Shown: in pieces, positions 1-64,000 of the stretch
Layout of the letters: every line of letters begins with the position of its first letter
How positions within the stretch are numbered: the stretch's first letter is position 1
Source of the DNA: a virus
Lineage: Duplodnaviria; Caudoviricetes
Length of the DNA stretch: 64,000 bases
Direction: 5' to 3' (one strand)
Virus record (IMG/VR): IMGVR_UViG_3300028048_000001
Span: 128,001 to 192,000 of that record
Notes under the pieces: generated by a model
The model's database searches: none
The model's input: only the letters and a program-made list of their open reading frames with translations
Told to the model about the DNA's origin: nothing
Program-made: the position numbers and the translations under genes

Positions 1-18
1 GTTATACTTGGAATTTTT

Positions 19-627
19 ATGCTTATAATAAAATCAAAAATTGAATATTATAAAGCTAAATCAAAAATAATGAATGAAAATATAACAGCAATAGCATCTA
101 ATAAAGAATTTATATCATGTATAATTCAATATATTAGAAAAAATCCTAATATATCAAACATATTAAATTCATATATTCCTTTTGAGATTTTTAGATATAG
201 ATGTTTAGAACAATTAAAAGAAGATTTTAAAAATGATTATAAAAATAATATAGAGTTTTTACCAGATACAACAATAAAAAATCCTGTTGCTTATTTAGAT
301 ATATTTCCATATTTTAAAACATTAGAATTAAAATTAGAAGTATTTACCAAAGCTATAGAATCTTTAAGTATAGAAAAAGAATTATTACAATTATATTCAT
401 ATCATATAGAAAATAACATAAAAGAATTAGAAAAAGAAGAGAATAATATTATTATTTTCAATAAAACTTTTAATGATAATTATGAAAAAAATAATTTACC
501 ATTACACCCAGCAGAAAAAGATAAAAATAATTACGAAGACGTAGAATATCCTGAAGAAATAGATTTTAATAAATTAATATCTATGGAAGTAGTAGAAGAA
601 TTTGATGATAATTTAAAAGAATTTTAA
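19..627 (+). CDS. hypothetical protein, probably starting upstream of the window
   Basis: 202-aa ORF with acidic C-terminus; followed by hairpin at 642-663. Confidence 0.6.
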   Translation: MLIIKSKIEYYKAKSKIMNENITAIASNKEFISCIIQYIRKNPNISNILNSYIPFEIFRYRCLEQLKEDFKNDYKNNIEFLPDTTIKNPVAYLDIFPYFKTLELKLEVFTKAIESLSIEKELLQLYSYHIENNIKELEKEENNIIIFNKTFNDNYEKNNLPLHPAEKDKNNYEDVEYPEEIDFNKLISMEVVEEFDDNLKEF

Positions 628-641
628 TAAAAAATAAAACA

Positions 642-663
642 GGGGTAGACTAATGTCTACCCC
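642..663. terminator. bidirectional intrinsic terminator
   Basis: ggggtagac-taat-gtctacccc between convergent genes, A-rich left flank and T-rich right flank. Confidence 0.8.
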
Positions 664-670
664 CATTCTT

Positions 671-1108
671 TTATTTATTTGTAAGATTTCTACCACAGAA
701 AGGACAATACAAAGCTTCTAACTCTGCTAACTTTATATTGCCCTCACCATCTGCAAAATATGCTGCTAAGATTCCTGTCCATTTTTTATTATTACAAATA
801 GGGCAATCATCCATCTTTTCTAATATAATAGACAGAATCTTATTTCTGCTTTTTATTCTTTTATTAGAAGCAGCATTTTTCAGTAGTCTTTCTGTTTCGT
901 TCTTATCTAATACATAAGACATTAATTTATCTGGATTGTTTAAACAATCACAGCAAATCTCATCTTTCATATTAGGATTATCTTTTATTGCTTTTTCACA
1001 TATAGAGCATCCATAATCTGCTCTATATAAAAAGAGCTCTTCATAAAGTTTATCTTTTTTGATTAGCTCTTCCATATACTTGTAATCTTTTGGAATATAG
1101 CATATCAT
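671..1108 (-). CDS. Cys-rich putative Zn-binding protein
   Basis: four CxxC pairs (CSIC, CCDC, CPIC, CPFC). Confidence 0.65.
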   Translation of the reverse strand: MICYIPKDYKYMEELIKKDKLYEELFLYRADYGCSICEKAIKDNPNMKDEICCDCLNNPDKLMSYVLDKNETERLLKNAASNKRIKSRNKILSIILEKMDDCPICNNKKWTGILAAYFADGEGNIKLAELEALYCPFCGRNLTNK

Positions 1109-1114
1109 ATTATT

Positions 1115-1552
1115 TTACTTTACCCTCTGATCTTCTGCTACTCCGACAAAGACTTTGAATTTGTAGATTTTTCCATCTTTGGTCTCTGTCAGATACTTTG
1201 CAATATCATCCTGTTTAATATTCAAGGTGATATATGCAACCCTGTTTTCTTCTACCAGCCTTTTGATCTCTTCAGGAGTTATTCTGAAGATCACAGGATT
1301 TCCAGGAGCTCCATAGTTTTTCATGCACATCTTTGTGCCGTCCATACACTGAGCTTTGTATCCTGTAGCTTCAAAGGTTCCATCACACCTCTTCTTGCAC
1401 CACTCACAATATCCATCTTCAACACATTCTGCATAAGCGCAGTTAGGCTGAAAATCTTTTCTCTTGGGAGGGGTGGGCTTCTTTACAAAAGTTTCATTAG
1501 TTTCAGTGGTCGTGTTTTCATTGATCATGTTCATGTTCATTTCTTCACTCAT
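1115..1552 (-). CDS. hypothetical Cys-rich protein
   Basis: probable start MSEEMN at 1552 after aaggag RBS; clustered Cys residues. Confidence 0.6.
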   Translation of the reverse strand: MSEEMNMNMINENTTTETNETFVKKPTPPKRKDFQPNCAYAECVEDGYCEWCKKRCDGTFEATGYKAQCMDGTKMCMKNYGAPGNPVIFRITPEEIKRLVEENRVAYITLNIKQDDIAKYLTETKDGKIYKFKVFVGVAEDQRVK

Positions 1553-1608
1553 TGTTTTTCTCCTTTTCAACAATTTTAACAAGTTTCTGAGTTTATATTA
1601 TAACAGGA

Positions 1609-2787
1609 TTATTCCTGATATAACCTTTCGCACCACTCATTGTAGTATGCCCATACTTTATGAGAGTTTTTATTAGTACCTTTTTTATTATGCTTACCAG
1701 TATTGTATGAATAATAAGCATTTTCAGAAATACCATGATTTCCTACACAAATATTCATTTCATCCATTCCAGCCCGAATATTTATGTAATCATCATATTG
1801 CAACTCATCACAGGTTAATCCATGATATTCTGAAATTAATCCTTTCTTTTTCAAATCTTTCCAGTTACATGAATTAACTTGCATAATTCCAAGGTCTCTA
1901 GTACCATTGGAATTATAATTACTTCTTACTCTACCCAAATCACTTTCCTGTTGCATTACACCTAACAGAAAAGCATAATAATGTTCTGGATCTGCTGGAT
2001 AAAATTCTTTGCAAAGATCATATGTATATCTTTGCAAATCCTTACTAAATCCATATTTTTCAGCAAGATAATTTGAATATGGTGTCTTATCTAAATTATC
2101 TTGATATAATTTATATTCTTTTTCTGTGCCAATATAATCAGATTTTATATAATATGATTGATCATCATATAATATTTCTGACCAACCATTTTCATCCTTA
2201 ACAACTCTTACATCAGTACCAGTATTTAATACTGTTATTGATTCTGATTCTTCAGAAGGAGAAGTTCTTACATTTACATTGGTAAAAACTTTTTCAATAG
2301 AAGAATTATATTTCTTATATTCAGTTGTAGTTCCAAGATATTCGGATTTAATATATCCTGGATTTTCATTATATAGAACTTTTATCCAGTCTCCTTCATC
2401 TTGTAAAACATCAACCAATGTATTTTGAGAAATTTCTCCCAATATATTTGAATTTATATCAGGATTTTCTCTTACATTAACATTAGTAAAAGTTAAATTC
2501 TGATATTGAATCTGAGAATTATAATCTGCTTTTGTCTCGTTTAAACTCAGTACTAATGAATCTGTACTTGATGTTTCTACAATAGCAGAAGAATCTGTTG
2601 TTGATGCTTCTGCTATATTTTTATGCATTAATATGATAGCAAATATGATAACAAATGCAACTATTAATCCGAAAGACATATAAAAACCATTACTTTTTAT
2701 TTTTTGAATTGTCTTTCTTCTTTCTTCTCTTTTCATGTTTTTGTTTCTTATTTTCCAAAAATTTTTAGCTCTTTCTTCCCCGTTCAT
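1609..2787 (-). CDS. membrane-anchored SH3b-SH3b-lytic transglycosylase (SLT) cell wall hydrolase
   Basis: N-terminal TM helix, two SH3_3-like repeats (VNVRENP, VNVRTSP), SLT motifs QQES and NSNGTRDLGIMQVN. Confidence 0.85.
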   Translation of the reverse strand: MNGEERAKNFWKIRNKNMKREERRKTIQKIKSNGFYMSFGLIVAFVIIFAIILMHKNIAEASTTDSSAIVETSSTDSLVLSLNETKADYNSQIQYQNLTFTNVNVRENPDINSNILGEISQNTLVDVLQDEGDWIKVLYNENPGYIKSEYLGTTTEYKKYNSSIEKVFTNVNVRTSPSEESESITVLNTGTDVRVVKDENGWSEILYDDQSYYIKSDYIGTEKEYKLYQDNLDKTPYSNYLAEKYGFSKDLQRYTYDLCKEFYPADPEHYYAFLLGVMQQESDLGRVRSNYNSNGTRDLGIMQVNSCNWKDLKKKGLISEYHGLTCDELQYDDYINIRAGMDEMNICVGNHGISENAYYSYNTGKHNKKGTNKNSHKVWAYYNEWCERLYQE

Positions 2788-2990
2788 ACTTCAAAATCAC
2801 TCCTTTCAAAAGTTCCTCCAACAAAAATATTCGTATCAAGATCTTTAATCCTGTAATACGAATTGTTGTCTTCTTTAGTGTGATGAATATAAGCCTTGAT
2901 GTGAAACATTGCTTCGCTTAAAGTTTTAACAGTAGACAAAGGTAACTCATCGTATTTCAAACTAGCAGCATATTTAATTATCTGATACAT
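2784..2990 (-). CDS. hypothetical protein
   Basis: aggagg RBS, downstream of early-type promoter motif, overlaps start of next gene. Confidence 0.6.
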   Translation of the reverse strand: MYQIIKYAASLKYDELPLSTVKTLSEAMFHIKAYIHHTKEDNNSYYRIKDLDTNIFVGGTFERSDFEV

Positions 2991-3022
2991 TTTTCCTCCT
3001 AAATAAAATTATATCAACATAT

Positions 3023-3046
3023 TCATTTTTATAATATCTATTTAAA
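3023..3046 (-). promoter_or_regulatory. putative early promoter, consensus AGATATTATAA-N3-TGA
   Basis: motif recurs upstream of minus-strand genes at about 24986, 25595, 32741, 34295, 38994, 44847, 48696, 59902 and 63437. Confidence 0.6.
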
Positions 3047-3127
3047 AAATATTATAAATAGATATATTTAATTATTACAAAATATTGTACTTTTTTATAA
3101 AAATTAATTTTATTAAGGAGATTAATT

Positions 3128-3931
3128 ATGACAGAATTTAATGGTATTCCTTTTCAATATAATCCTGCTATAACTAATGTAAATATAGATAATCAACTTG
3201 CTGGTATTCTATCTCAACTTGGTGATGATTATATTCTAGATATAGTTAAGGATTCTATAAATGATAGATTTAGAATCTATGATTTACCAAGACCTAATAT
3301 TGTAAATGCATTTGAAATTACATTTAAAGATTTAACTAATGGTTTTACATCAAATACAGATGAAATTTATGATACAAGAAAAAGAGTATATAATACAATT
3401 ATTAATATTATTTGTGATTATTATAATTTTACTTTTAATAGCAATGATGATACAGATTTATATTCTGCAGCATATTGGCTATATGATATATTTGTATCAA
3501 ATTTTACAACATCTCTAATTAATTTTTATACTTTATATTTAATTAGAGAACGTTATCCTATTAATACTGCTCTTGGATTATCTGAAATGAATAAAATTAA
3601 TGAAACTACTTATACTTATTCAAAAAGATTATTCAAAGATCCAAATTTAGCAAGTATTCATTGCAATCTTGAATATGTAATTGATCAGATTAGTAATTTT
3701 GATATTAGTATTGATACTATATTAAATACTATATATAATAATGCGAATAGTAGTGTAGCTTCTTATGTTACAAGTATTATTTCAGATAATACTGGTATGT
3801 TTTTTAAAAAATATTATGAATCATTTATATATGGAAAAGAAGCAGCAGATATCCTTACTCAAATTAAATTAAATTTACAACAATTAGGAAGCGAGATCGA
3901 ACCTTTAGAACCTTTTGCTCTTGGAGAATAA
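3128..3931 (+). CDS. hypothetical protein (late block)
   Basis: 267-aa ORF with aaggag RBS. Confidence 0.75.
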   Translation: MTEFNGIPFQYNPAITNVNIDNQLAGILSQLGDDYILDIVKDSINDRFRIYDLPRPNIVNAFEITFKDLTNGFTSNTDEIYDTRKRVYNTIINIICDYYNFTFNSNDDTDLYSAAYWLYDIFVSNFTTSLINFYTLYLIRERYPINTALGLSEMNKINETTYTYSKRLFKDPNLASIHCNLEYVIDQISNFDISIDTILNTIYNNANSSVASYVTSIISDNTGMFFKKYYESFIYGKEAADILTQIKLNLQQLGSEIEPLEPFALGE

Positions 3932-3939
3932 AAAGAAAA

Positions 3940-4173
3940 ATGGAAAAAGAAGAAGAGACTAATAAAAAACTTAAAATTCATGAAAAAGAAGAAAAATTTA
4001 CTTGCATATTTTGTGCAATGGTATATAGAACAAATGAATATTCTGATAGAGAACCATTTAGAAAATACTACGATAAAATTTGGTCAAAATGTCCAAGATG
4101 TGAATGGATTTCATATAAAGCTGTAGAAAAACCAAAAAATGAAATAGATAATTATAAAGGAGAAGATTATTAA
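3940..4173 (+). CDS. small Zn-ribbon protein
   Basis: CIFC...CPRC; ggag RBS. Confidence 0.6.
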   Translation: MEKEEETNKKLKIHEKEEKFTCIFCAMVYRTNEYSDREPFRKYYDKIWSKCPRCEWISYKAVEKPKNEIDNYKGEDY

Positions 4174-4174
4174 A

Positions 4175-5272
4175 ATGAATAATAATGAATCAAATAATAT
4201 AGTGCCTATTAAAGAAAAAGAAGTTAATCAAGAATCAAAAACTTTAGCTATGGAAACATATAATCCCGCTACGGGAAATATTGTAACTTCTCCAGTTAGT
4301 GATAATGATGTAAAAGCGTTATCTGATTTACATTTTGATAAATTTATTTATAATTCTGAAAATATTTTAGATAATGATGATTTAAAGAAATTATTTCCTG
4401 ATGCTATTGGCGATGATATAGAAGATATTAAAAAAGTTAATGAATTAATTAAAAGAAAAAATAATGGACAAAAAATTACTTATGAAGAACTTCCTAAATT
4501 TTTAAAAAATAGTGTTATAAATATTGTATCTAAATCTTTAGATGATAATACACCATCTTTTGCTTATATGAATAATAAAACCCAATTAAATTATATTGCT
4601 AATTTAGTAATAGGACAATTAGTTGAAGAGTATAATAAAAAGAATACTAATTTTGATATAGATACAATGTTAGCTGGATTTGATGAATCTATAGATAAAT
4701 TACAAATAGAAACTTCAAAAGAATTTGGTGATATACTTATGTCTTTTGATGAAGAAAGAAAAAAAGAAATTAATAATGCAATTGAAAGATGTAAAAGAGA
4801 AGGTAAAGAAGAAGCTGTAGAAAAATTTCAAAAAATTAAAAATGTAATTGATGAAGCTTATAATTTAGATAAATTTTCAGAATTCTGTAAACATGTTAAA
4901 ATTAAAAAATTTGATATTGAAAAACCGAAAAGAATCTTTTTATCTTTTAATACTAAATATATGAATCACACTAATAATATTAACGATATCCAATATTGTC
5001 CTGTTGTATTAGATAGGCATAATATTAGTGATCATAATTCTAATATGAAATTATGTTTAGCATTTTGTAAATATTGTATGAATTATTCTCCTGACAATAT
5101 AGAAGAACATACTTTTATGTATTATTTTATTAAGAATATTATTCTTCTTGATAGAATAAATCCAAAAGGTAAAATATATGATACCTTAGACGAAAGATCA
5201 AAGAATTTTTATGATGGGTTTATTAATAATATTTTAAAATGTATCAATAATATTAATAATAAAACATTATAA
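4175..5272 (+). CDS. hypothetical protein (late block)
   Basis: 365-aa ORF with aaggag RBS. Confidence 0.75.
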   Translation: MNNNESNNIVPIKEKEVNQESKTLAMETYNPATGNIVTSPVSDNDVKALSDLHFDKFIYNSENILDNDDLKKLFPDAIGDDIEDIKKVNELIKRKNNGQKITYEELPKFLKNSVINIVSKSLDDNTPSFAYMNNKTQLNYIANLVIGQLVEEYNKKNTNFDIDTMLAGFDESIDKLQIETSKEFGDILMSFDEERKKEINNAIERCKREGKEEAVEKFQKIKNVIDEAYNLDKFSEFCKHVKIKKFDIEKPKRIFLSFNTKYMNHTNNINDIQYCPVVLDRHNISDHNSNMKLCLAFCKYCMNYSPDNIEEHTFMYYFIKNIILLDRINPKGKIYDTLDERSKNFYDGFINNILKCINNINNKTL

Positions 5273-5281
5273 CATTATAAT

Positions 5282-5500
5282 AATTAAAGATATATTTTTA
5301 CTGCCCAATTCCTTTAATTATATATCTTTGATCTTCTTCGTGCTTTGTGACTCTTGTTGTTGTGTATTCATTATTTCTCCTTACTTTATTATTTTTAACT
5401 TTTATTCTTGATTGTTTCGTGTGTGTTCATGGATAAGGCCTCCTTTCGATCAATGTTCTGGCAAACCCAGTAGGAATCTCCTACTGGGTTCTTATTTTTT
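5282..5500 (+). ncRNA. candidate small RNA with anti-Shine-Dalgarno/anti-start cassettes (alternative: two minus-strand micro-ORFs)
   Basis: AACA-N6-TA motif at 5271, terminator at 5464-5490 with T-run, 10-bp stem 5286-5295/5320-5329, pyrimidine tracts complementary to RBS plus ATG. Confidence 0.45.
5464..5490 (+). terminator. intrinsic terminator
   Basis: aacccagtagga-atc-tcctactgggtt followed by cttattttttt. Confidence 0.8.
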
Positions 5501-5529
5501 TATTAAAACTTTATAATAAATCAAACTAA

Positions 5530-8421
5530 GTGAAAGGTATGGTATGTATAAAAATGCTCTTAGATAGTTCATATACAATCATTCCACAAATTAGGTTTAT
5601 ACTTTCTTTTGATAATGATGTAACAAAAACTGTAACTGTTAAACACGAAGATACCGTCTCTTGTACATATAAGAAGAATGGTGAAAAGTTTTCAATTGTT
5701 GGTGTTGTAACTAAGATTGGATGCAATTTTAATTCTTCTCTTGGAGCAGTAAGCACCACTGCTTATATTCAAATAGATGGTTCTTCTGAATATTCTGGAC
5801 AAGTTATTTACGTTCAGCCAACTCAAATTCTTGATATTAATGTGATATCTTCTAGTGGCACTGTAGAAAATATTGTTTGCTCTGTATCTAATGAAGATCA
5901 GAGAATTACATTAGTTAGAGAAAATGAAGTTGGAGTATTCCAATATAGCCTGGATGGTATTACTTGGAATACTGCTGTTGGATCTCAAGGCATGTCTGCA
6001 TATGAATGTGCAGTTGCTTTAGGTTTTGAAGGAACAGAAGCTGAATGGTTAACTAGTCTCATTGGTCCTAAAGGTGATACTGGAGAAGCTGGAGCTCTTG
6101 AAATTTATAGAGTATTCCATTCTATCAGAGAAGCTGAAAGAGATAGATGCGAAGTTCCAAAAGGAAAACTCGTAGCTATCGTATTAGAAGAGGATACATA
6201 TCTCTTTGTAAGAAAAGATGAAGATGATAAATCTAGTCACTGTGGGTGTGGTTGCTTCATTGATGAAGATGGAAAAACTGATCCTATTAATGTAAAAGGA
6301 TATGATTACCTCGGGTCTCTTACTGTTGGACCAGAAGGACCGGAAGGTAAACCTGGTAAATCTGCATATGAATATGCTGTTGAAGGGGGATATCCTGGAA
6401 CAGAAGAGGAATTTATTCAGACACTTGGTAAATCTGCTGTAGCTGTTACTAGTTTCTATATGGGCAAAGATCCTACATTAAGAGAGACCGTTATTGGTCC
6501 TATTGATATGAAGGTCTTTGGATATACAGATAAAGAGACTTTTAAGAGTACAGAATTATCTAGAATAGATATTTATTCTAAGATAAGAGATATTAATCAA
6601 ACTTTATTATTACCAGAAACTATTATTCTTAGAGCTGTTCCAACTAAGAATACTGCTGCTAAACCCAATTTAATTATAGATGATCAGATGTATGTTGCTG
6701 ACCATATTACAAGCTATAATGGAAAAATTGGTGTTCTTAGAAGAGTAAAATATATTGAATCATATAGTGGAGAAACTATCATTTCGGATTGGATTTCTTC
6801 TACTGGTGAATTAGATTATGGTGCTGAAATTCAATATGTTATTGATGGAGAATTTCAAGAATTCACCCCAGAAGTTCAAACTCAATATAGGAAACTTCAT
6901 ACATATGATGATATAACTACTATTGAAACTACAGAATCTACTTATATTTCAATAGTATATCCTATTGATATTACTAAATTTGTACATACATATGTAACCA
7001 CATATATTGAAGAACACAAAGAAGAAATTATAGCTCCTATTGTAAGAGAAATTATTGATCTTCCTGATGGAGAAACATTATCTACATTTGTTGATAAAAA
7101 AATTAAAGATGTAACAGGAGATCTTCCTGATGGTTATGATTCTGTTACAGATTATATTAATGATAAAATTGGACCTCTTCCAGATGGTGTTGATTCTATT
7201 GTAGATTTATTGGATAAAACAGTAGGAGAACTTCCTGATGGAATAGATTCTGTAGTTGATTATATTAAAGATATAGTAGGCGAATTACCAGATGGTGTCG
7301 ATTCTATTGTAGATTTTATCAATGATATAAAAGATACTATAGGTGAAATTCCAGATGGCTATGATTCTGTAATAGACTATATTAAAGACACTGTTGGAGA
7401 AGTTCCTGAAGAGTATGAAACTCTATCTGAATATATCACTGCTGTTAAAACTAAAGTAGGAGATATTCCTGATGAATATGAAACAGTAGCTGAGTATTTG
7501 GAAGCTATCAATGATAAAATTGGACCTCTTCCAGATGGTGTTGATTCTATTGTAGATTTTATCAATGATGAAATCGGTGAAATTCCAGAAGAATATGATT
7601 CTGTAATTGATTATCTTGATGATGTTAAAGCATCTATTGGACCAATTCCAGATGGATATAATTCTTTAGCTGAATATATTGATGATGTTATTGGTGAATT
7701 ACCAGATGAGTACAATTCTATTACTGAGTATATTAATGCACTTAAAAACGAAATCGGTGAATTACCAGATGAATATGATTCTGTAGTAGAATATTTAGCT
7801 GATCTTAAATCTAAAATTGGTGAAATACCGAATGAGTACGATTCTGTTGCAGATTACATTAAACATCTTGTTGGTGAAATTCCAGATGAATATGATTCTG
7901 TTGCAGATTATTTAGCTAGTCTTAAATCTAAAATTGGTGAAATTCCTAGTGAATATGATTCATTAGCCGATTACGTAAGTAATAATACAGAATTTCAAGA
8001 ACCATTTACTACAACAGTTTCTGTAGGAGCTGTTCCTGCTGGTACATATATTGATTCTATGGGAAAATTGATTGATCTTGTTAAAGAATCTGTCGATCCT
8101 ACTGTAGAAGAAGATAACACTATTATTTATGTAGGTGTAGTAAATGATGTACCACTTACGAATTTTGATGGATTAGAAGAAGTAACCATTAAAACTGCTA
8201 CTATAAAGTATGATAAGTTTATCAATTCTTATAGTTCTAATGATCAGCATCTTATTTATGCTGCACCGAAGACTCTTGGTGAACTTATTGCTATTAAAGA
8301 TGCTAGTACATTAAATTGTTTAAATATTTGGTCTTGTACAGAATATAATGGTTATTATATTTATTACACCAATGAACCTCTTACGCTTGAAGATTACGAA
8401 CTTATATTTTACTACAGATAA
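5530..8421 (+). CDS. virion structural/fibre-like protein with collagen-like G-X-Y segments and acidic repeats
   Basis: two G(K/M)SAYE.AV..G..GTE.E motifs next to short G-X-Y runs; about 16 GE(L/I)PD.YDS..DY repeats; true start may be 5539 or 5554. Confidence 0.7.
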   Translation: MKGMVCIKMLLDSSYTIIPQIRFILSFDNDVTKTVTVKHEDTVSCTYKKNGEKFSIVGVVTKIGCNFNSSLGAVSTTAYIQIDGSSEYSGQVIYVQPTQILDINVISSSGTVENIVCSVSNEDQRITLVRENEVGVFQYSLDGITWNTAVGSQGMSAYECAVALGFEGTEAEWLTSLIGPKGDTGEAGALEIYRVFHSIREAERDRCEVPKGKLVAIVLEEDTYLFVRKDEDDKSSHCGCGCFIDEDGKTDPINVKGYDYLGSLTVGPEGPEGKPGKSAYEYAVEGGYPGTEEEFIQTLGKSAVAVTSFYMGKDPTLRETVIGPIDMKVFGYTDKETFKSTELSRIDIYSKIRDINQTLLLPETIILRAVPTKNTAAKPNLIIDDQMYVADHITSYNGKIGVLRRVKYIESYSGETIISDWISSTGELDYGAEIQYVIDGEFQEFTPEVQTQYRKLHTYDDITTIETTESTYISIVYPIDITKFVHTYVTTYIEEHKEEIIAPIVREIIDLPDGETLSTFVDKKIKDVTGDLPDGYDSVTDYINDKIGPLPDGVDSIVDLLDKTVGELPDGIDSVVDYIKDIVGELPDGVDSIVDFINDIKDTIGEIPDGYDSVIDYIKDTVGEVPEEYETLSEYITAVKTKVGDIPDEYETVAEYLEAINDKIGPLPDGVDSIVDFINDEIGEIPEEYDSVIDYLDDVKASIGPIPDGYNSLAEYIDDVIGELPDEYNSITEYINALKNEIGELPDEYDSVVEYLADLKSKIGEIPNEYDSVADYIKHLVGEIPDEYDSVADYLASLKSKIGEIPSEYDSLADYVSNNTEFQEPFTTTVSVGAVPAGTYIDSMGKLIDLVKESVDPTVEEDNTIIYVGVVNDVPLTNFDGLEEVTIKTATIKYDKFINSYSSNDQHLIYAAPKTLGELIAIKDASTLNCLNIWSCTEYNGYYIYYTNEPLTLEDYELIFYYR
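7057..7980 (+). repeat. about 16 tandem coding repeats of 18 or 22 aa
   Basis: e.g. IGELPDEYDSVVEYL; aatgataaaattggacctcttccagatggtgttgattctattgtagattt occurs twice. Confidence 0.85.
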
Positions 8422-8436
8422 TAGGGGGACTTATCT

Positions 8437-9180
8437 ATGATTACTGCTATTCAAGGTTTTGAATTAAAAACTAGAGAAGCCATAGATAATCGTCTTGTAT
8501 TATCTAAGGTAGAAATGCTTAATATTAATGATAACCATATGCCAGAAAAATATTTTGCAGTATGTAAAGACGATGGTTATCTTTATATTTACAATAAGAA
8601 TTCTGCTCTTATAACTTCTGAGACTGGTAAATTTAAGAAATATTCTTATTGTAAAATTGAATCTATTAGTATAAATGGTATAAATCTTCCTATTGATGAT
8701 AGTCTTAACGTTGAAATTCCTATTGCAACAAAAAATGAATTTGGCGTTTCTATGGCTGGATATGGAATCGTATCTGATAATGGTGTTTATAATATCGATT
8801 TTAATGCTATTGATGACGATTCTATTCCGATTGAGAAAGTTCAATGGGAAAATGCTATTATAGTACGTGGATACTATTATAATGGTGAATTCTATCAAGA
8901 TATTGAGCATAAAATAAAATATGTTCCTTATGAATATAAGATTTATATCAATATAGATACATCTAGTATTTATGTATGGAATGGTGAAAACTATATATCA
9001 GCTGAATCCAATGTGCCATATGGATCTGATACTGTACCTGGAATTATTAAATTATATCAATCTACTGGTAATAATACTGATGGTTCTATTTCTCAGAAAA
9101 CAGCTACAGAAGAACTTAATAAAAGATTTAAAGTAACTGCAAATGAAGAGGAAGAAACCATTAGTTTATTTAACAATTAA
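8437..9180 (+). CDS. putative tail fibre-associated protein
   Basis: GIIKLYQSTGNNTDGSISQK fibre-type motif; located in the late block. Confidence 0.6.
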   Translation: MITAIQGFELKTREAIDNRLVLSKVEMLNINDNHMPEKYFAVCKDDGYLYIYNKNSALITSETGKFKKYSYCKIESISINGINLPIDDSLNVEIPIATKNEFGVSMAGYGIVSDNGVYNIDFNAIDDDSIPIEKVQWENAIIVRGYYYNGEFYQDIEHKIKYVPYEYKIYINIDTSSIYVWNGENYISAESNVPYGSDTVPGIIKLYQSTGNNTDGSISQKTATEELNKRFKVTANEEEETISLFNN

Positions 9181-9221
9181 ATAAATCTATAAATTAAATT
9201 CTCAAAAAGGAGATAAATATT

Positions 9222-10595
9222 ATGTCTTTTACGCCTAGTTATGATCATAATACTACAATGTCTAAACTTAATGTCAATGGTTCTATTTATTGGCTTAAGG
9301 ATGCTGATTTAAGAGCTATTATCGCTACTTTTGGTGATGCTGTTCTTAAAGATGTCGATGTTACTTTTGTTGAAGATAGCACTAATCTTGTGACTTCTGC
9401 AGCTATTCAGGCTTGGGTCGAAGATCAGATTAGTGACCTTGAAGGTGCTATGCACTTCAGAGGTGTCATTACTAGACAAGAAGGTGAGAGTGATACACAG
9501 GCTATTGCTCGTGTAGTTGCTGAGCCTGAGGCTGGTGATGTTGTTATCATGCAGGATAATGGTAAAGAATATATTTATGGCGGTTCCTCTTGGGAAGAGC
9601 TTGGTGACCAGAATATTTATCTGACCATTGCTACTGCAGCTGCTACTTATGTTCCAAAGACTACCACTGTTGCTGGTATTGCTCTCGACCATAGCATTAC
9701 TGTTTCTGAACTTGAAGCTGCTTCTGCTCTTAATCTTAAGGCTCTTGCTCATAAAGATTCTGCTACTGGTTCTGTGACTACTGCAGATTCTATTGATGAT
9801 ATAACCGTTGCTAAGGCTGGTGAATATGCTATCTCTGGTGATACTGTTGCTGTTCCTCAGACCTGGAATGCAATGGATGTTACTCCTGCTGGTACTGTTG
9901 CAATCACTGCTGGTACTGCAGCTGCTGCAACTTATCAGAAGACTTCTAGTGCTACTATTGCTGCTTCTGCTCCTGGAGATGGACAGACTGCAAACTATAC
10001 TCCTGCTGGTTCTGTTACTCTTCCGACCATCACTGCAGCTGTTACTCTTGGTAAAGAAGCTGTTGCTACCGTTACCGATGCAGGTACTGCATATACTATT
10101 AGTGATGGTGGTGTTACCAAAGCTGCAGATACTACTGCTAAGTTTGTTAAGAAGGGTGTTTCCTTTGCAATGGATACCACCGATACTGAGCAGCTGAATC
10201 TTAACTATGTTGCCACTACTGATACTGAGTTCTATACCGATGCTGTTACTGCAGCTGGTGATATTACTTATACCAAGCAGACCCTGTCTGGTGCTCTTCC
10301 GACCTTTGGTTCTAAGGATGTTGCTACTAGTGTTTCCTCTGCTACTGCAGTTTATGATGGTGATGCAACCTTTAATGGTACTGGTGCTGTTATTGGTGCT
10401 ACTCTTGCATACGAGACCGCAAATGCAACTGTTACTCAGCCTACCTTCACTGGTACGTTCTCTGGTACTGCTGCATCTGTTACTCCTACTGCTGCTACCA
10501 CTACTGATGCTCTTGCAAGCGGTAACATCACTGTTCCGACCGAGACCATTTCTCTTACTCTTAATAAGACCAGCAAGACCGTTACTGTTTCCTGA
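9222..10595 (+). CDS. Thr/Ala-rich virion fibre or decoration protein
   Basis: strong RBS, strongly T-ending codon bias, GAMHFRG and WEELG motifs, TPAGTV/TPAGSV repeats. Confidence 0.7.
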   Translation: MSFTPSYDHNTTMSKLNVNGSIYWLKDADLRAIIATFGDAVLKDVDVTFVEDSTNLVTSAAIQAWVEDQISDLEGAMHFRGVITRQEGESDTQAIARVVAEPEAGDVVIMQDNGKEYIYGGSSWEELGDQNIYLTIATAAATYVPKTTTVAGIALDHSITVSELEAASALNLKALAHKDSATGSVTTADSIDDITVAKAGEYAISGDTVAVPQTWNAMDVTPAGTVAITAGTAAAATYQKTSSATIAASAPGDGQTANYTPAGSVTLPTITAAVTLGKEAVATVTDAGTAYTISDGGVTKAADTTAKFVKKGVSFAMDTTDTEQLNLNYVATTDTEFYTDAVTAAGDITYTKQTLSGALPTFGSKDVATSVSSATAVYDGDATFNGTGAVIGATLAYETANATVTQPTFTGTFSGTAASVTPTAATTTDALASGNITVPTETISLTLNKTSKTVTVS

Positions 10596-10629
10596 TTTAA
10601 GTCTAGCTCTTATTATTAAAGACAATATG

Positions 10630-10652
10630 GGGAGGGAAGATACTTCCCTCCC
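10630..10652 (+). terminator. intrinsic terminator
   Basis: gggagggaag-ata-cttccctccc followed by tgtttttt. Confidence 0.85.
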
Positions 10653-10719
10653 TGTTTTTTATTATCAAACAGACATCTTAATATAAGTATTTATATATTA
10701 AGATTCGGAGATAATAAAA

Positions 10720-11738
10720 ATGAATAATTCTAATTGGTTATCAGTAATAATACCAGCATATAACTGTGTAAATACCATCGAAAGATTATTAGATTCTATT
10801 CTTGATCAGCAATGATGATGATTTAGAAATTATTATTTGTGATGATCATTCTACTGATAATTTTATGGATAAAGTTAAGCCATATTATGATAAACTTAAT
10901 ATAAAATATTATAAAACTAAAGATAGAGAAATACATTGTCCTAGTAATACAAGATTAGATGCATGGAAACATGCTACAGGAGAATGGATTACTTTTATAG
11001 ACTCAGATGATATGTGAACCTGATGTTTTTAAAGAAATAAAAAAACTTATAATAGAAAATGATGAAAAATATTTAGTATTTACTAATTTTAGAGATTATA
11101 ATTATGATACAAATAATTATAATCTTACTTTTACTGGTGGTACATGGCATCATGGTAAGTTTTATAATAGACAATGGCTAATTGATGAAGGAATAGATTT
11201 TAAAGAAAATTTATATACTAATGAAGATTTATATTTTAATGGATTAGTAATTGCTACATTAGAAGTAAAAGAATATAATTATACACAATCAGATATTTGT
11301 ACATATAAATGGGTATATAATCCAAAATCTTTTACAAGATCATTTGATTCTAGTAAGCATAGCCTACTAGAAACTTATTTTGAAGATTATTCATTTGCTG
11401 CAATTGATCCCTGGATAAATATATTACATAAATATCCAAATAAAAAAGATACTATCTTTTCACATTTATGTTTGATGATTCTTTATATGTATTTTTATAT
11501 TCAAGCTTATAAATTTTCTTTAGGAGACAAATATATTAAAAATAATGAAGATCTTATCAGAAAATCAATAATAAAAACATGTAAAAATTGCAATAAAAAT
11601 ATATCAGATATTATTAATTTAATATATTCTGATCCAAAATTTTATGATGAAATTAAACATGATGCTGAAACTGGAAGTAATAAATTTATAGAAGATGAAA
11701 GCTTTAAAGCTTTTATTAATAGAATTTTAATTTTATAA
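10720..11738 (+). pseudogene. family 2 glycosyltransferase with two frameshifts
   Basis: starts MNNSNWLSVIIPAYN at 10720; relative to the intact paralog at 12348 it has +1 nt near 10810 and -2 nt near 11014. Confidence 0.8.
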
Positions 11739-11830
11739 ATAATCTATTTAAAAATGAAAATGGACTGAAATGATGTCTATTAAATAAAAATACCTTCTTT
11801 TTGAAATGAGATAAAAGGAGTAATATAGAA

Positions 11831-12079
11831 ATGAGTAATAATAAAAAAGATATAGCCATCGTTAAAAGAGACAGCACTAAAAATTGGCTAAAAGCACAAA
11901 ACTATATTCCTCCTCTTGGTACTATAATTATTATGGAGAATGAAGATGGATCAATAGATAAAATAAGATTTGGTAATGGAAGCACAAATTTACATGATTT
12001 ACCAGATTTGATACAAGAAAGATATACTTCTTCTAATAAAACTAAATATCATCAAAACGAAGAATTATTAGAATTATAA
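11831..12079 (+). CDS. stand-alone Mtd_N/hyaluronidase-N-like fibre attachment domain
   Basis: KRDSTKNW...PPLG.I...K.RFGNG....DLP pattern typical of fibre N-terminal domains. Confidence 0.6.
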   Translation: MSNNKKDIAIVKRDSTKNWLKAQNYIPPLGTIIIMENEDGSIDKIRFGNGSTNLHDLPDLIQERYTSSNKTKYHQNEELLEL

Positions 12080-12114
12080 AAACAAATTTTTCATAATAAT
12101 TAGGAGGAAATATT

Positions 12115-12288
12115 ATGTCAGATATTTCTAAACTTAAAGTAGAAGGTACAGTGTATAATATTAAAGATTTAACCGCTAGAAATTCAGCTTCTGATGCTTT
12201 AAAGAATGATGAAAAATATTCTAGTACGCAACCTTCTGCAGGAACCCAGAATGTTGGAGCGTTTTGGACTCAAATTCTTGACTCTTGA
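12115..12288 (+). CDS. 57-aa protein missing from the ORF track
   Basis: aggagg RBS; MSDISKLKVEGTVYNIKDLTAR resembles MSKLNVNGSIYWLKDADLR in ORF 9222. Confidence 0.7.
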   Translation: MSDISKLKVEGTVYNIKDLTARNSASDALKNDEKYSSTQPSAGTQNVGAFWTQILDS

Positions 12289-12347
12289 TAAAAAATAAGT
12301 AATCAGCACTTACTTAATTTATTATTTATATTTGGGAGAAAATAAAT

Positions 12348-13376
12348 ATGTACAAACATGATCCTAATTCTAATTGGTTATCAATTATTATACCAGCATA
12401 CAATTGTTCAAAGACTATAGGGAGATTATTAGATTCTATTCTTGATCAACATGATGATGATTTAGAAATTATTATTTGTGATGATCATTCTACTGATAAT
12501 TTTATGGATAATGTTGTTCCCTATACAGATAAACTTAATATAAAATATTTTCAAACTATTCCAAGAGAACTTCATTGCCCAGGTAATACTAGATTTGACG
12601 GTTGGCATCATGCAACTGGAGAATGGATTACTTTTATAGATAATGATGATATGTTTGAACCAAATGTTTTTGGTAGGATAAAAGAAGAAATTGATAAAAA
12701 TAATGAAAGAAGATTTGTATATACATTATTCAGAGATTATATAGTTGAAACTGGTGAGTATATGCAAGTATTTGATGGTATTACTTGGATGCATGGTAAG
12801 TTTTATAACAGGCAATGGTTAATTGATGAAGGAATAGATTTTAAGGAAAACTTGTATACACATGAAGATTTATATTTTAACAGTTTGGTTGCTTCTACTA
12901 TGGTAAGTCAAGATATTACATATACTAGAATAGAAGATATTTATACTTATAAATGGGTATATAGATTAGATTCTATGAGTAGAAGATATGCCAATGCTAC
13001 AAATGGATTTATTGAAACATATTTTAAAGATTATGTGTATTCAGTCATGGAAGCTTGGCTAGGGACTTATCATAAATTTGGAAAACACAAAGACTATTTC
13101 TTCAAGCAGTTAAGTTCTACTATACTTTATCTATATTTTTATTATCAAAGTTTTGTTTGGTCTAAAGGTGCTGATAAAGTTAAAAAGGATAATATAAAAG
13201 TAATAAAATATGCATTAAATAGACTATGCAAAGAATTTGATTGCACTAGACTTGATGTTTTAAATTTCTTATATTCAGATCCTTCTTATTATAATAGAAT
13301 TAAACATGAAGCTGAAATAGGTAATTGTGAATTCATTGAAGTGACCAGTCTTTACGATTTTATTAATTCTTTATAA
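12348..13376 (+). CDS. family 2 glycosyltransferase (GT-A fold)
   Basis: SIIIPAYN, EIIICDDHSTD, ATGEWITFIDNDD (DxD), HED motifs. Confidence 0.9.
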   Translation: MYKHDPNSNWLSIIIPAYNCSKTIGRLLDSILDQHDDDLEIIICDDHSTDNFMDNVVPYTDKLNIKYFQTIPRELHCPGNTRFDGWHHATGEWITFIDNDDMFEPNVFGRIKEEIDKNNERRFVYTLFRDYIVETGEYMQVFDGITWMHGKFYNRQWLIDEGIDFKENLYTHEDLYFNSLVASTMVSQDITYTRIEDIYTYKWVYRLDSMSRRYANATNGFIETYFKDYVYSVMEAWLGTYHKFGKHKDYFFKQLSSTILYLYFYYQSFVWSKGADKVKKDNIKVIKYALNRLCKEFDCTRLDVLNFLYSDPSYYNRIKHEAEIGNCEFIEVTSLYDFINSL

Positions 13377-13413
13377 ATACTTTTTAATATAACTTGTGAA
13401 AGGAATTAATACG

Positions 13414-16400
13414 ATGGCTGGCTTTGTTAAAACTAAAAGACATGTCTTAACCGATGATGGTTATAAGACTATATCTCAATGGAGTAATGCTAATTCTGTT
13501 GAGATGGATAATGGAACAAATGTTCAAACAGAAATTACAAATTTAAAAAATACTGCTACTAGTGCAGCTAATGGGCTTATGTCCAAGGATGATAAAGCTA
13601 AATTAGATACTGTAGCAACTTCTGCTAATAACTATACTCATCCTACATATACAGCAAAAACTAATGATCTTTATAAAGTAACAGTTGATAATACTGGTCA
13701 TGTTAATGCTGCAACTAAAGTGGTAAAAAGTGATATTACTGCTCTTGGTATACCTGCACAAGATACCACTTATGCTGTTGCTACTACTGCTAAAAATGGC
13801 CTTATGTCTTCAGCTAATGTAACAAAATTATCTACTATTGATACTAGTGCTAATAACTATGTTCATCCATCATTTACAGCTGCTGAGTCTGGATTATATA
13901 AAGTAACTGTTAATAATGAAGGACATGTATCCGCTACTGCTGCTGTTACTAAAGCAGATATTACTGCTCTTGGTATTCCTGGAGAAGATACTAATACTAC
14001 CTATGCTGTTGCTACTACTGCAGCTAATGGCTTAATGTCTAAAGATGATAAAGCTAAATTAAATAGTATAGCAGCATCTGCTAATAACTATACTCATCCT
14101 ACCTATACTAGTTCTGCTAGTGGATTTAAGAAGTTTACTGTAGATGGTACTGGACATGTATCTGCTACTGCTGCTGTTGCTAAGAGTGATATTACTGCTC
14201 TTGGTATTCCTGCACAAGATACTACTTATGCTGTTGCTACTACTGCAGCTAATGGTTTACTGTCTAAAGATGATAAAACTAAGTTAGACAGTATAGCTGC
14301 TAGTGCTAATAACTATACTCATCCTACCTATACATCTGCTGCTAGTGGTTTTTATAAAGTAGCAATTAGTGATGAAGGTCATGTTAATGAAGTTACTAAT
14401 GTAATAAAAGCAGATATAACAGATCTTGGTATACCTGCACAAGATACTACTTATGCTGCATTTACTTCTGCTGCTGAAGGATTAGTACCTGCTGCTAAGA
14501 ATGGTACTACTAACTATGCAACTTCTGGTTATGTATTAACCGGTGCTGGATGGAAAGCTGGTACTAAATATAATACCGATACTACCTATGCTGTTGCTAC
14601 TACCGCAGCTAATGGTTTGCTGTCTAAAGATGATAAGATTAAGTTAGATGGTATAGCAGAAGGAGCTAATAACTATACACATCCTACCTATACTAGTTCT
14701 GCTTCTGGATTTAAGAAGTTTACTGTAGATGGTACTGGACATGTTAGTGCTACTGCTGCTGTTGCTAAGAGTGATATTACTGGATTAGGTATACCTGCAC
14801 AAGATACTACCTATGCAGCTGTTACTACTGCTACAGACGGTTTAATGATTGCTGCAGATAAAACTAAGTTAGATGGTATAGCAGAAGGAGCTAATAACTA
14901 TACTCATCCTACCTATACTAGTTCTGCTAGTGGATTTAAGAAGTTTACTGTAGATGGTACTGGACATGTATCTGCTACTGCTGCTGTTGCTAAGAGTGAT
15001 ATTACTGGATTAGGTATACCTGCACAAGATACTACTTATGCAGCATTTACTAGTGCAGCTAATGGTCTTGTTCCGGCTGCTAAGAATGGTACTACTAACT
15101 ATGCTACTAGTGCTTATGTTCTTACTGGAGCTGGTTGGAAATCTGGTACTAAATATAATACTGATACTACCTATGCTACCGCTACTACTGCAGCTAATGG
15201 TTTGTTGTCTAAGGATGATAAAACTAAGTTAGATAGTATTGCAGAAGGAGCTAATAATTATACTCATCCTACCTATACATCTGCTGAATCAGGATTATAT
15301 AAAGTAGCTGTAGATGGTACTGGACATGTATCTAGAGCAACAGCTGTTACGAAGAGTGATATTACTGCTCTTGGTATTCCTGGAGAAGATACTAATACCA
15401 CCTATGCAGCATTTACTTCTGCAGCTGAAGGATTAGTACCTGCTGCTAAATCTGGTAGTACCAACTATGCAACTTCTGCATACGTTCTTACTGGTGCTGG
15501 TTGGAAAGCTGGTACTAAGTATAATACTGATACTAATACTACCTATGCTGCTGTTACTACTGCGGCAGATGGTTTAATGACAAGCACCGATAAAACTAAG
15601 TTAGATGGTATTGCAGAAGGTGCTAATAACTATACTCATCCTACTTATACTAGTTCTGCTAGTGGATTTAAGAAGTTTACTGTAGATGCAACAGGACATG
15701 TATCTGCTACCGCTGCTGTTGCTAAAACAGATATTACTGGATTAGGTATACCTGCACAAGATACTACTTATGCAGCATTTACTAGTGCAGCTAATGGTTT
15801 AGTACCTGCTGCTAAGAATGGTAGTACTAGTTATCTTACTTCTGCTTATGTATTAACTGGTGCCGGATGGAAAGCTGGTACTAAGTATAATACCGATACT
15901 ACTTATGCTGTTGCCACTACCACAGCTAATGGCCTTATGTCTTCAGCAATGGTTACATCTCTTAATAATTCTATTCCATCTTCTGAAAAAGGTGCCAATA
16001 ATGGTGTAGCTCCTTTAAATGCATCTGGACAGATTGATTCTGCATATCTTCCTGCATATGTTGATGATGTATTAGAATTTGAATCTAGAGATGCATTCCC
16101 AGCTACAGGAGAATCTGGAAAGATTTATGTAGATATATCTGTTGAAGAGAATAATACATATAGATGGTCAGGTAGTACTTATATTCTTATTGCTAAGAAT
16201 ACAAATACTACTTATTCTATTAGTAAAAGTGGATCTACTATTACTCTTACTGGTAGCGATGGATCAACATCCACTGTAAGTGATGCTAATACTACCTATG
16301 CAGCTGTTACTACTGCAGCTAATGGCTTAATGTCTAAGGATGATAAAATTAAGTTAAATAGCATAGATGCATCTGCTAATAACTATACTCATCCTACTTA

Positions 16401-19400
16401 TACTAGTTCTGCTAGTGGTTTTAAGAAGTTTACTGTAGATGGTACCGGACATGTTAGTGCTACTGCTGCTGTTACAAAAGCAGATATAACTGCTCTTGGT
16501 ATTCCTGGAGAAGATACTAATACTACTTATGCTGCATTTACTAGTGCTGCTGACGGATTAGTACCTGCTGCTAAATCTGGTAGTACTAGTTATCTTACTT
16601 CTGCTTATGTATTAACCGGTGCTGGATGGAAAGCTGGTACTAAGTATAATACCGATACTAATACTACCTATGCTGCTGTTACTACTGCAGCTAATGGTTT
16701 AATGATTGCTGCAGATAAAACTAAATTAGATGGTATAGCAGAAGGAGCTAATAATTATACTCATCCTACTTATACTAGTTCTGCTAGTGGTTTTTATAAA
16801 GTAGCTGTAGATGGTACTGGACATGTATCTGGAGCAACAGCTGTTGCTAAAACAGATATTACTGGATTAGGTATACCTGCACAAGATACTACTTATGCAG
16901 CATTTACTAGTGCAGCTAATGGTCTTGTTCCTGCTGCTAAGAATGGTACCACTAACTATGCTACTAGTGCTTATGTTCTTACTGGTGCTGGTTGGAAATC
17001 TGGTACTAAATATAATACTGATACTACCTATGCAGCTGTTACTACTGCAGCTAATGGTCTTATGATTGCTGCAGATAAAACTAAGTTAGATGGTATAGAA
17101 GATAATGCTAATAACTATACTCATCCTACCTATACATCTGCTGCATCTGCATTAAGAAAAGTTACTATTGATGCAACAGGACATGTATCTGCTACTGCTG
17201 CTGTTGCTAAGAGTGATATTACTGCTCTTGGTATTCCTGGAGAAGATACTAATACTACTTATGCTGCATTTACTAGTGCTGCTGACGGATTAGTACCTGC
17301 TGCTAAATCTGGTAGTACTAACTATGCTACTAGTGCTTATGTTCTTACTGGTGCTGGTTGGAAAGCTGGTACTAAATACAATACTGATACTACCTATGCA
17401 GCATTTACTAGTGCGGCTAATGGTTTAGTACCTGCTGCTAAGAATGGTACTACTAACTATGCTACTTCTGCATACGTTCTTACCGGTGCTGGATGGGCTG
17501 CTGGTACTAAGTATAATACAGATACTACCTATGCTGCCGCTACTACTGCAGCTAATGGTTTAATGTCTAAGGATGATAAAATTAAGTTAAATAGTATAGC
17601 TGCTAGTGCTAATAAATATACTCATCCTACTTATACTAGTTCTGCTTCTGGATTTAAGAAGTTTACTGTAGATGGTACTGGACATGTTAGCGCTACTGCT
17701 GCTGTTGCTAAGAGTGATATTACTGCTCTTGGTATTCCTGCACAAGATACCACCTATGCTGCTGCTACTAGTGCTGCAGATGGTCTTATGACAAGTGCAG
17801 ATAAACTTAAATCAGATAATTTATCTGGTATCTACACTGTTAAAGGTACTCAAACTGCAACTACTGGATCATGGTTAGGAGAAATTAATGTTCCAGCTCT
17901 TTATGATGGATTAACTATTGCATATTATCTTCCTTATAATGGGTCTGGTAATGCTACTCTTAATCTCACTTTAAGTGATGGTACTACTACTACTGGTGCC
18001 ATTGATTGTTATTATACTGCTGCATCTAGACTTACTACACAATATGGTGCAGGAAGTACAATAATACTTACATATTGGTCTGCTGGTAGTATTGAAGTTG
18101 CTGGTACTGCTACAACCAATAATAGATGGACACATTGCGACTATAATAGTAATACTACATATGCTTTAGCTACTACTGCTAAAATTGGTCTTATGCCAAT
18201 TCTTAGTAATAATTCTGATCAATATCTTAATGGTACTGGCAGTTGGTCTACTCCAATTGATACTACCTATGCTGCTGTTACTACTGCTGCAAATGGTTTA
18301 ATGACAAGCACCGATAAAACTAAATTAGATAGTATAGCTGCATCTGCTAATAACTATACTCATCCTACCTATACTAGTTCTGCTAGTGGATTTAAGAAGT
18401 TTACTGTAGATGCAACTGGACATGTTAGTGCTACTGCTGCTGTTGCTAAGAGTGATATTACTGCTCTTGGTATTCCTGCACAAGATACTACTTATGCTGC
18501 ATTTACTTCTGCAGCTAATGGTCTTGTTCCTGCTGCTAAATCTGGTAGTACTAGTTATCTTACTTCTGCTTATGTATTAACTGGTGCTGGATGGAAAGCT
18601 GGTACTAAGTATAATACAGATACTACTTATACTCATCCTACCTATACTAGTTCTGCTTCTGGACTTAAAAAGTTTACTGTAGATGCAACGGGACATGTAT
18701 CTGCTACTGCTGCTGTTACTAAGAGTGATATTACTGCTCTTGGTATTCCTGGAGAAGATACTAATACTACTTATGCTAATTATATTGGAGCAACAAGTAG
18801 TGCTGCTGGTGTTGCTGGATTAGTTCCTAGTGCAACAACTGCTCAAACATCATCTTATCTGAGAGGTGATGGTACATGGAATGTTCCAACTAATACTACC
18901 TATGCTGCTGTTACTACTGCAGCTAATGGTTTAATGTCTAAGGATGATAAGATTAAGTTAAATAGTATAGCAGCTTCTGCTAATAAATATACTCATCCTA
19001 CTTATACTAGTTCTGCTTCTGGTTTTAAGAAGTTTACTGTAGATGCAACAGGACATGTTAGTGCTACTGCAGCTGTTGCTAAGAGTGATATTACTGGATT
19101 AGGTATACCTGCACAAGATACTACCTATGCTGCTGTTACTACTGCGGCTAATGGTTTAATGATTGCTGCAGATAAAACTAAGTTAGATGGTATAGCAGAA
19201 GGAGCTAATAATTATACTCATCCTACTTATACTTCTGCTGCTAGTGGTTTTTATAAAGTAGCCGTAGATGGTACTGGACATGTATCTGGAGCAACAGCTG
19301 TTGCTAAAACAGATATAACAGGTCTTGGTATTCCTGCACAAGATACTACTTATGCAGCATTTACATCTGCAGCTAATGGTTTAGTACCTGCTGCTAAATC

Positions 19401-19929
19401 TGGTAGTACTAGTTATCTTACTTCTGCTTATGTATTAACTGGTGCTGGTTGGAAAGCTGGTACTAAGTATAATACCGATACTAATACTACTTATGCTGCT
19501 GTTACTACTGCTGCAAATGGTTTAATGACAAGCACCGATAAAACTAAATTAGATAGTATAGCTGCATCTGCTAATAACTATACTCATCCTACTTATACTA
19601 GTTCTGCTAGTGGATTTAAGAAGTTTACTGTAGATGCAACTGGACATGTTAGTGCTACTGCTGCTGTTGCTAAGAGTGATATTACTGCTCTTGGTATTCC
19701 TGCACAAGATACTACTTATACAGCATTTACTTCTGCTGCTGCAGGATTAGTACCTGCTGCTAAATCTGGTAGTACTAGTTATCTTACTTCTGCTTATGTA
19801 TTAACTGGTGCTGGTTGGAAAGCTGGTACTAAGTATAATACAGATACTACTTATGCATCTGCTACAAGTGCTGCTGCTGGTCTTACTAAAGCATCTTATG
19901 TAGATGGAACAACTCTTGTGGTATTCTAA
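13414..19929 (+). CDS. giant modular tail fibre protein (about 2170 aa)
   Basis: ATG at 13414 after gaaagga; about 17 NNYTHP...GIPAQDTTY modules, about 11 AAFTSAA...TKYNTDTTY modules, many GLMSKDDK.KL modules, two unique domains. Confidence 0.8.
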   Translation: MAGFVKTKRHVLTDDGYKTISQWSNANSVEMDNGTNVQTEITNLKNTATSAANGLMSKDDKAKLDTVATSANNYTHPTYTAKTNDLYKVTVDNTGHVNAATKVVKSDITALGIPAQDTTYAVATTAKNGLMSSANVTKLSTIDTSANNYVHPSFTAAESGLYKVTVNNEGHVSATAAVTKADITALGIPGEDTNTTYAVATTAANGLMSKDDKAKLNSIAASANNYTHPTYTSSASGFKKFTVDGTGHVSATAAVAKSDITALGIPAQDTTYAVATTAANGLLSKDDKTKLDSIAASANNYTHPTYTSAASGFYKVAISDEGHVNEVTNVIKADITDLGIPAQDTTYAAFTSAAEGLVPAAKNGTTNYATSGYVLTGAGWKAGTKYNTDTTYAVATTAANGLLSKDDKIKLDGIAEGANNYTHPTYTSSASGFKKFTVDGTGHVSATAAVAKSDITGLGIPAQDTTYAAVTTATDGLMIAADKTKLDGIAEGANNYTHPTYTSSASGFKKFTVDGTGHVSATAAVAKSDITGLGIPAQDTTYAAFTSAANGLVPAAKNGTTNYATSAYVLTGAGWKSGTKYNTDTTYATATTAANGLLSKDDKTKLDSIAEGANNYTHPTYTSAESGLYKVAVDGTGHVSRATAVTKSDITALGIPGEDTNTTYAAFTSAAEGLVPAAKSGSTNYATSAYVLTGAGWKAGTKYNTDTNTTYAAVTTAADGLMTSTDKTKLDGIAEGANNYTHPTYTSSASGFKKFTVDATGHVSATAAVAKTDITGLGIPAQDTTYAAFTSAANGLVPAAKNGSTSYLTSAYVLTGAGWKAGTKYNTDTTYAVATTTANGLMSSAMVTSLNNSIPSSEKGANNGVAPLNASGQIDSAYLPAYVDDVLEFESRDAFPATGESGKIYVDISVEENNTYRWSGSTYILIAKNTNTTYSISKSGSTITLTGSDGSTSTVSDANTTYAAVTTAANGLMSKDDKIKLNSIDASANNYTHPTYTSSASGFKKFTVDGTGHVSATAAVTKADITALGIPGEDTNTTYAAFTSAADGLVPAAKSGSTSYLTSAYVLTGAGWKAGTKYNTDTNTTYAAVTTAANGLMIAADKTKLDGIAEGANNYTHPTYTSSASGFYKVAVDGTGHVSGATAVAKTDITGLGIPAQDTTYAAFTSAANGLVPAAKNGTTNYATSAYVLTGAGWKSGTKYNTDTTYAAVTTAANGLMIAADKTKLDGIEDNANNYTHPTYTSAASALRKVTIDATGHVSATAAVAKSDITALGIPGEDTNTTYAAFTSAADGLVPAAKSGSTNYATSAYVLTGAGWKAGTKYNTDTTYAAFTSAANGLVPAAKNGTTNYATSAYVLTGAGWAAGTKYNTDTTYAAATTAANGLMSKDDKIKLNSIAASANKYTHPTYTSSASGFKKFTVDGTGHVSATAAVAKSDITALGIPAQDTTYAAATSAADGLMTSADKLKSDNLSGIYTVKGTQTATTGSWLGEINVPALYDGLTIAYYLPYNGSGNATLNLTLSDGTTTTGAIDCYYTAASRLTTQYGAGSTIILTYWSAGSIEVAGTATTNNRWTHCDYNSNTTYALATTAKIGLMPILSNNSDQYLNGTGSWSTPIDTTYAAVTTAANGLMTSTDKTKLDSIAASANNYTHPTYTSSASGFKKFTVDATGHVSATAAVAKSDITALGIPAQDTTYAAFTSAANGLVPAAKSGSTSYLTSAYVLTGAGWKAGTKYNTDTTYTHPTYTSSASGLKKFTVDATGHVSATAAVTKSDITALGIPGEDTNTTYANYIGATSSAAGVAGLVPSATTAQTSSYLRGDGTWNVPTNTTYAAVTTAANGLMSKDDKIKLNSIAASANKYTHPTYTSSASGFKKFTVDATGHVSATAAVAKSDITGLGIPAQDTTYAAVTTAANGLMIAADKTKLDGIAEGANNYTHPTYTSAASGFYKVAVDGTGHVSGATAVAKTDITGLGIPAQDTTYAAFTSAANGLVPAAKSGSTSYLTSAYVLTGAGWKAGTKYNTDTNTTYAAVTTAANGLMTSTDKTKLDSIAASANNYTHPTYTSSASGFKKFTVDATGHVSATAAVAKSDITALGIPAQDTTYTAFTSAAAGLVPAAKSGSTSYLTSAYVLTGAGWKAGTKYNTDTTYASATSAAAGLTKASYVDGTTLVVF

Positions 19930-19975
19930 AAAATAAAATATTTTATTTTTATAACATTATTTTTAAATAATTATT

Positions 19976-19999
19976 GGAGGAGAGGTTATCCTCTCCTCC
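19976..19999 (+). terminator. intrinsic terminator
   Basis: ggaggagagg-ttat-cctctcctcc followed by tttgtt. Confidence 0.8.
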
Positions 20000-20051
20000 T
20001 TTGTTAAGAAAACTTTAAATTAATAATGTTATGAAAGGATAGCCAAAATTC

Positions 20052-20585
20052 ATGGGTATCATAACTACAGATGATCAATATTATCATGATATTGCAGATG
20101 CTATTAGAGAAATTAATGAAAGCGAAGAAACATATACCCCATCATTAATGGCTGGTGCTATTAGAAATATGGGTAGTGTAAAAGGGGTTAAAGGAGATGC
20201 TGAATCTGAATATAGAAAAGGCTATGTAAATTTAACTCCTGCTGATATTGGAGCATTACCTTCTTCTGCAGCCGTTCAATCTGCAGAAAAAGCTACTAAA
20301 GATGCAGATGGTAATGTTATTAGTACAACTTATCAAAAAATTACAAATGTAACATCAAAAGGTGATGCTACAACGCCTGTATATTTTGATGCTAATGGAG
20401 CAGCAATACCAATTTCAAGTTATTCTGGTAATGCTGCTACTGCTGATAAATTACATAATCAAGTTGATATTACTGTTGGATCTTCTACTAAATCTTTTGA
20501 TGGTTCTACTAATGTACAATTTAGTAAATCAGAAATTGGATATATTACAGCTGAAGTTGATGGAGAAACATTAATATTAAAATAA
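20052..20585 (+). CDS. short tail fibre-associated protein
   Basis: DIADAIR N-terminal helix; fibre motifs GVKGDAESEYRKGYVNLTPADIGA, KDADGNVISTTY, GNAATADKL, FDGS. Confidence 0.7.
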   Translation: MGIITTDDQYYHDIADAIREINESEETYTPSLMAGAIRNMGSVKGVKGDAESEYRKGYVNLTPADIGALPSSAAVQSAEKATKDADGNVISTTYQKITNVTSKGDATTPVYFDANGAAIPISSYSGNAATADKLHNQVDITVGSSTKSFDGSTNVQFSKSEIGYITAEVDGETLILK

Positions 20586-20660
20586 AATTATATAATTTTT
20601 GTTTTTATATAACATAACTCCATAATAATACCTATATATTCTGGAGGTAGTATTTTAATT

Positions 20661-21437
20661 ATGGTTAACTTTAAATATTTAGATATTCCTCCTTTTAGTA
20701 AAAGAGAAGGGGACGCTCTTTTATTTAATGAAGATGGATATCTTGAATATTATATACCAGAAGATTACTTTGAAGGAGGAAAATCTACCTCTGCTAGTAT
20801 TCAAGGTTCTTATATAGAAATTTTTGGATCTTTTATGTATAGGATATACTCCGATAAAGGTACTCCTGGAAAACTTATGGATTTTTCTTTTCCTACAAAA
20901 TTTCTTTGTAGACCTGGATCTATAGAAAAGAAAAAAGATATATCTCTAGAAGAACATTTAGACGCTTCTGATTATAGGATTTTACGATTTGAAAAAGGTG
21001 ATCAATTAATTACAAGATGTCATGTTGAACAGAATATTGATAATGTATCTGAGTTGTTTAGATTACATATTCAAACTGGTAGAATTCCAAACGATATAGA
21101 CTATTCTTCTCTTTATAAATTTCCTTTTGAAAGTATGGAATTAAATTCTAAAGGATATTCTGTACATGCTCAAGCAATGGGATTGATTTATTCTAAGATT
21201 TGTAGAGATCCAGATGATGTGTCTAAACCTTTTAGAATGTCAAAAACTATTGATAAACAAATGATTGGGTATAAACCAATCTCTATTAAAGAAGCGGCTA
21301 AATTCGTTTCTCCGTTTGTTTCTCTTACATCTGAGAATTTGGATGAATCTATTATGTCTTCTGTACTTCTGTCTGAGGAAGAAAAGAATGGAAAAGCACA
21401 TAAAGAAAGTCCATTAGAGAGAGTTCTTATGATGTAA
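20661..21437 (+). CDS. conserved phiKZ/AR9-like virion protein preceding the sheath gene
   Basis: position upstream of the sheath; C-terminal SLTSENLDESIMS...SPLERVL pattern. Confidence 0.5.
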   Translation: MVNFKYLDIPPFSKREGDALLFNEDGYLEYYIPEDYFEGGKSTSASIQGSYIEIFGSFMYRIYSDKGTPGKLMDFSFPTKFLCRPGSIEKKKDISLEEHLDASDYRILRFEKGDQLITRCHVEQNIDNVSELFRLHIQTGRIPNDIDYSSLYKFPFESMELNSKGYSVHAQAMGLIYSKICRDPDDVSKPFRMSKTIDKQMIGYKPISIKEAAKFVSPFVSLTSENLDESIMSSVLLSEEEKNGKAHKESPLERVLMM

Positions 21438-21533
21438 TTAAATATATAAGAGAATATTTAAAAAATAAAATTAATATGTATAATATTATAATTTTTGATA
21501 AAGATTTTCTATACTTAAAGGAGGATACAGCTT

Positions 21534-23366
21534 ATGTATGCTGGAACAAAAGTAAACTGGCATGAAGTACTGATGAGCAATGCTGTTGCTGAAAATAGTA
21601 ACGAATCGCTTCCTCTGTTTCTTTGTGTCTTTTCAGCAGATAAGGGTACCGAAGAAATTACAGATTTAACTTATACTGATTTTAGAAAAATGTATGGTGA
21701 TAATGCTGATTTCTTCAAGCATGGCCAACCTTTAATTCAAGCACATAAGATTTTGGCTGCAGGTGGTAGAGTCCTTGGCAAGAGACTTGTTGCTGATGAT
21801 GCTACTCTTGCTAATTTGGTTATTCTTGCTGAAATTATTGTTTCTGATATACCAACTGTTAAGTTTACTAAACAAACAGTTACTGATGCTAAAACTTTTG
21901 CTCAGGTAAAAGATGCAGCTCTTGAACTTAAGACTAGTACTACTTTTCCATTATTTATTATTTGTGATAATGGTAGAGGTGAATCTTTTAAAAATGTAAG
22001 AATTGCTCCTGATTATGATGCATCTAAGACTCTTGATTTTATGCTTTATAATATTCAAGATATCGAAGGTGTTACTGTAATGGAATCTAATAGATTTTCT
22101 CTTGATCCAGATGCTATTACTTATAGTGGAAATTCTAAGAAAAATATGGCTCTTCAGAAATCTACTATGAATCAGATCAAAGCAGAATGTCTTGTTGATA
22201 GTTTTAAAGAATTTATTGATAAACTTGGAACTGAAGCTGGATATGTTATCCCCGATGAGGAAACTGGAGAGAATATAGTTGATTATAGTACTCTCTATAA
22301 TCTTGATATCCTTAATGCTTGCAGTAAAAAAGGTCTTCCACTTACTACGTTTAATGTGGATACTACCGAATTAGATATGAAAGCTACTTATGGATATACT
22401 CTTAAATCTGGAGATAACGGTTCATTTGGTTCAGCACCGTTCCCAGGTGAAAGTGGAGCAAGCACCGAATGGGTTAACGCTGCAACTGAATTTTTAAGTG
22501 CAGAAGTTCCTAGCCCATATTATTCTTATGATGAGATTTACGATCTTGATTATCATAAGATTGATTTCTGTGTTGATGCTAACTATCCTGATGATATTAA
22601 AAATCTTATTGTAGAACTTGCTAACTTCAGAGAAGATTTCTTCTATTTCAGAGATCTTGGAATAGATATTGATAATATTGATGAAGTTATAGAAAAAGTT
22701 GGAGATGCAACATGGTCTCATAGTCCATTTGTTGGCGACTATATGACTACTTATGATATTATTGATGATTTTTCTAAGAAGCAGATTAAGGTTACTATGC
22801 TTCATGGTGTAGCTCCTCTTCTTGTAAATCATTATATGAATAATCCTAATGCTCCTATTGCTGGAGAATTTAACCATTTCATTATTACAGAAATGGTTGA
22901 TAATACTTTAAATATTATCCCAAGAATTACTCCAAAGAGAGATATGAAGACTGAACTTGATGATCTCAGGGTTAATTATGCTAATTATTCTTCTGATGAT
23001 GGAATTATTACTGTTCAGTCTACTTATACTTCTCAGGATCATTGGGGTCCTCTCAGTTATTCTTCTAATGTTATTATCACTCAGATGTGTATTAAAGATA
23101 TTAGAAGATATTGTCCAAAGATCAGATTCATGCTTATGGATGGAAATGATTTTGCACAATATAAGAAACTGATTCAGGATAATGTTATTAGTTACTATGA
23201 GAAGTACTTTAAGTCTATTGAGCTGGTTTATACTCGTGATGATGTTATGACTGCTCAGAAGATTTTTAATGCTTCTCTGTATTGTTATTATAAGGACTTC
23301 CCGCAGGGTGAAATCTTTGATGTTTTTGCTATTGAAGGAAACCCTGAATCGAATCCAGCATATTAA
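21534..23366 (+). CDS. contractile tail sheath protein
   Basis: FSADKG.E, FFKHGQPL...AAGG, LKSGDNGSFG, DANYP...K..I..L...RED motifs of jumbo-phage sheaths. Confidence 0.8.
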   Translation: MYAGTKVNWHEVLMSNAVAENSNESLPLFLCVFSADKGTEEITDLTYTDFRKMYGDNADFFKHGQPLIQAHKILAAGGRVLGKRLVADDATLANLVILAEIIVSDIPTVKFTKQTVTDAKTFAQVKDAALELKTSTTFPLFIICDNGRGESFKNVRIAPDYDASKTLDFMLYNIQDIEGVTVMESNRFSLDPDAITYSGNSKKNMALQKSTMNQIKAECLVDSFKEFIDKLGTEAGYVIPDEETGENIVDYSTLYNLDILNACSKKGLPLTTFNVDTTELDMKATYGYTLKSGDNGSFGSAPFPGESGASTEWVNAATEFLSAEVPSPYYSYDEIYDLDYHKIDFCVDANYPDDIKNLIVELANFREDFFYFRDLGIDIDNIDEVIEKVGDATWSHSPFVGDYMTTYDIIDDFSKKQIKVTMLHGVAPLLVNHYMNNPNAPIAGEFNHFIITEMVDNTLNIIPRITPKRDMKTELDDLRVNYANYSSDDGIITVQSTYTSQDHWGPLSYSSNVIITQMCIKDIRRYCPKIRFMLMDGNDFAQYKKLIQDNVISYYEKYFKSIELVYTRDDVMTAQKIFNASLYCYYKDFPQGEIFDVFAIEGNPESNPAY

Positions 23367-23383
23367 TAAGGAGGAAGTAAAAT

Positions 23384-24310
23384 ATGGCTGCTGGTCTTAA
23401 TTATATTAAGATGCCCAGAAGTGTTACAGAATACACTCTGATGAAAGGCGTTACTGATTTTTCCAATTTAAAGCAGTTTGATGTCTTTGAATCAGGCTAC
23501 TCCTTCCTTACTGTTGTTGGTGTTCCTGATTTCATGAGCAAATTAGCTGCTAGAAGCCCTGCTGTTAAAAACCTTCAAGATGGTCTTGTCCATATTATGG
23601 AAGGTGAGTTTAGAGGACTTTCTGGTATTCCTGATATTACTGCTGATGCTGGTACCATCTCTAATGGTAACAACGAAATGATGATTATTAATAACGTAAC
23701 GATGGATACTTCCATAACTGTTGAAATGACATTCTGGGAGAGATCTGGTTCTCTTATTACTAATTATCTTCAGTATTATCTTACCGGTATTAAAGATCCT
23801 TATAGTAAAGCAAAGACTTATCATGGTCTTGTGGGTTCTGTCTATAATGATCCAGGTCCTCAATATGAGGTATTTACGTTCCTCTATTATGTAACCGATA
23901 ATACTATGAGAAAAGTTGAAAGAGCTTATCTTTTAGCTAATGCTCAGCCTACTATGGCTCCTAACTCTCAGCTTTATAATAGTACCAAGGGTACCATTGA
24001 GTTCCAAGAAATCAATATATCTTTTAACTGCTTCCCAATTATTGGTGATCAGGTTAACAGATATGCATCTATGATGCTTCAGAATGATATTTCTCAACCT
24101 AATGGTAATCCAAGAAAAGTTGTTCTTGACTTTAATGATTATGAATGGGCTGTTATGAAGGGTGGTTATAAGCCTGATGGTTCTGGTCAAACCAGAAACG
24201 ATGGTATTGTTGAAAATACTGGTCTTGTTAAAGATATTCTTAGTAATACCAGCCTTTCCAATACTGTTGCTGAAAAGTATAATCAGAACGTTCCTCTTGG
24301 AAACCTGTAA
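23384..24310 (+). CDS. tail tube protein
   Basis: directly after the sheath gene; ERSGSLIT..L.YYLTGIKDP.SKAKTYHG and LYYVTD motifs. Confidence 0.75.
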   Translation: MAAGLNYIKMPRSVTEYTLMKGVTDFSNLKQFDVFESGYSFLTVVGVPDFMSKLAARSPAVKNLQDGLVHIMEGEFRGLSGIPDITADAGTISNGNNEMMIINNVTMDTSITVEMTFWERSGSLITNYLQYYLTGIKDPYSKAKTYHGLVGSVYNDPGPQYEVFTFLYYVTDNTMRKVERAYLLANAQPTMAPNSQLYNSTKGTIEFQEINISFNCFPIIGDQVNRYASMMLQNDISQPNGNPRKVVLDFNDYEWAVMKGGYKPDGSGQTRNDGIVENTGLVKDILSNTSLSNTVAEKYNQNVPLGNL

Positions 24311-24340
24311 ATAATAAAAAATAATAAGATTATAAGAATT

Positions 24341-24372
24341 TATATCCGGTAGGTAAAAACCTACCGGATATA
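24341..24372. terminator. bidirectional terminator
   Basis: tatatccggtagg-taaaaa-cctaccggatata between convergent genes. Confidence 0.85.
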
Positions 24373-24394
24373 TTTTTTATAAAATTCTAATATA

Positions 24395-24832
24395 TTATTT
24401 TAATTTCTTAACCCATTCGACACACAGATCAAGAAATTTATTTAATTCTGGTTCTTCTCCAAAATAAGGAGGATATAGATCGGCCATGGTATATACATAA
24501 TCATCCTCCTTATTTTTTCTAAATCCACATATTTTTGCTGATAATGATTTACCAGACATTATCTTATGATGGTTAACGACGCAAAGTGCAACCTGCCCTC
24601 TCAAATGTTCTTTAAGGCAAAAGTCTGGTAGTGATTTAAAATCTTTCATAAACAATACTGGTGATGATCCAATATCCCAATCACCATCCTCTGTCATAGA
24701 TATCTGAAACTTATAGCCCCTGAAAGGAGTAAGATATCCAACAATGTTTTCATCAGCCTTTACTGTTAACTGAGGCATATTATATTTATCGTCAATCTTT
24801 GCGTTTTCGAAACTCATTTTAAATTCTTTCAT
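24395..24832 (-). CDS. hypothetical early protein
   Basis: aaggag RBS; long structured leader. Confidence 0.7.
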   Translation of the reverse strand: MKEFKMSFENAKIDDKYNMPQLTVKADENIVGYLTPFRGYKFQISMTEDGDWDIGSSPVLFMKDFKSLPDFCLKEHLRGQVALCVVNHHKIMSGKSLSAKICGFRKNKEDDYVYTMADLYPPYFGEEPELNKFLDLCVEWVKKLK

Positions 24833-25040
24833 TTTATTTCTCCTTTTTTATTTAATTTAAATTATCATATACAAATTACAGATACAGGATATAATAGCAT
24901 TGAGCCGATACTATTATACTAAAGAATTAAAGATTGCAACCATTGGTATCCTAATCTGCAAACAAATTAATAGTATCTCTTTAATTCACTATTATACTAT
25001 ATAATTAAAATTATTAATTTAAAAAAAAAAGAAAACAGAA

Positions 25041-25556
25041 TTAATCTGTTTTCTTTTTAATCGGTTCTATTATATCATAATTCCATATTACTATTGAATC
25101 CACGTCCCACATTGTAAAAATATGAGAATGATTATGAAAATATCTATAATTATTATGCATATGAACTTCCATAGCATCGAATTCATTGTATATCTTTTCT
25201 AAATCTAATTCATATTTATAATCATCATACCAATCTATTCCCCATAAATATTTATTTTTAATTTCTTTAAGATAAGGTTTTATATCATCGAAAGTTCTAA
25301 TTTCTAAAACCTTACTTTTTCTTTTAATTTTAAATTCAAAAGATGTTTTTAATTTATCTATTTCAAAATATTCACTTTCACAAAAATTTTTCCATCCCCA
25401 ACTACTATATTTAGGTGATGCCCAAATTCCTTTAGGCTTAACTTTTCTTGAAAAATCAAATTCTCTCATAGGTCTTTCTTTATCTAAAAAATCTGCTCCA
25501 TAATGAATATATACTTTTCTATTTTTATATTTCTTTTTTCTTTTTGCTTTCCACAT
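25041..25556 (-). CDS. hypothetical early protein
   Basis: aaggag RBS; KPKGIWASP and WDVDSIVIWN motifs. Confidence 0.7.
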   Translation of the reverse strand: MWKAKRKKKYKNRKVYIHYGADFLDKERPMREFDFSRKVKPKGIWASPKYSSWGWKNFCESEYFEIDKLKTSFEFKIKRKSKVLEIRTFDDIKPYLKEIKNKYLWGIDWYDDYKYELDLEKIYNEFDAMEVHMHNNYRYFHNHSHIFTMWDVDSIVIWNYDIIEPIKKKTD

Positions 25557-25661
25557 ATTTTATTTTCTCCTTTTTATTTGATTTACATTCATTTTCAATA
25601 TTATAATATCTTTTTTAAAAAATAAAAATAATAAGGTAGAGATTTCTCTCTACCTTTTATA

Positions 25662-27986
25662 TTATTCAAATTCATCTTCTCCTTTAGATTTTTGAATACT
25701 ACTATCTAAAGCAATTTGATCTTTAATCTTTTCAATTTCATCATCACTCATATAAGAAGGAATTAATTTTCTAATTAATCTCTTCTTAAATAAAGCTTTA
25801 GCTTCATCACTTTGTCCAGCCATTTCAACTTCAGTAATAGATTCAGCATATTGTACAGCACTATTAAGAAGCTGAGTTCCTTGTGTCATACTTAAGAATG
25901 CAGGAGGAGGTAATTGAACTTCAAGTGTAATATTTTCATCATATTCAAATCTATAAATTTTAGTAAAAACTTCAGATAAAAAATCTTCCATTTTAAGCTG
26001 CCTTTTTAAAACATTCCTAAGTAATTTAGCATTAGTCATAGTATATCTAACAGCAAAATCCATACCAGTAGAACTATTTACTATTTCTAATGGAACGCCT
26101 GTAGAATTAACAGCAGATTCTTCAAGATTAGCTTGTAAATCTGTTGGAAACTCAAATTGCTGGCCAGGCATTGTATCAAATTGAATAGGAGGATCTCCAG
26201 ATGGGCCCATAGGAATAACAAAATCATTAAATCTACCAACAATACCCAATATATTATTGACAGATTCCATTTGTCTTACTCCAAAGTTTCCTTTTTTTAT
26301 TGTAGTAATTACATTAAGTAATGATTGAGCAGTATTAGTATCAAGAGACTGTTTTACATAATAAACTCTTCTATCAAAGCCTCTTGTAGCCCAACCCAAT
26401 ACTGAAGTTAATGTAAGAGTAATCCACTGTTTAGCAGGTACTAAAGCATCCCAAAGATCTGATATTCCTCTATGAGTATCAGGATCTTCTTTAAATTTTA
26501 AATGATGAATATCATCAGAAGGAATGAATACAACATCCATATCTATAGTATGAGATATTTGATTATATTTATCATTAAATCTAAGAATTTTATAAATTTC
26601 TTCTTTTAAATCTGCATTAGAATTAATAAAAGCAGCATCTATCTTTTGAGAAATTTTTCCAGCTAATGTTCTTAACAATAAATTCTTTTGATTTTCTACA
26701 TCTTCATTAGTAGTAACTTGCGTAGAAATTTGTCCATTATTAAACATACCTGTTATAGAATTATATCCTTTTACATTACCACTAGCATTTAAATCTATAT
26801 TTTCGAATTGATTAAATTTAATATAATAAGCTCCAAACATTGTATCTTCAATATAAATAGGAATAATTTTATCATGTTTAATAGTTCTTAATACTGCGCC
26901 GTTTACTTTAACTTTTGTAGAATTTTGATTTTTATTTGCTATTAATCCATCAGCAGCAGATTTATCATCATCTTCCCATTCTAATTGATCATCTCTTACT
27001 GTTTTATCAAATTTTACAACTGTAGTATCTTTATTTAATTTTTCTAAATGATCAGCAAATTTATCATTAGTTTCATTGATAACAAAAGATTCTGATAATC
27101 CTTTTAAAAGTTCATTTCCAGAAGCTTTTTGTAAATATAAATTATTTTCTATTGCTTCTTTTAATACTTTTGATTTATCAAAATTAATTTTGATAATTGG
27201 TTCATTAGAATCTCCTGATTCCATTGTAACTGTAACAGGTAATTTTTTTATATCTTGATTAAACTCTTTTTTTGTTACAGATTCAGTAACAGAAAATGAT
27301 GTATTTTGTTTTCTTTTTAATAATTGTTCTAAAGCTGCAGAATATGGTACACAATACACAAATTCTTCTCCATATTTAGAAGTATCTTCATACCAAGTTT
27401 CAGCTTTATTAGAAAGATCATACTTTTTGATCATCTCATAAATATTATTTTGAATAGCAGCATTTTTATCAGATTGAGGATTTTCTCCTCTAGCATGAAC
27501 TTCAAGAAATTCTTTAGTATAAGAATCTGAGCATAAAACTGCGTCTCTTTTTATATCCAATGCTGCTTGAAGTTTAGTCATATATTTACATATAAGATCA
27601 AATTCATTATCTAATTCAGATATCCACTTAGTTTTTGAATATGCTTCCATCATAGAAGCAACCATATCTGTAGATTGAAAAAGAGAAGAAATATCATCTT
27701 CTCCACCACGACCAAAAGATTTATCTAATTTAGCTTGAGCAGAATTAGAATTATTTGTACTTTTTAAAAGTTTACGAAATAATCTAGATGTATTAGATAT
27801 GTTTTTATATTCTTCATCTTGTTGTGTAGATTTTCTAATAGCATCATCTAATTTATCTGTAACCTGGGATTTAAATTCTTCAGAAGTATCATTAGTATAA
27901 TATGTATTTGTATACAAATCATTAACTTTTTGTCTGAGAAGATCAAGAGATTTATTAATCTTTCTCTGATTTGCATTATCTGCCAT
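25662..27986 (-). CDS. portal protein (jumbo-phage type)
   Basis: TSKYGEEFVY, HRGISDL, RGFDRRVYYVKQ, IQFDTMPGQ, AVNSTGVP, LPPP motifs. Confidence 0.75.
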   Translation of the reverse strand: MADNANQRKINKSLDLLRQKVNDLYTNTYYTNDTSEEFKSQVTDKLDDAIRKSTQQDEEYKNISNTSRLFRKLLKSTNNSNSAQAKLDKSFGRGGEDDISSLFQSTDMVASMMEAYSKTKWISELDNEFDLICKYMTKLQAALDIKRDAVLCSDSYTKEFLEVHARGENPQSDKNAAIQNNIYEMIKKYDLSNKAETWYEDTSKYGEEFVYCVPYSAALEQLLKRKQNTSFSVTESVTKKEFNQDIKKLPVTVTMESGDSNEPIIKINFDKSKVLKEAIENNLYLQKASGNELLKGLSESFVINETNDKFADHLEKLNKDTTVVKFDKTVRDDQLEWEDDDKSAADGLIANKNQNSTKVKVNGAVLRTIKHDKIIPIYIEDTMFGAYYIKFNQFENIDLNASGNVKGYNSITGMFNNGQISTQVTTNEDVENQKNLLLRTLAGKISQKIDAAFINSNADLKEEIYKILRFNDKYNQISHTIDMDVVFIPSDDIHHLKFKEDPDTHRGISDLWDALVPAKQWITLTLTSVLGWATRGFDRRVYYVKQSLDTNTAQSLLNVITTIKKGNFGVRQMESVNNILGIVGRFNDFVIPMGPSGDPPIQFDTMPGQQFEFPTDLQANLEESAVNSTGVPLEIVNSSTGMDFAVRYTMTNAKLLRNVLKRQLKMEDFLSEVFTKIYRFEYDENITLEVQLPPPAFLSMTQGTQLLNSAVQYAESITEVEMAGQSDEAKALFKKRLIRKLIPSYMSDDEIEKIKDQIALDSSIQKSKGEDEFE

Positions 27987-28016
27987 AATTCCATTAATCT
28001 CCTATATAGATTAGAT

Positions 28017-28028
28017 TATAGTGATGTT
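28017..28028 (-). promoter_or_regulatory. putative late/middle promoter NAC(A/T)-N6-TA
   Basis: aaca-tcacta-ta upstream of portal; similar boxes at 5271, 5507, 10672, 20011, 30823 (+) and 30784, 41469, 54310, 58610 (-). Confidence 0.5.
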
Positions 28029-28114
28029 TTTGCTATAATGAAATAGCAAAAAAAAGAAAAGGTGATTAACCTTTTCTTTTTAAAATAAAATAAAGAGAGG
28101 AATTTTTTCCTCTC

Positions 28115-28726
28115 TTATATAACAATTATATTACTATATATATCTGCTATTAATTTGAATTTGTTTTTATATAATGAATATCTAATAGTTTTTATATTAT
28201 TATCATTTTGGTTAATAATATAATTATAAATTTTAAGTCCTACTTTATCAGCTTTATTTAAATTAGTTATACTTTTACTAGCAGGAACCATAAAATTTTT
28301 TATACCATTAGATACATTTATATATCCTATTTCTGTATTAGAACTAACTACAGAAAAATTATTTATATTATAGCAATCATCTTCAGAGTATATACAGATA
28401 GTTTTATTATCTATATTATTATAAATATTAAAATACTTTATAGAATTATTACATTTAATATTAGATCCAAGAAAATATGTATTTTGAAATAAATTCATCA
28501 TACTATTTTCATCTTTTAATTTTAGTAAATCATTAATTCTAGCAGTAATCATAATATTAAATATAATAGGAATCTTAATTATATTTATAAAACTTTCATC
28601 ATCAGACATCATTATTATATATCCTGGAATATGGGTTACATATCCAGTAGTTCTTATAAATCCAGCAAATGATGTTATTATTGGATTTACATATTTACAA
28701 AAATCTATATATAGAGATGACTCCAT
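28115..28726 (-). CDS. hypothetical protein translationally coupled to PolB
   Basis: start overlaps the PolB stop codon (TAATG). Confidence 0.7.
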   Translation of the reverse strand: MESSLYIDFCKYVNPIITSFAGFIRTTGYVTHIPGYIIMMSDDESFINIIKIPIIFNIMITARINDLLKLKDENSMMNLFQNTYFLGSNIKCNNSIKYFNIYNNIDNKTICIYSEDDCYNINNFSVVSSNTEIGYINVSNGIKNFMVPASKSITNLNKADKVGLKIYNYIINQNDNNIKTIRYSLYKNKFKLIADIYSNIIVI

Positions 28727-30756
28727 TATAAAATAGCTCCTTTCTTAATATCTTCAATAATATTATTACTTATTGACTTGTCAAGAGCTATATCAAAAAT
28801 TATTGCAGAAGAAGCATTATAATTATTTTCTATAAAAGCTTGAGTCATTTTTGATTTGGTAAAATAAACAGCATCTTTAAGAGAAGTATCTATAGATGGT
28901 CCATTATTATAAGAATTAAAATTATAAAATTCTTTAATATCAGATTCTACATCATAAATATCTCCTAAATTAAGCCATCTCCAACAAAATTCTAAAATAT
29001 TAGATGTCATTAAATTATCTAAAAATTCACCACCACGAGAATATTTAACAGGATCATCATCATTACTAAACATATCTTGATGTTCATTACGAGAATAAGT
29101 TTTATTTATATCTGATTCGTCTTCAATAATTATTCTACCATATTGTGTATTTGGAGCCATGTTATTTTCAAGAACTATAGAAGGATAAAGTGAAGAATAA
29201 TCGAAATCAACACAATTTTCCATCAACATAGTTGGCTTATTATTAATATGATATGTAATATCAGGATTATTATGCAATGGATCTCCTACTTGAGCTCCCG
29301 TGAATTTTATATTAGGTTTTTCATTATATATATTTTTATTATTTCCTATAATATATCCATAATTATAAAAATCTTTAGCAAATCTATTTGCTAAATATAC
29401 ACTTTGTCTATGACATTTAGCATAGCTTGTATTATTAACTAAACATTTTGTAAATATATAATCACAATCTGCTGTTATTCTTTCTATACATTTTTGTACA
29501 ATTACGTCCATTATATTATAAAAACTAAATGTTTTAAAATCTATATATGGAAGCATATTAATATCTTTAGTTATATTAGAATAATCCAATTTTTTAACAT
29601 TTGCTACATCTTCTCCTATAGCATTAAGAGCAAAGGATGGATAAGCTCCTCTTCCTTTTCTTCTAGATGCAAATGTTATCATTTGATCATTCCAAACTGT
29701 ATGTGATGATATAGCTACAAAATCTCCTCTTTCTTCAAAATTATTTTTATTTCTTTCATCAACATAATATCTTAAAAATTTTGGAGAAATTCTTTTATCA
29801 CATATTACATCAAGTACATTTCCTTGAAGTTCATAAATTCTTGCCATTATATAAGTAAGGTCAAACGACATATTCCATATATTAATAAAATCTGGTTCTG
29901 TTTTATTGATAATATCAAACATCTTTTCTAACATTTCTAATTCATCTTTAAAAAAGACTATTTTATATTGCATATTATCAACACCATATTTTACAGCTTT
30001 TTTATATCCACCAACAGCATTAATTACAAAATCTTTTAATTCAGAAATTACATCTTTTTTAGAAAATAATCTTTTATATTCTTGTAATGCTGGATTTCTT
30101 GGATCATCAAATATAAATTGATATGTCGTATTATTTTCTTCATCACAATAAGCTATAGCATTTATTGGAACTTCTCCAGGTTCTGGAAAATCTCCCATAG
30201 CATAACGTCCATCTGTTTCTATATCAAGATAAGCTTTAGATAATTTAAATATATTATTAGGATAAGATAATCCGAATAAAAATCTATAATAATTTTCAAT
30301 ATTCATATCTGACATAAATATAGAAGGTATAGTATGTAATTTTTTATTCTCACTAAATATTTTATTATCTACATTATATTTATAATAATCCATCATATTA
30401 GTGACTTCTGCTATAGCTTGTAAAATATTAGAGTATTTACAAGTGTATGGTGTTACATATTCTTTAGGTATAAAGAATAATACATAATCTGTAGGTATGA
30501 TATCATCATTAAGCTTATAAAAAGTATATAATGGTTCATAAATTATATAAGTTTTCTTTTTCTCTTTTTTGTTATCTCTAAACAATATGAATATATAATC
30601 TTTTTCATATCTAGTATTTCCTTCTTCATCCTCTACTTTCTTTCTTGGTACATAAGATGTATTTAATACAGTTATATCGGACCCTTCTGGATATCCAGGA
30701 ATTAATAATTTATATTGTTCATTATTCAAAATAAAACTCTTTGGTTTTTTACTCAT
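28726..30756 (-). CDS. polB: family B DNA polymerase, N-terminal subunit of a split enzyme
   Basis: Exo I YLDIET, Exo II WNMSFD, Exo III YNIMD, motif A DFDYSSLYPS; motifs B and C absent. Confidence 0.85.
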   Translation of the reverse strand: MSKKPKSFILNNEQYKLLIPGYPEGSDITVLNTSYVPRKKVEDEEGNTRYEKDYIFILFRDNKKEKKKTYIIYEPLYTFYKLNDDIIPTDYVLFFIPKEYVTPYTCKYSNILQAIAEVTNMMDYYKYNVDNKIFSENKKLHTIPSIFMSDMNIENYYRFLFGLSYPNNIFKLSKAYLDIETDGRYAMGDFPEPGEVPINAIAYCDEENNTTYQFIFDDPRNPALQEYKRLFSKKDVISELKDFVINAVGGYKKAVKYGVDNMQYKIVFFKDELEMLEKMFDIINKTEPDFINIWNMSFDLTYIMARIYELQGNVLDVICDKRISPKFLRYYVDERNKNNFEERGDFVAISSHTVWNDQMITFASRRKGRGAYPSFALNAIGEDVANVKKLDYSNITKDINMLPYIDFKTFSFYNIMDVIVQKCIERITADCDYIFTKCLVNNTSYAKCHRQSVYLANRFAKDFYNYGYIIGNNKNIYNEKPNIKFTGAQVGDPLHNNPDITYHINNKPTMLMENCVDFDYSSLYPSIVLENNMAPNTQYGRIIIEDESDINKTYSRNEHQDMFSNDDDPVKYSRGGEFLDNLMTSNILEFCWRWLNLGDIYDVESDIKEFYNFNSYNNGPSIDTSLKDAVYFTKSKMTQAFIENNYNASSAIIFDIALDKSISNNIIEDIKKGAIL

Positions 30757-30896
30757 TTTATTCTCTCCTAATTAATTAAAAATTATAGTAAAGTCGAGAA
30801 ATATATAATTTTTAATTTACAATACTTCTAAATAATTAAAATAGAATATTGATATATTTATCAATATTATAATATGTTTCCAAAAAGGAGTTTACA

Positions 30897-31928
30897 ATGA
30901 ATTTTCCTAATCCACCTTCTAATGGTAATAATATTTATATGGGACAAGCTTATACTACAGATGGTAAACCAATACAAACAGAAACTATTCCTCCGTCTTC
31001 TAATAATAATAAATCTACTTTAGGAGTAAATTTTTCTGGACTTATTGGAACTAATGTTCGTACTCCAATTGCTCCAATATCTGGACCTATTAATACTGAA
31101 AAAACTTCTCTTAAGAAAAAGAAAAAGGGAACCAAAGTAGTTGATCCTACAGATAAAAAAGATGATATAGATCCTACTAATTCTAGACAAGTTGTAGAAA
31201 ATACTGTTTATGCTGATTCTTATGCTACAACTAATAGAATGTCATATAATATTATTGCACAAGCAGATGAATTGCTTAAAGATTGTAAGCAAGATCTAGA
31301 TTTTATTAGATCTCAAAGAAATCTTAAAGGTAAATATCATTATACTAATGCTACTTTAGCAAGTATGAGTAGTTTATTAAGTACTAAATTAGCAGCTGTA
31401 AAAGAAATTAATAATACAATTAAATCTGTTAATGATATGGAATATAGAAGATTTAAAGATATGAGAGCTATAGATCAGGGTGATGATAATAAAGCTATTA
31501 TGGATGCATATAATGCTTATATTTCTGCTCCGATTGGTGCTCCTGCTTATAATCAACCATCTACTATGGACATAACAGCTGGATTAAATGGTATTATTAG
31601 AGGAGGAGTAGATAATGCTACTCAAAATAGTTTAGACTCTGGAATGGCTAATTATTTAGCAAATTTATCTCCTGAAGAAAATTTAATGCTTAATGATAAT
31701 AATCCCAATATAGAAGAAGTATTAATATATGATGAAGCAACAGGAGCTAGATTTTTCCAATGGGTTGATAGAAAAACTAATCAGCCTATTCCTAATATGC
31801 CAATAAGTTCTGAATTAACTGCTGCAGATTACAGTGTCGATGTGAATAGAAGAATTGCAAAAAATAATAATTTAAATGATACAAAAAGAGTTATTATAAA
31901 AAATAGTTCTAATATGTCAAGATTTTAA
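30897..31928 (+). CDS. hypothetical protein with central coiled coil
   Basis: 343-aa ORF, aaggag RBS, divergent from polB. Confidence 0.75.
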   Translation: MNFPNPPSNGNNIYMGQAYTTDGKPIQTETIPPSSNNNKSTLGVNFSGLIGTNVRTPIAPISGPINTEKTSLKKKKKGTKVVDPTDKKDDIDPTNSRQVVENTVYADSYATTNRMSYNIIAQADELLKDCKQDLDFIRSQRNLKGKYHYTNATLASMSSLLSTKLAAVKEINNTIKSVNDMEYRRFKDMRAIDQGDDNKAIMDAYNAYISAPIGAPAYNQPSTMDITAGLNGIIRGGVDNATQNSLDSGMANYLANLSPEENLMLNDNNPNIEEVLIYDEATGARFFQWVDRKTNQPIPNMPISSELTAADYSVDVNRRIAKNNNLNDTKRVIIKNSSNMSRF

Positions 31929-31940
31929 ATAATAAAAAAA

Positions 31941-31965
31941 TAATAACGGGTTTTACCTGTTATTA
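31941..31965. terminator. bidirectional terminator
   Basis: taataacggg-tttta-cctgttatta with A and T flanks. Confidence 0.7.
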
Positions 31966-31982
31966 TTTTTTTATTTTAATCA

Positions 31983-32171
31983 TTATATATCACCCCCTTC
32001 TTTTTTGCTTTCAAGCTCTTTAACCCTTTTTCTCAGTCTGCTATTTTCAGACCAGAAAAGGATAAGGGCACCAATAGTTGAGACTTCTGTTAATCCTGTA
32101 GCTGTTGCAGCGATCGTTCCGATTGCAAGACCGATGGTAGCAACATCCTTAGCAATAGACTTCTTATCCAT
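31983..32171 (-). CDS. small membrane protein with coiled-coil tail
   Basis: aaggaggg RBS, hydrophobic core. Confidence 0.65.
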   Translation of the reverse strand: MDKKSIAKDVATIGLAIGTIAATATGLTEVSTIGALILFWSENSRLRKRVKELESKKEGGDI

Positions 32172-32293
32172 AGTAGTACCCTCCTTCAGGCAAACACAAA
32201 TAGGTTTTATTAAATTTTTAATTCCGTTTTCTTAACCCCGTATCTAGGGGAGGAAGTTTAACCTCATTCCTCATGAGGATGATGGTCTGAGAA

Positions 32294-32698
32294 TTACTTC
32301 ATAAAGATAGTAAATTTCTCAGTGCTCATCCGCTTCTCAGCGGGAGCAACCCTCTCATACCCCTTAGCAGGTGTCATACCGACCACCTTTTCAGGATATG
32401 CCTGAGCAGCGATGATAGATCCAACGATCCGAACCGGACCTTCAAAACTGCTTGCTTCCTGGAGGATCTGCTCAATAAGAGCTTCCCCTTCAGAGGTGCC
32501 AACAAACTCTGTGGTAACAAGACCAGCGCCCAGGTCACGTTCCACAGCCCTAGCATTGAGAATATAGTTCTCATTGCTGGGGATCTCCACGATGCTTCCA
32601 TCATGATCGATGAATCTGATCAGATGAGGAGTCGTGTTGACAATGAGAGTATTGATACCCTCAAAACCACTGGTTGCAACAAAATTGCTACTCATCAT
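32294..32698 (-). CDS. hypothetical early protein (N-x-T-P-H type)
   Basis: aggagg RBS; IVNTTPH and IVGSIIAAQAYP motifs. Confidence 0.75.
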   Translation of the reverse strand: MMSSNFVATSGFEGINTLIVNTTPHLIRFIDHDGSIVEIPSNENYILNARAVERDLGAGLVTTEFVGTSEGEALIEQILQEASSFEGPVRIVGSIIAAQAYPEKVVGMTPAKGYERVAPAEKRMSTEKFTIFMK

Positions 32699-32793
32699 AA
32701 TACACCTCCTGAGATTGAGAATGAAAGTTTCTGTATCTTGTCATATTTATTATATATAATTAAAAAATTTAAAAATAAAATAATAGCAGGAAA

Positions 32794-33579
32794 TTACTCT
32801 CCTGCTATTATTTTAAATGCATCTATACCTCTTAAAATAATGTCCTGATACTTTGACATTATTTTATCATGATTAGCAATAAAATCTTCAATTGTGACAT
32901 TTACAACACCTATATCACATTGATTTAAAAGTATAACTTGATCATGAACCCATTGTCCATATTTAGCAATAAATTCTTCTTCAAGCTCTTTCCCAGTTTT
33001 TTCGCTTCCCCATGGCTTATTATTACCTTTTGACCAAACGTTAAAGGGAAGCATGTGCGAATGAATGATTGTTATATAAGGAGCAGCTTCTTCTTTATAA
33101 AATCCGATATTCTTAAAGATAATAGCTGCCCCAAAAGCAGACAATTTTTCATGATCATAAAAGCAGAGATCACCTTTTCTATTTACTCCAGTGTCATACT
33201 TTTTTGCACAGTCATGGAGTAATCCAGTAAAGAGTAACCATTTGTCATTCGTTCTTTCCATCATACTACCCAATACCATCAGAATATGAGTGTGAATAGA
33301 TTCTGCATGATATTTAGAAGTCTGCTGGCCAATAAATCCAGCTTTTTCAGATGCTCCCTTCTGAAAAGGAGGAAAAATTACATTAGGACCGTAAAATTCT
33401 AATGTTAATTCATCCTCTGTGTGTTGATCTTTCATAAAGCTCTGTATAAATTCAGCAGGGCCTTTATCTTTGTATTTAATATCAAATATAGAAAATTTGC
33501 CATAATCCTCTTTGTCATACACTGCTTCCATAATATCTTCAACAGTGTTGCATTTGATTCCTAATAATTTTTTATTCAT
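32794..33579 (-). CDS. HD-domain phosphohydrolase
   Basis: YHAESIHTH, GLLHDCAK, FYDHE, HM and CD metal-ligand pattern. Confidence 0.75.
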   Translation of the reverse strand: MNKKLLGIKCNTVEDIMEAVYDKEDYGKFSIFDIKYKDKGPAEFIQSFMKDQHTEDELTLEFYGPNVIFPPFQKGASEKAGFIGQQTSKYHAESIHTHILMVLGSMMERTNDKWLLFTGLLHDCAKKYDTGVNRKGDLCFYDHEKLSAFGAAIIFKNIGFYKEEAAPYITIIHSHMLPFNVWSKGNNKPWGSEKTGKELEEEFIAKYGQWVHDQVILLNQCDIGVVNVTIEDFIANHDKIMSKYQDIILRGIDAFKIIAGE

Positions 33580-33764
33580 TTTATATTCTCCTTTATTGAT
33601 TATTCAATATGTATTTTTATATATTTTATAATCATTGCTAACAAAAAGCAATTCATAGCACATTCTGTTTCTCCATTATATATTAGAATAATAGCTGAAA
33701 TGAATAATATTATGTCAATGGGTATTTTTATTTTCATATATTATTCTCCTATATATTCTAAATA

Positions 33765-33914
33765 TTAAAAAAATCTATATAATATTTTTTTGATAATAAT
33801 AGCATAAAGTAAAGCCCATGCTGCATTATTCTGATACCCTATGGCAACCAATACAATTGAAGAGAGGGATAAAATTATCCCAGCAACAACTAATAAATTT
33901 TTTAATATTTTCAT
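33765..33914 (-). CDS. 49-aa membrane peptide missing from the ORF track
   Basis: aaggag RBS; MKILKNLLVVAGIILSLSSIVLVAIG... Confidence 0.55.
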   Translation of the reverse strand: MKILKNLLVVAGIILSLSSIVLVAIGYQNNAAWALLYAIIIKKILYRFF

Positions 33915-33929
33915 ATATATTCTCCTTTA

Positions 33930-34244
33930 TTAATTTTCAAGATAGACTCTAAAATTATCAAAATCTGTTTCTGGATACCACGATCCATCATCTGTATAAG
34001 AGTCAAGATATCCTCTTTCTATATATAATCTTCCAACCGGAGTCATAATTTTTAACATTCCACCATAAGAATACCCAGATGATTCATATACTATCACATT
34101 GTTAAAAGTATCAAATATTTTTAAATCTACATCAAATATAGATCCAGAATTGGTAGCCTTTAAAAGGATTCTTCTATCATCCCCTTCAATATCAAACCAG
34201 GTATCTTCATTAACCATTAAATTCTCATCATAAATAATATACAT
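33930..34244 (-). CDS. hypothetical early protein
   Basis: ggagg RBS; early-type promoter at 34295. Confidence 0.65.
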   Translation of the reverse strand: MYIIYDENLMVNEDTWFDIEGDDRRILLKATNSGSIFDVDLKIFDTFNNVIVYESSGYSYGGMLKIMTPVGRLYIERGYLDSYTDDGSWYPETDFDNFRVYLEN

Positions 34245-34353
34245 AATATCATATCCTCCATAAAATATAAACCAATATTTTTATATAATCTATTTCATTA
34301 TTATAATACCTTTTTATTTATTATTAAAAAATAAAAAGAGTAGAGATTTATCT

Positions 34354-37089
34354 CTACTCTTCAAACTTTATTCCTTTAGAAGAACAAATAATCTTACTAG
34401 TACTCTGAGTATCAAATTCTACATTATGTGAGCAAATTATACATTGTTCAGAATTCATTATGTCAAGTATACTATTAAGAACTTGAATAAATGTAATTCT
34501 GTTTCCTTGATCAAGACCACCATCTAACTCATCATATCTAGGAATATTGTATTTTAAACTAGATTTCATCATTGCAACTGCAGAAAATACAAGTCCTATC
34601 ATACATTTTTGAGCAGTAGATCCATTTGATATATCAGGAACCCTGATTCCACCAGGACCAATAAAAGGTATAGAAAATTGTTTTTCGTTTATTATTGGAA
34701 TATCTAATTGAATCATCCCTCCAAACATATATGAAAGCATTCTGTTGCAGTCAATAATGATATCACTCATATATCTCTTTATATATTCTGATTGTATCCC
34801 TGTACCACTTCCTGGAGAACAAGCGTTTCTAATTACAATCATTTTATCATATTTATCAGACAGAGATCTGTATTCCATTTGATAATTTATTATATTTGAT
34901 AAATTATACGTTATATTATTTATTGTATTTCTTAAAGGTTCTATATCTAATTCTATTGAATTAATTTTAGTTTTTAATATGTTTACAGAATCTACTTTCT
35001 CTTTTACTAAAGATATTTTATCTTTCACAGAATTGTATTCTTCTTTTAATTTAGATTTTTCATTATCTAAAGATATTATTTTATTATTCGTTTCTATAAG
35101 AGATTTTAAATTTTCTATAGTAATAGAAGTTTCTGATATTACTCTTTCTAAAAAATCACAATCTTTCGATAACGATTTAATTTCATTTTCTCTTTCTGTA
35201 TATTCTGCTTCTAATTTACTAATAGATTCGTTTAAAGAATCTTTCATTAACTTATTAGCTTTATATACTTTAAGATCAGATTCCATTTCTTTTAGTTGAA
35301 TAGATAATTTAGAAAAATTATCATATATAGACTTCTTTTCTATTAAATCATCAATAACGGAAAATTCTGGAAAAGTATTATGATTAATTATTCTTAAAGA
35401 CAATTTATCAAAATCTTTTAAAAAATGTATTTTAGAAATTTTATCTATTATAGACTTTGATGTAAAATTAAGTATAGGTTTTAATTTATTTATTATATCT
35501 AAATAAATATTATCTTCTTCTATTCTTTTATTAAGATCTTTAGATATATTTTTATTATTTTCTAATTCTATTTCTAGGTTAGAAATTTCTTCTTCTGATT
35601 TTATGTTATTTTTAATTTTTATATACTTTGTAATATATGGGCAAGTATCAATATTACATTTTTCTGGTCTTGTATAATTAAATTCCTTTAATTCATTATA
35701 ATCTTCTATATATTTTTCTAAATCTTTTTTAGTAGATATTATAAATAAAGTAATTTCTTGTAATCTTTTTCTTAATTCAATTATATCAGATTTAATATCA
35801 GATTCATTATTATAATAATTTAATGCGATTTTAATATTATCATCACTATATAATTCTTGTATTGTAGAAATCGTTGTCTTGAAATTTTCTAAATCACATT
35901 TTAAATCTTTTAATTCTGATAAAGAAACAGATTCTAATATATTAATTTCTGATTTTTTAATATAAGAAGAATATATCGATAATTCTTTTTTAATATCTTC
36001 TACAGCTTCTTCTATATTAATTTGAACTTCATTTCTTGATAGAGATAATAACTTATTTTTATTTTCTTCCAAAGAATTATATATAGATTGATTAATACTT
36101 AAAAGACTATTAATCTTAGATTTATTTAAATCATAATTTTTATTATATTCTGATAATTTTTCTTCTTCTTTTTTCAAGACATTATCGAAATCTTGATTTT
36201 GAAGATTTATATTTAATTTGCTATATATCTTATCTAAAATTGATTTATTTTTCTCCATTTCCAAATTAATAATCGTCAACCTATCAGAAATAGAGTTATA
36301 AAGATCCTGCATTTTATTATCCGGATCTATTAATTTAACAGTAGTTTCAGATTCTGATAATTCTTTTAATAATCTATCTCTTTCTATATTAAGATTTTTT
36401 AATTGAATTTCTAATTGAGATTTTTGTAATTTTAACTCATTTTCATTTCCTATTTCGTAAATCTTATTATTTAAAGTATTCATATAAGATTTAAGGTTAG
36501 ATACTTTTTTAGAAATATTTTTATAAATATTATTATAAGTATCTAATGATCCAATATAATTAGCCATATATTTTCTTCTTTCAGAAGGAATCATATCTAC
36601 AATTCCTCTAGATTCAGAAGAAACAAATGATAAATCTAAATATATAGGATCTATCCCCAATAAATCGTCTCTTATTTCTTTAAATGAAGTAATATTTCCA
36701 TTTGGATTTAATTCTTCATTATTCTTTTTAATAAACGCCTTAGTAGTTCTTCTTGTTCTAGATTCATCTACTAAAGATTGTATTAAAATTTTATATACAA
36801 TAGGATTATTAGATTCATCATAATCTAAATAATGAATTTCTTTTTCACCAGGATATTCTATAATTTGTCTATTTCCAAATTGATCAATAAAAACATCTGT
36901 TCTAAACGAATCAGAAGAATCTGGATTTGGTGTTAATGCTCTTATTATTGTAGATTTTCCTGTTCCATTTTCACCAGATACAAGTATAATTCTATTTTTA
37001 AAATCTAAAAATGGTAATACTAACTCATCTAATCCCATGCCATTTAAAATATTTATATAACCTTTAATTCTAAAATAAGTAATTTTCAT
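34354..37089 (-). CDS. sbcC: SbcC/Rad50-like ATPase
   Basis: Walker A GENGTGKST, long coiled coils, central CNIDTCP hook-like segment, Walker B/D-loop YDELDGGLD, CSH. Confidence 0.9.
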   Translation of the reverse strand: MKITYFRIKGYINILNGMGLDELVLPFLDFKNRIILVSGENGTGKSTIIRALTPNPDSSDSFRTDVFIDQFGNRQIIEYPGEKEIHYLDYDESNNPIVYKILIQSLVDESRTRRTTKAFIKKNNEELNPNGNITSFKEIRDDLLGIDPIYLDLSFVSSESRGIVDMIPSERRKYMANYIGSLDTYNNIYKNISKKVSNLKSYMNTLNNKIYEIGNENELKLQKSQLEIQLKNLNIERDRLLKELSESETTVKLIDPDNKMQDLYNSISDRLTIINLEMEKNKSILDKIYSKLNINLQNQDFDNVLKKEEEKLSEYNKNYDLNKSKINSLLSINQSIYNSLEENKNKLLSLSRNEVQINIEEAVEDIKKELSIYSSYIKKSEINILESVSLSELKDLKCDLENFKTTISTIQELYSDDNIKIALNYYNNESDIKSDIIELRKRLQEITLFIISTKKDLEKYIEDYNELKEFNYTRPEKCNIDTCPYITKYIKIKNNIKSEEEISNLEIELENNKNISKDLNKRIEEDNIYLDIINKLKPILNFTSKSIIDKISKIHFLKDFDKLSLRIINHNTFPEFSVIDDLIEKKSIYDNFSKLSIQLKEMESDLKVYKANKLMKDSLNESISKLEAEYTERENEIKSLSKDCDFLERVISETSITIENLKSLIETNNKIISLDNEKSKLKEEYNSVKDKISLVKEKVDSVNILKTKINSIELDIEPLRNTINNITYNLSNIINYQMEYRSLSDKYDKMIVIRNACSPGSGTGIQSEYIKRYMSDIIIDCNRMLSYMFGGMIQLDIPIINEKQFSIPFIGPGGIRVPDISNGSTAQKCMIGLVFSAVAMMKSSLKYNIPRYDELDGGLDQGNRITFIQVLNSILDIMNSEQCIICSHNVEFDTQSTSKIICSSKGIKFEE

Positions 37090-37147
37090 TTCTTACCTCT
37101 TATAATATCTGGTATATTTGATATTATATGAAAATAATTTAAAAATA

Positions 37148-37345
37148 TTATAACCAATCCTCATTATTAGCATCTACTTGTTTAATTTTAATTTCTACAT
37201 TATCCATATTAATATCTCTATGTGTATATTTAAAATGCTTAATAGCTGAAGATTTAGCTTTATCTTTACCATTAGCATCTTCTCTAATAATAATTATATT
37301 TTCTTTCGTATTTTTATCAATAAAAATCACATCATAAGTTCTCAT
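37148..37345 (-). CDS. hypothetical protein
   Basis: probable start MRTYDV after aaggag. Confidence 0.55.
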   Translation of the reverse strand: MRTYDVIFIDKNTKENIIIIREDANGKDKAKSSAIKHFKYTHRDINMDNVEIKIKQVDANNEDWL

Positions 37346-37446
37346 AAAATCTCCTTTATTTAAAAATAATAATATATAAAGTGGTTTATTAAAGTATAAA
37401 AAATTAAAAAACATGAGAGGAATAAGAACATTCCTCTCATGTGTTA

Positions 37447-38244
37447 TTACCAATCTTCTTCAGAATTATTATTTTGCTGAGTATTATCTTCATTAATTGT
37501 ATTATTAATAATATTTAAAATATCTTTTTCTGACAAATCTTGTTTTACAAAATTATTTAAATTTATAGATTCTGTAAAATTTATTGATTTTTTTAATTTA
37601 TAATTAATCTCATTAATATCACTATATAAAGTATCAAAAGCATCAATATACTCATTAATTACACTATATAATGATTTATTATTTTTAATATTTACGTTTA
37701 AATCGTATCCATAATAATCATAATCATTAGATGAAAATATAATAAATAATTCATGTCTAAAGAAAGCTAATTCTTTAAACATTAGTTCTATGCATTGATT
37801 TAAATCACTTATATTTCTTTTCATTTTAATATCATTAGGTTCTAATAACCATTCTCTAAATTTAATAATAAATTTATCCAATGAATTAAATATTTCATCT
37901 AAACTTAAAGAATATAAAATATCTGTCTCTTCAACAGGAATCGTAAAACACGAAGGAATACGATTTTTAAATTCTTCTTTTATATTTTCTTTTTTAGTTT
38001 CTGCATATTTATAAAAATGAAATGTTGATACTAATAAAGAATTTTTTGAAATTATTTTATTTTCTAATTGAATAATCATATCTGCAGTTGTTTTTAAAAA
38101 TATACTATAATCAAAAAATCTAACTGCCATATAATTAGACAAATCGTCTAATACAGTTATATAATTATTTAATTTTTCTCCGATTTGAGAATTTAAAATA
38201 CATTCTCTTATATTAAAATCATTATTCATAAATTCAATCACCAT
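37447..38244 (-). CDS. hypothetical protein
   Basis: 265-aa ORF in an operon. Confidence 0.7.
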   Translation of the reverse strand: MVIEFMNNDFNIRECILNSQIGEKLNNYITVLDDLSNYMAVRFFDYSIFLKTTADMIIQLENKIISKNSLLVSTFHFYKYAETKKENIKEEFKNRIPSCFTIPVEETDILYSLSLDEIFNSLDKFIIKFREWLLEPNDIKMKRNISDLNQCIELMFKELAFFRHELFIIFSSNDYDYYGYDLNVNIKNNKSLYSVINEYIDAFDTLYSDINEINYKLKKSINFTESINLNNFVKQDLSEKDILNIINNTINEDNTQQNNNSEEDW

Positions 38245-38250
38245 CTTTCA

Positions 38251-38964
38251 TTAAGATATAACTATCATATTTTTTATTGCTTCTTTATATTTTTTATCTT
38301 TTATATTATTAATAAATTCATTCCAAATCTTATAATGCTTATCGGATTCAACTTTTATTCTTTTATTAAGTTTATTTATAACTTCTTCATTATCAAATTT
38401 TTCTATATCTATACCATCATAATTTTCTTTATATACATAAGGATTTACATACCCATTCATATAATTATGAATTAATTTAAAATCTAAAATACTTTCTTCA
38501 TCTAAATCATGATTAATAATAATTTTATTTAAGAATGTAGAAACTATTTTAGTTGCAGATATTACAGCTTTTATTAAATAAATATCTAAAGGAATGATAT
38601 TACAAAATAAAGAGTACCATTTTATATCATCATTATTATTAAATTCTCTATTATTATTTTTTTCATTATTATATATTTCTTGTACTAAATAACAAAAATA
38701 TTTTCCTAAATATTTAATAGCTTTTTCATTCAAAATATCAATACAATTATTAAGTTCTACATTATTTACATTTGCAAAATATCCAGTATTTGTAATATCC
38801 TCATAATAAATAGCTGTACAACAATCTTTAAATTCTTCAAAACTTTTTGATGATTTATATTTGCAATAAAAATCTTTTGGTGCATTAGGAAATTTTTCTT
38901 CCTTTTCTTTTAAAAACTTATTTTTTGCATCTAATAAAATTTCTTTTTTATAAGAACTATACAT
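38251..38964 (-). CDS. hypothetical protein
   Basis: 237-aa ORF, RBS, early-type promoter at 38994. Confidence 0.7.
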   Translation of the reverse strand: MYSSYKKEILLDAKNKFLKEKEEKFPNAPKDFYCKYKSSKSFEEFKDCCTAIYYEDITNTGYFANVNNVELNNCIDILNEKAIKYLGKYFCYLVQEIYNNEKNNNREFNNNDDIKWYSLFCNIIPLDIYLIKAVISATKIVSTFLNKIIINHDLDEESILDFKLIHNYMNGYVNPYVYKENYDGIDIEKFDNEEVINKLNKRIKVESDKHYKIWNEFINNIKDKKYKEAIKNMIVIS

Positions 38965-39070
38965 TTATTTTATCCCCTTTCTATATTATATTGTCATAAT
39001 TATAATATCTTTTTATTTCATTAATTGGTACATTATAAAAAGAGTAGGGAATTTCTTCCCTACTCTTATA

Positions 39071-39297
39071 TATTAAAATCTTAAGATATTAAATTAATGT
39101 CATGGAATGCCATAACCAATTTTATAAAATTATATAGTATATTTTTAGCCGTCTTCAAAATAAACTCATATATATCTACAAACCTACGTTTCTGGTTAGA
39201 AATAATTCATAATAAGATACTCGCAGCTCTTTATATTATTGGAGCCTAATCTTATTACTAGCATTTTTAATTAACTTAATAATCTTAAGATCTAATA
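39071..39297 (-). ncRNA. candidate structured RNA
   Basis: ORF-free; ends pair over about 25 bp; internal stems; terminator at 39041-39066. Confidence 0.45.
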
Positions 39298-39300
39298 TCA

Positions 39301-40053
39301 TTAATTATAATGCCATGAACCAGTACTTTCATCTATCCATATTTTTGTACTAGAATTAAATTCTAATAATTTAAGATCTATAGTATTATAAAAATCATAA
39401 ATATTATTAATCAATTTATTGCTTTCTTTTAATAAATTTAAAGGATCTAATATTTCTAATTTATTAGCATCTTCATATTCTTTAGCAAAATCTTTATACT
39501 GTGGAATAGATAAAAGACTATTCAATTTATCAAAATCAACATTTATTTTTAAAGTATTTAATTTAGTTAATACATAAGTATTAATTTTATCATCAGATAA
39601 TGTAGACTCGTTGTATTTTTTTAAAGTAGAATTTACAAAATCAATATCATCTTTTATTCTTTCAGCAAATTTCATATAATATTCTTTTATCATAGGTGAT
39701 TTTAATATTAATATTTGAGAAATAGTCAATAGCTTACTATTAAAATCCCCCAAGATAATATCAGGAACAACAAGTTTAAAACTTGAATTAACTTGTTCTT
39801 TAATAATAAGTAAATTTCTAAGTTTGTTAATATTAAATACAATATTATTATATTGTATTCGTATATCTTCTAAAGTTTCATTTATTGAACTTCCATTTAT
39901 TGTTGTATTTCTTGAAGGGTTGTATAAAGAAATTAATGATTTAGCTTTTTTAGATTCTTCTTTGTCTAAATATTTATGATCAGTTTCTAATACAATTTTT
40001 CTTTGTCTTTTTATTCTATTTAAAAGTTCTGTTATAGTGATATTTTCTTCCAT
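39301..40053 (-). CDS. long coiled-coil protein
   Basis: probable start MEENITITELL; helical; C-terminal IDLKLLEFNSSTKIWI. Confidence 0.65.
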   Translation of the reverse strand: MEENITITELLNRIKRQRKIVLETDHKYLDKEESKKAKSLISLYNPSRNTTINGSSINETLEDIRIQYNNIVFNINKLRNLLIIKEQVNSSFKLVVPDIILGDFNSKLLTISQILILKSPMIKEYYMKFAERIKDDIDFVNSTLKKYNESTLSDDKINTYVLTKLNTLKINVDFDKLNSLLSIPQYKDFAKEYEDANKLEILDPLNLLKESNKLINNIYDFYNTIDLKLLEFNSSTKIWIDESTGSWHYN

Positions 40054-40054
40054 G

Positions 40055-40354
40055 TTAATCCCCAAATTCATTAAAAAAATTATAAATACTTTTATCATAT
40101 AAAGGTTTAATATTTGGAGAATCACATTTATCTTTATTACATTCAGTATTTATAATTTCATATTTTATTGGACATATATAATCACATCTATTACATTGAT
40201 ATCGGATTAATATATTTTCTTTAAATAATTTTTTTGTAATTAATTCTAATTTATTTCCACAATGAGGACAGGTATTATCACAAAAAATAATACCCTCAAC
40301 AGGTTTTTCTTTTTTAAATCTATCTATTCCTGTGCAAAGTTTTAATTCTTTCAT
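40055..40354 (-). CDS. Zn-ribbon protein
   Basis: CPHC...CNRC. Confidence 0.65.
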   Translation of the reverse strand: MKELKLCTGIDRFKKEKPVEGIIFCDNTCPHCGNKLELITKKLFKENILIRYQCNRCDYICPIKYEIINTECNKDKCDSPNIKPLYDKSIYNFFNEFGD

Positions 40355-40431
40355 ATATTCCTTAAAAAATAATATTATAATTATATTGGTAGAGTAATTA
40401 AAATATATACTCTACCAATATAATATTTTAA

Positions 40432-41181
40432 TTATTCTTTAGATATAAATTCCATAAGAGTTCCTTTTTCTATAGAATCTCTTACGCTACTTATATTAGT
40501 TCCAAATTTTATAAGAGCTTGAATAATATTATTTCTTACTTTTTCTGGCAATTCTTCATTAGTAAAAGAACATAAAGTAAGATCTTCAACATTAGAACTT
40601 TTATTATATTCAAACCAATTTTTCATTATTATATTCATACATAATAATGCAACATAATTCATTTGAATATCATAACTATAAATATCTATTCTCTTATCGT
40701 TAGCAACCCTGATAATTTCAATACCAGGTTTATACTGTAATGCATCATCTAATCCTAATAATCCAAAATAAACTTCTCTTAATAATTGAGATGAAAGATC
40801 TGCATTAAAATTTTCATTAAATGCTAATCTTGGTATTCCAACAAAAATACAAATTCCAGGACCTCTTTTTTCTTTATTATCAACATGAATAGAAATTTTG
40901 TCAATAATAGGTTTAGTAACATTATTAATTACAGAAATATATACTGGGTTAAATATGTTTTCAGTATCTGAAGTTAAACATATTTTTGTTGTTATAGGCT
41001 TATTTTTATCATATACAATTTCATCATAATGTCTTAATAAATATCTATCAATAGAAGAGTATATAAATTTAGGAACTTCAGGAAGTTTTCTTATATTAGA
41101 TTTACCAGGATTATTATAATAATCTGATAATATTGTAATTTGAGCTGTAACGATAGACATTATTTCAAAAATATGTGCCAT
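40432..41181 (-). CDS. hypothetical protein
   Basis: 249-aa ORF with RBS. Confidence 0.7.
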   Translation of the reverse strand: MAHIFEIMSIVTAQITILSDYYNNPGKSNIRKLPEVPKFIYSSIDRYLLRHYDEIVYDKNKPITTKICLTSDTENIFNPVYISVINNVTKPIIDKISIHVDNKEKRGPGICIFVGIPRLAFNENFNADLSSQLLREVYFGLLGLDDALQYKPGIEIIRVANDKRIDIYSYDIQMNYVALLCMNIIMKNWFEYNKSSNVEDLTLCSFTNEELPEKVRNNIIQALIKFGTNISSVRDSIEKGTLMEFISKE

Positions 41182-41195
41182 TATAAATCTCCTTT

Positions 41196-41447
41196 TTATT
41201 TACGTGATACAGGAGTATATTTCATTTTAGATATATAACCTTCTGCAATCACTTTACAGTCAGGATATCTATTTGATGATTTTTTAGACATTTCTGTAAA
41301 AGGTTTCTTCCTTCCATTAACAATCACAGTGCCAGGAGTAAATATTCTAGACATCTTCTTCTCTATAGCCGTTCTCTCCTTAAACTGTTGCTCTGAATAA
41401 AGAAAATATACATAAATGTTTCTATCTTTTAGAATATTTGGACTCAT
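41196..41447 (-). CDS. small basic hypothetical protein
   Basis: aaggag RBS. Confidence 0.65.
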   Translation of the reverse strand: MSPNILKDRNIYVYFLYSEQQFKERTAIEKKMSRIFTPGTVIVNGRKKPFTEMSKKSSNRYPDCKVIAEGYISKMKYTPVSRK

Positions 41448-41483
41448 ATTAATAATCTCCTTTAATATTATTAATAAGTCGAA

Positions 41484-43424
41484 TTATTCTAAAGAAGTAG
41501 TAATAGTTCCAACTCCATCTTCAGAATCGGATTCTATTAATACTTTTTCTTCTACATCAATAAGTGCTCCCAATGTATAATCTTTCTTTCCTTCTATATC
41601 AATAATAAGAGGCATTAATCTATGATATGTTTCTATTGTTTCTTTAACCATATCATCTTTTACATAGTCGTAAGAAAGACCAAGTTTCTTTTTAATTTCA
41701 ATAGCTTGCTTCATATTATATAAATCATTAAGTTCTATCAATGTTTCTTTATAAAAATCTCTCCATCCATTTGGTTCTTGATAATCAGAAAAAGAACCAT
41801 CATATACTTTTGCCATAGGGCAAATAATACCAGATAATCCAGGATCTGATGCTGAAGAAGAGTCTAAATCTACACGTCCCAAATGAGATGGATGAACACT
41901 TCTGTAGATAATTGGAACAGCTGTTCCATTACCCTGATCACCTAATCCAGATATTCCTTTGTAAGTATACGATAATGCTAATTCTGCATCATTATCATTA
42001 ACAAGATCTACATAATCTACTAAATTAGCAGAATTTATAGATTTAAGTATATAATCTGGAGCTGTATCTATTACTCTTGTTACATCTTTAAATGTAATAT
42101 TTTTCCCTTTATCAGAAATTCTATAAATACCAGTAGAGATTTTCTTAGCATATATAGCAGGTAAATATTCATCTGCTTTTCTTGGATGCTTTGTAGATAT
42201 ATCTATATTGTCTCTTTGTTTTAAATAAGAAAATTCTCTCATCATCCATCTAAGAATACAATAAGTATTTTCTTTATCTTCTAATGGTAATCTTATAGAT
42301 TGTTTTGTCTTAAGATCATAAATACTTTCTAATGAATCAAGTACAGGAATTCCTTTATCTAATGTAGCAGATTGAAAATCTGCACCTAAAACTTTATTCC
42401 AATATCTCGGATCATAAATATCATTAAATTTATTTAATTTTTTAACACTCTTTAATACTGTATAACAGAAAGATTCTGTTACATTATCTTTATCAAAAAC
42501 TCTTTTTGCTACAGATAAAATTATTTTATTATGTTTATCTGTAAAATTATAAAAAATATCAGGATTTATTGGTTTACCGTTTTCATATGGTTGAATATAA
42601 ATCGCTTCTAATTCTAACATTTCAAGAGCACCATAAAATCCATATCTTCCTAAAATGAATTTTATAGTATCAGTCTTTTTGGTAAATACATAACTTGCAA
42701 ACAATACACATCTATGAGATTCTTTATCACACATATCTACAAGGTCATAATACTCTTTATATACTTTAATAGGCATAAACTGAGTCTTTAAAGTAATAGA
42801 TTGTGTTTTACTGTTAGATGTAGAATTATTATATGTACTACCATCAACTATCTGAAAAATTGGATTATAATAATTACCAAGAATTCTAAAGTAATATTTA
42901 TCAACATATCTTGGTAAAGCTATTAATACATTTACAATTCCTTCACTCTTCTCCAATTCTCCAGTTTTATTATCAACTCTAATCTTATTATCTGGTACAT
43001 TAAGTTTTACATAGTATATTATTTTTAATAACATAATATCTGAGTCTCTTAAATTAATATACTCATAATTATTATCGATTTTTTTACCATTCTTGGTTTT
43101 AGATGAATAATATTCATAAAGAGTTCTGTTGATCTCATTATAATCTTTAATAGTTTCAAAATTTAAAACTTTTAAAACAAAATATTTATCTCTTTGACAA
43201 GATAAAATTACTTGTTTCATTCCTTCTATTAAATCTTCATCATTTCTTTGAAACCAATAATCGTTAAATTGTTCTCTATTATCTTTATTAAATTTATACA
43301 TAAATTCATCAACAGATGGCTTATTATTTGGAGAAACCATCATTTTACCAATATTTCCAGAATATGGATTTCTATTTTCTGGAGTTGGTATTTGTTCATA
43401 ATTATAAGAAAAATTTTGATTCAT
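41484..43424 (-). CDS. phage multisubunit RNA polymerase beta subunit, N-terminal half
   Basis: FRILGNYY.PIFQI and YRSVHPSHLGRVDL...DPGLSG (beta region D, cf. RDVHPTHYGR). Confidence 0.85.
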   Translation of the reverse strand: MNQNFSYNYEQIPTPENRNPYSGNIGKMMVSPNNKPSVDEFMYKFNKDNREQFNDYWFQRNDEDLIEGMKQVILSCQRDKYFVLKVLNFETIKDYNEINRTLYEYYSSKTKNGKKIDNNYEYINLRDSDIMLLKIIYYVKLNVPDNKIRVDNKTGELEKSEGIVNVLIALPRYVDKYYFRILGNYYNPIFQIVDGSTYNNSTSNSKTQSITLKTQFMPIKVYKEYYDLVDMCDKESHRCVLFASYVFTKKTDTIKFILGRYGFYGALEMLELEAIYIQPYENGKPINPDIFYNFTDKHNKIILSVAKRVFDKDNVTESFCYTVLKSVKKLNKFNDIYDPRYWNKVLGADFQSATLDKGIPVLDSLESIYDLKTKQSIRLPLEDKENTYCILRWMMREFSYLKQRDNIDISTKHPRKADEYLPAIYAKKISTGIYRISDKGKNITFKDVTRVIDTAPDYILKSINSANLVDYVDLVNDNDAELALSYTYKGISGLGDQGNGTAVPIIYRSVHPSHLGRVDLDSSSASDPGLSGIICPMAKVYDGSFSDYQEPNGWRDFYKETLIELNDLYNMKQAIEIKKKLGLSYDYVKDDMVKETIETYHRLMPLIIDIEGKKDYTLGALIDVEEKVLIESDSEDGVGTITTSLE

Positions 43425-44093
43425 TTAATCCTCCTCGGAATTATACTTGTCTGTTAACGTTGTCTCAATAGTAATTCCCATAGGATTTGCAATATTAGTA
43501 TTTTTATCATTTAAAATTAATTTAGCTTCAATATCGAGTTTATTACATATTGATATCAATTTATTCATAGTGATATCATCACCTTTTAATATTCTCTTAT
43601 CATTTAAATAATTTTCTCCAAATCTAGAAGAGTACCTATCTATGTCCATATGTTTAGCAATGATGGCTTGTTTTATAGCTTTCATATGCTCACTTTCTCT
43701 TCCAGAAATTGGTGGAACAAAAATTTCATCAGAATCTGATAACGATAAATTTTCCATTTCTCTAACTTGATCATTTTTATTTAAAAAATCATTTATATTA
43801 TCAACATTAGAAAAATCTATAATTTCTAAATTATCTTTATTATAAGATAACTCTTCTTCTGCTGTTTTTGGATATTTTACAAAATAAATATGACCATCTG
43901 GGTAAATTCCAGGTCTATCATCAGATTTACCTCTAAAAGGTAATATATATGATTTATCTTGATTATTAACTTCAAGAGCAGTCATATAATAAATAGATGG
44001 ATTATTAGAATACATATCATATTTACTTTTATATTCTTTTTCATCGATAACATCCATCACTTTACCATCTATAGAAGTATTGCGATATTGCAT
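43425..44093 (-). CDS. hypothetical protein with possible C-terminal HTH
   Basis: KRILKGDDITMNKLISICNKLD resembles an XRE-like end; abuts the RNAP gene. Confidence 0.6.
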   Translation of the reverse strand: MQYRNTSIDGKVMDVIDEKEYKSKYDMYSNNPSIYYMTALEVNNQDKSYILPFRGKSDDRPGIYPDGHIYFVKYPKTAEEELSYNKDNLEIIDFSNVDNINDFLNKNDQVREMENLSLSDSDEIFVPPISGRESEHMKAIKQAIIAKHMDIDRYSSRFGENYLNDKRILKGDDITMNKLISICNKLDIEAKLILNDKNTNIANPMGITIETTLTDKYNSEED

Positions 44094-44177
44094 ATCAATC
44101 TCCTTTTAAACAAATTTCTATAAAATATAGAGAGGAATATTTCTATTCCCCTCTATATTTTAACACAACTTAAGATA

Positions 44178-44786
44178 TTATTCCTGAATTGCAGAATCGT
44201 CCTTAATAAGAACCTTCATAGCTCCATCAGGAATAATACTCATTTCAATTTTACCATTCTCTACTTTACCAATGGCTTTAAAGCAATTTTCAAGAACCAA
44301 TACAGCAGGATCGGTCTGAGAAGTATTATCTTTTACCCATCCGATAATCATTTCAAGAATAGTTATCATAGAAGTAATGCAAATATCAAGTCCTAAGAAT
44401 TTAAGATTATAAAGTTCCTGACCAGCAGAAGTAAAATAAACAAGTACTGTAGAATTAGTACTAAGATCAATAGTGTCTACACCCTTCATATCTTCTTCAT
44501 AACAAGTCCAAGTATAATCCCATCTACCAGCAGAAAGATTTCCAGGATCAGATTCATTTGCAAAATATTCTACTTTAGCTCCAGCAAGAAATTCATTAGA
44601 TAATGATCTAATAATGATTCCCTTAGGAATATTATGATTTTTAACTGAAGCGAGATATTTAGATATACCAGTAAATAAAATATTGGCTATTCTATATGCA
44701 TGCTGTGGACCAAGAAGAATAGACTGTTTTGCCAGTGCTCTGCTAAAATCTTCAGAAATATTTGTTTCTTTAAACTTCATTTCCAT
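44178..44786 (-). CDS. hypothetical protein
   Basis: strong RBS, flanked by promoter motif and terminator (44123-44160). Confidence 0.75.
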   Translation of the reverse strand: MEMKFKETNISEDFSRALAKQSILLGPQHAYRIANILFTGISKYLASVKNHNIPKGIIIRSLSNEFLAGAKVEYFANESDPGNLSAGRWDYTWTCYEEDMKGVDTIDLSTNSTVLVYFTSAGQELYNLKFLGLDICITSMITILEMIIGWVKDNTSQTDPAVLVLENCFKAIGKVENGKIEMSIIPDGAMKVLIKDDSAIQE

Positions 44787-44892
44787 GTTACATTTCTCCT
44801 TTCGATATTACATATATTAAAATAAAAGATAACCCTTTATTGGGTATCAAGATTATAATACTTTATTGTTTTTAATTTTATAAAGTTTTATT

Positions 44893-45600
44893 TTAATCTT
44901 TTTTATCTGCCTGTTTATTTTTTATGAAATCTTTAAATTTTTGTGTTTCTTCAAAAGTTTTTTCTATTATTCCTATATTATTTTCTATTTTACCTGGATA
45001 TGATATTAAATTAGAATTAATAATAAAAGAATCTTGACCAATATCATCAGGAATTCCAGCATATCTAATATTAAAATATCTATTATCAATATTCATTATT
45101 CCAGATATGCTAAAAATATTTCCTTCATTGGTATTATAAATATTTAATAAAGTATTTCTAAGCTCATTAATAAAAATATTATATTCTTTTGCTATTATAC
45201 TAGTATAATAGCAAATGCTTTCTAATGATTCATTTTTAAATCTAATAAAAGATAGATCATCAATTACTTTTATATTGGTATTAATATTCATAATATCTTC
45301 ATCAGATAATTCTTGAGGATATTCTTTATTGCCAATAATAATATAAAGACTTTTAAGTCCATTAATACTATCTGTAACAGGAGACATTGTAATAATATTA
45401 TTACAAGATCTAATATAAACATCTAAAAGTTGTAAAGTCTCATATTTATTAATATTAATTTTTTGTGACCTTAAACACTCAGTCAATTGATCTATTTGAT
45501 AATCTATATTAAATATTGATCTTATAATAGGATATTTATCAAAAAATCTATTAGATTTGTATGCTTTATTTTCATAAGGATCAAAATATGAAAATCCCAT
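44893..45600 (-). CDS. hypothetical protein
   Basis: 235-aa ORF with RBS. Confidence 0.7.
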   Translation of the reverse strand: MGFSYFDPYENKAYKSNRFFDKYPIIRSIFNIDYQIDQLTECLRSQKININKYETLQLLDVYIRSCNNIITMSPVTDSINGLKSLYIIIGNKEYPQELSDEDIMNINTNIKVIDDLSFIRFKNESLESICYYTSIIAKEYNIFINELRNTLLNIYNTNEGNIFSISGIMNIDNRYFNIRYAGIPDDIGQDSFIINSNLISYPGKIENNIGIIEKTFEETQKFKDFIKNKQADKKD

Positions 45601-45612
45601 GTTTAATCTCCT

Positions 45613-48000
45613 TTACTTGTATCTTTCTATATTATTCATAATATCTTCCATAGGAACTATTGGAATATTATATGAATTAGCCATTTGTGTCTTATAGCTT
45701 GTAAAACCAGGTGTCGGAACTACTACATAGCTTACATCTTTTGTAATTGTTCTATTAAAATCTACAATAAATCCATTATCTGTTAATAATTTTACCAATG
45801 CTTTATCTCTAGTTCCAGATAATTTTACTATTTTACCTTTAACAGGTACATATTCTACAACATTTCCATGTTGAATCATATAATCAATATCTTCATAAAA
45901 ATACTTAAATTCTCTAGCAATAGTATCTGCTATAGCAGGTCCTATGCCTTTAATAGATGACATGAATTCTATACCTTTTTTATAATAAAATTTACCAGGA
46001 TCTATCATTGTAAATAATTCTCTTAATTTAGAATATTTTATTTTTGATAATATGGTTTCCCATGTTTTTGTAGATATACCTGTAAAACCAATAGCTCCTA
46101 AAAGTTTAGCATCAGTAATAGGATCTTTTAAAAGCCCAATCAATTGATTAGTAATATTTACAGCTTCAACAGGACCAAATCCTTTATTAATAAACTTAAT
46201 AGATCTATCTTCTTGATTAATCATAATCATCTCTTCTAGTAAATCTTTAAGATGATAATATCCAAGTTGCTGTATTGTAGCTTCTCCAAATCCTTCTAAT
46301 CCTAATTTAGCAAACATATTAACCATTCTAGCTAATTGTCTACCACCACAATCAGGATTTATACATTTAGCGGATTTTCCAGAATCTGATATTTCTATAG
46401 GAGATCCACAAATAGGACAATTTGTTGGAAAAACTTCAGCAGAAACTCTCTTTTCATTATCTAAATTAAAATCATTGAAAGGTTTATATACGTAAGGCAT
46501 TACATCATTTACATATTCTATAGCTAAAATATCTCCCAGATGTAAATTTAACTCTTTAAATCTAGCAAAAGAATGTCCAGAAGATTTAGCATGAATAGTT
46601 CCATAAAATTCAACTGGATCATAATGAATCATAGGAGTTATAGAACCATCTTGCCCTACAGTGTATGTGTATCCTCTAAATATTGTTTCTTTTCTAAGAG
46701 GATTAAATTTTACAGCAATAGAATATTTATTAATAAAATTTTCTCTTCCTAAAGATTTTCTTATATTCTCATCTCTATAAGATGCTACAATTCCATCATA
46801 CATAAAAGGAACCCAAGGTCTAGAAGATTCTGCATTTTCTGTAAACATATTAATCCATATTAAATTTTCTAGATAGTTTCCTCTTACAACAACAGATCTT
46901 AAAGGACATCCTTTAGATATAAATTCTTTATTTAAAAATTCTATTTCTTGTACTCTATCAGAATTACATACAGTTTTATATATTTTTTCTTCTACAGCTA
47001 ATGGAACTAATGTGATAAAATCTCTATATTTCCAAGCATCAGAAGAAGAAAATAATCCTACAATAGCAGATCTACAATTCTTATAATCATAATTTTTAGC
47101 CTTATTAAAGAACGGTAAATCATATTGAGTAATAATAGCTTCGAATTTAACTCCAACCATAGGACTATTTGGTGTTCTATGTGGAAATCTATACCCTTTT
47201 AATATCGGTGTCAAATCTGAAGCTTTTCCTATTCCTGTATCTCCTCTAGATCTTGCAGAAACTATAACATCTGTACAATCTGCTTCTATAGAAATTCCAT
47301 CATATTTTAACTCTAATACCATATCAAAAATTGTATTGGTATTTATAATTCCTCTTTTAATATGATCTTGAATAAAATCTCTTTCTACGATTTTTACATT
47401 AGAATCCTCATAAACTCCTCTTGTAATAGCATCTCTTTCTAATACAAATTTACATTTGTCAAGAGTACCAACCAATTCTGGATGATTATGAGATGTATCA
47501 TGTAATCTTTTAGTTATATATTCACTTTCTGCATGATTATTATTATTAATAAAATCTCTATAGTCTAAATATTTTCTTTCATCTACAATAATATTATTAA
47601 CAAAATAATTATCTTTTTTATCTGGAATTGGATTAAAAGATATAGCCTCTCTCATAGGCTTTATTACTTCACCATTGTTATTAGTAATAATAGGTTCAGA
47701 AGATGTAAAATTAATAACTTCTGCTCCTACTTGAAACTTTGGATCATATTTTTTATATTTTTCTAATAATAAATCATAAATACCATCTTCAATTGGTAAT
47801 AATTCTTTATCAGTATCATTATAAGTAATATTACATATTAAAATTATATTTTTAAAATCTTCCAATTCATCTTTAGATAATCCTGTTTTATTGTAAAGCA
47901 TCATTGCATAATTATTTAAATATTGTTTATTATCATAAACTAATTTAGTACTACCAGATCTTAAATCGTTTAATATATTATTTATAATAATATCCTTCAT
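45613..48000 (-). CDS. ligA: NAD+-dependent DNA ligase
   Basis: ELKYDG, SRGDTGIG, YDGIV, AVKF, OB fold, CPIC..C....C Zn finger, HhH and BRCT-like tail. Confidence 0.93.
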   Translation of the reverse strand: MKDIIINNILNDLRSGSTKLVYDNKQYLNNYAMMLYNKTGLSKDELEDFKNIILICNITYNDTDKELLPIEDGIYDLLLEKYKKYDPKFQVGAEVINFTSSEPIITNNNGEVIKPMREAISFNPIPDKKDNYFVNNIIVDERKYLDYRDFINNNNHAESEYITKRLHDTSHNHPELVGTLDKCKFVLERDAITRGVYEDSNVKIVERDFIQDHIKRGIINTNTIFDMVLELKYDGISIEADCTDVIVSARSRGDTGIGKASDLTPILKGYRFPHRTPNSPMVGVKFEAIITQYDLPFFNKAKNYDYKNCRSAIVGLFSSSDAWKYRDFITLVPLAVEEKIYKTVCNSDRVQEIEFLNKEFISKGCPLRSVVVRGNYLENLIWINMFTENAESSRPWVPFMYDGIVASYRDENIRKSLGRENFINKYSIAVKFNPLRKETIFRGYTYTVGQDGSITPMIHYDPVEFYGTIHAKSSGHSFARFKELNLHLGDILAIEYVNDVMPYVYKPFNDFNLDNEKRVSAEVFPTNCPICGSPIEISDSGKSAKCINPDCGGRQLARMVNMFAKLGLEGFGEATIQQLGYYHLKDLLEEMIMINQEDRSIKFINKGFGPVEAVNITNQLIGLLKDPITDAKLLGAIGFTGISTKTWETILSKIKYSKLRELFTMIDPGKFYYKKGIEFMSSIKGIGPAIADTIAREFKYFYEDIDYMIQHGNVVEYVPVKGKIVKLSGTRDKALVKLLTDNGFIVDFNRTITKDVSYVVVPTPGFTSYKTQMANSYNIPIVPMEDIMNNIERYK

Positions 48001-48027
48001 ATAAACCTCCTTTCTTTAATTTATATA

Positions 48028-48687
48028 TTATTCATTTTCATAATAGGAATTTCTCTTTTCTAGTCTTTTATCTTTATTTTTTCTAGAACTAAGAATAAAC
48101 TTTCTATAACTCTCATATCCTTTAAATGTTCTATATTTGCAATTCTGAACATCAAAGCAATTATTTCCTCTAGCTAACTCATAAGAATTTGTAGAAGCTA
48201 TAACATAAAATTCTATTCCTAATTCTTTTGCATCTGGAATGATTAAATTTTTAATAATATCAACTACTTCAGAACAATAATCAATACTAAGTCCAGAATC
48301 TATAGCATCAAGAAATACAAATAATTTTTCTTTATTATCTTTTTTATATTCATGAATAGCTTTTCCTATTTTTCCAACAATATCACCAATATTGTAGTAA
48401 ATATTTTCTCCTTCGGATGAAGAAAATCTTAAAGCAACTTCATCAAATTTATTATAAAATGCAAGTTCTGATATTTTATTGCCACCGCCTTGCGTAAGAT
48501 TATTAAATTCTAATATTTTAATAGATTCATTTTTTCTTAATTGGTCTTTCATTTGATTAATCATGGTAGTTTTTCCGCTACCATTACAACCCACTAAAAT
48601 AGTTAAACCTTCTTCAATTTCTATACAATCTTTTTTGTATAAATTTCCATCACCATAATAATCTTTAAAAATTTTAAATGTGTACAT
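48028..48687 (-). CDS. ABC/AAA-type ATPase
   Basis: GCNGSGKTT, SSEGE, FLDAIDSGLS. Confidence 0.8.
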   Translation of the reverse strand: MYTFKIFKDYYGDGNLYKKDCIEIEEGLTILVGCNGSGKTTMINQMKDQLRKNESIKILEFNNLTQGGGNKISELAFYNKFDEVALRFSSSEGENIYYNIGDIVGKIGKAIHEYKKDNKEKLFVFLDAIDSGLSIDYCSEVVDIIKNLIIPDAKELGIEFYVIASTNSYELARGNNCFDVQNCKYRTFKGYESYRKFILSSRKNKDKRLEKRNSYYENE

Positions 48688-48741
48688 TATTCTCTCCAGT
48701 ATTATAATATAGAATTTTATAAAACAGTAACGATATCAATA

Positions 48742-49254
48742 TTATAATATCTTAACATTATCTATTTTAATATCTTCATTTAGAGATAGATTATATAGAT
48801 TATTAAATTCATTTAAAGTTGTTTTTATTTGTGGGGGAGATAAATATTCAAGAGTACTCAATCTGACGGGTTTAAATGATATTATAGAAGTATTTGGATT
48901 TGATTCATCTATGTCGGTAAGAACTATTCCAGAAAAAATAATATATTTAACAGATGAATTTTTATTGATTGATTTTAAAAAAGTTTCATCATTATTTATA
49001 TCACTTACTACAAGATCTATAGAATCAGAATTTCTAATATAAATTCTATCAGCATTATAAATATCTATATTGCTATATTTTTTAAGAAATTTATTTTTAA
49101 ATTCTTCATAAGATTTAAAAAAAGGTATTATATCTTCAGATTTCAAAGTTATTATGTAATCATTTTTAATATCTATATTTATATTTTTTACTTTATCTAA
49201 AGATGATATAGATATTAATTTATGTAATTTTCCAAGTTTATAACCAATATCCAT
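48742..49254 (-). CDS. hypothetical protein
   Basis: 170-aa ORF. Confidence 0.6.
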   Translation of the reverse strand: MDIGYKLGKLHKLISISSLDKVKNINIDIKNDYIITLKSEDIIPFFKSYEEFKNKFLKKYSNIDIYNADRIYIRNSDSIDLVVSDINNDETFLKSINKNSSVKYIIFSGIVLTDIDESNPNTSIISFKPVRLSTLEYLSPPQIKTTLNEFNNLYNLSLNEDIKIDNVKIL

Positions 49255-49318
49255 AATATTAATTCCTTTTTAAAAAATATAAAGAGGAATATTTCTATTC
49301 CTCTTTATATTATATATT

Positions 49319-51598
49319 TTATTCTTGTTCTGGAGCATGACTCATATCTTCAGTAAAAGCGATACCATTAATCATAATAGCATTTTTCTTTTTAATTTCT
49401 TCTATTTCATATAGAGTTTTATACCAATGATTAAAATCATATCCTTCCTCCATAAATTCAATTGCATCAATTGGATCTTCTGGAGATCTTTCATAAAATT
49501 CTAATGCTGGAATTAATGCTGCATATTTTTTATGCTTTTTGATCTTCTTAAAAACCAATCTGTATCCCATGGTTTTTAATCTAGTATTAAGAATTTCAGC
49601 AGATCTATTTTTTGCTTTATAATCTAATTTGATATCTACATTATATGGATCACCAACTGCTGCTTCTTCAACTAATCTTCTACCATGTGGGGATAAAGAA
49701 TGAAGAAGTAAATTAATTACAACATATTCTGTTCCCATATGATCAAAATCACCAGATTCCATTTGACCAAATTTTATAGGTGTATTAGAATTAGGCTCTC
49801 TATAATTCTTACTTGCTTTACTTTTAGTATTTTCATTTTTAATATTAGTAGAACTTAAACTAGCAGCAGAAAATTTTTCTTCAGCAAACTGTTTAAGCCT
49901 TAAACAATATATCGGAGCAGCTATCATTGGTCTTCTTGATTTTATAAATCTATAATTTCCTCGTGAATCTACAATAGGAACCATCAAATATGATTGGCTA
50001 ATCCATGGAAATTCTTTATACAACATTCCTAATTTATCTATATCCATAGTTTCAGATATAGGATTATTAGAAATTGGAATACATGTTTTCTGTAATATAC
50101 TTTCTAAAAAGTATATCATAGACTGTCTATCATATGAGTTTACATAAACCTTCATTTCTTCATACTGTTTAGGAGATTGCAATTTGATAAATTTCATAAT
50201 ATCATCCATTGCAGCATCTATATCATCTCCATAATATCCAGATCTTATTCTGTCAAGAATACACATAGAAATATAATTAATTTCTAATTCAAATATTTGT
50301 CCAGCATTTTCTCTGTTATACATTGTAGAAGAATTTTTAATCATTTCTACAGGTGTTCCATTAGCCATTTTAGGCATTAATTCACTTGGAATAATTTTAG
50401 ATATTACACCTTTTCCACCATATCTGTCTGCTACTTTATCTCCTATTCCTAATGGTCTATTCTCCATAACAGTAAATTCAATTCTGATATTAGAGAACAA
50501 CTTTTTCTCCATAAATTTCTTACCATTAACTTCAGAGACTGCTCTAGAATATAATTTATCTAATCTATATGTAAGTTTATATCCCTGTGCTTTATAAGGT
50601 CCAACAGCATCCATAATCTCTGTACACATTCTAATCCTATCCTTATAATAGGCATAAAACTGCTGATTATATGTAGACTTAGAAATATATTCAGGATTAT
50701 TACAATAAAGCTGAATATCAATTACTTTTCCTTTAATAGTAATTTTATCATCAGACATCATCATCTGTTGTAACCTAGATACAGATTGTGTATAGATTGC
50801 TTCTTCTCTTTTTTCCCTACGATAAGCAAGAAGAATTCCATCTTTAACATCTTCTCCAATATCTGGAAATACTTTATAAATAGAATCGTTTCCATAAATA
50901 TTAAGAGGAATATCATTTTCATTTAAGATAATTTCTACTGTACGAATAAGAGGTGCAGAGAGCTTTTGAGAACAAGTATCAGAGATAATTACAGAATCTT
51001 CCATATTATGATCAAGAGCCATATAAGCAGTATTTACATTATATCCATCTGCTTTATTCCCATAAGCATCAAAACCAGTAGAACGTCTAAGAATTGTATT
51101 AGGCGGTATAATAGAGCCAGGAACAGAATAAGCATCTAATGTAGAATTATTATAAAGAAATCCATAACATTCGGTTTGATATTTATATGATACTCTTTCA
51201 ATAACATCAAGACAATTAGATTCTGTATCTTTTACTATTAAATAATAATGATGATTTGGTGCATAAGAAAATTTAGAAATCTTAGCAAGTACTTCTATAG
51301 GAGAAAAAGATGATGCTCGATGTGAATTATCATTTTTTTCATGAGCAAATAATTCAGAAGAATTAATAATAGAAGAAGATCTCTCTCCAAAACGATTCTC
51401 AAAACCTGTACCAAGATATGGAGGCTGAGCTTGTGAAAGTGTAAGATGATGGCTTTCATGTACAGCATGCATCAGCTTCCTCGCACCGCTATTTGTAGCA
51501 CTATTTGGTTGTAATAACCCTTTTGCTAATATTTGTTCTTTTGTTTCTAAATTAGAATAACTTTCTTGTACTTGTTCAATAAAATTATTTGATTTCAT
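49319..51598 (-). CDS. phage multisubunit RNA polymerase beta subunit, C-terminal half
   Basis: NSGARKLM, NMEDSVIIS, GDKVADRYGGKGVIS, RENAGQIFE, RLKQ, KFGQME motifs. Confidence 0.92.
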   Translation of the reverse strand: MKSNNFIEQVQESYSNLETKEQILAKGLLQPNSATNSGARKLMHAVHESHHLTLSQAQPPYLGTGFENRFGERSSSIINSSELFAHEKNDNSHRASSFSPIEVLAKISKFSYAPNHHYYLIVKDTESNCLDVIERVSYKYQTECYGFLYNNSTLDAYSVPGSIIPPNTILRRSTGFDAYGNKADGYNVNTAYMALDHNMEDSVIISDTCSQKLSAPLIRTVEIILNENDIPLNIYGNDSIYKVFPDIGEDVKDGILLAYRREKREEAIYTQSVSRLQQMMMSDDKITIKGKVIDIQLYCNNPEYISKSTYNQQFYAYYKDRIRMCTEIMDAVGPYKAQGYKLTYRLDKLYSRAVSEVNGKKFMEKKLFSNIRIEFTVMENRPLGIGDKVADRYGGKGVISKIIPSELMPKMANGTPVEMIKNSSTMYNRENAGQIFELEINYISMCILDRIRSGYYGDDIDAAMDDIMKFIKLQSPKQYEEMKVYVNSYDRQSMIYFLESILQKTCIPISNNPISETMDIDKLGMLYKEFPWISQSYLMVPIVDSRGNYRFIKSRRPMIAAPIYCLRLKQFAEEKFSAASLSSTNIKNENTKSKASKNYREPNSNTPIKFGQMESGDFDHMGTEYVVINLLLHSLSPHGRRLVEEAAVGDPYNVDIKLDYKAKNRSAEILNTRLKTMGYRLVFKKIKKHKKYAALIPALEFYERSPEDPIDAIEFMEEGYDFNHWYKTLYEIEEIKKKNAIMINGIAFTEDMSHAPEQE

Positions 51599-51684
51599 TT
51601 TTATTATTTCTCCTTATTAATTATAAAATTGTAATGTATATAATAAAAAATGAATATCATACATATCATATTTATAATATATAT

Positions 51685-52416
51685 TTAATCTTTAATTTGA
51701 TCCTGAGAGATTGGTCTTCCAAATTCATCTAAAAAATAAATAGCATTAATAGGATTTCTATTATCTTTTCTTCCTCTCATTGCTTCTTCAAAATCCCATC
51801 CTCTTTGAATCCTTACTCTTGCAGTATTAGTATTAACTCCAAAAGCTCTAGTCCAATCTGTAAGGGTCATATCATGATTATTATAATTAATTATTACATT
51901 TGATCTTGTATTATTTGTTTGAACAATTCTTGGAGCCCATCTACAATTTTCTGGAGTATAATTTCTATTAGGATCTATTCTATCTAAAGTCCATCCATTT
52001 ACATATGTTGGAGCCATATCTGAATAAAAATTCATAAATCCATCTTCTTCATCTAACCATCTTTGACAAACTATAATTCCTCTTCCACCATAATTCTTAT
52101 AATCTTTATTTTTAGGATTATAACACCTAGATTTCATAGCAATATAATGCATATACTCTTTTGTTTTAGATAATCCATGTGTAGTTCCAGCCGGATAATC
52201 TTTTTTATAGCAACCACAGCTAATTGTAGGTCTATTAGTTTTTGTAAGTGCATGACCTGCTACAATGGTTTCATTTCCACATTCACATTTGCATTTAAAC
52301 ATTTTAACAGTATGCCCATTAGGTTCTCTATGAATAGGAGCTTCTTCTATTACAGTAAGTCTTCCATATTTATCTCCTATTTCTACATGTTTATATCCAT
52401 TTTTATCAATAATCAT
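51685..52416 (-). CDS. free-standing HNH homing endonuclease
   Basis: GRLTV, CKCECG, SCGC, YGGRGI.VC.RW, LDRIDPNRNYTPENCRWA. Confidence 0.88.
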   Translation of the reverse strand: MIIDKNGYKHVEIGDKYGRLTVIEEAPIHREPNGHTVKMFKCKCECGNETIVAGHALTKTNRPTISCGCYKKDYPAGTTHGLSKTKEYMHYIAMKSRCYNPKNKDYKNYGGRGIIVCQRWLDEEDGFMNFYSDMAPTYVNGWTLDRIDPNRNYTPENCRWAPRIVQTNNTRSNVIINYNNHDMTLTDWTRAFGVNTNTARVRIQRGWDFEEAMRGRKDNRNPINAIYFLDEFGRPISQDQIKD

Positions 52417-52715
52417 AATATTATCTCCTATAAATATATTTTATTTTTATATTATATTGTTGTAAAGTTAATAAAGTTTTAATAATCCTGAATTAATAAA
52501 TAATGTATTTTCATTATTAATTAAAAAAGAAAATAGAAATTAATTTCTCTTCTCACTATTATCAATTTATATTTAATATCTATTTGAAAGGAAGAAATCC
52601 TAAAATTATTCCAGAGGAGATTACTCTCCTCTGGTTTCTTTATCTTTATTTGCTATTAATTTTTAACGCTAATAATATAAATATATCTCTAGAGAAAAAT
52701 CTCTAGAGATATATT

Positions 52716-53342
52716 TTAACCTATTAATTTCTGAATATCAATTAAATAAGAATATAATCCAGCTGTACCAGCATTATCTTTTGTTACTAATATATAGCCA
52801 TCTTCTGTACTTTTAAAATTAGCACTAGAATAAGGTTCTGGATTTGCAGTATATACAACACGAATTCCAGAAATATTATTAGCAGATGTTCGTTCTTCTT
52901 CAGGAATTTCTAATATATTAACAGTGGTAAATATACTTCTAAATCTTGTTCCAACAATTCCTCCAAGAAGTAACATATATGATTTATTAGCTTCTACTTC
53001 ATATATATCAGAATAGGATACTGTATCTCCTCCCCATCTCCATTGATCCGCATATACATATCCAGTTGAATCATCATATGCAATTGGAGAAACTATACCA
53101 GGAAAAGAATTAATTTCTATTTCAGAAAATCCATCTAAATTATAATTAGATGCATTATATGTACCATTTTGATCAAAATATTGAGTTCCTAGTATAAATG
53201 GGTTTATTTGATTTATTCCAGAAATAAAATCTTGAGGAAAAGATAAAGTATTATTGTTATTTAATTTTTGACGTATTTTATTAGCAATAGATGTAAGGTC
53301 AGAATTTAATTTTGCTGAATCTATAAAAGAATATGTTGGCAT
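52716..53342 (-). CDS. fibre-associated protein, paralog A
   Basis: LNSDLTSIANKIR...LSFPQDFIS helix; aligns with 53369-53992. Confidence 0.65.
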   Translation of the reverse strand: MPTYSFIDSAKLNSDLTSIANKIRQKLNNNNTLSFPQDFISGINQINPFILGTQYFDQNGTYNASNYNLDGFSEIEINSFPGIVSPIAYDDSTGYVYADQWRWGGDTVSYSDIYEVEANKSYMLLLGGIVGTRFRSIFTTVNILEIPEEERTSANNISGIRVVYTANPEPYSSANFKSTEDGYILVTKDNAGTAGLYSYLIDIQKLIG

Positions 53343-53368
53343 TTTATATTCACATCCAATCGATTTTA

Positions 53369-53992
53369 TTAATTATCTGGTATTGTTTTTATTATTTTAA
53401 ATAAATAACTAATTATTCCAGATACACCCTGATTATCTTTTTGTATTATTACATATCCATCTTCTGTACTTTTAAAAGATTTGAATGTATATGGTGATGG
53501 ATCATTTAGATGTTGTATATTAATTCCTTTAACTGTAGCTGCTTGAGTTTCATTTATATTTATTGTACTAAACATGACTCTGAATCTAGTTCCGACAACA
53601 GAACCTATAGCTATCATATAGTTAGTATTGGCTTCTACTTCATATATATCAGAATAGGATACAGTTATGCCACCTCTTGTCCAAGTTCCACTTGCAACGT
53701 ATCCTAATGAATTATCAAAATCAATAGGAATAATAAGTCCAGGATGAACATCTACTATTATATTAGAATACCCATCTAAATTATCTTCATGTGCATTAAA
53801 TATACCATTTGATATAATATTTTTAGGACCATCTATATTATATGGATTTATTTGTTCTATTTGAGAAATAAAATCAGATGGAAATGATAACTTATTTGAA
53901 CTTGGTAAATCTCTTCTATCTCTTATAGTATTAGCTATTAAAGTAAGATCAGAATCTAATTGAGAAGCATCAACATAAGCATCTATAGGCAT
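53369..53992 (-). CDS. fibre-associated protein, paralog B
   Basis: shares TVSYSDIYEVEAN, GTRFR and FKSTEDGY with paralog A. Confidence 0.65.
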   Translation of the reverse strand: MPIDAYVDASQLDSDLTLIANTIRDRRDLPSSNKLSFPSDFISQIEQINPYNIDGPKNIISNGIFNAHEDNLDGYSNIIVDVHPGLIIPIDFDNSLGYVASGTWTRGGITVSYSDIYEVEANTNYMIAIGSVVGTRFRVMFSTININETQAATVKGINIQHLNDPSPYTFKSFKSTEDGYVIIQKDNQGVSGIISYLFKIIKTIPDN

Positions 53993-54268
53993 TTAGTATT
54001 CTCCTCCATTCCAAATTGTAAGAGATAAAAGATTTACTAGTTGTGTCATTTGAGCAGCTGTAACTGTAACTTCATCTTGTGTATCCTTCGCTAGAACCAG
54101 TGATGTTGAAGATTTTTTATTTATATCAGAATCTATAGAAGAGATTTTTGTTTCAAGGTCAGATCCATCGTCAAATTCTATAGATTCTGCTTTTGTCCAA
54201 TATGATAATGGCTTATAGCCGGTTCCAGATAATAATACATGACGCTTTGCTTTCACGTAATTACCCAT
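53993..54268 (-). CDS. stand-alone homolog of the giant fibre N-terminus
   Basis: MGNYVKAKRHVL..GYKPLSYWTKAESIEFDDG versus MAGFVKTKRHVL..GYKTISQWSNANSVEMDNG. Confidence 0.7.
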   Translation of the reverse strand: MGNYVKAKRHVLLSGTGYKPLSYWTKAESIEFDDGSDLETKISSIDSDINKKSSTSLVLAKDTQDEVTVTAAQMTQLVNLLSLTIWNGGEY

Positions 54269-54374
54269 TTTTATACTACTCCACTTCTACATAATTATAT
54301 ATAAAGTATTATTTAGAAGTGATTAAAAGATAAAAAGAGAAGGAATAGTTCTCCTTCTCTTTTTATATTAAAAA

Positions 54375-54881
54375 TTAATTATATTTATATATTGGATTAT
54401 CAAGATCTATAGTATGTTTACAATCAAGAATTCTTTGATTTTTACTTCCTCTAAATTTAAGAGTTACATCTTTTAATTCTTCTATAAATCTACCATATAC
54501 TAAATAATCTACTAATTTAATAATTTCTTTTTTCTTTTTATCAATTCTTATCTCATCTATATTATATCCAGTAAATAACCAGAAAGTTTTTGTATCTTTA
54601 AACTCATATCTCAATCTTTCTAGTATTAATATTACTGAATCAATATTGAAATCTGCTAATGGTTCTCCTCCAAGAATAGAAATTCTTTTAATATAATTTC
54701 TTTTTCCTAGAGTAATAAATTCTTCTAAAATATCATCAGTAAATTCAGATCCTCCATATTCATACCATGTTTCAGGATTAAAACATCCTTTACAATGAAG
54801 AGGACATCCTTGAACAAATAATGATATTCCTATTTGTGAACCATTACAAATTTCAAATTTATCTATTCCAGCATATCTCAT
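54375..54881 (-). CDS. nrdG: anaerobic ribonucleotide reductase activase (radical SAM)
   Basis: LFVQGCPLHCKGCFNPETW, ILGGEP, FRGSKNQR; probable start MRYAGI. Confidence 0.93.
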   Translation of the reverse strand: MRYAGIDKFEICNGSQIGISLFVQGCPLHCKGCFNPETWYEYGGSEFTDDILEEFITLGKRNYIKRISILGGEPLADFNIDSVILILERLRYEFKDTKTFWLFTGYNIDEIRIDKKKKEIIKLVDYLVYGRFIEELKDVTLKFRGSKNQRILDCKHTIDLDNPIYKYN

Positions 54882-54898
54882 AATGAGCCTGCCTTTTA

Positions 54899-57800
54899 TT
54901 ATCTTTTCCAAGATTTAAGCATTTTTGAATGTTTATATCTCATATCTGCTTCTTGCTGTTTACCAAGATTAAATGATTTATGATAATCTCCAGTAAGATA
55001 TCCAGTAACTCTGCGAAGTCTTTGAATATCAGATGATCCACAAATTGGACAATTATCATTAATTTCATCAGTATATCCACAATTCATACAAGTATCAGAT
55101 GGAACATTTATTGCAAAATAAGGAACATCCTTATCCATAGCATAAATAATAATATCTTCTAATGCTTCAAGATTATTTTTAGCAGATGATTCTATTTCTA
55201 CATATGTAATACAACCTGCAGAAGAATATCCTGTTAATTGAGATTCTATATCAATTTTTTCAAAAGGATCAATTTCTTTCCATACAGGAACATGAATACT
55301 ATTCGTAAAATAAAGTTTATCTGATACATTAGGAATAGTTCCATATTTTTCTTTAAACTTAGTCATGGCAGTATATACTAATGTTTCTGCAGGTGTATAA
55401 TATACACCAAAATTAAGTTTATATTTCTGTTTAAATTCTGCACATCTATCTTTAAATAATTGTTCAATTCTTTTAGCTAATTCCATACCTTTTGGTTCAG
55501 TATGATCACATCCTATAAGAATTTGAAGAGTTTCTGCTAAACCAACTTGACCTAATGCTAAAGTTCCATGTTTAAGTGCAGATCTTGTATCTTTACCATC
55601 ATAACCAAGCATTACTTTATTACCATACATGAATTTAGCACATTCTGCTGGTTGAGCACAAATCCACTCAAATCTTTCAATCAATTCATCTTTAGCATCA
55701 TTAATATAATGATCAAGAAGATTCATAAATTCTTCAATAATATCAGAATTTTTCTTTAATGATTCTTCTTTTGCCATCATAGCGATAGTTGGCATAATTA
55801 CAGTAACAGGACAAATATTTCCTCTTCCATCTTTAGTTTGTGGATTAACATCTGGATCATGATTTATATCATAACCATTTACTGTCCTACACATTTTACC
55901 CTTTATCACTAAAGGAACTGACTATATCATCATTTAAATATGGGATTTAAATGTCCTCCGCTTCGAATATGTGCTTATCTCATATTCTACTCTCTTACAT
56001 TCATCAGAGATAGTCGATACACTTTCAATCAAGAATAGTAATTTTATTATCATTAATATTAATGATAACTCCCCATTTACTATATATACAATATTCAATT
56101 CTCTTGATTGCTTAGCACGGTCTCAACTTTAATAATATTTTATTATTGCATAAATAATAAAGTCCTAACCGTTAGCAGCTTATAATTAAGCTACACCCAT
56201 TAAGCATGGTTCAAAGGATTTTATATGGGCTGTAGTTCTAGACTTACCCATAGTTGCAAATTCTGTTTTTGGATCATTTGGATCATATCCAGCATTGCCA
56301 GACCAATCTACATTTGCATAATTAGGATATAATCGTTTAGCTGTACACTTAACAGCTAATTTAAATATATCATAATTAGGATCTCCTGGATGCTTATTAA
56401 TGCCATTTTTTAATTTATAAATACAACAAGGAAATATTGGAGTTCTATGAACTTCTCCAATTCCTTTAATAGATTCTTCTAAAAGAGCAATAGATATCAT
56501 TCTTCCTTCTGGAAGAGTACATGTACCATAGTTAATTGAGGAAAAAGGTCAAATGTTATCTTATAGACTTTTTATTCTATAATTCTTACAATTTCTTGTA
56601 AGGTCGGCGTACATATTCACCATGGTATTTTACTACTTTAGGTATGGGTACTCTTGGATGGATTATTATATTCTTCACCATCTACGCTCTACAATGTCAG
56701 TTTACCTTTTAAATTAAACTGATTATCTCGGTATTAACATAATATATTAAATTTAAATTAATATATCTTAGCCTTCACCGATTTTACCCAATTCATCTTA
56801 TATATTTCTATATAAGCGGCCACCAATTTAGCTGAGATAATTTTATTATCTTATAGACTTTTTATTCTATAATTCTGGAAATCGCTTTCATACTCTACAT
56901 ACCTTTATTAGTAGAGATACGTCTGTCAATTCAGACCAGTTTGGCATAAATTTTTACCCTCGTTTAACGTTAGGTTTGTCTGCGATCAACTCAGACTCAT
57001 ATAGTGCTATACACTATAGTATTCGACACTCGTGGGAGTATTATATTTATTCAACTCCTATGCTCTACAATACTAATTATCCTTACGTAATATAATTAGT
57101 TATCTCGGTATTGTCACAAATAATTTTATATTCTTCAAATTTTCTTCTTAAAAATAAATTTTGTGCAAAATTATATATATTATTTTGTGAGTTTTACCGA
57201 TTTTGCCGAATTAATCTAATATATTTCTATATTAGTGGGCCCTCATTTGACCCGATCTACTCTGCAGTGTGTTAAGATTATGGTACATGGCTTCTATAGA
57301 TTGATAAACTTCTCTTTTTGTCATATCCATAGCATAATTATATGCTTTAGAATATTTCTTATACCAATCATCTTCTATAGAAATTTCTTTAATATTTTTA
57401 TTAATAGGGTTTTTATATTTATCTATTAATTCTTCTTTATTTTCTACATATTTTAATCCATCTCTAAAATGTTTATTAAAGCTTTTTCTTACAAATGGAA
57501 CCATTGTCCAGTCGAGGTGCGTGGCACTAACTCCCATTACTCTTTATATTTCTATAAAGTCTGACTATATCTTCTTTATTCTATTGAATAAAGTCTCGCA
57601 CTTGGGTAATAGATATTTTATATCTACTATGTGGTCTTGATACCACTCCTACTCCCTTACATTCATCAGGGATAGTCGATACATTAAGGAAATAATACAA
57701 TATATTTATTTACTCTTTTTCTATAATTATTATTTCTAAAAGTTGAAGATTTCCTTAACACGGTATTACCATATCTATATTTATATAGACTTAGGCTCTC

Positions 57801-58571
57801 TTACCACTTTAATCTTTCGATTTGGTTGACCGTTAGCAATTTATTATAAAAATAAATCACACCCTATATCTATAGGTTCACGAGATTTTACTTCGGCAGA
57901 GTATATTATTTACCGAATTCCTCTAGACTTTGAATTTGAAATATAACTGCTACTAATTGAAAAGCAGTACTTACTGTCTGTGGAGGTCTAATATCATTTT
58001 TTGAATTTCCTTTTAATGCAAACCCTTTTTCAAATAACATATCAAAAGGAACACTCATGCAATTATGCATTCCTACTACATATCTGTCTAAATCATGAAT
58101 ATATACTATATTATTTCTATGATTATCAGCATGTCTTTTAGACATATATTCATCTAATGCTAATTCTTTCATTATAGCATTATCTGCTTCACCAATTCTT
58201 CCACCAAAACTTGCTTCATCTATATTAGCATTCTGATTTTGAACGTTAGACGCAGCAAGTTTTTCTTTAATAATTTTTCTAATATTTGACTTTTTTTCTC
58301 TTTCTTTAGTACGTTCATTTCTATAAGTAATATAAGCTCTTGCTACATCTTTTCTTACATCCATAAGAGCTTCTTCTACTTTGTCTTGAATTTGTTCTAC
58401 AGAAAGATTTTCATTTAAATCATAAATATTTTGTGCAATTTTTCCAGCTTCAATAAGAGCTTCTTCAGTGCATATACCATCTACAGCATTAAATGCTTTA
58501 ATAACAGCAGTTGATATTTTATTTTTATCAAATGATTGCATTGATCCATCTCGTTTTTCTACATAAAGCAT
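54899..58571 (-). CDS. nrdD: class III anaerobic ribonucleotide reductase, 5 exons (58571-57912, 57534-57250, 56837-56830, 56549-56246, 55891-54899), 749 aa after splicing
   Basis: ATP-cone, YIHDLD, HNC; splicing restores FGGVSATH, RSGSQLPFSSINYG and MGCRT; YTPAE, CxxC..CxxC, RRVTGYL; exons total 2250 nt. Confidence 0.92.
55892..56245 (-). mobile_element. group I intron nrdD-I4 (354 nt, no ORF)
   Basis: P1 augggU/Gcccau, P10 uguag/cuaca, R gacua, S gauauaguc, terminal G; splits MG|CRT. Confidence 0.9.
56550..56829 (-). mobile_element. group I intron nrdD-I3 (280 nt, no ORF)
   Basis: P1 gcU/Ggc, P10 acc/ggu, P7 ga-gcgua/uacgcc, terminal G. Confidence 0.85.
56838..57249 (-). mobile_element. 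group I intron nrdD-I2 (412 nt, no ORF, apparent terminal A)
   Basis: P1 gggU/Gccc, P10 ucuca/ugagg, P7 ga-gcaua/uaugcc. Confidence 0.8.
57535..57911 (-). mobile_element. group I intron nrdD-I1 (377 nt, no ORF)
   Basis: P1 uucggU/Gccgaa, P10 ggagu/acucu, R gacua, S aagauauaguc, terminal G. Confidence 0.9.
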
Positions 58572-58687
58572 AAGAAAAATATCTCCCTCCTTAAAAATAT
58601 ATTAATGATTAATACAAAGTTCTACTGTATATACGAATTGAAAAAAAAAATAAAGAGGGTTTCCCACTCTTTATTTTTTTACACATT

Positions 58688-59182
58688 TTATGTATTTTTA
58701 TATTTCTCCCAAAACTCCTGTGTGTCATACATATTATCTATGATATAATCTTTCATATCTTCATGCTTAATCTTCTGATTATCCCATTTTTTATTATATC
58801 TATCTTTCATTTCACTATAGATAGATGTAATAGGATAATTAAAAGGAAACGCATGAGAAAAATCTGTAGGAGTTATTACATAACCTACAGGTAATTTATC
58901 ATAATTGTGTATATTCATGATATCATCAAATATCTCAGTGGTTATCATCAACACTTCAGCAGGAGTTTCTGCACAAGCAGAAATAATGATCAGTAATTCA
59001 TCAGGAATCACTACATCAACTTTTGCCCAAGCAAGTCTCTTGATAAGAATTTCTGCAAAAAACACATTCTTCATGATTTCTTCTCTTTTACTTGTGAGAT
59101 CTTCCACTGAAACATGTTTATTTGTTTTCATAAACCATGAAATAAATACTAAATTTAAATTTTCAATCAAATCGTTTTTCAT
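58688..59182 (-). CDS. hypothetical protein
   Basis: aaggag RBS. Confidence 0.7.
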   Translation of the reverse strand: MKNDLIENLNLVFISWFMKTNKHVSVEDLTSKREEIMKNVFFAEILIKRLAWAKVDVVIPDELLIIISACAETPAEVLMITTEIFDDIMNIHNYDKLPVGYVITPTDFSHAFPFNYPITSIYSEMKDRYNKKWDNQKIKHEDMKDYIIDNMYDTQEFWEKYKNT

Positions 59183-59200
59183 TTTATAACTCTCCTTTAA

Positions 59201-59860
59201 TTAAGTTAAAATGATATCAATTCTATCAATAAGACTTATATAAAGTCCTGTTGTATTTGATATAGAATACAACGGGATCCAAATAACTGTTTTTATAATA
59301 TTTCCTTTGTTAGTGACCATGCTTTCATCATATTTATTCTGCAGAAATTTTACCCATTTCTTAGCTAGCCCAAATGGTATATTTGATACATGTTTATCTA
59401 TCCAAGATAAACAGTTGCAAACATTACCGACGATTCCTCTATATTTCTTTTCTCCTATCATCTTAACATTAATAGGAGTTAATTCTCCTTTCTTTAATAT
59501 ATAAGGATTAAGCAATCTATAATCGTAGGTTGTACGATACAATTCTTTTAATTCATCATCTTTTTGTTCATCTGTTAAAGAATCGTTTTCATTAATCATA
59601 CCTTCTGCTAATTCATAGTCTACTTCAAGATCATGAGGAATAATATCACTATCATCATAATCATCTTTACTACCTAAAATAACTTGAATATTGGATGATA
59701 ATGGCACAACTAATGTATTTTCTTGATATAATTTTGCAACAAAACTTTCTATATTATCAAATTCTATTATTTCATTCTGATAAAATATTCCAGAGGAGGT
59801 TTTTACTTCCTCCTCTGGCTCATAATCCTTATTTTTTCCTTTGTTTCCAACTATAAACAT
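59201..59860 (-). CDS. hypothetical acidic protein
   Basis: aaggag RBS; early-type promoter at 59902. Confidence 0.7.
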   Translation of the reverse strand: MFIVGNKGKNKDYEPEEEVKTSSGIFYQNEIIEFDNIESFVAKLYQENTLVVPLSSNIQVILGSKDDYDDSDIIPHDLEVDYELAEGMINENDSLTDEQKDDELKELYRTTYDYRLLNPYILKKGELTPINVKMIGEKKYRGIVGNVCNCLSWIDKHVSNIPFGLAKKWVKFLQNKYDESMVTNKGNIIKTVIWIPLYSISNTTGLYISLIDRIDIILT

Positions 59861-59945
59861 AATTTAATCTCCTTTCATATTTTTAAAAAGATATTACGAC
59901 TTCAATATTATAATATCTTTTTAAGATAAAGAAGATTAAAAAACA

Positions 59946-60842
59946 TTAATAAATTTTAATATTAAATACTTTTTCTAATTCATCTCTAGCATCAACTATT
60001 TTACGATAATCATCAGGACTTATAGAATTTAAAGAAAATCTTCCTTTAACACCAGTTTCTTCCAATTCTCTTGAATAAAGAATAAGTATATCTTTAATTT
60101 CATCATAATCCATAGTATTAAGGATTCTGAGTATAGCAATATTTACAGAAGAATATACATATTCTTCATTAAAATCATCAAATTCATCAAACCTATCTGT
60201 CATTACAGCACAAAATAGATTAGTTAGTTGATCTTGAAATAATATTGTAAATATTTTTATTATAAGATCCTCATCCATAATATTTCTATTAATGTGCTGC
60301 ATTGCTCTTGTTGCTCTTCTTATATTTCTTCTTTCATCTGTAGATGAATATCTATTTATCACAATCCAAAGAGCATTAGATTCTACTAAATCCTTAGTAA
60401 CAATTTTATCAACAATTTCTTTATTAAATTTAAGAGCTATATTATACATAAGATTAGCACATTCTGTATTAAATATAGCATTCTTTACAGGATTTATCAT
60501 ATAAGCTCTATAAACTCTATTAAATCTGTTAATATAATCTTTAGTCATTATATTATTAAGATAAATAGACCCTGTACTATCTTTTAAAAGAATATCCATT
60601 GATTTAAGAAAATCTTTATCTGTAATAATTCTAAGACTATTTGGATTTTTATCTATAGCTGAAGTTAATAAATCTGTAATGTTGTTAAGTACAAAATTAC
60701 ACATTTCAACATAGCCATATTTAGATATTCTATTTTTTATAGATATAAATAATTGATAAATATCGTATGCAACATTTGGTCCTGCAATATTATTATTTAT
60801 TATATACTCATCTTTAATTTTAAAAGTAATATTGTTATCCAT
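59946..60842 (-). CDS. hypothetical helical protein
   Basis: 298-aa ORF in the thyA-dfr operon. Confidence 0.7.
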   Translation of the reverse strand: MDNNITFKIKDEYIINNNIAGPNVAYDIYQLFISIKNRISKYGYVEMCNFVLNNITDLLTSAIDKNPNSLRIITDKDFLKSMDILLKDSTGSIYLNNIMTKDYINRFNRVYRAYMINPVKNAIFNTECANLMYNIALKFNKEIVDKIVTKDLVESNALWIVINRYSSTDERRNIRRATRAMQHINRNIMDEDLIIKIFTILFQDQLTNLFCAVMTDRFDEFDDFNEEYVYSSVNIAILRILNTMDYDEIKDILILYSRELEETGVKGRFSLNSISPDDYRKIVDARDELEKVFNIKIY

Positions 60843-60846
60843 ATTT

Positions 60847-61530
60847 CTACCACACTATATTTTTATTTTTTAAATATTTATCTTTTCTGATATAGTGCCA
60901 AAATTCACAAATGATATCTCTATCATCATCTGTTTTTACAACATCTATATTTCTTACTATCCATTTAGGAGAATTATTTTCATCAAAATCTTTATCTAAA
61001 TTTAAAAAATATGAATCAGCTTCTTTATCAGAATTTACTTTTGTTACAAATATTTCATCAATATAAGTCATCATTTGATTATATATTGATGAACCACCAC
61101 ATACAAAAATATCATCTTCGTATGCAATTTTTCTAGAAAAATCGACAGCTTGCTCTATACTATTTGCTACTAATAATATAGGCTTTACATTAAATATTGT
61201 ATGATTATTATTACAATATTGAGAAAAAAGATTATATTTAAATAAATCTTTAAAATTTTCATTTTTTGTTTTAACTTCAACAGCTCTGCAAAAAGAAGAT
61301 TTAAATACAGATTCTTCATCTATATTATTTATATCTCTTGTAATAACAATATTTATTCGTCCCTTTAATGGAGCCTTATGAGGAAAAGATTTAAGAGTAT
61401 TATTTCCATATATAATTACTTTATCCATTGTTTTTTCTTTAAAAAAATTCATATCTTCTTTAATATGAAAAAGGAGTTTATTATCTTTTCCTATACCCCA
61501 ATTATTATTTATACACACTATAGATTTCAT
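60847..61530 (-). CDS. folA: dihydrofolate reductase with internal insertion
   Basis: WGIGKDNKL, EDMNFFK, PLKGRINIVITR, FVCGGSSIY, ADSYF. Confidence 0.9.
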   Translation of the reverse strand: MKSIVCINNNWGIGKDNKLLFHIKEDMNFFKEKTMDKVIIYGNNTLKSFPHKAPLKGRINIVITRDINNIDEESVFKSSFCRAVEVKTKNENFKDLFKYNLFSQYCNNNHTIFNVKPILLVANSIEQAVDFSRKIAYEDDIFVCGGSSIYNQMMTYIDEIFVTKVNSDKEADSYFLNLDKDFDENNSPKWIVRNIDVVKTDDDRDIICEFWHYIRKDKYLKNKNIVW

Positions 61531-61539
61531 ATAAGCACC

Positions 61540-62568
61540 TTACACTGCTATAGGAATATCTTTAATCTGAGGACCATGTTGATAATTAATAAATTTTACA
61601 TCGTTTTTAGTAAAATCATAAAAATTATGAATATCAGGATTAAGCCAAAAATCTGGAGCAGGATATTCTTCTCTAGAAATTAATTCATTAATAATTGGAA
61701 TGTGTCTATCATAAATATGGCAATCCGATATTACATGAATAAATTCACCAGCAATCATATCACAACATTGAGCAATCATATGAATAAGTACAGCATATTG
61801 TACTTCATTCCAACTAAGTGCAGCTAATACATCTTGTGATCTTTGATTTAAAATTCCATTAAGAACAAGTTTATTTGAATCTTTATCTTTCGTAACATTA
61901 AAAGTCATAGAATATGCACAAGGATAAAGATTCATTTCATATAAATCACTAAAATTATAAATATTTGTCATAATTCTTCTAGAATATGGATTATGCTTAA
62001 GATCCCAAATCACAGCATCTATTTGATCTAACTTAAGATATGCTACAATATCATAATTATCATCTTTTTTATATTTTACAGTAGTTTCATATTCTGCTGA
62101 TGGATAATATGAAATATCAACATTATTTTTCATATATTCATCTATCTCTTTGTAAAGATCAACAATATCAAAAGTTTCTTGATTATTATAACTAGTAATA
62201 ATATGATGATTATATTTTTGACCGATTTGATATCCATATGCTTTTCCAATACTGCCTCTATAATCTGCCCATTCGTCCCATATATTAAGTGACATATCAT
62301 CTATATTATGAGATTTTTTCTGCCAAATCCAAAGAAGTTCTTCTGTAGCAGATTTAATACCTGTAGGTCTTAATGTAATAACAGGAAATTCTTTTCTAAG
62401 ATCGTAACGATGAATAACACCGAATTTTTTAATAGTATATGCTTTTTCTCCAGTATCTGGCCAAATTGGTCTTACTAATTCTCCTTTTGTATCTGTACCA
62501 TTATTAATAATATCTCTACAAGTATTTTTAAATACTTTATCAGCATAAGACATTTTTATTTCCCCCAA
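61540..62568 (-). CDS. thyA: thymidylate synthase
   Basis: EELLWIW, IWDEWAD, SRRI, LYPC, QRSQD...WN..QY, HIYDRH, C-terminal IPIAV. Confidence 0.93.
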   Translation of the reverse strand: MGEIKMSYADKVFKNTCRDIINNGTDTKGELVRPIWPDTGEKAYTIKKFGVIHRYDLRKEFPVITLRPTGIKSATEELLWIWQKKSHNIDDMSLNIWDEWADYRGSIGKAYGYQIGQKYNHHIITSYNNQETFDIVDLYKEIDEYMKNNVDISYYPSAEYETTVKYKKDDNYDIVAYLKLDQIDAVIWDLKHNPYSRRIMTNIYNFSDLYEMNLYPCAYSMTFNVTKDKDSNKLVLNGILNQRSQDVLAALSWNEVQYAVLIHMIAQCCDMIAGEFIHVISDCHIYDRHIPIINELISREEYPAPDFWLNPDIHNFYDFTKNDVKFINYQHGPQIKDIPIAV

Positions 62569-62571
62569 ATT

Positions 62572-62922
62572 TTATATTTTATTAAAAAAATCAATAGCAT
62601 CTGATAAATTTATAATATCATCAGATTGATATCTGATACAATCACGATATAATACTATAGAATTTAACGGTTCTCTTTTAATATATTCTTTAAAATTTTC
62701 TAAATCATCATATCTATCAGAATCTATAATACCACTAGAATCGTAAAAATAATCATCAATTTTACACACAAAATGATTATATATTTGAGAATACCATATT
62801 TCCCCATTAAATAAATTTTTTAATATAAATGCAAACCAAAAGCATTTACCATTAAGAAAATAATATTTTAATTCATTAAATTGAGAAATAAAAGATATTA
62901 TATTAGACATTTTATTATCCAT
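62572..62922 (-). CDS. hypothetical protein with papain-like C/H/D pattern
   Basis: GKCFWFA..L, NHFVCKI, FYDSSG. Confidence 0.55.
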   Translation of the reverse strand: MDNKMSNIISFISQFNELKYYFLNGKCFWFAFILKNLFNGEIWYSQIYNHFVCKIDDYFYDSSGIIDSDRYDDLENFKEYIKREPLNSIVLYRDCIRYQSDDIINLSDAIDFFNKI

Positions 62923-62985
62923 ATTAATTAATCCTTTTTATTTTTTATTTATATAAAGTCTATTAAAAAATAAAAAATAAATTTG

Positions 62986-63007
62986 CAGGGACCTTTATGG
63001 TCCCTGC
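62986..63007 (-). terminator. intrinsic terminator
   Basis: gcagggacc-tttat-ggtccctgc with T-rich tract downstream on the minus strand. Confidence 0.75.
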
Positions 63008-63014
63008 TATTATT

Positions 63015-63212
63015 TTACTTGCTGTGATCTTCACAAGAAGTGCAGACTTTATCAGAAGGAGAATCTTTCTCCTCCTTATAGATCAACTCAGCAACTTTTC
63101 CTGCCATCTTAGACACAGCAGCAATTAATGTCATCTGAATGGCGAGCCATCCGATTGTACACATCAAAGTATCAAACTTCTTGTTGGATGTGCAGTAATA
63201 ATACTTATTCAT
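63015..63212 (-). CDS. small membrane protein
   Basis: probable start MNKYYY after aaggagg; one hydrophobic helix. Confidence 0.6.
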   Translation of the reverse strand: MNKYYYCTSNKKFDTLMCTIGWLAIQMTLIAAVSKMAGKVAELIYKEEKDSPSDKVCTSCEDHSK

Positions 63213-63375
63213 TTTTTTCCTCCTTCTTCTCTTCTCTCTTGCTACCTCTGATCTTTTTAATAACAGCAAGAATTGTGCACAAAATACCAATGCGCAGAAT
63301 CATCCATCCTATATCACTACAGAAGTCTTCCATTGGACCCGGAAGTCCAATCAAGTTGAAATTCTTTTCTCTCAT
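63205..63375 (-). CDS. 56-aa membrane protein missing from the ORF track
   Basis: aaggagg RBS; MREKNFNL...WMILRIGILCTILAVIKK. Confidence 0.6.
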   Translation of the reverse strand: MREKNFNLIGLPGPMEDFCSDIGWMILRIGILCTILAVIKKIRGSKREEKKEEKNE

Positions 63376-63492
63376 TTTTTCCTCCTTTTTACTTTAGTTA
63401 TCGAATAAACAATAGATCCGATATCTATTCATTCATTCACTTTTATATCATCTAATTGAAAAATTTAACTTTTTAAAAAATAAAAAGAAGGA

Positions 63493-63846
63493 TTATTCAT
63501 CCTTCTTTTTATTATCTGGTAATAATTTTACCCATGTATATAACTTTTTCATTATATTGATTATTTTAATATAAAATTTATAAATATCTATATCTTCATT
63601 ATTTATTCTTGATTTTTGAACAATATCACTTATATCATAATATAAGCTTATTAAATATTTCCCATTAGGTTTATTTTTTAATAAATTAAAATCAGAAATT
63701 ATACCATTTTCATCACATAATTTCAATCTTTCTTCAATAGATTCTGGCATATATTCTACAAACCATTTTTTAGGTAATGTATCTAAATTTGGTAAATCTA
63801 TATCTTTATCAAACATTATATATGGACAAGACCATCCTTCATCCAT
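63493..63846 (-). CDS. hypothetical protein, probably starting beyond the window end
   Basis: reading frame appears to extend towards 64000 (YKTKYSCSGH). Confidence 0.55.
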   Translation of the reverse strand: MDEGWSCPYIMFDKDIDLPNLDTLPKKWFVEYMPESIEERLKLCDENGIISDFNLLKNKPNGKYLISLYYDISDIVQKSRINNEDIDIYKFYIKIINIMKKLYTWVKLLPDNKKKDE

Positions 63847-64000
63847 TTCTCTATTTTTATTATCTGTAAATATTAAATTAGAACATTCTATATCATATTC
63901 ACCAAAATCAAAAGCAATATCTTCAAGATTATTTTTAAAGTAATGTCCAGAACAGCTATATTTAGTCTTATATCCTTTTTGATTAAGTATCTGTATGATT

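Follow-up and report, generated by a model that had tools for sequence, protein, structure and literature searches.

A gap of 257 nt between two plus-strand genes of the tail region of an uncultured phage holds a small promoter-to-terminator unit without an annotated gene, and the locus raises the question of whether this unit encodes an RNA that acts by pairing or two very small peptides on the opposite strand. The window, meaning the whole stretch of 64,000 nt that was analysed, represents bases 128001-192000 of virus record G000, a complete record of 274,241 bp with direct terminal repeats and a G+C content of 26.6%. G000 encodes RNA polymerase beta-like proteins, one of which is the product of window gene 49319-51598, and has a weak beta-prime-like match (Table 1), and it was therefore classified as a phiKZ/AR9-type jumbo phage. 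The source is an uncultured gut jumbo phage of lytic type, with a low-GC host and related to Bacillus phage AR9; no cultured close relative was found by tblastn. The genes of G000 make strong use of Shine-Dalgarno (SD) sequences, AAGGAG(G/A) words being enriched 7-11-fold before starts.

Promoters and internal elements of the unit

Inspection of the sequence recovered all the features that had been named in an earlier, sequence-only reading of the locus (Table 1).

Table 1. Features of the locus and of related loci in G000 (window positions unless G000 is given).
Feature	Position	Strand	Description
Upstream gene	4175-5272	+	365-aa protein, no assigned function
Late promoter AACA-N6-TA, AACATTATAATA	5271-5282	+	Overlaps TAA stop of gene 4175-5272
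5' hairpin	5286-5329	+	10-bp stem 5286-5295/5320-5329; loop CUGCCCAAUUCCUUU
Anti-SD-like UUCCUUU (ttccttt)	5309-5315	+	Inside 5' hairpin loop
Micro-ORF MNTQQQESQSTKKIKDI	5371-5318	-	TAAGGAGA-N5-ATG
Cassette 2	5366-5383	+	Anti-start cat 5369-5371; anti-SD tctcctt (UCUCCUU) 5376-5382
Micro-ORF MNTHETIKNKS	5430-5395	-	AAAGGAGG-N8-ATG
Cassette 1, GUGUGUUCAUG-N8-CCUCCUUUC	5418-5447	+	Anti-start cat 5428-5430; anti-SD cctccttt from 5439 to ~5447
Intrinsic terminator	5464-5501	+	12-bp stem, 3-nt loop (5464-5490), then T-run CUUAUUUUUUU
Second late promoter AACT-N6-TA, for fibre gene	5507-5518	+	Inferred start A5518
Fibre gene start codon	most likely ATG 5554	+	MLLDSS start kept among relatives
Downstream gene, fibre-like		+	~955 aa; matches tail-fibre and tail-assembly PHROGs
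PF00562 (RNA polymerase beta-like)	G000 178261-179064		62.7 bits, above cut-off
PF00562, second copy	G000 91651-92229		Weak match
PF00623 (beta-prime-like)	G000 33871-33996		Weak match
Short unit	G000 43616-43500	-	~100 nt; early promoter at upstream stop codon, hairpin, CAUUAUUUCUCC, terminator
Short unit	G000 46415-46290	-	~100 nt; early promoter at upstream stop codon, hairpin, CAUUAUUUCUCC, terminator

The promoter classes were found by aligning the upstream regions of all G000 genes, which revealed two recurrent boxes. Class A (ATATTATAAT-WW-TGA) is present in 45 copies in G000, mostly 43-130 nt before starts. Class B (AACWT-N3-DDTAAW) is present in 39 copies, 29 of which are intergenic as compared to 9.6% of intergenic DNA in the genome, and 26 of the 39 precede a start codon of the same orientation by 23-60 nt, that of the fibre gene included; the fourth base of the late box in G000 is A or T. 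In form, the two classes match the mapped early and late promoters of AR9, for which the consensus sequences are, respectively, AAATATATATTAT-(6N)-G and AACA-(6N)-TA/G, the last base of the latter being the transcription start (PMC5312081). According to this last-base rule, the box at 5271 would therefore start an RNA at A5282, four bases ahead of the 5' hairpin; the intrinsic terminator follows about 215 nt downstream of this promoter. The prediction that this box is an AR9-type late promoter is well supported, the class having been validated across G000, and late timing of the unit is supported by analogy with the mapped late promoters of AR9. Within the 480 nt that precede the fibre gene, the promoter regex matched exactly twice in all 22 distinct relatives having the unit, first where the upstream gene has its stop codon and again some 45 nt ahead of the fibre start. 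No minus-strand promoter of the early or late phage class was detected near 5440-5900, where weak sigma-70-like matches (9/12) were the sole minus-facing promoter-like sequences.

The plus strand of the unit is composed of 0.49 T and 0.20 A and differs in this from the flanking coding DNA. The unit contains no plus-strand ORF with a ribosome-binding site, no tRNA and no SD-like motif on the plus strand, and the search of Rfam 15 returned no family match (best scores of 19-21 bits against thresholds of 50-60). Small plus-strand ORFs, including hydrophobic frames of 27-29 aa, were rejected as genes, as they lack an SD and their frame relative to CCTCC varies among relatives. In the fold of 209 nt of the unit, cassette 2 was unpaired in the MFE structure and cassette 1 was partly paired. 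The whole-RNA MFE z-scores were -3.2 for the plus and -2.4 for the minus strand; with the terminator dominating the energy, they do not distinguish between the strands. On the minus strand, two SD-plus-ATG units were observed where 0.20 were expected from dinucleotide shuffles (P=0.013). The same test gave 3 against 0.27 in relative L008, 3 against 0.35 in L014 and 2 against 0.07 in L010, and no enrichment in L009, L016 and L031.

Conservation and strand of the unit

About 20 distinct syntenic relatives, whose fibre N-terminal domains are 47-91% identical to that of the window, were gathered from IMG/VR and metagenomes by protein-guided searches. The layout was kept in about 20 of them: a late promoter at the upstream stop, an interior stretch, a hairpin and a second late promoter for the fibre gene, the stretch between the promoters being 70-360 nt long, without a conserved ORF, and ending in a G+C-rich hairpin. 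The interior aligned poorly except for three islands, namely the 5' stem with the loop GCCCAWTTCCTT, the block TYCATG-N8-10-CCTCCTTTC, which is the best-kept internal block among the closest relatives, and the terminator. The anti-SD located 10-45 nt ahead of the hairpin was retained in more distant relatives also. The anti-AUG is not universal, and that part of the cassette picture is therefore specific to the window's clade. In eight relatives or lineages, the 10 nt after the terminator stem contain 6-8 T, with few A before the stem, while the L010/L021 clade has TTTG alone after the stem and no proper T-run.

The stems of the unit were compared between strands in small samples of 5 and 9 sequences from two clades. 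In five relatives of the window's clade, RNAalifold gave the 5' hairpin -6.72 kcal/mol on the plus strand (covariation term -0.44) and -3.42 kcal/mol on the minus strand (covariation term +1.64). Compensatory changes occurred at six pairs of this hairpin, and nine cells with G·U on the plus strand would become A·C mismatches if the minus strand were folded. The second clade has a 7-bp closing stem, which begins at RNA position 3 and encloses the conserved anti-start/anti-SD block; in this stem, one pair changes from GC to AU in a compensatory manner and two others switch between a wobble (G·U or U·G) and a Watson-Crick pair on the plus strand. The stem of the terminator also carries compensatory changes among relatives. 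Such changes indicate selection on RNA structure, and the conserved stems appear to fit the plus strand only, which is also the direction of the promoter and the terminator. The proposal that the gap holds a small plus-strand transcription unit is thereby well supported by the genome-wide promoter class, by the conserved promoter and hairpin or terminator, and by plus-strand covariation and G·U pairs.

The second proposal of the sequence-only reading, that the minus strand carries tandem micropeptides beginning with MNT, found no support. At the terminator-proximal position, the relatives have MNTHETIKNKS, MNTDSKRSCL, MNSMSTKNRKNHAL, MNNK and MESTHQDTKEME, which are unrelated sequences of 4 to 17 or more codons, and by a rough, uncomputed estimate 4-17 codons is about what is expected for an A-rich random frame. 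Single-base indels shift the frame between near-identical pairs of the second clade (L011 versus L010 and L025 versus L021). The anti-SD is kept without an ATG in range in the L021 group, L009, L031 and L029, and in L027 the SD is lost too. For the peptide MNTQQQESQSTKKIKDI, no alignable counterpart was found among relatives. Micropeptide genes were thus rejected on the non-conservation of the peptides, the frameshifts, the lost start codons and the lack of a minus-strand promoter of the phage classes. A type I toxin-antitoxin system, with a hydrophobic membrane peptide of ~20-60 aa, was rejected because the peptides of the micro-ORFs are short and polar and lack conservation. A type III (ToxIN-like) system was rejected as well, since no tandem repeat array was seen on reading 5282-5500 and the next gene matches tail-fibre families. 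The reading of the stretch as an sRNA is favoured over that of micropeptides.

Short paralogous units, targets and competing readings

The 12-mer CAUUAUUUCUCC is common to cassette 2 and two other small units of G000, those at 43616-43500 and 46415-46290. In both short units it lies within a single-stranded linker of ~17 nt between the hairpin and the intrinsic terminator. This architecture is the standard layout of sRNAs and argues against peptides. The fold z-scores of the short units were -8.7 and -5.9, and the seed was unpaired in folds of both paralogues and of the G001 orthologue. The sequence GGAGAAATAATG occurs exactly three times in 274 kb, each copy lying on the antisense side of a unit that has no ORF, and none at a real gene start; the chance expectation is about 0.05 copies in 274 kb by a rough composition-based estimate (uncomputed). 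A 288-kb relative keeps an orthologue of the unit at G000 43616-43500, in which the hairpin has been entirely replaced and is still paired, the seed is CACUAUUUCUCC, and the opposite micro-ORF has gone from 9 to 4 unrelated codons. The pattern search for further copies of the short unit in IMG/VR gave one match, which is the reverse of a real gene start. The G000-wide screen for an anti-SD before a terminator returned mostly trivial cases, that is, bidirectional terminators beside gene starts of the opposite strand.

The sequence-only reading had suggested that the cassettes of an antisense RNA would block translation initiation regions of host or phage mRNAs, and a search of the cassettes against translation starts gave no phage target of significance, nor was an exact match to a host found. 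Perfect complementarity to real phage start regions extended over 13-14 nt at most, made up of a generic SD plus an A-rich spacer. Of 299 duplexes, the best paired the start region of gene 8437 with cassette 1 (20/22 positions, -29.7 kcal/mol); this gene was rejected as a target, as 10% of the shuffled-flank controls reach -29.7 (P about 0.10) and the match is not kept in L006, L007, L008 and L010. Genes with GGAGAAATAA start regions were likewise rejected as targets of CAUUAUUUCUCC, their orthologues in G001 not covarying with the seed of G001. The conserved block of the second clade had no other near match within its own 259-kb genome, and exact 24-mers of both cassettes had no match in the genomes of about 185,000 species.

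The stretch may be the gene of a non-coding RNA of ~219 nt, a late plus-strand sRNA that masks ribosome-binding sites by pairing, and to this proposal we give about an even chance. The non-virion RNA polymerase would transcribe the unit late in infection, from 5282 to about 5500, and the 5' hairpin and the terminator hairpin would stabilise the RNA. The U/C-rich tracts between the hairpins would mirror ribosome-binding sites (CCUCCUUUC, UCUCCUU), in the window's clade together with a complement of AUG at natural spacing, and would pair with the translation-initiation regions of other mRNAs and so block ribosome loading. Pairing with SD, spacer and AUG is the way in which many sRNAs block initiation. 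The unit would belong to a small repertoire, in which the two early-promoter units of ~100 nt share its 12-nt seed.

The unit may instead have a role chiefly in cis, with the upstream late operon using it as its 3' UTR. The anti-SD tracts would then pair with initiation regions of the same mRNA or protect its 3' end, and the promoter would be secondary; the 3' UTR of icaR in Staphylococcus aureus provides a parallel. No terminator lies between gene 4175-5272 and 5464, so that transcripts of the operon should stop at the same terminator, and the unit therefore probably doubles as the 3' UTR of the operon. Cassette 2 and the initiation region of gene 4175 also have AAGGAGAA and AATGAATA in common, although this match is generic and split by a length difference of 5 nt. 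Since, moreover, every relative keeps the promoter box at its site, including those in which the upstream gene has a diverged end, and the two short paralogues have early promoters of their own, we consider an essentially cis-acting role unlikely.

Somewhat less probable again is that the minus strand is transcribed and that ribosome loading or 30S binding at the SD-ATG matters, rather than the peptides, through stabilisation of the RNA or soaking up of ribosomes. The STAB-SD element of Bacillus, GAAAGGAGG, would be the parallel for a stabilising function. Extended SDs (GAAAGGAGG) with an ATG at 5-9 nt do exceed shuffles in several lineages, and AAC or AAA follows the start codon, as is seen in well-translated genes. 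However, neither phage promoter class faces the minus strand, the T-run is on the plus side only in the window's clade, the wobbles of the conserved stems become A·C mismatches on the minus strand, and the SD is retained without any start codon in several lineages.

The failure of the phage searches to find an mRNA target also fits a plus-strand RNA that serves as a decoy for a protein or the ribosome, for example by imitating the 3' tail of 16S rRNA. Among the internal motifs of the unit, CCUCCUUUC(U) is the one that is kept best, and it equals the 3' tail of 16S rRNA in Firmicutes. Mimicry of 16S rRNA, however, needs neither a complement of AUG at natural spacing nor a 12-nt seed that extends through the spacer, and no sign of a partner protein was seen, which makes a decoy very unlikely. 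The least probable reading, that of a functionless spacer in which a leftover promoter and the operon terminator flank chance or decaying inverted gene starts, agrees with a poorly alignable interior whose length in the relatives lies anywhere between 70 and 360 nt. Conservation, however, is confined to the islands formed by the promoter, the paired stems, the anti-SD (and anti-AUG) blocks and the terminator; remnants would not retain just these and lose all the rest, and the compensatory changes point to selection on RNA structure.

Relation to known systems

The closest parallels to the proposed sRNA were found in AR9. In Lavysh et al. (2017), these AR9 units are given only as antisense RNAs, and Table S3 of that article includes a late "antisense" start at 75478(-) with the value 3757, far above the neighbouring rows, in one numeric column whose heading is not visible (PMC5312081). 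The DNA at 75478(-) is an intergenic AACA-N6-TA unit that begins with AAUGUCCUCCUG and continues with a hairpin, and the RNA that starts at 115851(+) includes ACCCCUCA together with a terminator. These two units demonstrate that late promoters of the AR9 type are indeed used to make short RNAs which lack an ORF and carry anti-SD tracts. Like the window unit, the late antisense RNAs of AR9 have an AACA-N6-TA promoter, no annotated ORF and a hairpin end, being short intergenic RNAs with UCCUCC or ACCCCUC, and AR9 and G000 further share a low GC content, jumbo size and the possession of two multisubunit RNA polymerases. The AR9 units run against their neighbours, measure about 75-90 nt and have a single C-rich tract, whereas the window unit is co-directional, measures ~219 nt and has several cassettes, and there is no sequence similarity between them. 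To our knowledge, the late "antisense" RNAs of AR9, listed in 2017, have never been explained since.

Among the sRNAs of Firmicutes, RsaE/RoxS and the hairpins of S. aureus RNAIII use C-rich seeds to mask Shine-Dalgarno sequences. They resemble the window unit in their stand-alone promoter-to-terminator organisation and in having several seeds, with pyrimidine-rich tracts complementary to the SD in loops or linkers. They are, however, encoded by the host, with UCCC/CCCC seeds and mapped targets, while the window unit is encoded by a phage, has a promoter of the phage polymerase and full CCUCC seeds with spacer and anti-AUG, and matches no Rfam family. The 3'-UTR sRNAs of the DapZ/MicL type likewise have a promoter that overlaps the end of the upstream coding sequence and a terminator shared with the mRNA, but these are enterobacterial, Hfq-dependent sRNAs of Gram-negative bacteria, and their sequence and seeds are unrelated to those of the window unit.

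The c4 RNA of P1/P7 is, like the proposed unit, a phage RNA in which an exposed complement covers a ribosome-binding site and blocks translation; its known target is the ant message, the phage concerned is temperate and has Gram-negative hosts, and the RNA arises by processing of an operon transcript (PMC12197685). In contrast, the window unit belongs to an uncultured jumbo phage of lytic type with a low-GC host, and no target was found for it among the phage start regions. The phage sRNAs described in the available part of the same review are from phages of Gram-negative hosts (PMC12197685).

Antisense sRNAs that mask ribosome-binding sites are known, and what is new here would be an example in an unstudied phage group. 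A wider and more tentative claim, which we hold to be possible but on balance doubtful, is that a whole repertoire of sRNAs under phage-polymerase promoters exists in the AR9-like jumbo phages of gut Firmicutes, made of early units of ~100 nt and late multi-cassette units, with exposed seeds that mirror complete initiation regions (SD, spacer and AUG). We know of almost no studies on the regulatory RNAs of lytic jumbo phages. The SD-led micro-ORFs of such intergenic regions should stay unannotated as genes. The unit offers a concrete and testable hypothesis for the late RNAs of AR9 and for translational control by phages that carry RNA polymerases. If the repertoire is real, it would mean an RNA-based global reprogramming of translation, as host shut-off or as an early-to-late switch, in which the phage RNAs would act like natural antisense oligomers.

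Start of the fibre gene

The ATG at 5554 of the window is most likely the start of the fibre gene lying downstream of the ORF-less unit (about 5271-5500, plus strand), rather than the GTG at 5530 or the ATG at 5539. The N-terminus read from it, MLLDSS, is conserved across all relatives, and in one of them (sequence L008) the equivalent of the ATG at 5539 is out of frame. A conserved GAAAGG is located 16-22 nt 5' of the fibre start (5530-5554 region), which is unusually distant for a Shine-Dalgarno sequence. Within the fibre protein, the region encoded at 6900-7900 of the window is a long series of units of approximately 19-20 amino acids (…GELPDGVDSIVDYI…), slightly different in sequence from one to the next.

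Promoters and RNA polymerase genes

Whole-genome analysis of G000, the complete record containing the window, revealed 45 copies of an early-type promoter (ATATTATAAT-WW-TGA) and 39 copies of a late-type promoter (AACWT-N3-DDTAAW). Both classes have the same form as those mapped in the Bacillus jumbo phage AR9 (PMC5312081), although the late box has A or T at position 4 in G000 and A in AR9. The 759-aa gene at 49319-51598 of the window encodes a beta-like subunit of the multisubunit type of phage RNA polymerase, and a second, weaker beta-like match was detected within a 1945-aa ORF (G000 91651-92229).

Features located in G000, its relatives and AR9
Feature	Location	Strand	Remarks
759-aa gene	window 49319-51598	-	RNA polymerase Rpb2 domain 6, 62.7 bits
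First ORF-less unit, ~100 nt	G000 43500-43616	-	AR9-type early promoter to intrinsic terminator; outside window
Second ORF-less unit, ~100 nt	G000 46290-46415	-	as first unit
CATTTTTATTTTCTCCCA tract in 3' UTR	G000 232800-233121	-	directly before terminator, between convergent genes; outside window
~320-nt unit replacing first unit	L038 2060-2400 (G002, 259-kb relative)		orthologous locus
~320-nt unit replacing first unit	L037 2520-2850 (G003, 249-kb relative)		orthologous locus
AR9 short intergenic unit	NC_031039 75401-75538		mapped late 'antisense' start 75478(-)
AR9 short intergenic unit	NC_031039 115748-115933		mapped late 'antisense' start 115851(+)

Short units and their variation

In both AR9 units a UCCUCC or ACCCCUC tract precedes a hairpin, and the NC_031039 record holds no annotated features at either. 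The CATTTTTATTTTCTCCCA tract of G000 is either another tract directed against initiation regions or the start of a small plus-strand gene read in reverse.

In the two ~100-nt units of G000, CAUUAUUUCUCC is single-stranded and placed between the hairpin and the terminator. A 288-kb relative carries an orthologue of the first of them, with a fully compensated hairpin. The units that replace this first unit in G002 and G003 contain ATCCTTTC and CATCATGTTGAATCTCCTTTTT and finish at the 3' end in a large-loop terminator; with ~320 nt there and ~100 nt in G000, a single locus thus varies in both unit length and cassette number.

Follow-up and report, generated by a model that had tools for sequence, protein, structure and literature searches.

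The anaerobic ribonucleotide reductase gene (nrdD) of this phage raises the question of whether a gene that appears as four NrdD-like reading frames on the minus strand, with stretches devoid of long open reading frames (ORFs) between them, can still give rise to a single enzyme and, if so, by which route. The gene lies in the window, i.e. the whole 64,000-nt stretch of DNA that was analysed and to which all coordinates refer, within a source record of 274,241 bp with direct terminal repeats; gene callers give four separate ORFs for it. The first-pass annotation had proposed that four group I introns of two families interrupt nrdD, the first and fourth inserts (I1 and I4, here family A) forming one family and the second and third (I2 and I3, here family B) the other. 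The reading that we favour, at a probability of roughly 0.7, is that the inserts are four IA-type introns at homing sites, that I1, I3 and I4 are fully equipped for splicing, and that exon ligation of I2 is a slow or failing step. The features are given below in the 5' to 3' direction of the gene, with the inserts named as the introns that we take them to be.

57912..58571, minus strand: exon 1, 220 codons, ATP-cone and N-terminal part, ending in EEFG / ggt
57535..57911, minus strand: I1, family A group I intron, 377 nt, without ORF, terminal G57535, guanosine-binding pair G57677-C57563
57250..57534, minus strand: exon 2, 95 codons, GVSATH...SRSG
56838..57249, minus strand: I2, family B group I intron, 412 nt, without ORF, last base A56838, guanosine-binding pair G57063-C56944
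56830..56837, minus strand: micro-exon, 8 nt, UCUCAGCU, encoding Ser-Gln-Leu with the first base of exon 3
56550..56829, minus strand: I3, family B group I intron, 280 nt, without ORF, terminal G56550, guanosine-binding pair G56687-C56607
56246..56549, minus strand: exon 3, 304 nt, PFSSINYG...ATMG
55892..56245, minus strand: I4, family A group I intron, 354 nt, without ORF, terminal G55892, guanosine-binding pair G56015-C55920
54899..55891, minus strand: exon 4, 330 codons and stop, CRT..., Gly-radical domain
54375..54911, minus strand: nrdG activase, radical SAM, CPLHCKGC, directly after nrdD and overlapping its end

Removal of the four inserts was said to give a continuous NrdD of 749 aa, and this proved to be so: the exons sum to 2250 nt, i.e. 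749 aa and a stop codon, and the spliced product is colinear with 76 uninterrupted relatives, no part being lost or duplicated. The exons also align in order on the solved anaerobic reductase 8P23 (exon 1 to approximately residue 211, exon 2 at 228-312, exon 3 at 316-419 and exon 4 from 432), and the four pieces are colinear on the Pfam NRDD model (positions 2-99, 105-157, 158-263 and 263-562). Left unspliced, each junction meets a stop codon within 1-20 codons, in keeping with the earlier claim. I4 does lie immediately before the catalytic Cys, being inserted between the Gly and Cys codons of MGCR, and the Cys that directly follows it aligns with Cys290 of T4 NrdD, which we take to be the thiyl-radical site. 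The Pfam domains Fer4_12 and Radical_SAM were found on an identical neighbour copy of nrdG. A class I or class II ribonucleotide reductase large subunit was not found in the phage genome, making nrdD its only ribonucleotide reductase.

That the inserts are group I introns of two families, with the boundaries listed above, is a point on which covariance models, covariation, relatives inserted at the same sites, intron-less alleles and the spliced product agree, and we regard the group I assignment of all four as close to certain. For family B, a covariance model (R1) was built from nine introns of other phages, with the window sequences excluded, and trimmed to 215 positions; it matched both introns across its whole length, I3 scoring 123 bits with E=5e-36 and I2 scoring 110 bits with E=4.9e-32. 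For family A, a model (R2) was derived from the 3' halves of seven nrdD introns in related phages, again with the window excluded, and it matched I4 (E=8.5e-25) and I1 (E=8.3e-16), both matches ending exactly at the predicted last G (55892 and 57535, respectively). Apart from a weak match at the S element, neither model matched the other family. Model E-values of 5e-36 to 8e-16, together with the covariation described below, exclude chance as their source. Two weak model matches elsewhere in the window (6103-6226 and 44126-44241), which lie mostly or wholly within long ORFs, were taken as chance. The Rfam search (RF00028) for which the first-pass annotation had asked found none of the four introns, either at the gathering threshold or at E up to 10; this negative carries no weight, since the terminase intron of Lactobacillus phage JCL1032, which is annotated by means of a joined CDS, was missed as well. 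The JCL1032 intron, which is reported to be self-splicing, belongs to family B, and blastn related the cores of I2 and I3 to it and to intron regions of Staphylococcus, crAss-like and other phages.

The fold of family B comprises P1, an optional P2 with a GAAA loop, P3, P4, P5, P6, P7, P7.1, P8, P9 and P9.1, followed by the conserved tail GAUAAC, and its P7 crosses P3 to form the hallmark pseudoknot. Across 15 sequences, 93.2% of cells were paired and 44 of 54 pairs changed on both sides, whereas slid partners paired in 32-41%. Family A possesses the classical R (cgacuauc) and S (gauauaguc) elements, P7.1, P7.2, P8 and P9 with GNRA loops; its P3 pairs in 9/9 introns through four different sequence pairs, and the strands follow the order P3-5', P7-5', P3-3', P7-3'. 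In the 3' half of this family 95.1% of cells were paired, with 22 of 29 pairs changing on both sides, and over both families the real pairings (93-95%) stand against 31-43% in the slid-partner controls. Two more hairpins between P3 and P4 of family A could not be placed in the standard scheme. The presence of P7.1 and P7.2 between P7 and the 3' strand of P3 is an IA2 (T4 td-like) trait, of which family A has both helices and family B P7.1 only. The second P7 pair of family B is an invariant G-C beside a bulged base, and the guanosine-binding G-C of P7 is invariant in 13/13 aligned rows of family B and 13/13 of family A, and is present in I2 too. The sequence blocks quoted by the first-pass annotation as common to I1 and I4, and to I2 and I3, were located, those of I1 and I4 corresponding to the R and S elements; the compensatory P7 change that it reported between I2 and I3 (A-U versus G-C) is real, and affects the third P7 pair, not the guanosine-binding pair.

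A P1 with a U.G pair at the splice site and a P10 to the next exon had also been proposed, and both were found in all four introns. P1 is formed by UUCGGU with GCCGAA in I1 (6 bp), GGGU with GCCC in I2 (4 bp), CAGCU with GGCCG in I3 (5 bp, counting one A.C mismatch) and AUGGGU with GCCCAU in I4 (6 bp), while the P10 helices of I1, I2, I3 and I4 measure 5, 5, 3 and 5 bp, respectively, each being located directly 5' of the P1 part of the guide. The last intron base is the terminal G in I1, I3 and I4, and not in I2. From sequence, structure, homology and polymorphism we infer the splicing chemistry and its efficiency, by which the pre-mRNA would be repaired through the usual two transesterifications: a free guanosine at the G-C pair of P7 would attack after the U of the P1 U.G pair, following which the freed exon end, aligned by P10, would attack after the last base of the intron. 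As judged from their sequences, I1, I3 and I4 hold every element for both splicing steps.

Eighty related loci from IMG/VR, most of which have an uninterrupted nrdD, were compared, and the proteins of exons 1 and 3 led to many assemblies of the same phage in ENA and Logan, 96-100% identical in the parts of nrdD that they share. At the I1 site, introns of related phages (L010 and L062) carry other ORFs, and I1 is missing in strains L156, L161 and L163, which read gaa ttt gga/gga gtc (slashes mark junctions). I2 is missing in seven contigs of the same phage, where agt gga/tct cag ct is followed by I3, and is present in a form with a 311-aa LAGLIDADG gene in L150 and L166, the contigs of which end before the 3' end of the intron; because the last ~45 nt of that gene are kept, the I2 of the window is a deletion derivative of the LAGLIDADG form. 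Neither IMG/VR nor the JGI metagenomes gave a match when scanned for the exact junction patterns of I2. Introns of related phages at the I3 site contain LAGLIDADG ORFs (L047 and L069), and I3 itself bears a 278-aa ORF in same-phage strains L148, L158 and L159. The I4 site is occupied by introns with GIY-YIG ORFs in related phages (L008, L012, L026 and L027), and by I4 with a 250-aa GIY-YIG ORF in same-phage strains L148 and L156. Other sites of nrdD hold further introns or an intein (L054, TR-TP2/L077 and L049). The absence of I1 or I2 from some strains of this phage, and the occurrence of I2, I3 or I4 with homing-endonuclease genes among its strains, establish the junctions and the mobility of the introns. 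Over the four sites, the strains of one phage display every stage of the homing cycle, namely the empty site, the intron with its endonuclease and the intron without it. The best account of the nrdD gene of the window is that four group I introns, all without an ORF and of the IA type, interrupt it at recurrent homing sites; additional helices lie between their P7 and the 3' strand of P3.

Between I2 and I3, the exon is reduced to 8 nt. In 76/76 uninterrupted relatives nine bases separate the SRSG codons from PF (SRSG[N/C]QLPF), for which reason the window needs three codons at this position, and these are provided by the micro-exon and the first base of exon 3; strains without I2 contain the same 8 nt as plain exon. 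Joint removal of I2 and I3 was considered and rejected, as it shifts the frame into a stop, and the 8-nt exon must therefore be kept. Within the micro-exon, UCUCA pairs with the guide of I2 as P10 and CAGCU pairs with that of I3 as P1; since these pairings overlap by 2 nt and cannot form with both guides simultaneously, I2 and I3 must act in succession. The micro-exon offers a clean natural setting in which to examine the order in which adjacent ribozymes act and how they interfere with each other.

The 3' end of I2, the last base of which the first-pass annotation does not mention, is where the locus departs from expectation for a group I intron. The junction is placed after A56838 by the alleles with an empty site, by the pairing of UCUCA with UGAGG in a P10 of 5 bp and by the invariant Gln, and the intron end reads GAUAAUAAAAUUA/UCUC (...aaaauuA/ucucagcu). 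Boundary shifts of 1-3 nt were rejected, as none puts a G last, and so was an end at G56850, which would insert five residues and leave the intron with neither the conserved tail motif nor a P10. Five assemblies, each from a different sample, agree on the A in at least four haplotypes that are ~1.2% apart, which shows that it is no assembly slip. One of the five samples also contains a contig without I2. The other family B introns examined have a G at the 3' splice site, located 11-13 nt past the start of GAUAAC in close relatives. A rough search of 80 further introns that share the P8 insert located the tail motif in 61, and in each of these a G follows 6-14 nt on, with some of the shortest matches not being tail-like; the motif-less tails that were inspected likewise reach a G. 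At the I2 site itself, three intron lineages from other phages (L170, L171 and L174) have G as their last base, and the introns of a further lineage (L167-L169, 11 contigs) end in ...uuuucaA/aau cag, with a P1 and a P10 that fit. A changed guanosine-binding pair that could account for the A of I2 was looked for in these introns and not found, the pair being G-C in all introns at the I2 site, A-ending and G-ending. In both A-ending introns, the first G further on closes the Gln codon, and its use would delete two codons in frame. I2 has a complete core, a P1 and a 5-bp P10, the guide of which fits the phage's own Ser codon, and is filed as a derived or atypical group I member because the terminal G is missing. 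Its substitutions are few and fall in peripheral inserts, outside the core helices, and the exon differences among I2-bearing haplotypes are 20:0, 34:4 and 13:2 (synonymous:non-synonymous).

Mutants of the Tetrahymena and Anabaena introns in which A replaces the terminal G fail to ligate their exons unless the guanosine-binding pair becomes A-U. Poor ligation of I2 is to be expected because the sole junction that restores the invariant Gln-Leu follows A56838 and not a G, and we consider it rather probable that this step is impaired. As a slow or failing step, it would limit NrdD output in the strains that bear I2, which would then be a homing-driven element that deprives the phage of some or all of its NrdD. 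The claim that dNTP supply depends on four guanosine-dependent splicing events is upheld only in part: nrdD is indeed the sole reductase of the phage, but a host enzyme may supply dNTPs, and since I2 lacks the 3'-terminal G used in the second, guanosine-site-dependent step, four splicing events are not assured.

Alternatively, I2 might splice normally at A/UCUC in a lineage that tolerates a terminal adenosine, all four introns then being efficiently removed. The mostly synonymous exon differences, the core-sparing changes in I2, the fitting P10 and the second A-ending lineage suggest that a terminal A may be tolerated. All five assemblies have the A and their exons are under purifying selection, the 5-bp P10, which is needed only in the second step, is kept, and in the second lineage at this site the G is likewise missing and P1 and P10 match. 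Nevertheless, the guanosine-binding pair in P7 is still G-C, and nothing there separates the A-ending introns from their G-ending sisters, whereas the Tetrahymena and Anabaena mutants described above fail in ligation with such a pair; the synonymous divergence, moreover, may be older than the spread of I2. We therefore regard normal splicing of I2 as unlikely, even if the population data give a tolerated terminal A a real chance, and it is equally doubtful that I2 and, independently, the L167-L169 intron ligate their exons with a last-base adenosine while keeping the G-C binding pair. If they do, ligation of A-ending introns would be an exception to the rule of a universal terminal G.

Use of G56832, the last base of the Gln codon, would resolve the missing G in another manner, reducing the micro-exon to CU and yielding an NrdD without Ser-Gln, with SRSG-L-PF in frame. 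This is the first G past the tail, its use keeps the frame and the same holds for the L167 lineage, and a hairpin specific to I2 (GAUAA with UUAUC) could hide the A/U junction. Such a product would, however, lack a Gln that is invariant in 76/76 relatives as well as in T4, P. copri and a third solved NrdD; P10 would fall to 2 bp, the tail would extend to 19 nt as against 11-13 nt in other family B introns, and the strains without I2 have the same 8 nt as exon, all of which makes this outcome improbable. Least credible, to the point of being nearly dismissed, is the proposal that the inserts are not introns at all and that nrdD is decayed or fragmented, its pieces being dead or separate polypeptides. 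The silence of Rfam and the four ORFs listed by gene callers are in its favour, yet all pieces remain in register with uninterrupted relatives, none being lost or duplicated, the ribozyme cores are complete and covary, the boundaries agree to the base with intron-less alleles, and a piece of 8 nt cannot be a gene. An impaired ligation of I2 among four group I introns thus remains the reading that we prefer. The two A-ending lineages, at a junction that the protein requires, are either selfish spreaders that cripple the gene of their host or a natural way round the terminal-G requirement.

Among known systems, the nrdD (sunY) intron of T4 has P7.1 and P7.2, interrupts the enzyme in a conserved region and owes its mobility to a homing endonuclease (PMC2988022, PMC1865063). 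These helices (both of them in family A, P7.1 alone in family B), the location in a conserved region and endonuclease-driven mobility are common to the T4 nrdD and T-even td and nrdB introns and the introns of the present phage. However, T4 nrdD contains one intron, which bears an ORF, as opposed to four ORF-less introns of two families, and blastn gave no sequence match between the nrdD introns of the window and that of T4. The introns in the terminase large-subunit genes of Lactobacillus phages JCL1032 and LL-H and of Staphylococcus phages (e.g. SA2) are of the same ribozyme family as I2 and I3, with 76-88% blastn identity over the P6-P7.1 core, a shared model that scores 110-123 bits on I2 and I3, and the tail motif GAUAAC in common. 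They differ in lacking the P2 hairpin and the large P5, P8 and P9 inserts and in having G as the last base, and the JCL1032 intron occupies another host gene, where it lies in the Walker A codons of terL.

Phage reductase genes with several introns are exemplified by nrdE of Twort and of Brochothrix phage A9 (three introns and an intein) and by nrdD of Jug gut phages, which is in four fragments with splicing reads, and in these genes the introns and inteins are packed near conserved residues and vary in content between strains, as they do here (PMC3653736, PMC12880540). The present phage differs from these in having four introns, two of which are only 8 nt apart. Intron-rich reductase genes of phages being well known, the four-intron nrdD adds an instance and not a principle; what is unusual about it is the micro-exon together with the A-ending intron, and a non-exhaustive search of the literature found no report of a comparable micro-exon or A-ending intron. 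The nearest arrangement is that of the side-by-side group I twintrons in the mitochondrial cox3 genes of the fungi Hypomyces aurantius and Ophiostoma ips, in which, like I2 and I3, two group I introns of the same family lie in tandem (PMC8393795). The fungal twintrons, however, are thought to be removed together or to have no intervening exon, whereas I2 and I3 flank an obligatory exon of 8 nt.

The 5' half of I1 (window 57535-57911) has as its nearest relative the intron at the I1 site of a related phage (L010:2327-3377; 85%), whereas the 3' half stands at 85% to the I4-site family as against 77% to L010; these different nearest relatives of the two halves hint at exchange between I1 and I4-site introns inside one gene.

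The guide of I3 (window 56817-56834) reads GGCCG where same-site relatives read GGCUG, so that its P1, the pairing of the guide with the 5' exon, contains an A.C mismatch, which was present in all strains examined, including those devoid of I2. Sample ERZ27252065 yielded one I2-less and one I2-bearing contig of the phage (L153 and L162), indicating that both alleles coexist within one community.

Further inserts were located in nrdD of relatives, and probable intron ends in the phage's own genome (L132), as follows.

Inserts in nrdD of relatives and probable further intron ends in the phage's own genome
L167:1320-2700, also L168 and L169; LAGLIDADG-bearing intron at the I2 site of a related 276-kb phage, terminal G missing
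L005:2420-3320 (Thomasclavelia phage TR-TP2) and L077:4110-5000 (metagenomic relative); HNH-bearing intron inserted after 'at' of the Met codon, with the I4 site 4 nt downstream
L049:3353-4251; in-frame insert in nrdD exon 1 of one relative (GMHNC/AKRS...IVTGN/CLSIPFD)
L132:12050-12750, minus strand (record positions about 31,850-32,550); a further pair of group-I-like 3' ends, each with S element gauauaguc, GNRA hairpin and block gaaguucauaagagaacugca

The uuuucaa tail of the L167 intron is similar to the 3' exon that follows a sister intron in a different gene (L198), as if part of an old exon had moved along with the intron. As the HNH-bearing intron lies only 4 nt from the I4 site, adjacent positions at the radical Cys are targeted by two different introns. 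The L049 insert looks like an intein.

A scan with Rfam release 15 detected neither the annotated JCL1032 terminase intron (L006:1446-1671) nor the introns of Staphylococcus phage SA2; such a scan overlooks group I introns from these phage families.

With the two 3' ends in L132, this phage probably carries at least six introns in total. A 300-aa ORF, an HNH-type endonuclease by appearance, adjoins these ends. The block that both ends carry is also present in the introns of TR-TP2 and of a further relative, L054.

Follow-up and report, generated by a model that had tools for sequence, protein, structure and literature searches.

An 8-nt segment between two group I introns as a probable micro-exon in the nrdD gene of a cattle and sheep gut phage

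Can a segment of only eight nucleotides, enclosed by two ribozymes, be a genuine exon of a phage gene, and can the introns on either side of it be removed in such a way that it stays in the message? The question is raised by nrdD, the gene for the anaerobic ribonucleotide reductase, in a phage represented by a virus record of 274 kb, complete and with terminal repeats (IMG/VR record IMGVR_UViG_3300028048_000001), the DNA of which occurs in gut samples that 14 studies took from cattle and sheep. The window analyzed here is a stretch of 64,000 nucleotides (positions 128,001 to 192,000 of that record), in which nrdD lies on the minus strand with the activase gene next downstream and appears in gene lists as four ORF fragments. 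An earlier note on this DNA had proposed a micro-exon, TCTCAGCT, at 56830-56837 between two back-to-back ribozymes, preceded by an exon 2 that ends in AGA TCG GGT and followed by an exon 4 that starts with A CCT TTT. We located these eight letters on the minus strand at 56837..56830, exactly as described, and the exon borders hold as well, exon 2 ending at T57250 and exon 4 starting at A56549. Read along the minus strand, ...AGT AGA TCG GGT is followed by intron I2 (caaatgagggccc...aaaatta), then by TCTCAGCT, then by intron I3 (aaattggtggccgc...cattTG) and finally by A CCT TTT TCC. The predicted anatomy of the whole gene is collected in Table 1. The boundary of exon 1 was set by strains that lack I1 (in L186, window position 57913 joins 57534) and by the stretch EFGGVSATH of a relative; I1 is missing in strains L186, L191, and L193.

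Table 1. Predicted organization of nrdD in the window (window positions).
Feature	Position	Strand	Remarks
nrdD exon 1	57912..58571	minus	ATP-cone and N-terminal part; ends GAA TTC GGT; from the ORF list
Intron I1	57535..57911	minus	377 nt; paralogue of I4, with repeats in common
nrdD exon 2	57250..57534	minus	ends ...AGT AGA TCG GGT (SRSG); last base T57250
Intron I2	56838..57249	minus	412 nt, group I, no ORF; last base A56838
I2 internal guide UGAGGGCCC	57237..57245	minus	GCCC with exon-2 GGGU (P1); UGAGG with micro-exon UCUCA (P10)
I2 P7 strands	57065..57059 (GaGCAUA) and 56948..56943 (UAUGCC)	minus	G-C binding pair after bulged A
Micro-exon TCTCAGCT	56830..56837	minus	8 nt: Ser, Gln, and two bases of Leu
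Intron I3	56550..56829	minus	280 nt, group I, no ORF in the window phage; ends G56550
I3 internal guide GGUGGCCG	56817..56824	minus	GGC with micro-exon GCU (P1); GGU with exon-4 ACC (P10)
nrdD exon 4	56246..56549	minus	A CCT TTT ... ATG GGT; 3' end fixed by RNA joint
Intron I4	55892..56245	minus	354 nt; precedes the cysteine of MG/CRT; exact removal in metatranscriptome contigs
nrdD exon 5	54899..55891	minus	glycyl-radical domain

The reading frame and the protein family both have a bearing on whether the 8 nt are needed. Joined together, the five exons form an uninterrupted frame of 2250 nt, or 749 codons and a stop. If the 8 nt are left out, the product is SRSGTFFLN and then a stop, five codons on, which is the frame shift that had been foreseen for skipping of the exon. 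When TCTCAGCT is included, the message reads ...GGT TCT CAG CTA CCT... and the protein SRSG-SQL-PF, with the Gln that the earlier note had taken to be conserved in NrdD. The family bears this out. Across approximately 200 NrdD relatives there are exactly three residues at this site and Gln-Leu is invariant, and the Gln of the motif is kept in solved NrdD structures, as far as T4. The intron-less relative Thomasclavelia phage TR-TP2 has SRSG-NQL-PFTSINYG, and all 80 relatives from IMG/VR have SRSG-(N/C)QL-PF with three residues between SRSG and PF, two of them with an in-frame TAG at the Gln codon. Database proteins (n = 121) carry NQL in 117 cases, CQL in three, and GQL in one. At the DNA level, the closest intron-less relatives read GGT TGC CAA CTT CC.

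The origin of the arrangement can be followed in strain variants, which were found by look-up of window ORF products in public assemblies and have exons that are 97-100% identical. In five strains that lack I2 (L186, L188, L189, L191, and L194; exons 97-98% identical to the window), ...AGT AGG AGT GGA TCT CAG CT is followed directly by I3, and the 8 nt are the plain end of exon 2. In strains that lack I3, the 8 nt are contiguous with exon 4 (...AAAATTTA and then TCTCAGCT GCCCTTT in L214 and L199), with TCTCAATT GCCTTT in L216. L214 is a DNA metagenome assembly, meaning that the I3-less allele exists as DNA, while L199, a contig of DNA or RNA origin, has I2 and is missing both I3 and I4. Close strains therefore include alleles with I2 alone, with I3 alone, and with both, and alleles with neither are found in more distant relatives. 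The existence of I2-only and I3-only alleles indicates that I2 and I3 are separate insertions, each removable alone, and only where both are present is there a micro-exon. In L188 and L189 an endonuclease ORF lies inside I3, inserted at window position 56758, and a homologue of I3 in a different jumbo phage of 262 kb (L005) interrupts exactly the same codon position and has a P1 that covaries (CAGCU/GGCUG).

It could be argued that the locus is an assembly artefact, given that a 31-nt repeat, identical in the 3' ends of I2 and I3, breaks the graphs of short-read assemblies, or that nrdD is a decayed pseudogene. Either is scarcely credible, as the I2-TCTCAGCT-I3 arrangement recurs across several independent assemblies (ENA, JGI, and Logan), in at least 12 contigs altogether, and the strain exons are intact, with no stops and no indels. 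Differences in the I2-bearing strains fall on 33 synonymous vs. 4 non-synonymous codons in one case and 20 vs. 0 in another. These mostly synonymous changes in intact exons argue for a working nrdD in I2-bearing strains. The I2 copies themselves diverge by only 0.25-1.7%, so that the low dN/dS and the exon diversity may partly predate the spread of I2. Additionally, exon 2 ends differently in the two kinds of allele: its final 8 nt, AGGAGTGGA where I2 is absent, are synonymously recoded to AGATCGGGT in I2-bearing alleles, a change that provides I2 with its P1 partner and with the U at the splice site. Outside these 8 nt exon 2 is nearly identical between alleles with and without I2. The recoding has the appearance of a short co-conversion tract or of selection for splicing.

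As for the ribozymes that were said to enclose the micro-exon, comparison with relatives points to two complete and related group I introns on its flanks. The Rfam group I model returned no match for I2 or I3, either at the gathering threshold or at E-values up to 10. Since I4, for which RNA contigs demonstrate splicing, goes undetected by this model too, introns of this kind lie outside its reach. With a core pattern, 96 IMG/VR loci of the same intron family were found, and BLAST links this family to the terL intron of Lactobacillus phage JCL1032 and to introns of Staphylococcus and crAss-like phages. All these introns are 75-87% identical to the I2/I3 family over the P6-P7-P7.1 core and share with it the boxes GTAGAGCRTAG, AATATAATA, and GATAAAAAG together with a GATAAC tail; they differ in that they occupy other host genes as single insertions and end in G.

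An RNAalifold consensus of 28 members contains P2, P3, P4, P6, P7.1, P8, P9, and P9.1, with compensatory changes in 46 of 54 pairs, and P7 crosses P3 as a pseudoknot, as in all group I introns. P7.1, an extra helix between P7 and P3', covaries strongly (columns 180-184/212-216), and with this helix the layout of the family is IA-like; I2 has further hairpins after P3'. Both introns form P2, P4, P6, P7, P7.1, and P9.1 in full, and in P3 every pair forms in I2 and all but one in I3. The few other mismatches are in P5, P8, and P9, those of I2 lying where its insertions were trimmed from the alignment. At core columns with 90% conservation or more, I2 departs from the family in only two places, where I3 has the same changes, and I3 too agrees with the conserved columns. 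In both introns the guanosine-binding G-C pair stands beside a bulged A (GaGC(G/A)UA with UA(C/U)GCC), a layout that matches the guanosine site of Tetrahymena, C262-G312, A263, and G264-C311 (PMC10020454). Judged by core structure, both introns appear to be complete ribozymes, each with its own guide.

The two guides meet on the micro-exon. The guide of I2, UGAGGGCCC, would pair without interruption with the ligated junction GGGU-UCUCA over nine pairs (-15.4 kcal/mol; chance approximately 0.002), comprising a P1 of GGGU with GCCC, in which U57250.G57240 lies at the cleavage site, and a P10 of five bp between UGAGG and UCUCA. The GGUGGC of the I3 guide pairs with GCU-ACC over 6 nt (chance approximately 0.008), through a P1 of GCU with GGC that includes U56830.G and a P10 of three bp between GGU and ACC. 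The same 8 nt thus offer a P10 partner to I2 and a P1 partner to I3, and the dual pairing proposed previously is present on both sides. What had been built on it finds no support, namely that splicing of the two introns has to be ordered or coupled and could thereby serve as a switch on NrdD expression. Such a switch would draw on the fact that both guides need the same 8 nt, with extended forms overlapping by up to 2 nt on the micro-exon, and on the steric argument that there is hardly room for two folded cores to dock simultaneously at sites 8 nt apart. However, each intron also occurs alone, in the five I2-less and three I3-less strains named above, and each guide pairs with the micro-exon in an identical manner before and after removal of the other intron. 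No conserved extra element or sensor was seen around them, and similar tandem introns are found in unrelated genes, for example in terL of L168. We consider a regulatory coupling of this kind very improbable.

Evidence from RNA bears on the gene most directly at I4. In contigs of two metatranscriptome runs from one sample (X15 and X16), I4 is excised exactly, with 55891 joined to 56246 and 354 nt skipped, and this indicates that nrdD is transcribed in the rumen and that at least I4 is removed there. In RNA from this one sample, one and the same contig has lost I4 and still has the unspliced junction of I3 with exon 4, in a strain whose I3 carries an ORF. The main strain of the sample is of the I2-less type with the endonuclease ORF in I3, its contig diverging at 56758 as in L188 and L189. 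No contig in the four RNA runs bridges I2 or I3 in spliced form, and spliced junctions were found in neither metagenome nor viral contigs. More specifically, the pattern GGGT-(0-20 nt)-CTACC had 0 matches in metagenome contigs, where a pattern with N at the terminal position gave three chance matches in unrelated DNA. In IMG/VR, from which close records may have been missing, there were 0 matches to the exact junction of micro-exon and I3 and only seven chance matches to the 5' end of I2. A search of 5.8 billion proteins with a 51-aa junction peptide found none with SGSQLPF, only intron-less relatives with CQL or NQL. Two further contig ends of X16 were recorded. One contig ends at 57257 with 45 letters beyond it unaligned, which fits the I2-less allele (AGTAG/GAGTGG...) and was not counted as evidence, and an end at 56549 hints, weakly at best, at a branch at the 3' splice site of I3.

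The most unusual feature of the locus is the last base of I2, and the earlier account of the micro-exon does not mention that this base is A rather than G. A56838 aligns with the terminal G of its relatives (GATAACAAAATTG vs. GATAATAAAATTA), the tail of the family being GATAAC-AAAAYTG and then the exon, and that of I2 GATAAT-AAAATTA and then TCTCAG. Essentially all family members end in G, including I3 (G56550). I2 does not, and its A is found in 17 of 17 contigs and 10 of 10 haplotypes, whether the tail has UU or UUU and whichever of the three downstream contexts follows. Its P9.0 would comprise 2-3 bp, UU or UUU with the AAA after P7, where I3 has UU with GA. The third stacked pair of P7 covaries in the family (G-C in 45 members, A-U in 33, one mismatch), and it was asked whether the A-U pair that I2 has there compensates for the terminal A. 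This is ruled out, as the pair lies two layers away from the binding pair and the 33 relatives with A-U still end in G. To our knowledge, the only route to a working group I intron with a terminal A is the specificity switch of the guanosine site, reportedly described by Michel in 1989 and by Been and Perrotta in 1991, in which the G-C binding pair is changed to A-U. That switch needs an A-U binding pair, and the pair after the bulged A in I2 is still G-C.

A change of the terminal G to A is reported to block exon ligation in Tetrahymena, and mutants of this G are reported to shift to nearby G residues. By analogy, I2 could use G56832 as its terminal base (...ucucaG/CU), which would regain the canonical G and leave an exon of only CU, with SRSG-L-PF in frame and two residues shorter. 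This is very improbable, since it removes the Gln that is invariant in approximately 200 relatives and kept in distant solved NrdDs, reduces P10 from five pairs to two, and leaves no P9.0. Furthermore, this G lies 13 nt past the GATAAY box, compared with 4-10 nt in the family, and the I2-less sister strains encode SQL from the same bases. Among shifted splice sites in general, none gives a U at -1 and a terminal G while keeping the Gln; G56850 is a poor acceptor, being in frame but inserting four residues and offering no P10.

A more serious objection is that the anatomy holds but the terminal A stops I2 from joining its exons, with the result that little or no NrdD is made and I2 is a selfish element in a gene that is dispensable to the phage, its host having a reductase of its own. 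The terminal G of the Tetrahymena intron is a ligand of the guanosine-binding site in P7 (PMC10020454), and the invariable A of I2 faces a G-binding pair that is unchanged. The closest relatives of I2 in other genes end in G, and a spliced I2 product was found nowhere among RNA contigs, proteins, or metagenome contigs. Against this, the exons contain neither stops nor indels and differ overwhelmingly at synonymous positions, the core of I2 is without decay, and the A has persisted through different tails and contexts while the UCUCA and the recoded P1 flank were retained. On balance, we regard a defective I2 as unlikely, if clearly less so than the other alternatives, and productive splicing at the terminal A in this phage as likely on the comparative evidence.

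The explanation that we favor is that two members of one phage intron family, I2 and I3, inserted independently in the invariant SRSG-xQL-PF motif. The single 9-nt guide of I2 would align the GGGU of exon 2 with the first five bases of the micro-exon (UCUCA), and the guide of I3 would align the last three (GCU) with the ACC of exon 4. Removal of both introns, in either order, would then yield ...GGT TCT CAG CTA CCT... and SRSGSQLPF. The 3' splice site of I2, after A, would be marked only by the 5-bp P10, the 2-3-bp P9.0, and homology with relatives, and with a site so weakly marked exon ligation would have to be either unusually tolerant or inefficient. Overall, TCTCAGCT is probably a genuine exon that arose from two independent mobile group I introns 8 bp apart, I2 and I3 being predicted to splice at these sites, and we are highly confident that the micro-exon is real as gene anatomy. 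The 8-nt arrangement looks like a by-product of two insertions and not a regulatory device. Our most far-reaching proposal is a tentative one, somewhat less probable than its negation: that I2 naturally ligates its exons after a terminal A despite an unchanged guanosine-binding pair, with the 3' site held only by P9.0 and a strong P10, and that the double-intron allele thus contains the shortest phage exon described (8 nt).

Group I introns that are ORF-less or carry an endonuclease are likewise present in other phage genes of nucleotide metabolism, such as T4 td, nrdB, and nrdD, orf142 of Staphylococcus phage Twort, and genes of the Jug phages. The orf142 of Twort has three introns. Among phage genes with multiple introns, those of the Jug phages included, nrdD is a hot spot, and splicing has been seen in metatranscriptomes. 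In the Jug jumbo gut phages nrdD lies in four fragments, including pieces of 230 and 91 aa (PMC12880540), which by their published sizes resemble exons 1 and 2 here. In the terL of L168, too, a highly conserved motif is interrupted by two ORF-less group I introns, with an exon of 20-23 nt between them compared with 8 nt in nrdD. Outside phages, micro-exons between group I introns occur in organelles, and the closest parallel is the mitochondrial cox1 of placozoans, in which two group IB introns enclose an exon of a single nucleotide (Osigus et al., 2017; PMC5436844). In both genes a tiny exon has been isolated by a second self-splicing intron, restores a conserved residue and the frame, and is flanked by two separate cores. 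The placozoan case concerns animal mitochondria, subgroup IB, and RNA-seq intermediates, whereas nrdD concerns a phage, introns of IA type, and an exon of 8 nt known here from DNA comparison; unlike in cox1, intron presence in nrdD is still polymorphic among strains. The texts that we consulted report no phage micro-exon, and none describes a phage exon of such shortness or an intron with a final A. The novelty of nrdD lies in the 8-nt size, in the complete set of alleles differing in intron presence, and in the conserved terminal A.

The nrdD structure is missed by gene callers and by standard RNA-family scans, which return four fragments and no Rfam match, and this affects the annotation of metabolism genes in jumbo phages. 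The strain series, in which every combination of intron presence is represented, also offers a natural experiment on the accumulation of mobile introns within a single conserved motif and on the recoding of the exon beside them. Should I2 splice, nature would provide a case in which a group I intron does not strictly need its terminal G; should it fail to, I2 would be a selfish intron that silences a phage gene while spreading.

I2 and I3, the group I introns on either side of the micro-exon in the window's nrdD, have an identical 31-nt block in their 3' domains, which disrupts k-31 assemblies. Since similarity between the two introns is only ~70% outside this block, its identity suggests that gene conversion has occurred between these adjoining introns. 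Five of the final eight exon bases before I2 differ between I2-bearing and I2-less alleles (the window vs. L186, a strain variant, and relatives), and all changes within those eight bases are synonymous, with a Ser codon changing from AGT (I2-less) to TCG (I2-bearing). In the I2-less alleles, TCTCAG is preceded by an A (GGA), the same letter as the unusual final base of I2. At the codon for the invariant Gln, the two NrdD relatives L046 and L048 show TAG in frame (SRSGN*LPF), consistent with phages that decode TAG as Gln.

The window's own I3 is an ORF-less form. In some strains (L188/L189), the P5 loop of I3 contains an ORF for a 278-aa endonuclease (phrog_4645, with a weak LAGLIDADG match). 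Pairs of introns of the I2/I3 family were also seen at other loci. The terminase large-subunit gene of L168 has two in tandem, separated by a mini-exon of ~20-23 nt, AATCGTGCCAATATTCTGAT(AAT), coding for the Walker-B stretch NRANILII, and two members of the family lie ~95 nt apart in L119.

I1 and I4 are paralogous members of a second intron family; blocks of 35 nt and 22 nt are common to both. I4 is inserted immediately 5' of the active-site Cys codon (motif MGCRT) and its excision is exact, with 354 nt missing in contigs from two metatranscriptome runs. A GIY-YIG endonuclease ORF lies within I4 of other strains, and L186-type strains are without I1. The Logan contig L199 (2137 nt) has I1 and I2 present and I3 and I4 absent, and is either another genomic allele or an incompletely spliced transcript.

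Coordinates of introns and associated features
Feature	Sequence	Position	Strand	Flanks
I1	window	57535-57911		
Exon end before I2	window	57250-57258		
31-nt block, I2	window	56846-56876		
31-nt block, I3	window	56556-56586		
Insertion point of I3 ORF	window	56758		
I4	window	55892-56245	minus	ATG GGT; TGT AGG
I3 endonuclease ORF	L188/L189	1412-2248		
I4 GIY-YIG ORF	L186	2912-3664		
Terminase tandem introns	L168	5575-6260		
In-frame TAG	L046, L048	~3285

Follow-up and report, generated by a model that had tools for sequence, protein, structure and literature searches.

A terminal guanosine (omega-G) is regarded both as a hallmark of group I introns and as necessary for their catalysis, and intron-finding pipelines set intron boundaries by it. 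To our knowledge, a single natural exception has been documented, a giant intron of coral mitochondria which is hard to work with. Phage genes carrying group I introns include orf142 of Twort, which has several of them, and nrdD (sunY) of T4, a ribonucleotide reductase gene like the one described here; as far as we know, all described introns in phage genes of the T4, Twort and Jug type end in G. The hexacoral mitochondrial intron ND5-717 carries an A in place of the conserved G, its exons are perfectly ligated in vivo and its host gene has been kept functional (PMC6545197, PMC8146996). This eukaryotic organellar intron is strictly vertically inherited, very large and carries genes in P8, and in some lineages it is back-spliced, probably in a protein-dependent manner (PMC8146996, PMC6545197). 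Split nrdD genes are common in gut jumbo phages, and the nrdD of Jug jumbo phages resembles the present locus in containing several group I introns (PMC12880540). A further phage intron, which belongs to the family of the intron studied here, interrupts the terminase large-subunit gene (terL, ORF5) of Lactobacillus delbrueckii phage JCL1032 (EU409559, with the coding sequence given as a two-piece join).

The locus described here lies in a window of 64,000 nucleotides from a virus of the Caudoviricetes (IMG/VR record IMGVR_UViG_3300028048_000001), where nrdD runs on the minus strand and is interrupted by four group I introns (all positions are those of the window, all features lie on its minus strand, and ^ marks a splice junction). 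Exon 1 (57912..58571) encodes the ATP-cone and the N-terminal part and ends in ...EEFG, the junction EEFG^GVSA agreeing with 108 homologues. Intron I1 (57535..57911, 377 nt, ending in ...UAAUG) forms a P1 of UUCGGU/GCCGAA with a U.G pair at the splice site. Exon 2 (57250..57534) ends in ...LQSRSG (UCG GGU), and the same open reading frame was found, identical, on 16 public contigs. It is followed by I2 (56838..57249), an intron of 412 nt without an open reading frame, by a micro-exon of 8 nt (56830..56837, UCUCAGCU) encoding Ser, Gln and two bases of a Leu codon, and by I3 (56550..56829, 280 nt), which belongs to the same family as I2. The micro-exon is used twice, its first 5 nt contributing to P10 of I2 and its last 3 nt to P1 of I3. 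Exon 4 (56246..56549) encodes (L)PFSSINYGT...ATMG, and exon 5 (54899..55891) encodes CRTVNG..., the glycyl-radical domain, and the stop codon. They are separated by I4 (55892..56245, 354 nt), whose borders are given by RNA contigs of runs X15 and X16 containing the exact joint 55891^56246. These two runs are rumen metatranscriptomes in which the phage is present, as are X19 and X20. The 3′ domains of I2 and I3 share 31 identical nucleotides (56846-56876 and 56556-56586), a repeat at which de Bruijn contigs break.

A first-pass annotation, made from the letters of the window, had noted that I2 appears to end in A and that the other three introns end in G. Reading of the minus strand from 56850 to 56830 bears this out: it gives G AUAAUAAAAUU A(56838)^UCUCAG(56832)CU, with I2 ending in ...AAAAUUA, whereas I1, I3 and I4 end in ...GAGUAAUG, ...CAUUUG and ...AAAAUG, respectively. 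The base at the omega position (56838..56838) is A and not G in independent data as well. In an independent DNA run (X2), contig 23 spans 56557-56875 and agrees with the window at every letter, and at least eight further independent assemblies from ENA, JGI and Logan read AAAATTA^TCTCAGCT or a variant which likewise ends in A. Three tail variants of I2 (UUA, UUUA and CUA) occur, namely AAAAUUA, AAAAUUUA and AAAAUCUA, each with UCUCA next, and A takes the place of the omega-G of group I introns in every I2 copy found. An artefact of sequencing or assembly caused by the repeat shared with I3 could be suspected, as k-mer contigs do break there (X2 records 23-25); this explanation is effectively refuted already, since the A recurs in at least eight independent assemblies from different assemblers and studies and is also present in variants lacking I3, where the repeat has no partner. 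In X2 and in several assemblies, the I2 tail, the micro-exon and I3 are continuous in that order.

Comparison with relatives shows what stands at this position elsewhere. Two gut or rumen phages carry nrdD introns at the same site (L015, a Logan contig of SRR17418317, and L020, scaffold_21 of ENA ERZ28656381). Like I2 they follow the GGU of SRSG and possess the family core and the AAGAUAA tail motif, but their last base is G and the next codon is AAC or AAU (Asn) instead of UCU (Ser): L015 reads ...AACAAUAG^AACCAA and L020 ...CAUUUUG^AAUCAG. The terminal G of L015 and the A of I2 share one column of our alignment A1. Unlike I2, L020 contains a LAGLIDADG-like open reading frame, and the relative L009 carries the intron I3 with an open reading frame of 278 aa. 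The JCL1032 terL intron is 83% identical to I2 over 81 nt of the P4′-P6-P7 stretch, with identical P7 strands (GAGCAUA/UAUGCC), and both have a P7.2 hairpin, a last hairpin with an AUAAAAA loop, a GAUAAC tail and a P10 of 5 bp. It differs in its host gene, its compact size of 226 nt and its end, ...CACAAAUG^AAAAC, that is a G, while I2 has extra P5, P8 and P9 elements in addition to its terminal A. The homologous introns checked thus end in G, both at the same site (L015, L020) and elsewhere (I3, L002 and JCL1032 terL). In contrast to ND5-717, I2 is small and phage-borne and belongs to a mobile family, and among its close relatives ending in G is one within the same gene. Because these relatives are omega-G phage introns, the A of I2 is most simply regarded as a derived change independent of that in ND5-717.

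The ribozyme core of I2 was examined by folding and comparison. The minimum free energy (MFE) fold recovered P1, P2, P3, P4, P6, P7.2, P8 and P9.2 with z = -4.0 versus shuffles. Helices P3, P4, P6, P7, P7.2 and P8 were assigned by eye in six family members, and their complementarity was checked by a script. P3 reads UCGGC/GUCGA, GGGUA/UACCC, GGGGC/GUCCU, CUCCG/CGGAG, GGGAGC/GUUCCC and UGCGGU/ACCGCA in these six members; sequences vary and complementarity is kept in P3, P6, P7.2 and P9.2, so that a P3-P8/P4-P6 core with the P3/P7 pseudoknot is found with covariation in all six. The internal guide sequence (57237..57245) pairs through GCCC (57240-57237) with GGGU of the exon in P1, including a U(-1).G10 wobble at the 5′ splice site, and through UGAGG (57245-57241) with UCUCA of the 3′ exon in P10. 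The P1 register is unchanged in L015 (GUGGU/GCCAC) and L020 (GGGU/GCCC). The 5′ strand of P7, GAGCAUA (57059..57065), with A186 as bulge and G187 (57063) as guanosine-binding G, recurs unchanged in L002 and JCL1032, both of them omega-G relatives. Its sole downstream candidate partner, UAUGCC (56943..56948), provides C306 (56944). Across the family this 3′ strand reads UAUGCC, UACGCC, UACGCU or UAUGCU with two covarying positions, and the G187-C306 pair is invariant while its neighbouring pairs covary, which confirms the earlier observation of an intact guanosine-binding pair. P9.0 is formed between J7/9 (AAA, 56940..56942) and the tail, through the pairs A309-U411 and A310-U410; the I2 copy of L003 has AAG in J7/9 together with a tail change of UU to CU, a compensatory G-C pair in P9.0. 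The last hairpin, P9.2 (56851..56872, UUAUAGA-AUAAAAAG-UCUAUAA), lies inside the block of 31 nt identical in I2 and I3, and its stem covaries in L015, L020 and JCL1032. The segments UGCC at 56946, considered as P3′, and UAUGAAAGCG at 56890, considered as a disrupted P7 strand, were both ruled out by the L015 alignment, which identifies UAUGCC (56948-56943) as P7′ and the later elements as P9 hairpins. A cmscan search with the Rfam model RF00028 gave no group I match, neither for the whole window at the gathering score nor for 55500-58200 at E <= 10. As the G-ending introns I1, I3 and I4 were missed too, this result reflects the reach of the model and is not specific to I2. The proposed group I structure of I2 rests on comparative reading, the Rfam model missing all four introns; with its P7.1/7.2 hairpin between P7 and P3′, I2 would be classified as IA-like.

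Among 32 positions, 56838 is the only one which combines a P10 of 5/5, a P9.0 of 2/2 and the right frame, in line with the P10 geometry put forward in the first-pass annotation. A site at this A leaves a tail of 13-14 nt after the last hairpin, compared with 11-14 nt in the G-ending relatives; the tail would shrink to 1 nt with G56850 and grow to 19-23 nt with the downstream Gs. The annotation had also pointed to two neighbouring Gs in frame and proposed alternative 3′ splicing into NrdD isoforms. Both Gs are indeed present, 56850 lying 12 nt upstream (adding AUA AUA AAA UUA, IIKL) and 56832 lying 6 nt downstream as the third base of the Gln codon (removing UCU CAG, Ser-Gln), and either one, alone or in isoforms, might act as a conventional omega-G. 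This idea gains from the use of cryptic 3′ sites by model introns with a mutated omega-G and from the next downstream G of L003 (UCUCAACUG^), which is in frame as well. Neither P10 nor P9.0 forms at either G, though: G56850 (56850..56850) has 0/5 contiguous P10 pairs and 0/2 of P9.0, and G56832 (56832..56832) has 2 bp of P10 and none of P9.0. Moreover, in L003 and L028, which have tails of 13 nt, G56850 no longer keeps the frame, and it lies within the family-conserved AAGAUAA, which is kept in relatives demonstrably spliced further downstream. G56832 is replaced by A in L003-L005 through a synonymous change (CAG to CAA) which keeps Gln. Use of downstream Gs would give products of unequal length in different strains (1 versus 0 residues), whereas xQL is found in 108 of 108 homologues. 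We consider use of a neighbouring G improbable, and the isoform proposal was not upheld. Exon skipping from the 5′ site of I2 to the 3′ site of I3 was likewise rejected, as it yields GGU^ACC and a frameshift. I3 is not needed to explain I2, because L003 and L028 carry an omega-A I2 without I3.

Protein conservation had also been cited in favour of A56838, and it agrees with this site. The I2-less allele (L009-L014) reads AGU GGA UCG CAG CU followed by I3, that is Gly^Ser-Gln-Leu, which fixes the insertion point of I2. NrdD homologues (n=108) have SRSG-[N/S/G]QL-PF, and in the NrdD structure 8p23 (PDB) three residues separate Gly from Pro-Phe. Micro-exon codons differ between alleles by synonymous changes only (UCU/UCG, CAG/CAA, CUA/CUG). 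Conservation is blind to a shift of both splice sites by one base upstream, after GGG and after ...AAAAUU, which would make omega a U: the product GGA UCU encodes an unchanged protein, GGA being a Gly codon too, and the I2-less allele has GGA UCG. Such a shift would place G instead of U at the 5′ splice site, breaking the U.G wobble, which aligns with GGU^ in L015 and L020, and would bring both P10 and P9.0 out of register; omega-U would also be at least as unusual as omega-A. We regard it as very unlikely. The junction words of these rival products would read GGGT^CTACC, GGGT^ATAATAAAATTATCTCAG and GGGA^TCTCAG, the word expected after splicing at A56838 and complete removal of introns being ...AGATCGGGT^TCTCAGCT^ACCTTTTTCC.

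We propose, with a probability of roughly 0.7, that I2, a member of the JCL1032-terL/I3 family of group I introns, is functional and was recently mobile, and that its terminal G has been replaced by A, which makes it a natural omega-A intron. The interpretation in the first-pass annotation is supported in part. Its first reading, a natural phage omega-A ribozyme, draws strong comparative support from the A kept in many samples and across the three tail variants, the G of homologues at this position, the fit of P9.0 and P10 to this site only and the selection described below; a spliced I2 junction was not found in RNA contigs. Ligation after A412 we infer from the selection on downstream exons and the spread of the intron. 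Exons 3′ of I2 are under purifying selection: compared with L028, the window has 21 synonymous and 1 non-synonymous changes in 367 codons downstream of I2 (dN/dS 0.012), and compared with L003 the dN/dS is 0.13 over 165 codons. Between the window and L003, I2 is 97% identical while its flanking exons are 85-86% identical, and an I2 variant in L030 carries an endonuclease-like open reading frame in P5; these observations suggest an intron in active spread, and such an intron would be tolerated only if it splices. The terminal A may be evolutionarily young, since identity among the I2 copies found is about 97-99% throughout. Exact-pattern scans with I2-specific 21-23-mers of IMG/VR and JGI metagenome contigs, from which near-identical records are apparently withheld, found none. 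A protein search with exon 2 likewise gave no near-identical spliced fragment and thus no RNA-derived junction protein, its best match being 82% identical.

In the first step, which would be ordinary, exogenous G bound in the unchanged P7 pocket (G187-C306) would attack after the U of GGGU at the P1 U.G wobble. For the second step, the 3′ site would be set by the 2-bp P9.0 (U410/U411 with A310/A309 of J7/9) and by a 5-bp P10 (UCUCA/UGAGG) which is unusually complete and stacks directly onto P1; together the two would put A412 (window position 56838) in the usual place of omega-G. The A would then be tolerated in an unmodified G pocket through tethering in cis by P9.0 and P10, and the ligated product GGU^UCU CAG CU would encode SRSG-SQL-PF. 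Omega-A might cost a slower second step and might reduce circularisation and hydrolysis at the 3′ splice site, a benefit proposed for the omega-A intron of corals. Points against omega-A splicing are that RNA contigs contained no I2 junction, that replacement of omega-G by A strongly impairs exon ligation in model ribozymes (Tetrahymena mutants), that no compensating change is visible in P7 of I2, and that nrdD may be inessential for the phage.

It is conceivable, but in our judgement unlikely, that I2 was recently crippled and can no longer complete splicing, nrdD being inactive or dispensable and the A a tolerated defect. The high similarity of I2 copies leaves little time for decay, and in the nrdD of another gut jumbo phage one interval is without reported splicing evidence (PMC12880540). 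RNA contigs contained the I4 joint and no spliced junction of I2, I1 or I3. A decayed intron is at odds with the 21 synonymous versus 1 non-synonymous changes accumulated downstream of I2 since the strains diverged, with an A which has outlasted three independent tail changes while P9.0 was compensated and P10 kept, and with the presence of I2 in nrdD alleles of 85% identity, which implies that the intron spread along with the A or later than it. RNA run X16 leaves the body of I2 uncovered, and its exon-2 contig ceases to follow the window 7 nt ahead of the splice site: contig 13, of 247 nt, agrees with exon 2 down to 57257 and continues with 45 letters (7 + 8 + 30), contig 8 ends exactly at 56549 and contig 10 begins at 56520. 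Since the last 7 nt of exon 2 mismatch and I2 has zero cover, the X16 strain probably lacks I2 and is thus uninformative on its splicing. A k=31 unitig starting at the exon-4/I3 branch point would account for the 45 letters, and an I2-less strain would give an equal length.

Returning to the omega-A reading, we lean towards the view that a small mobile phage ribozyme ligates exons accurately with omega-A and an unaltered G pocket, choosing its 3′ site through P9.0 and the 5-bp P10. If so, I2 would be the first omega-A case beyond hexacoral mitochondria, and it could in addition set the order in which two introns sharing an 8-nt exon are removed. A phage intron of 412 nt with near-identical G-ending relatives, one of them only 8 nt away and sharing 31 identical nt, would let nature's own A and G versions be compared cleanly for second-step kinetics, circularisation and hydrolysis at the 3′ splice site, and would allow one to probe how far P9.0 and P10 replace G recognition. 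Annotation rules demanding a terminal G would then misplace or miss real phage intron borders. In the 274-kb genome, a regular-expression scan for the I2/I3 family found only I2 and I3, a third match at genome position 98921 being ordinary coding sequence.

The source phage genome, a 274-kb IMG/VR record with terminal repeats and 27% G+C, of which the window covers 128001–192000, occurs in rumen-type gut metagenomes of cattle and sheep sampled by many studies. Its minus strand encodes an anaerobic ribonucleotide reductase, nrdD, with the activase gene next after it; nrdD was modelled from stop-to-stop frames and the minus-strand sequence. The exon parts E1 (58571–57912), E2 (57534–57250), an 8-nt micro-exon (56837–56830), E4 (56549–56246) and E5 (55891–54899) are separated by the group I introns I1 (57911–57535), I2 (57249–56838), I3 (56829–56550) and I4 (56245–55892). 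The spliced frame is open over 749 aa, with no in-frame stop in the window gene. Aligned with 108 full-length homologues, the junction regions read EEFG/GVSA, SRSG-SQL-PFSS and ATMG/CRT (slash, splice junction), the homologues having SRSG-NQL-PF[TS]S at the second. Solved NrdD structures agree with these junctions, the gap from Gly to Pro-Phe being three residues in 8p23 and two in T4 NrdD. The minus strand at the I2 3′ end reads ...AAG(56850)AUAAUAAAAUUA(56838)/UCUCAG(56832)CU/AAAUUGG..., which bears out the first-pass annotation that I2 ends in A, that I1, I3 and I4 end in G, and that both neighbouring Gs (56850 and 56832) are in frame in the window.

Re-examination of base 56838 in independent data revealed A throughout. 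A contig from an independent DNA run (X2) spans 56557–56875 with zero differences from the window, and an E2 ORF look-up yielded 16 public contigs, eight of which extend to the I2 3′ end and all carry A there (L023–L027, L029 and L031 from ENA/JGI and different studies, and L028 from Logan). A56838 is real. An A produced by the 31-nt repeat shared by I2 and I3 was ruled out, as A also occurs in I3-less variants without the second copy.

At the level of sequence comparison, three kinds of relatives settle the insertion point of I2. An I2-less allele (L009–L014; 76% E2 protein identity to the window) reads AGU GGA UCG CAG CU, followed by an I3 whose 5′ end matches that of the window copy, so that the uninterrupted gene encodes Gly-Ser-Gln-Leu at this site. 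An allele without I3 and I4 (L003–L005; 82% E2 identity) contains the same I2 ending ...AAAAUCUA/UCU CAA CUG CCU UUC, and in L028, a near-identical strain that likewise has neither I3 nor I4, I2 ends ...AAAAUUUA/UCU CAG CUG CCC. The three tails (UUA, UUUA and CUA) are all A-terminal and all followed by UCUCA. The borders cannot slide by a nucleotide, as exon and intron differ in their last base (U against A) and the intron and the exon after it in their first (C against U). The sole protein-neutral alternative, in which both sites move by one base (GGG/...UU/A, giving GGA), is highly improbable, since it places G at the 5′ splice site and loses a U.G wobble which aligns with GGU/ of the same-site homologues.

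The I2 guide sequence is 5′-UGAGG-GCCC, in which GCCC forms P1 with exon GGGU and UGAGG forms P10 with UCUCA, the five bases right after A56838 (A412 in intron numbering). The two preceding bases, U410 and U411, pair with A310 and A309 of J7/9 as P9.0; in L003, J7/9 AAA is changed to AAG together with tail UU to CU, a compensatory G-C in P9.0. Of 32 positions scored for P10, P9.0 and frame (56856 to 56825), 56838 was the only one combining 5/5 P10 and 2/2 P9.0 pairs with the correct frame. The earlier argument from P10 geometry and protein conservation thus holds: 5/5 P10 occurs in frame only there, and SRSG-xQL-PF is kept. The last hairpin lies 13–14 nt from the terminal A, compared with 11–14 nt in G-ending relatives and 1 nt or 19–23 nt for the alternative Gs.

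Use of a neighbouring G, alone or giving NrdD isoforms as previously proposed, would preserve the frame in the window but is unlikely. G56850 scored 0 for both P10 and P9.0, lies within an AAGAUAA that is invariant in relatives which must splice further downstream, and loses the frame in L003 and L028 through tails longer by one base. G56832 (P10 2, P9.0 0), at the wobble position of a Gln codon, is replaced by A in L003 (CAG>CAA). The three micro-exon codons vary only synonymously among alleles (UCU/UCG, CAG/CAA, CUA/CUG), the pattern expected of translated sequence. As neither G is conserved as an in-frame acceptor and the micro-exon varies synonymously, the isoform proposal is not supported. 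A small hairpin predicted by MFE folding from the I2 tail and the start of the next exon, GAUAAU-AAA-AUUAUC (56835–56850, minus strand), would enclose the 3′ splice site and compete with P9.0 and P10; a shorter one (GAUA/UAUC) is possible in L003 and L028 and not in G-ending relatives.

I2 and I3 belong to one intron family, together with the L002 intron, which lies in the helicase gene of a different IMG/VR jumbo phage, and the terminase intron of Lactobacillus phage JCL1032, whose GenBank CDS is in two pieces. Two nrdD introns of more distant phages lie exactly at the I2 site and end ...AAGAUAAUAACAAUAG/AAC CAA UUA (L015) and ...AAGAUAACAUUUUG/AAU CAG CUU (L020). Inspection of the homologous introns revealed a terminal G in I3, L002, L015, L020 and JCL1032, and in alignment A1 the terminal A of I2 occupies the column of the L015 G. 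By parsimony, the A is a derived change in the I2 lineage.

Within this family, P3, P4, P6, a P7.1/7.2 hairpin separating P7 from P3′, P8 and the last hairpin vary in sequence with complementarity kept. P7 of I2 pairs G185-(A186 bulge)-G187-C-A-U-A with U302-A-U-G-C306-C307, its 3′ strand having a single candidate in each family intron; across the family, P7 covaries at two positions (GAGCAUA/UAUGCC, GAGCGUA/UACGCC, ACGCGUA/UACGCU, ACGCAUA/UAUGCU). The guanosine-binding G-C pair is, as first described, intact, and it is invariant across the family. L002 and JCL1032, both G-ending, have the same P7 as I2, so no remodelling of the pocket has taken place. An MFE fold of I2 yields most helices (z = −4.0). 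The Rfam group I model matched none of the four nrdD introns; the core helix assignments are therefore our own comparative reading.

A 31-nt block, AGAAUUAUAGAAUAAAAAGUCUAUAAGAUAA, is identical near the 3′ ends of I2 and I3 (56846–56876 and 56556–56586), while their P8–P9 regions differ; it suggests recent recombination or gene conversion between these introns, which lie 8 nt apart. The block breaks k=31 contigs, and one X2 contig is exactly this 31-mer at double depth. The L009 homologue of I3 carries a 278-aa ORF in P5 (2244–3080); window I3 is a derivative that lacks the ORF, its ends being otherwise near-identical. A 331-aa ORF in the same-site L020 intron (2913–3908) matches LAGLIDADG faintly. 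The L002 intron (contig region 4830–5613, borders inferred from protein only) interrupts the Walker A motif (TGYG/KT) of the helicase-like gene and has about 500 nt with a complete ORF between its 5′ splice site (UACGGU/AAAC) and guide GCCG, an unusual location for intron ORFs.

Metatranscriptome contigs X15 and X16 contain the exact joint 55891/56246, directly before the MG/CRT motif as predicted, which confirms the I4 borders or else comes from an I4-less strain. In X16, an E4 contig ends exactly at 56549 and an unspliced contig begins 30 nt earlier, at 56520; such ends are the pattern of k=31 contigs branching at the 3′ splice site of I3, and hint weakly that spliced and unspliced forms are both present. 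One X16 contig with 45 loose letters may hold a spliced or I2-less junction, its source strain probably being without I2. The proposal of a natural phage omega-A ribozyme is strongly supported by comparison, through the retained terminal A, the G of homologues and the P9.0/P10 fit. Among the RNA contig joints listed, none belonged to I2 or I3, which is the main weakness of the case for ligation after A56838. A natural omega-A intron is nevertheless the most likely reading, with a probability of roughly 0.7.

In the proposed mechanism, the first step would be normal, the intact pocket binding exogenous G. For the second step, A412 would be kept at the omega position by P9.0 and by a strong P10 that stacks on P1, and the 5′ exon would attack the A412-U bond; acceptance of A by an unmodified G pocket is our inference. 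The hexacoral ND5-717 intron offers the best precedent: it too is omega-A, yet its exons are perfectly ligated in vivo, and its authors suggested that the A restricts both hydrolysis at the 3′ splice site and circularisation (PMC6545197, PMC8146996). Multi-intron nrdD genes of gut jumbo phages have already been described (PMC12880540), and a terminal G is the rule in reviews and in a recent intron database (PMC3984707, PMC11835236). Our searches of the open-access literature found no intron of a phage or bacterium that ends in a base other than G. The close G-ending relatives make omega-A I2 experimentally tractable.

Downstream of I2, comparison of the window with L028 gives 21 synonymous changes and a single non-synonymous one over 367 codons (dN/dS 0.012); against L003, dN/dS is 0.13 over 165 codons. 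I2 itself is 97% identical between window and L003, compared with 85–86% for the flanking exons, and the last 15 exon bases 5′ of I2 are identical. An I2 variant in L030, whose contig stops short of the 3′ splice site, has a helix-turn-helix-like P5-loop ORF (1285–1424, starting MKRIDNEIENDIIKMYLEGYSCREVSEEYN...) that probably encodes a homing endonuclease; a truncated remnant of it survives in L003 (607–762), and window I2 has lost the ORF. This bears the signature of a homing intron that would have entered diverged nrdD alleles with a short co-converted exon tract. A spreading I2 would be tolerated only if spliced in frame.

The nrdD motif HNLNTLQSRSGNQLPF (57250–57300 and 56500–56549) is an intron-insertion hot spot. 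E2-like fragments of other phages (proteins P0121–P0240) end after HNLN, NTL, TLQ, SRSG (the I2 site), SRSGN (34 cases) or NQL (the I3 site, many cases), so that introns have inserted at six or more different positions in a stretch of about 45 nt. Two relatives have an in-frame TAG in otherwise conserved nrdD exons: in L020 (2501–2779) at a Gln position of homologues, the ORF look-up giving 'with_TAG=Q', and in L003 at codon 166 downstream of I2 (CTT GAT TTT TAG ATT). Stop-codon recoding is likely in these phages.
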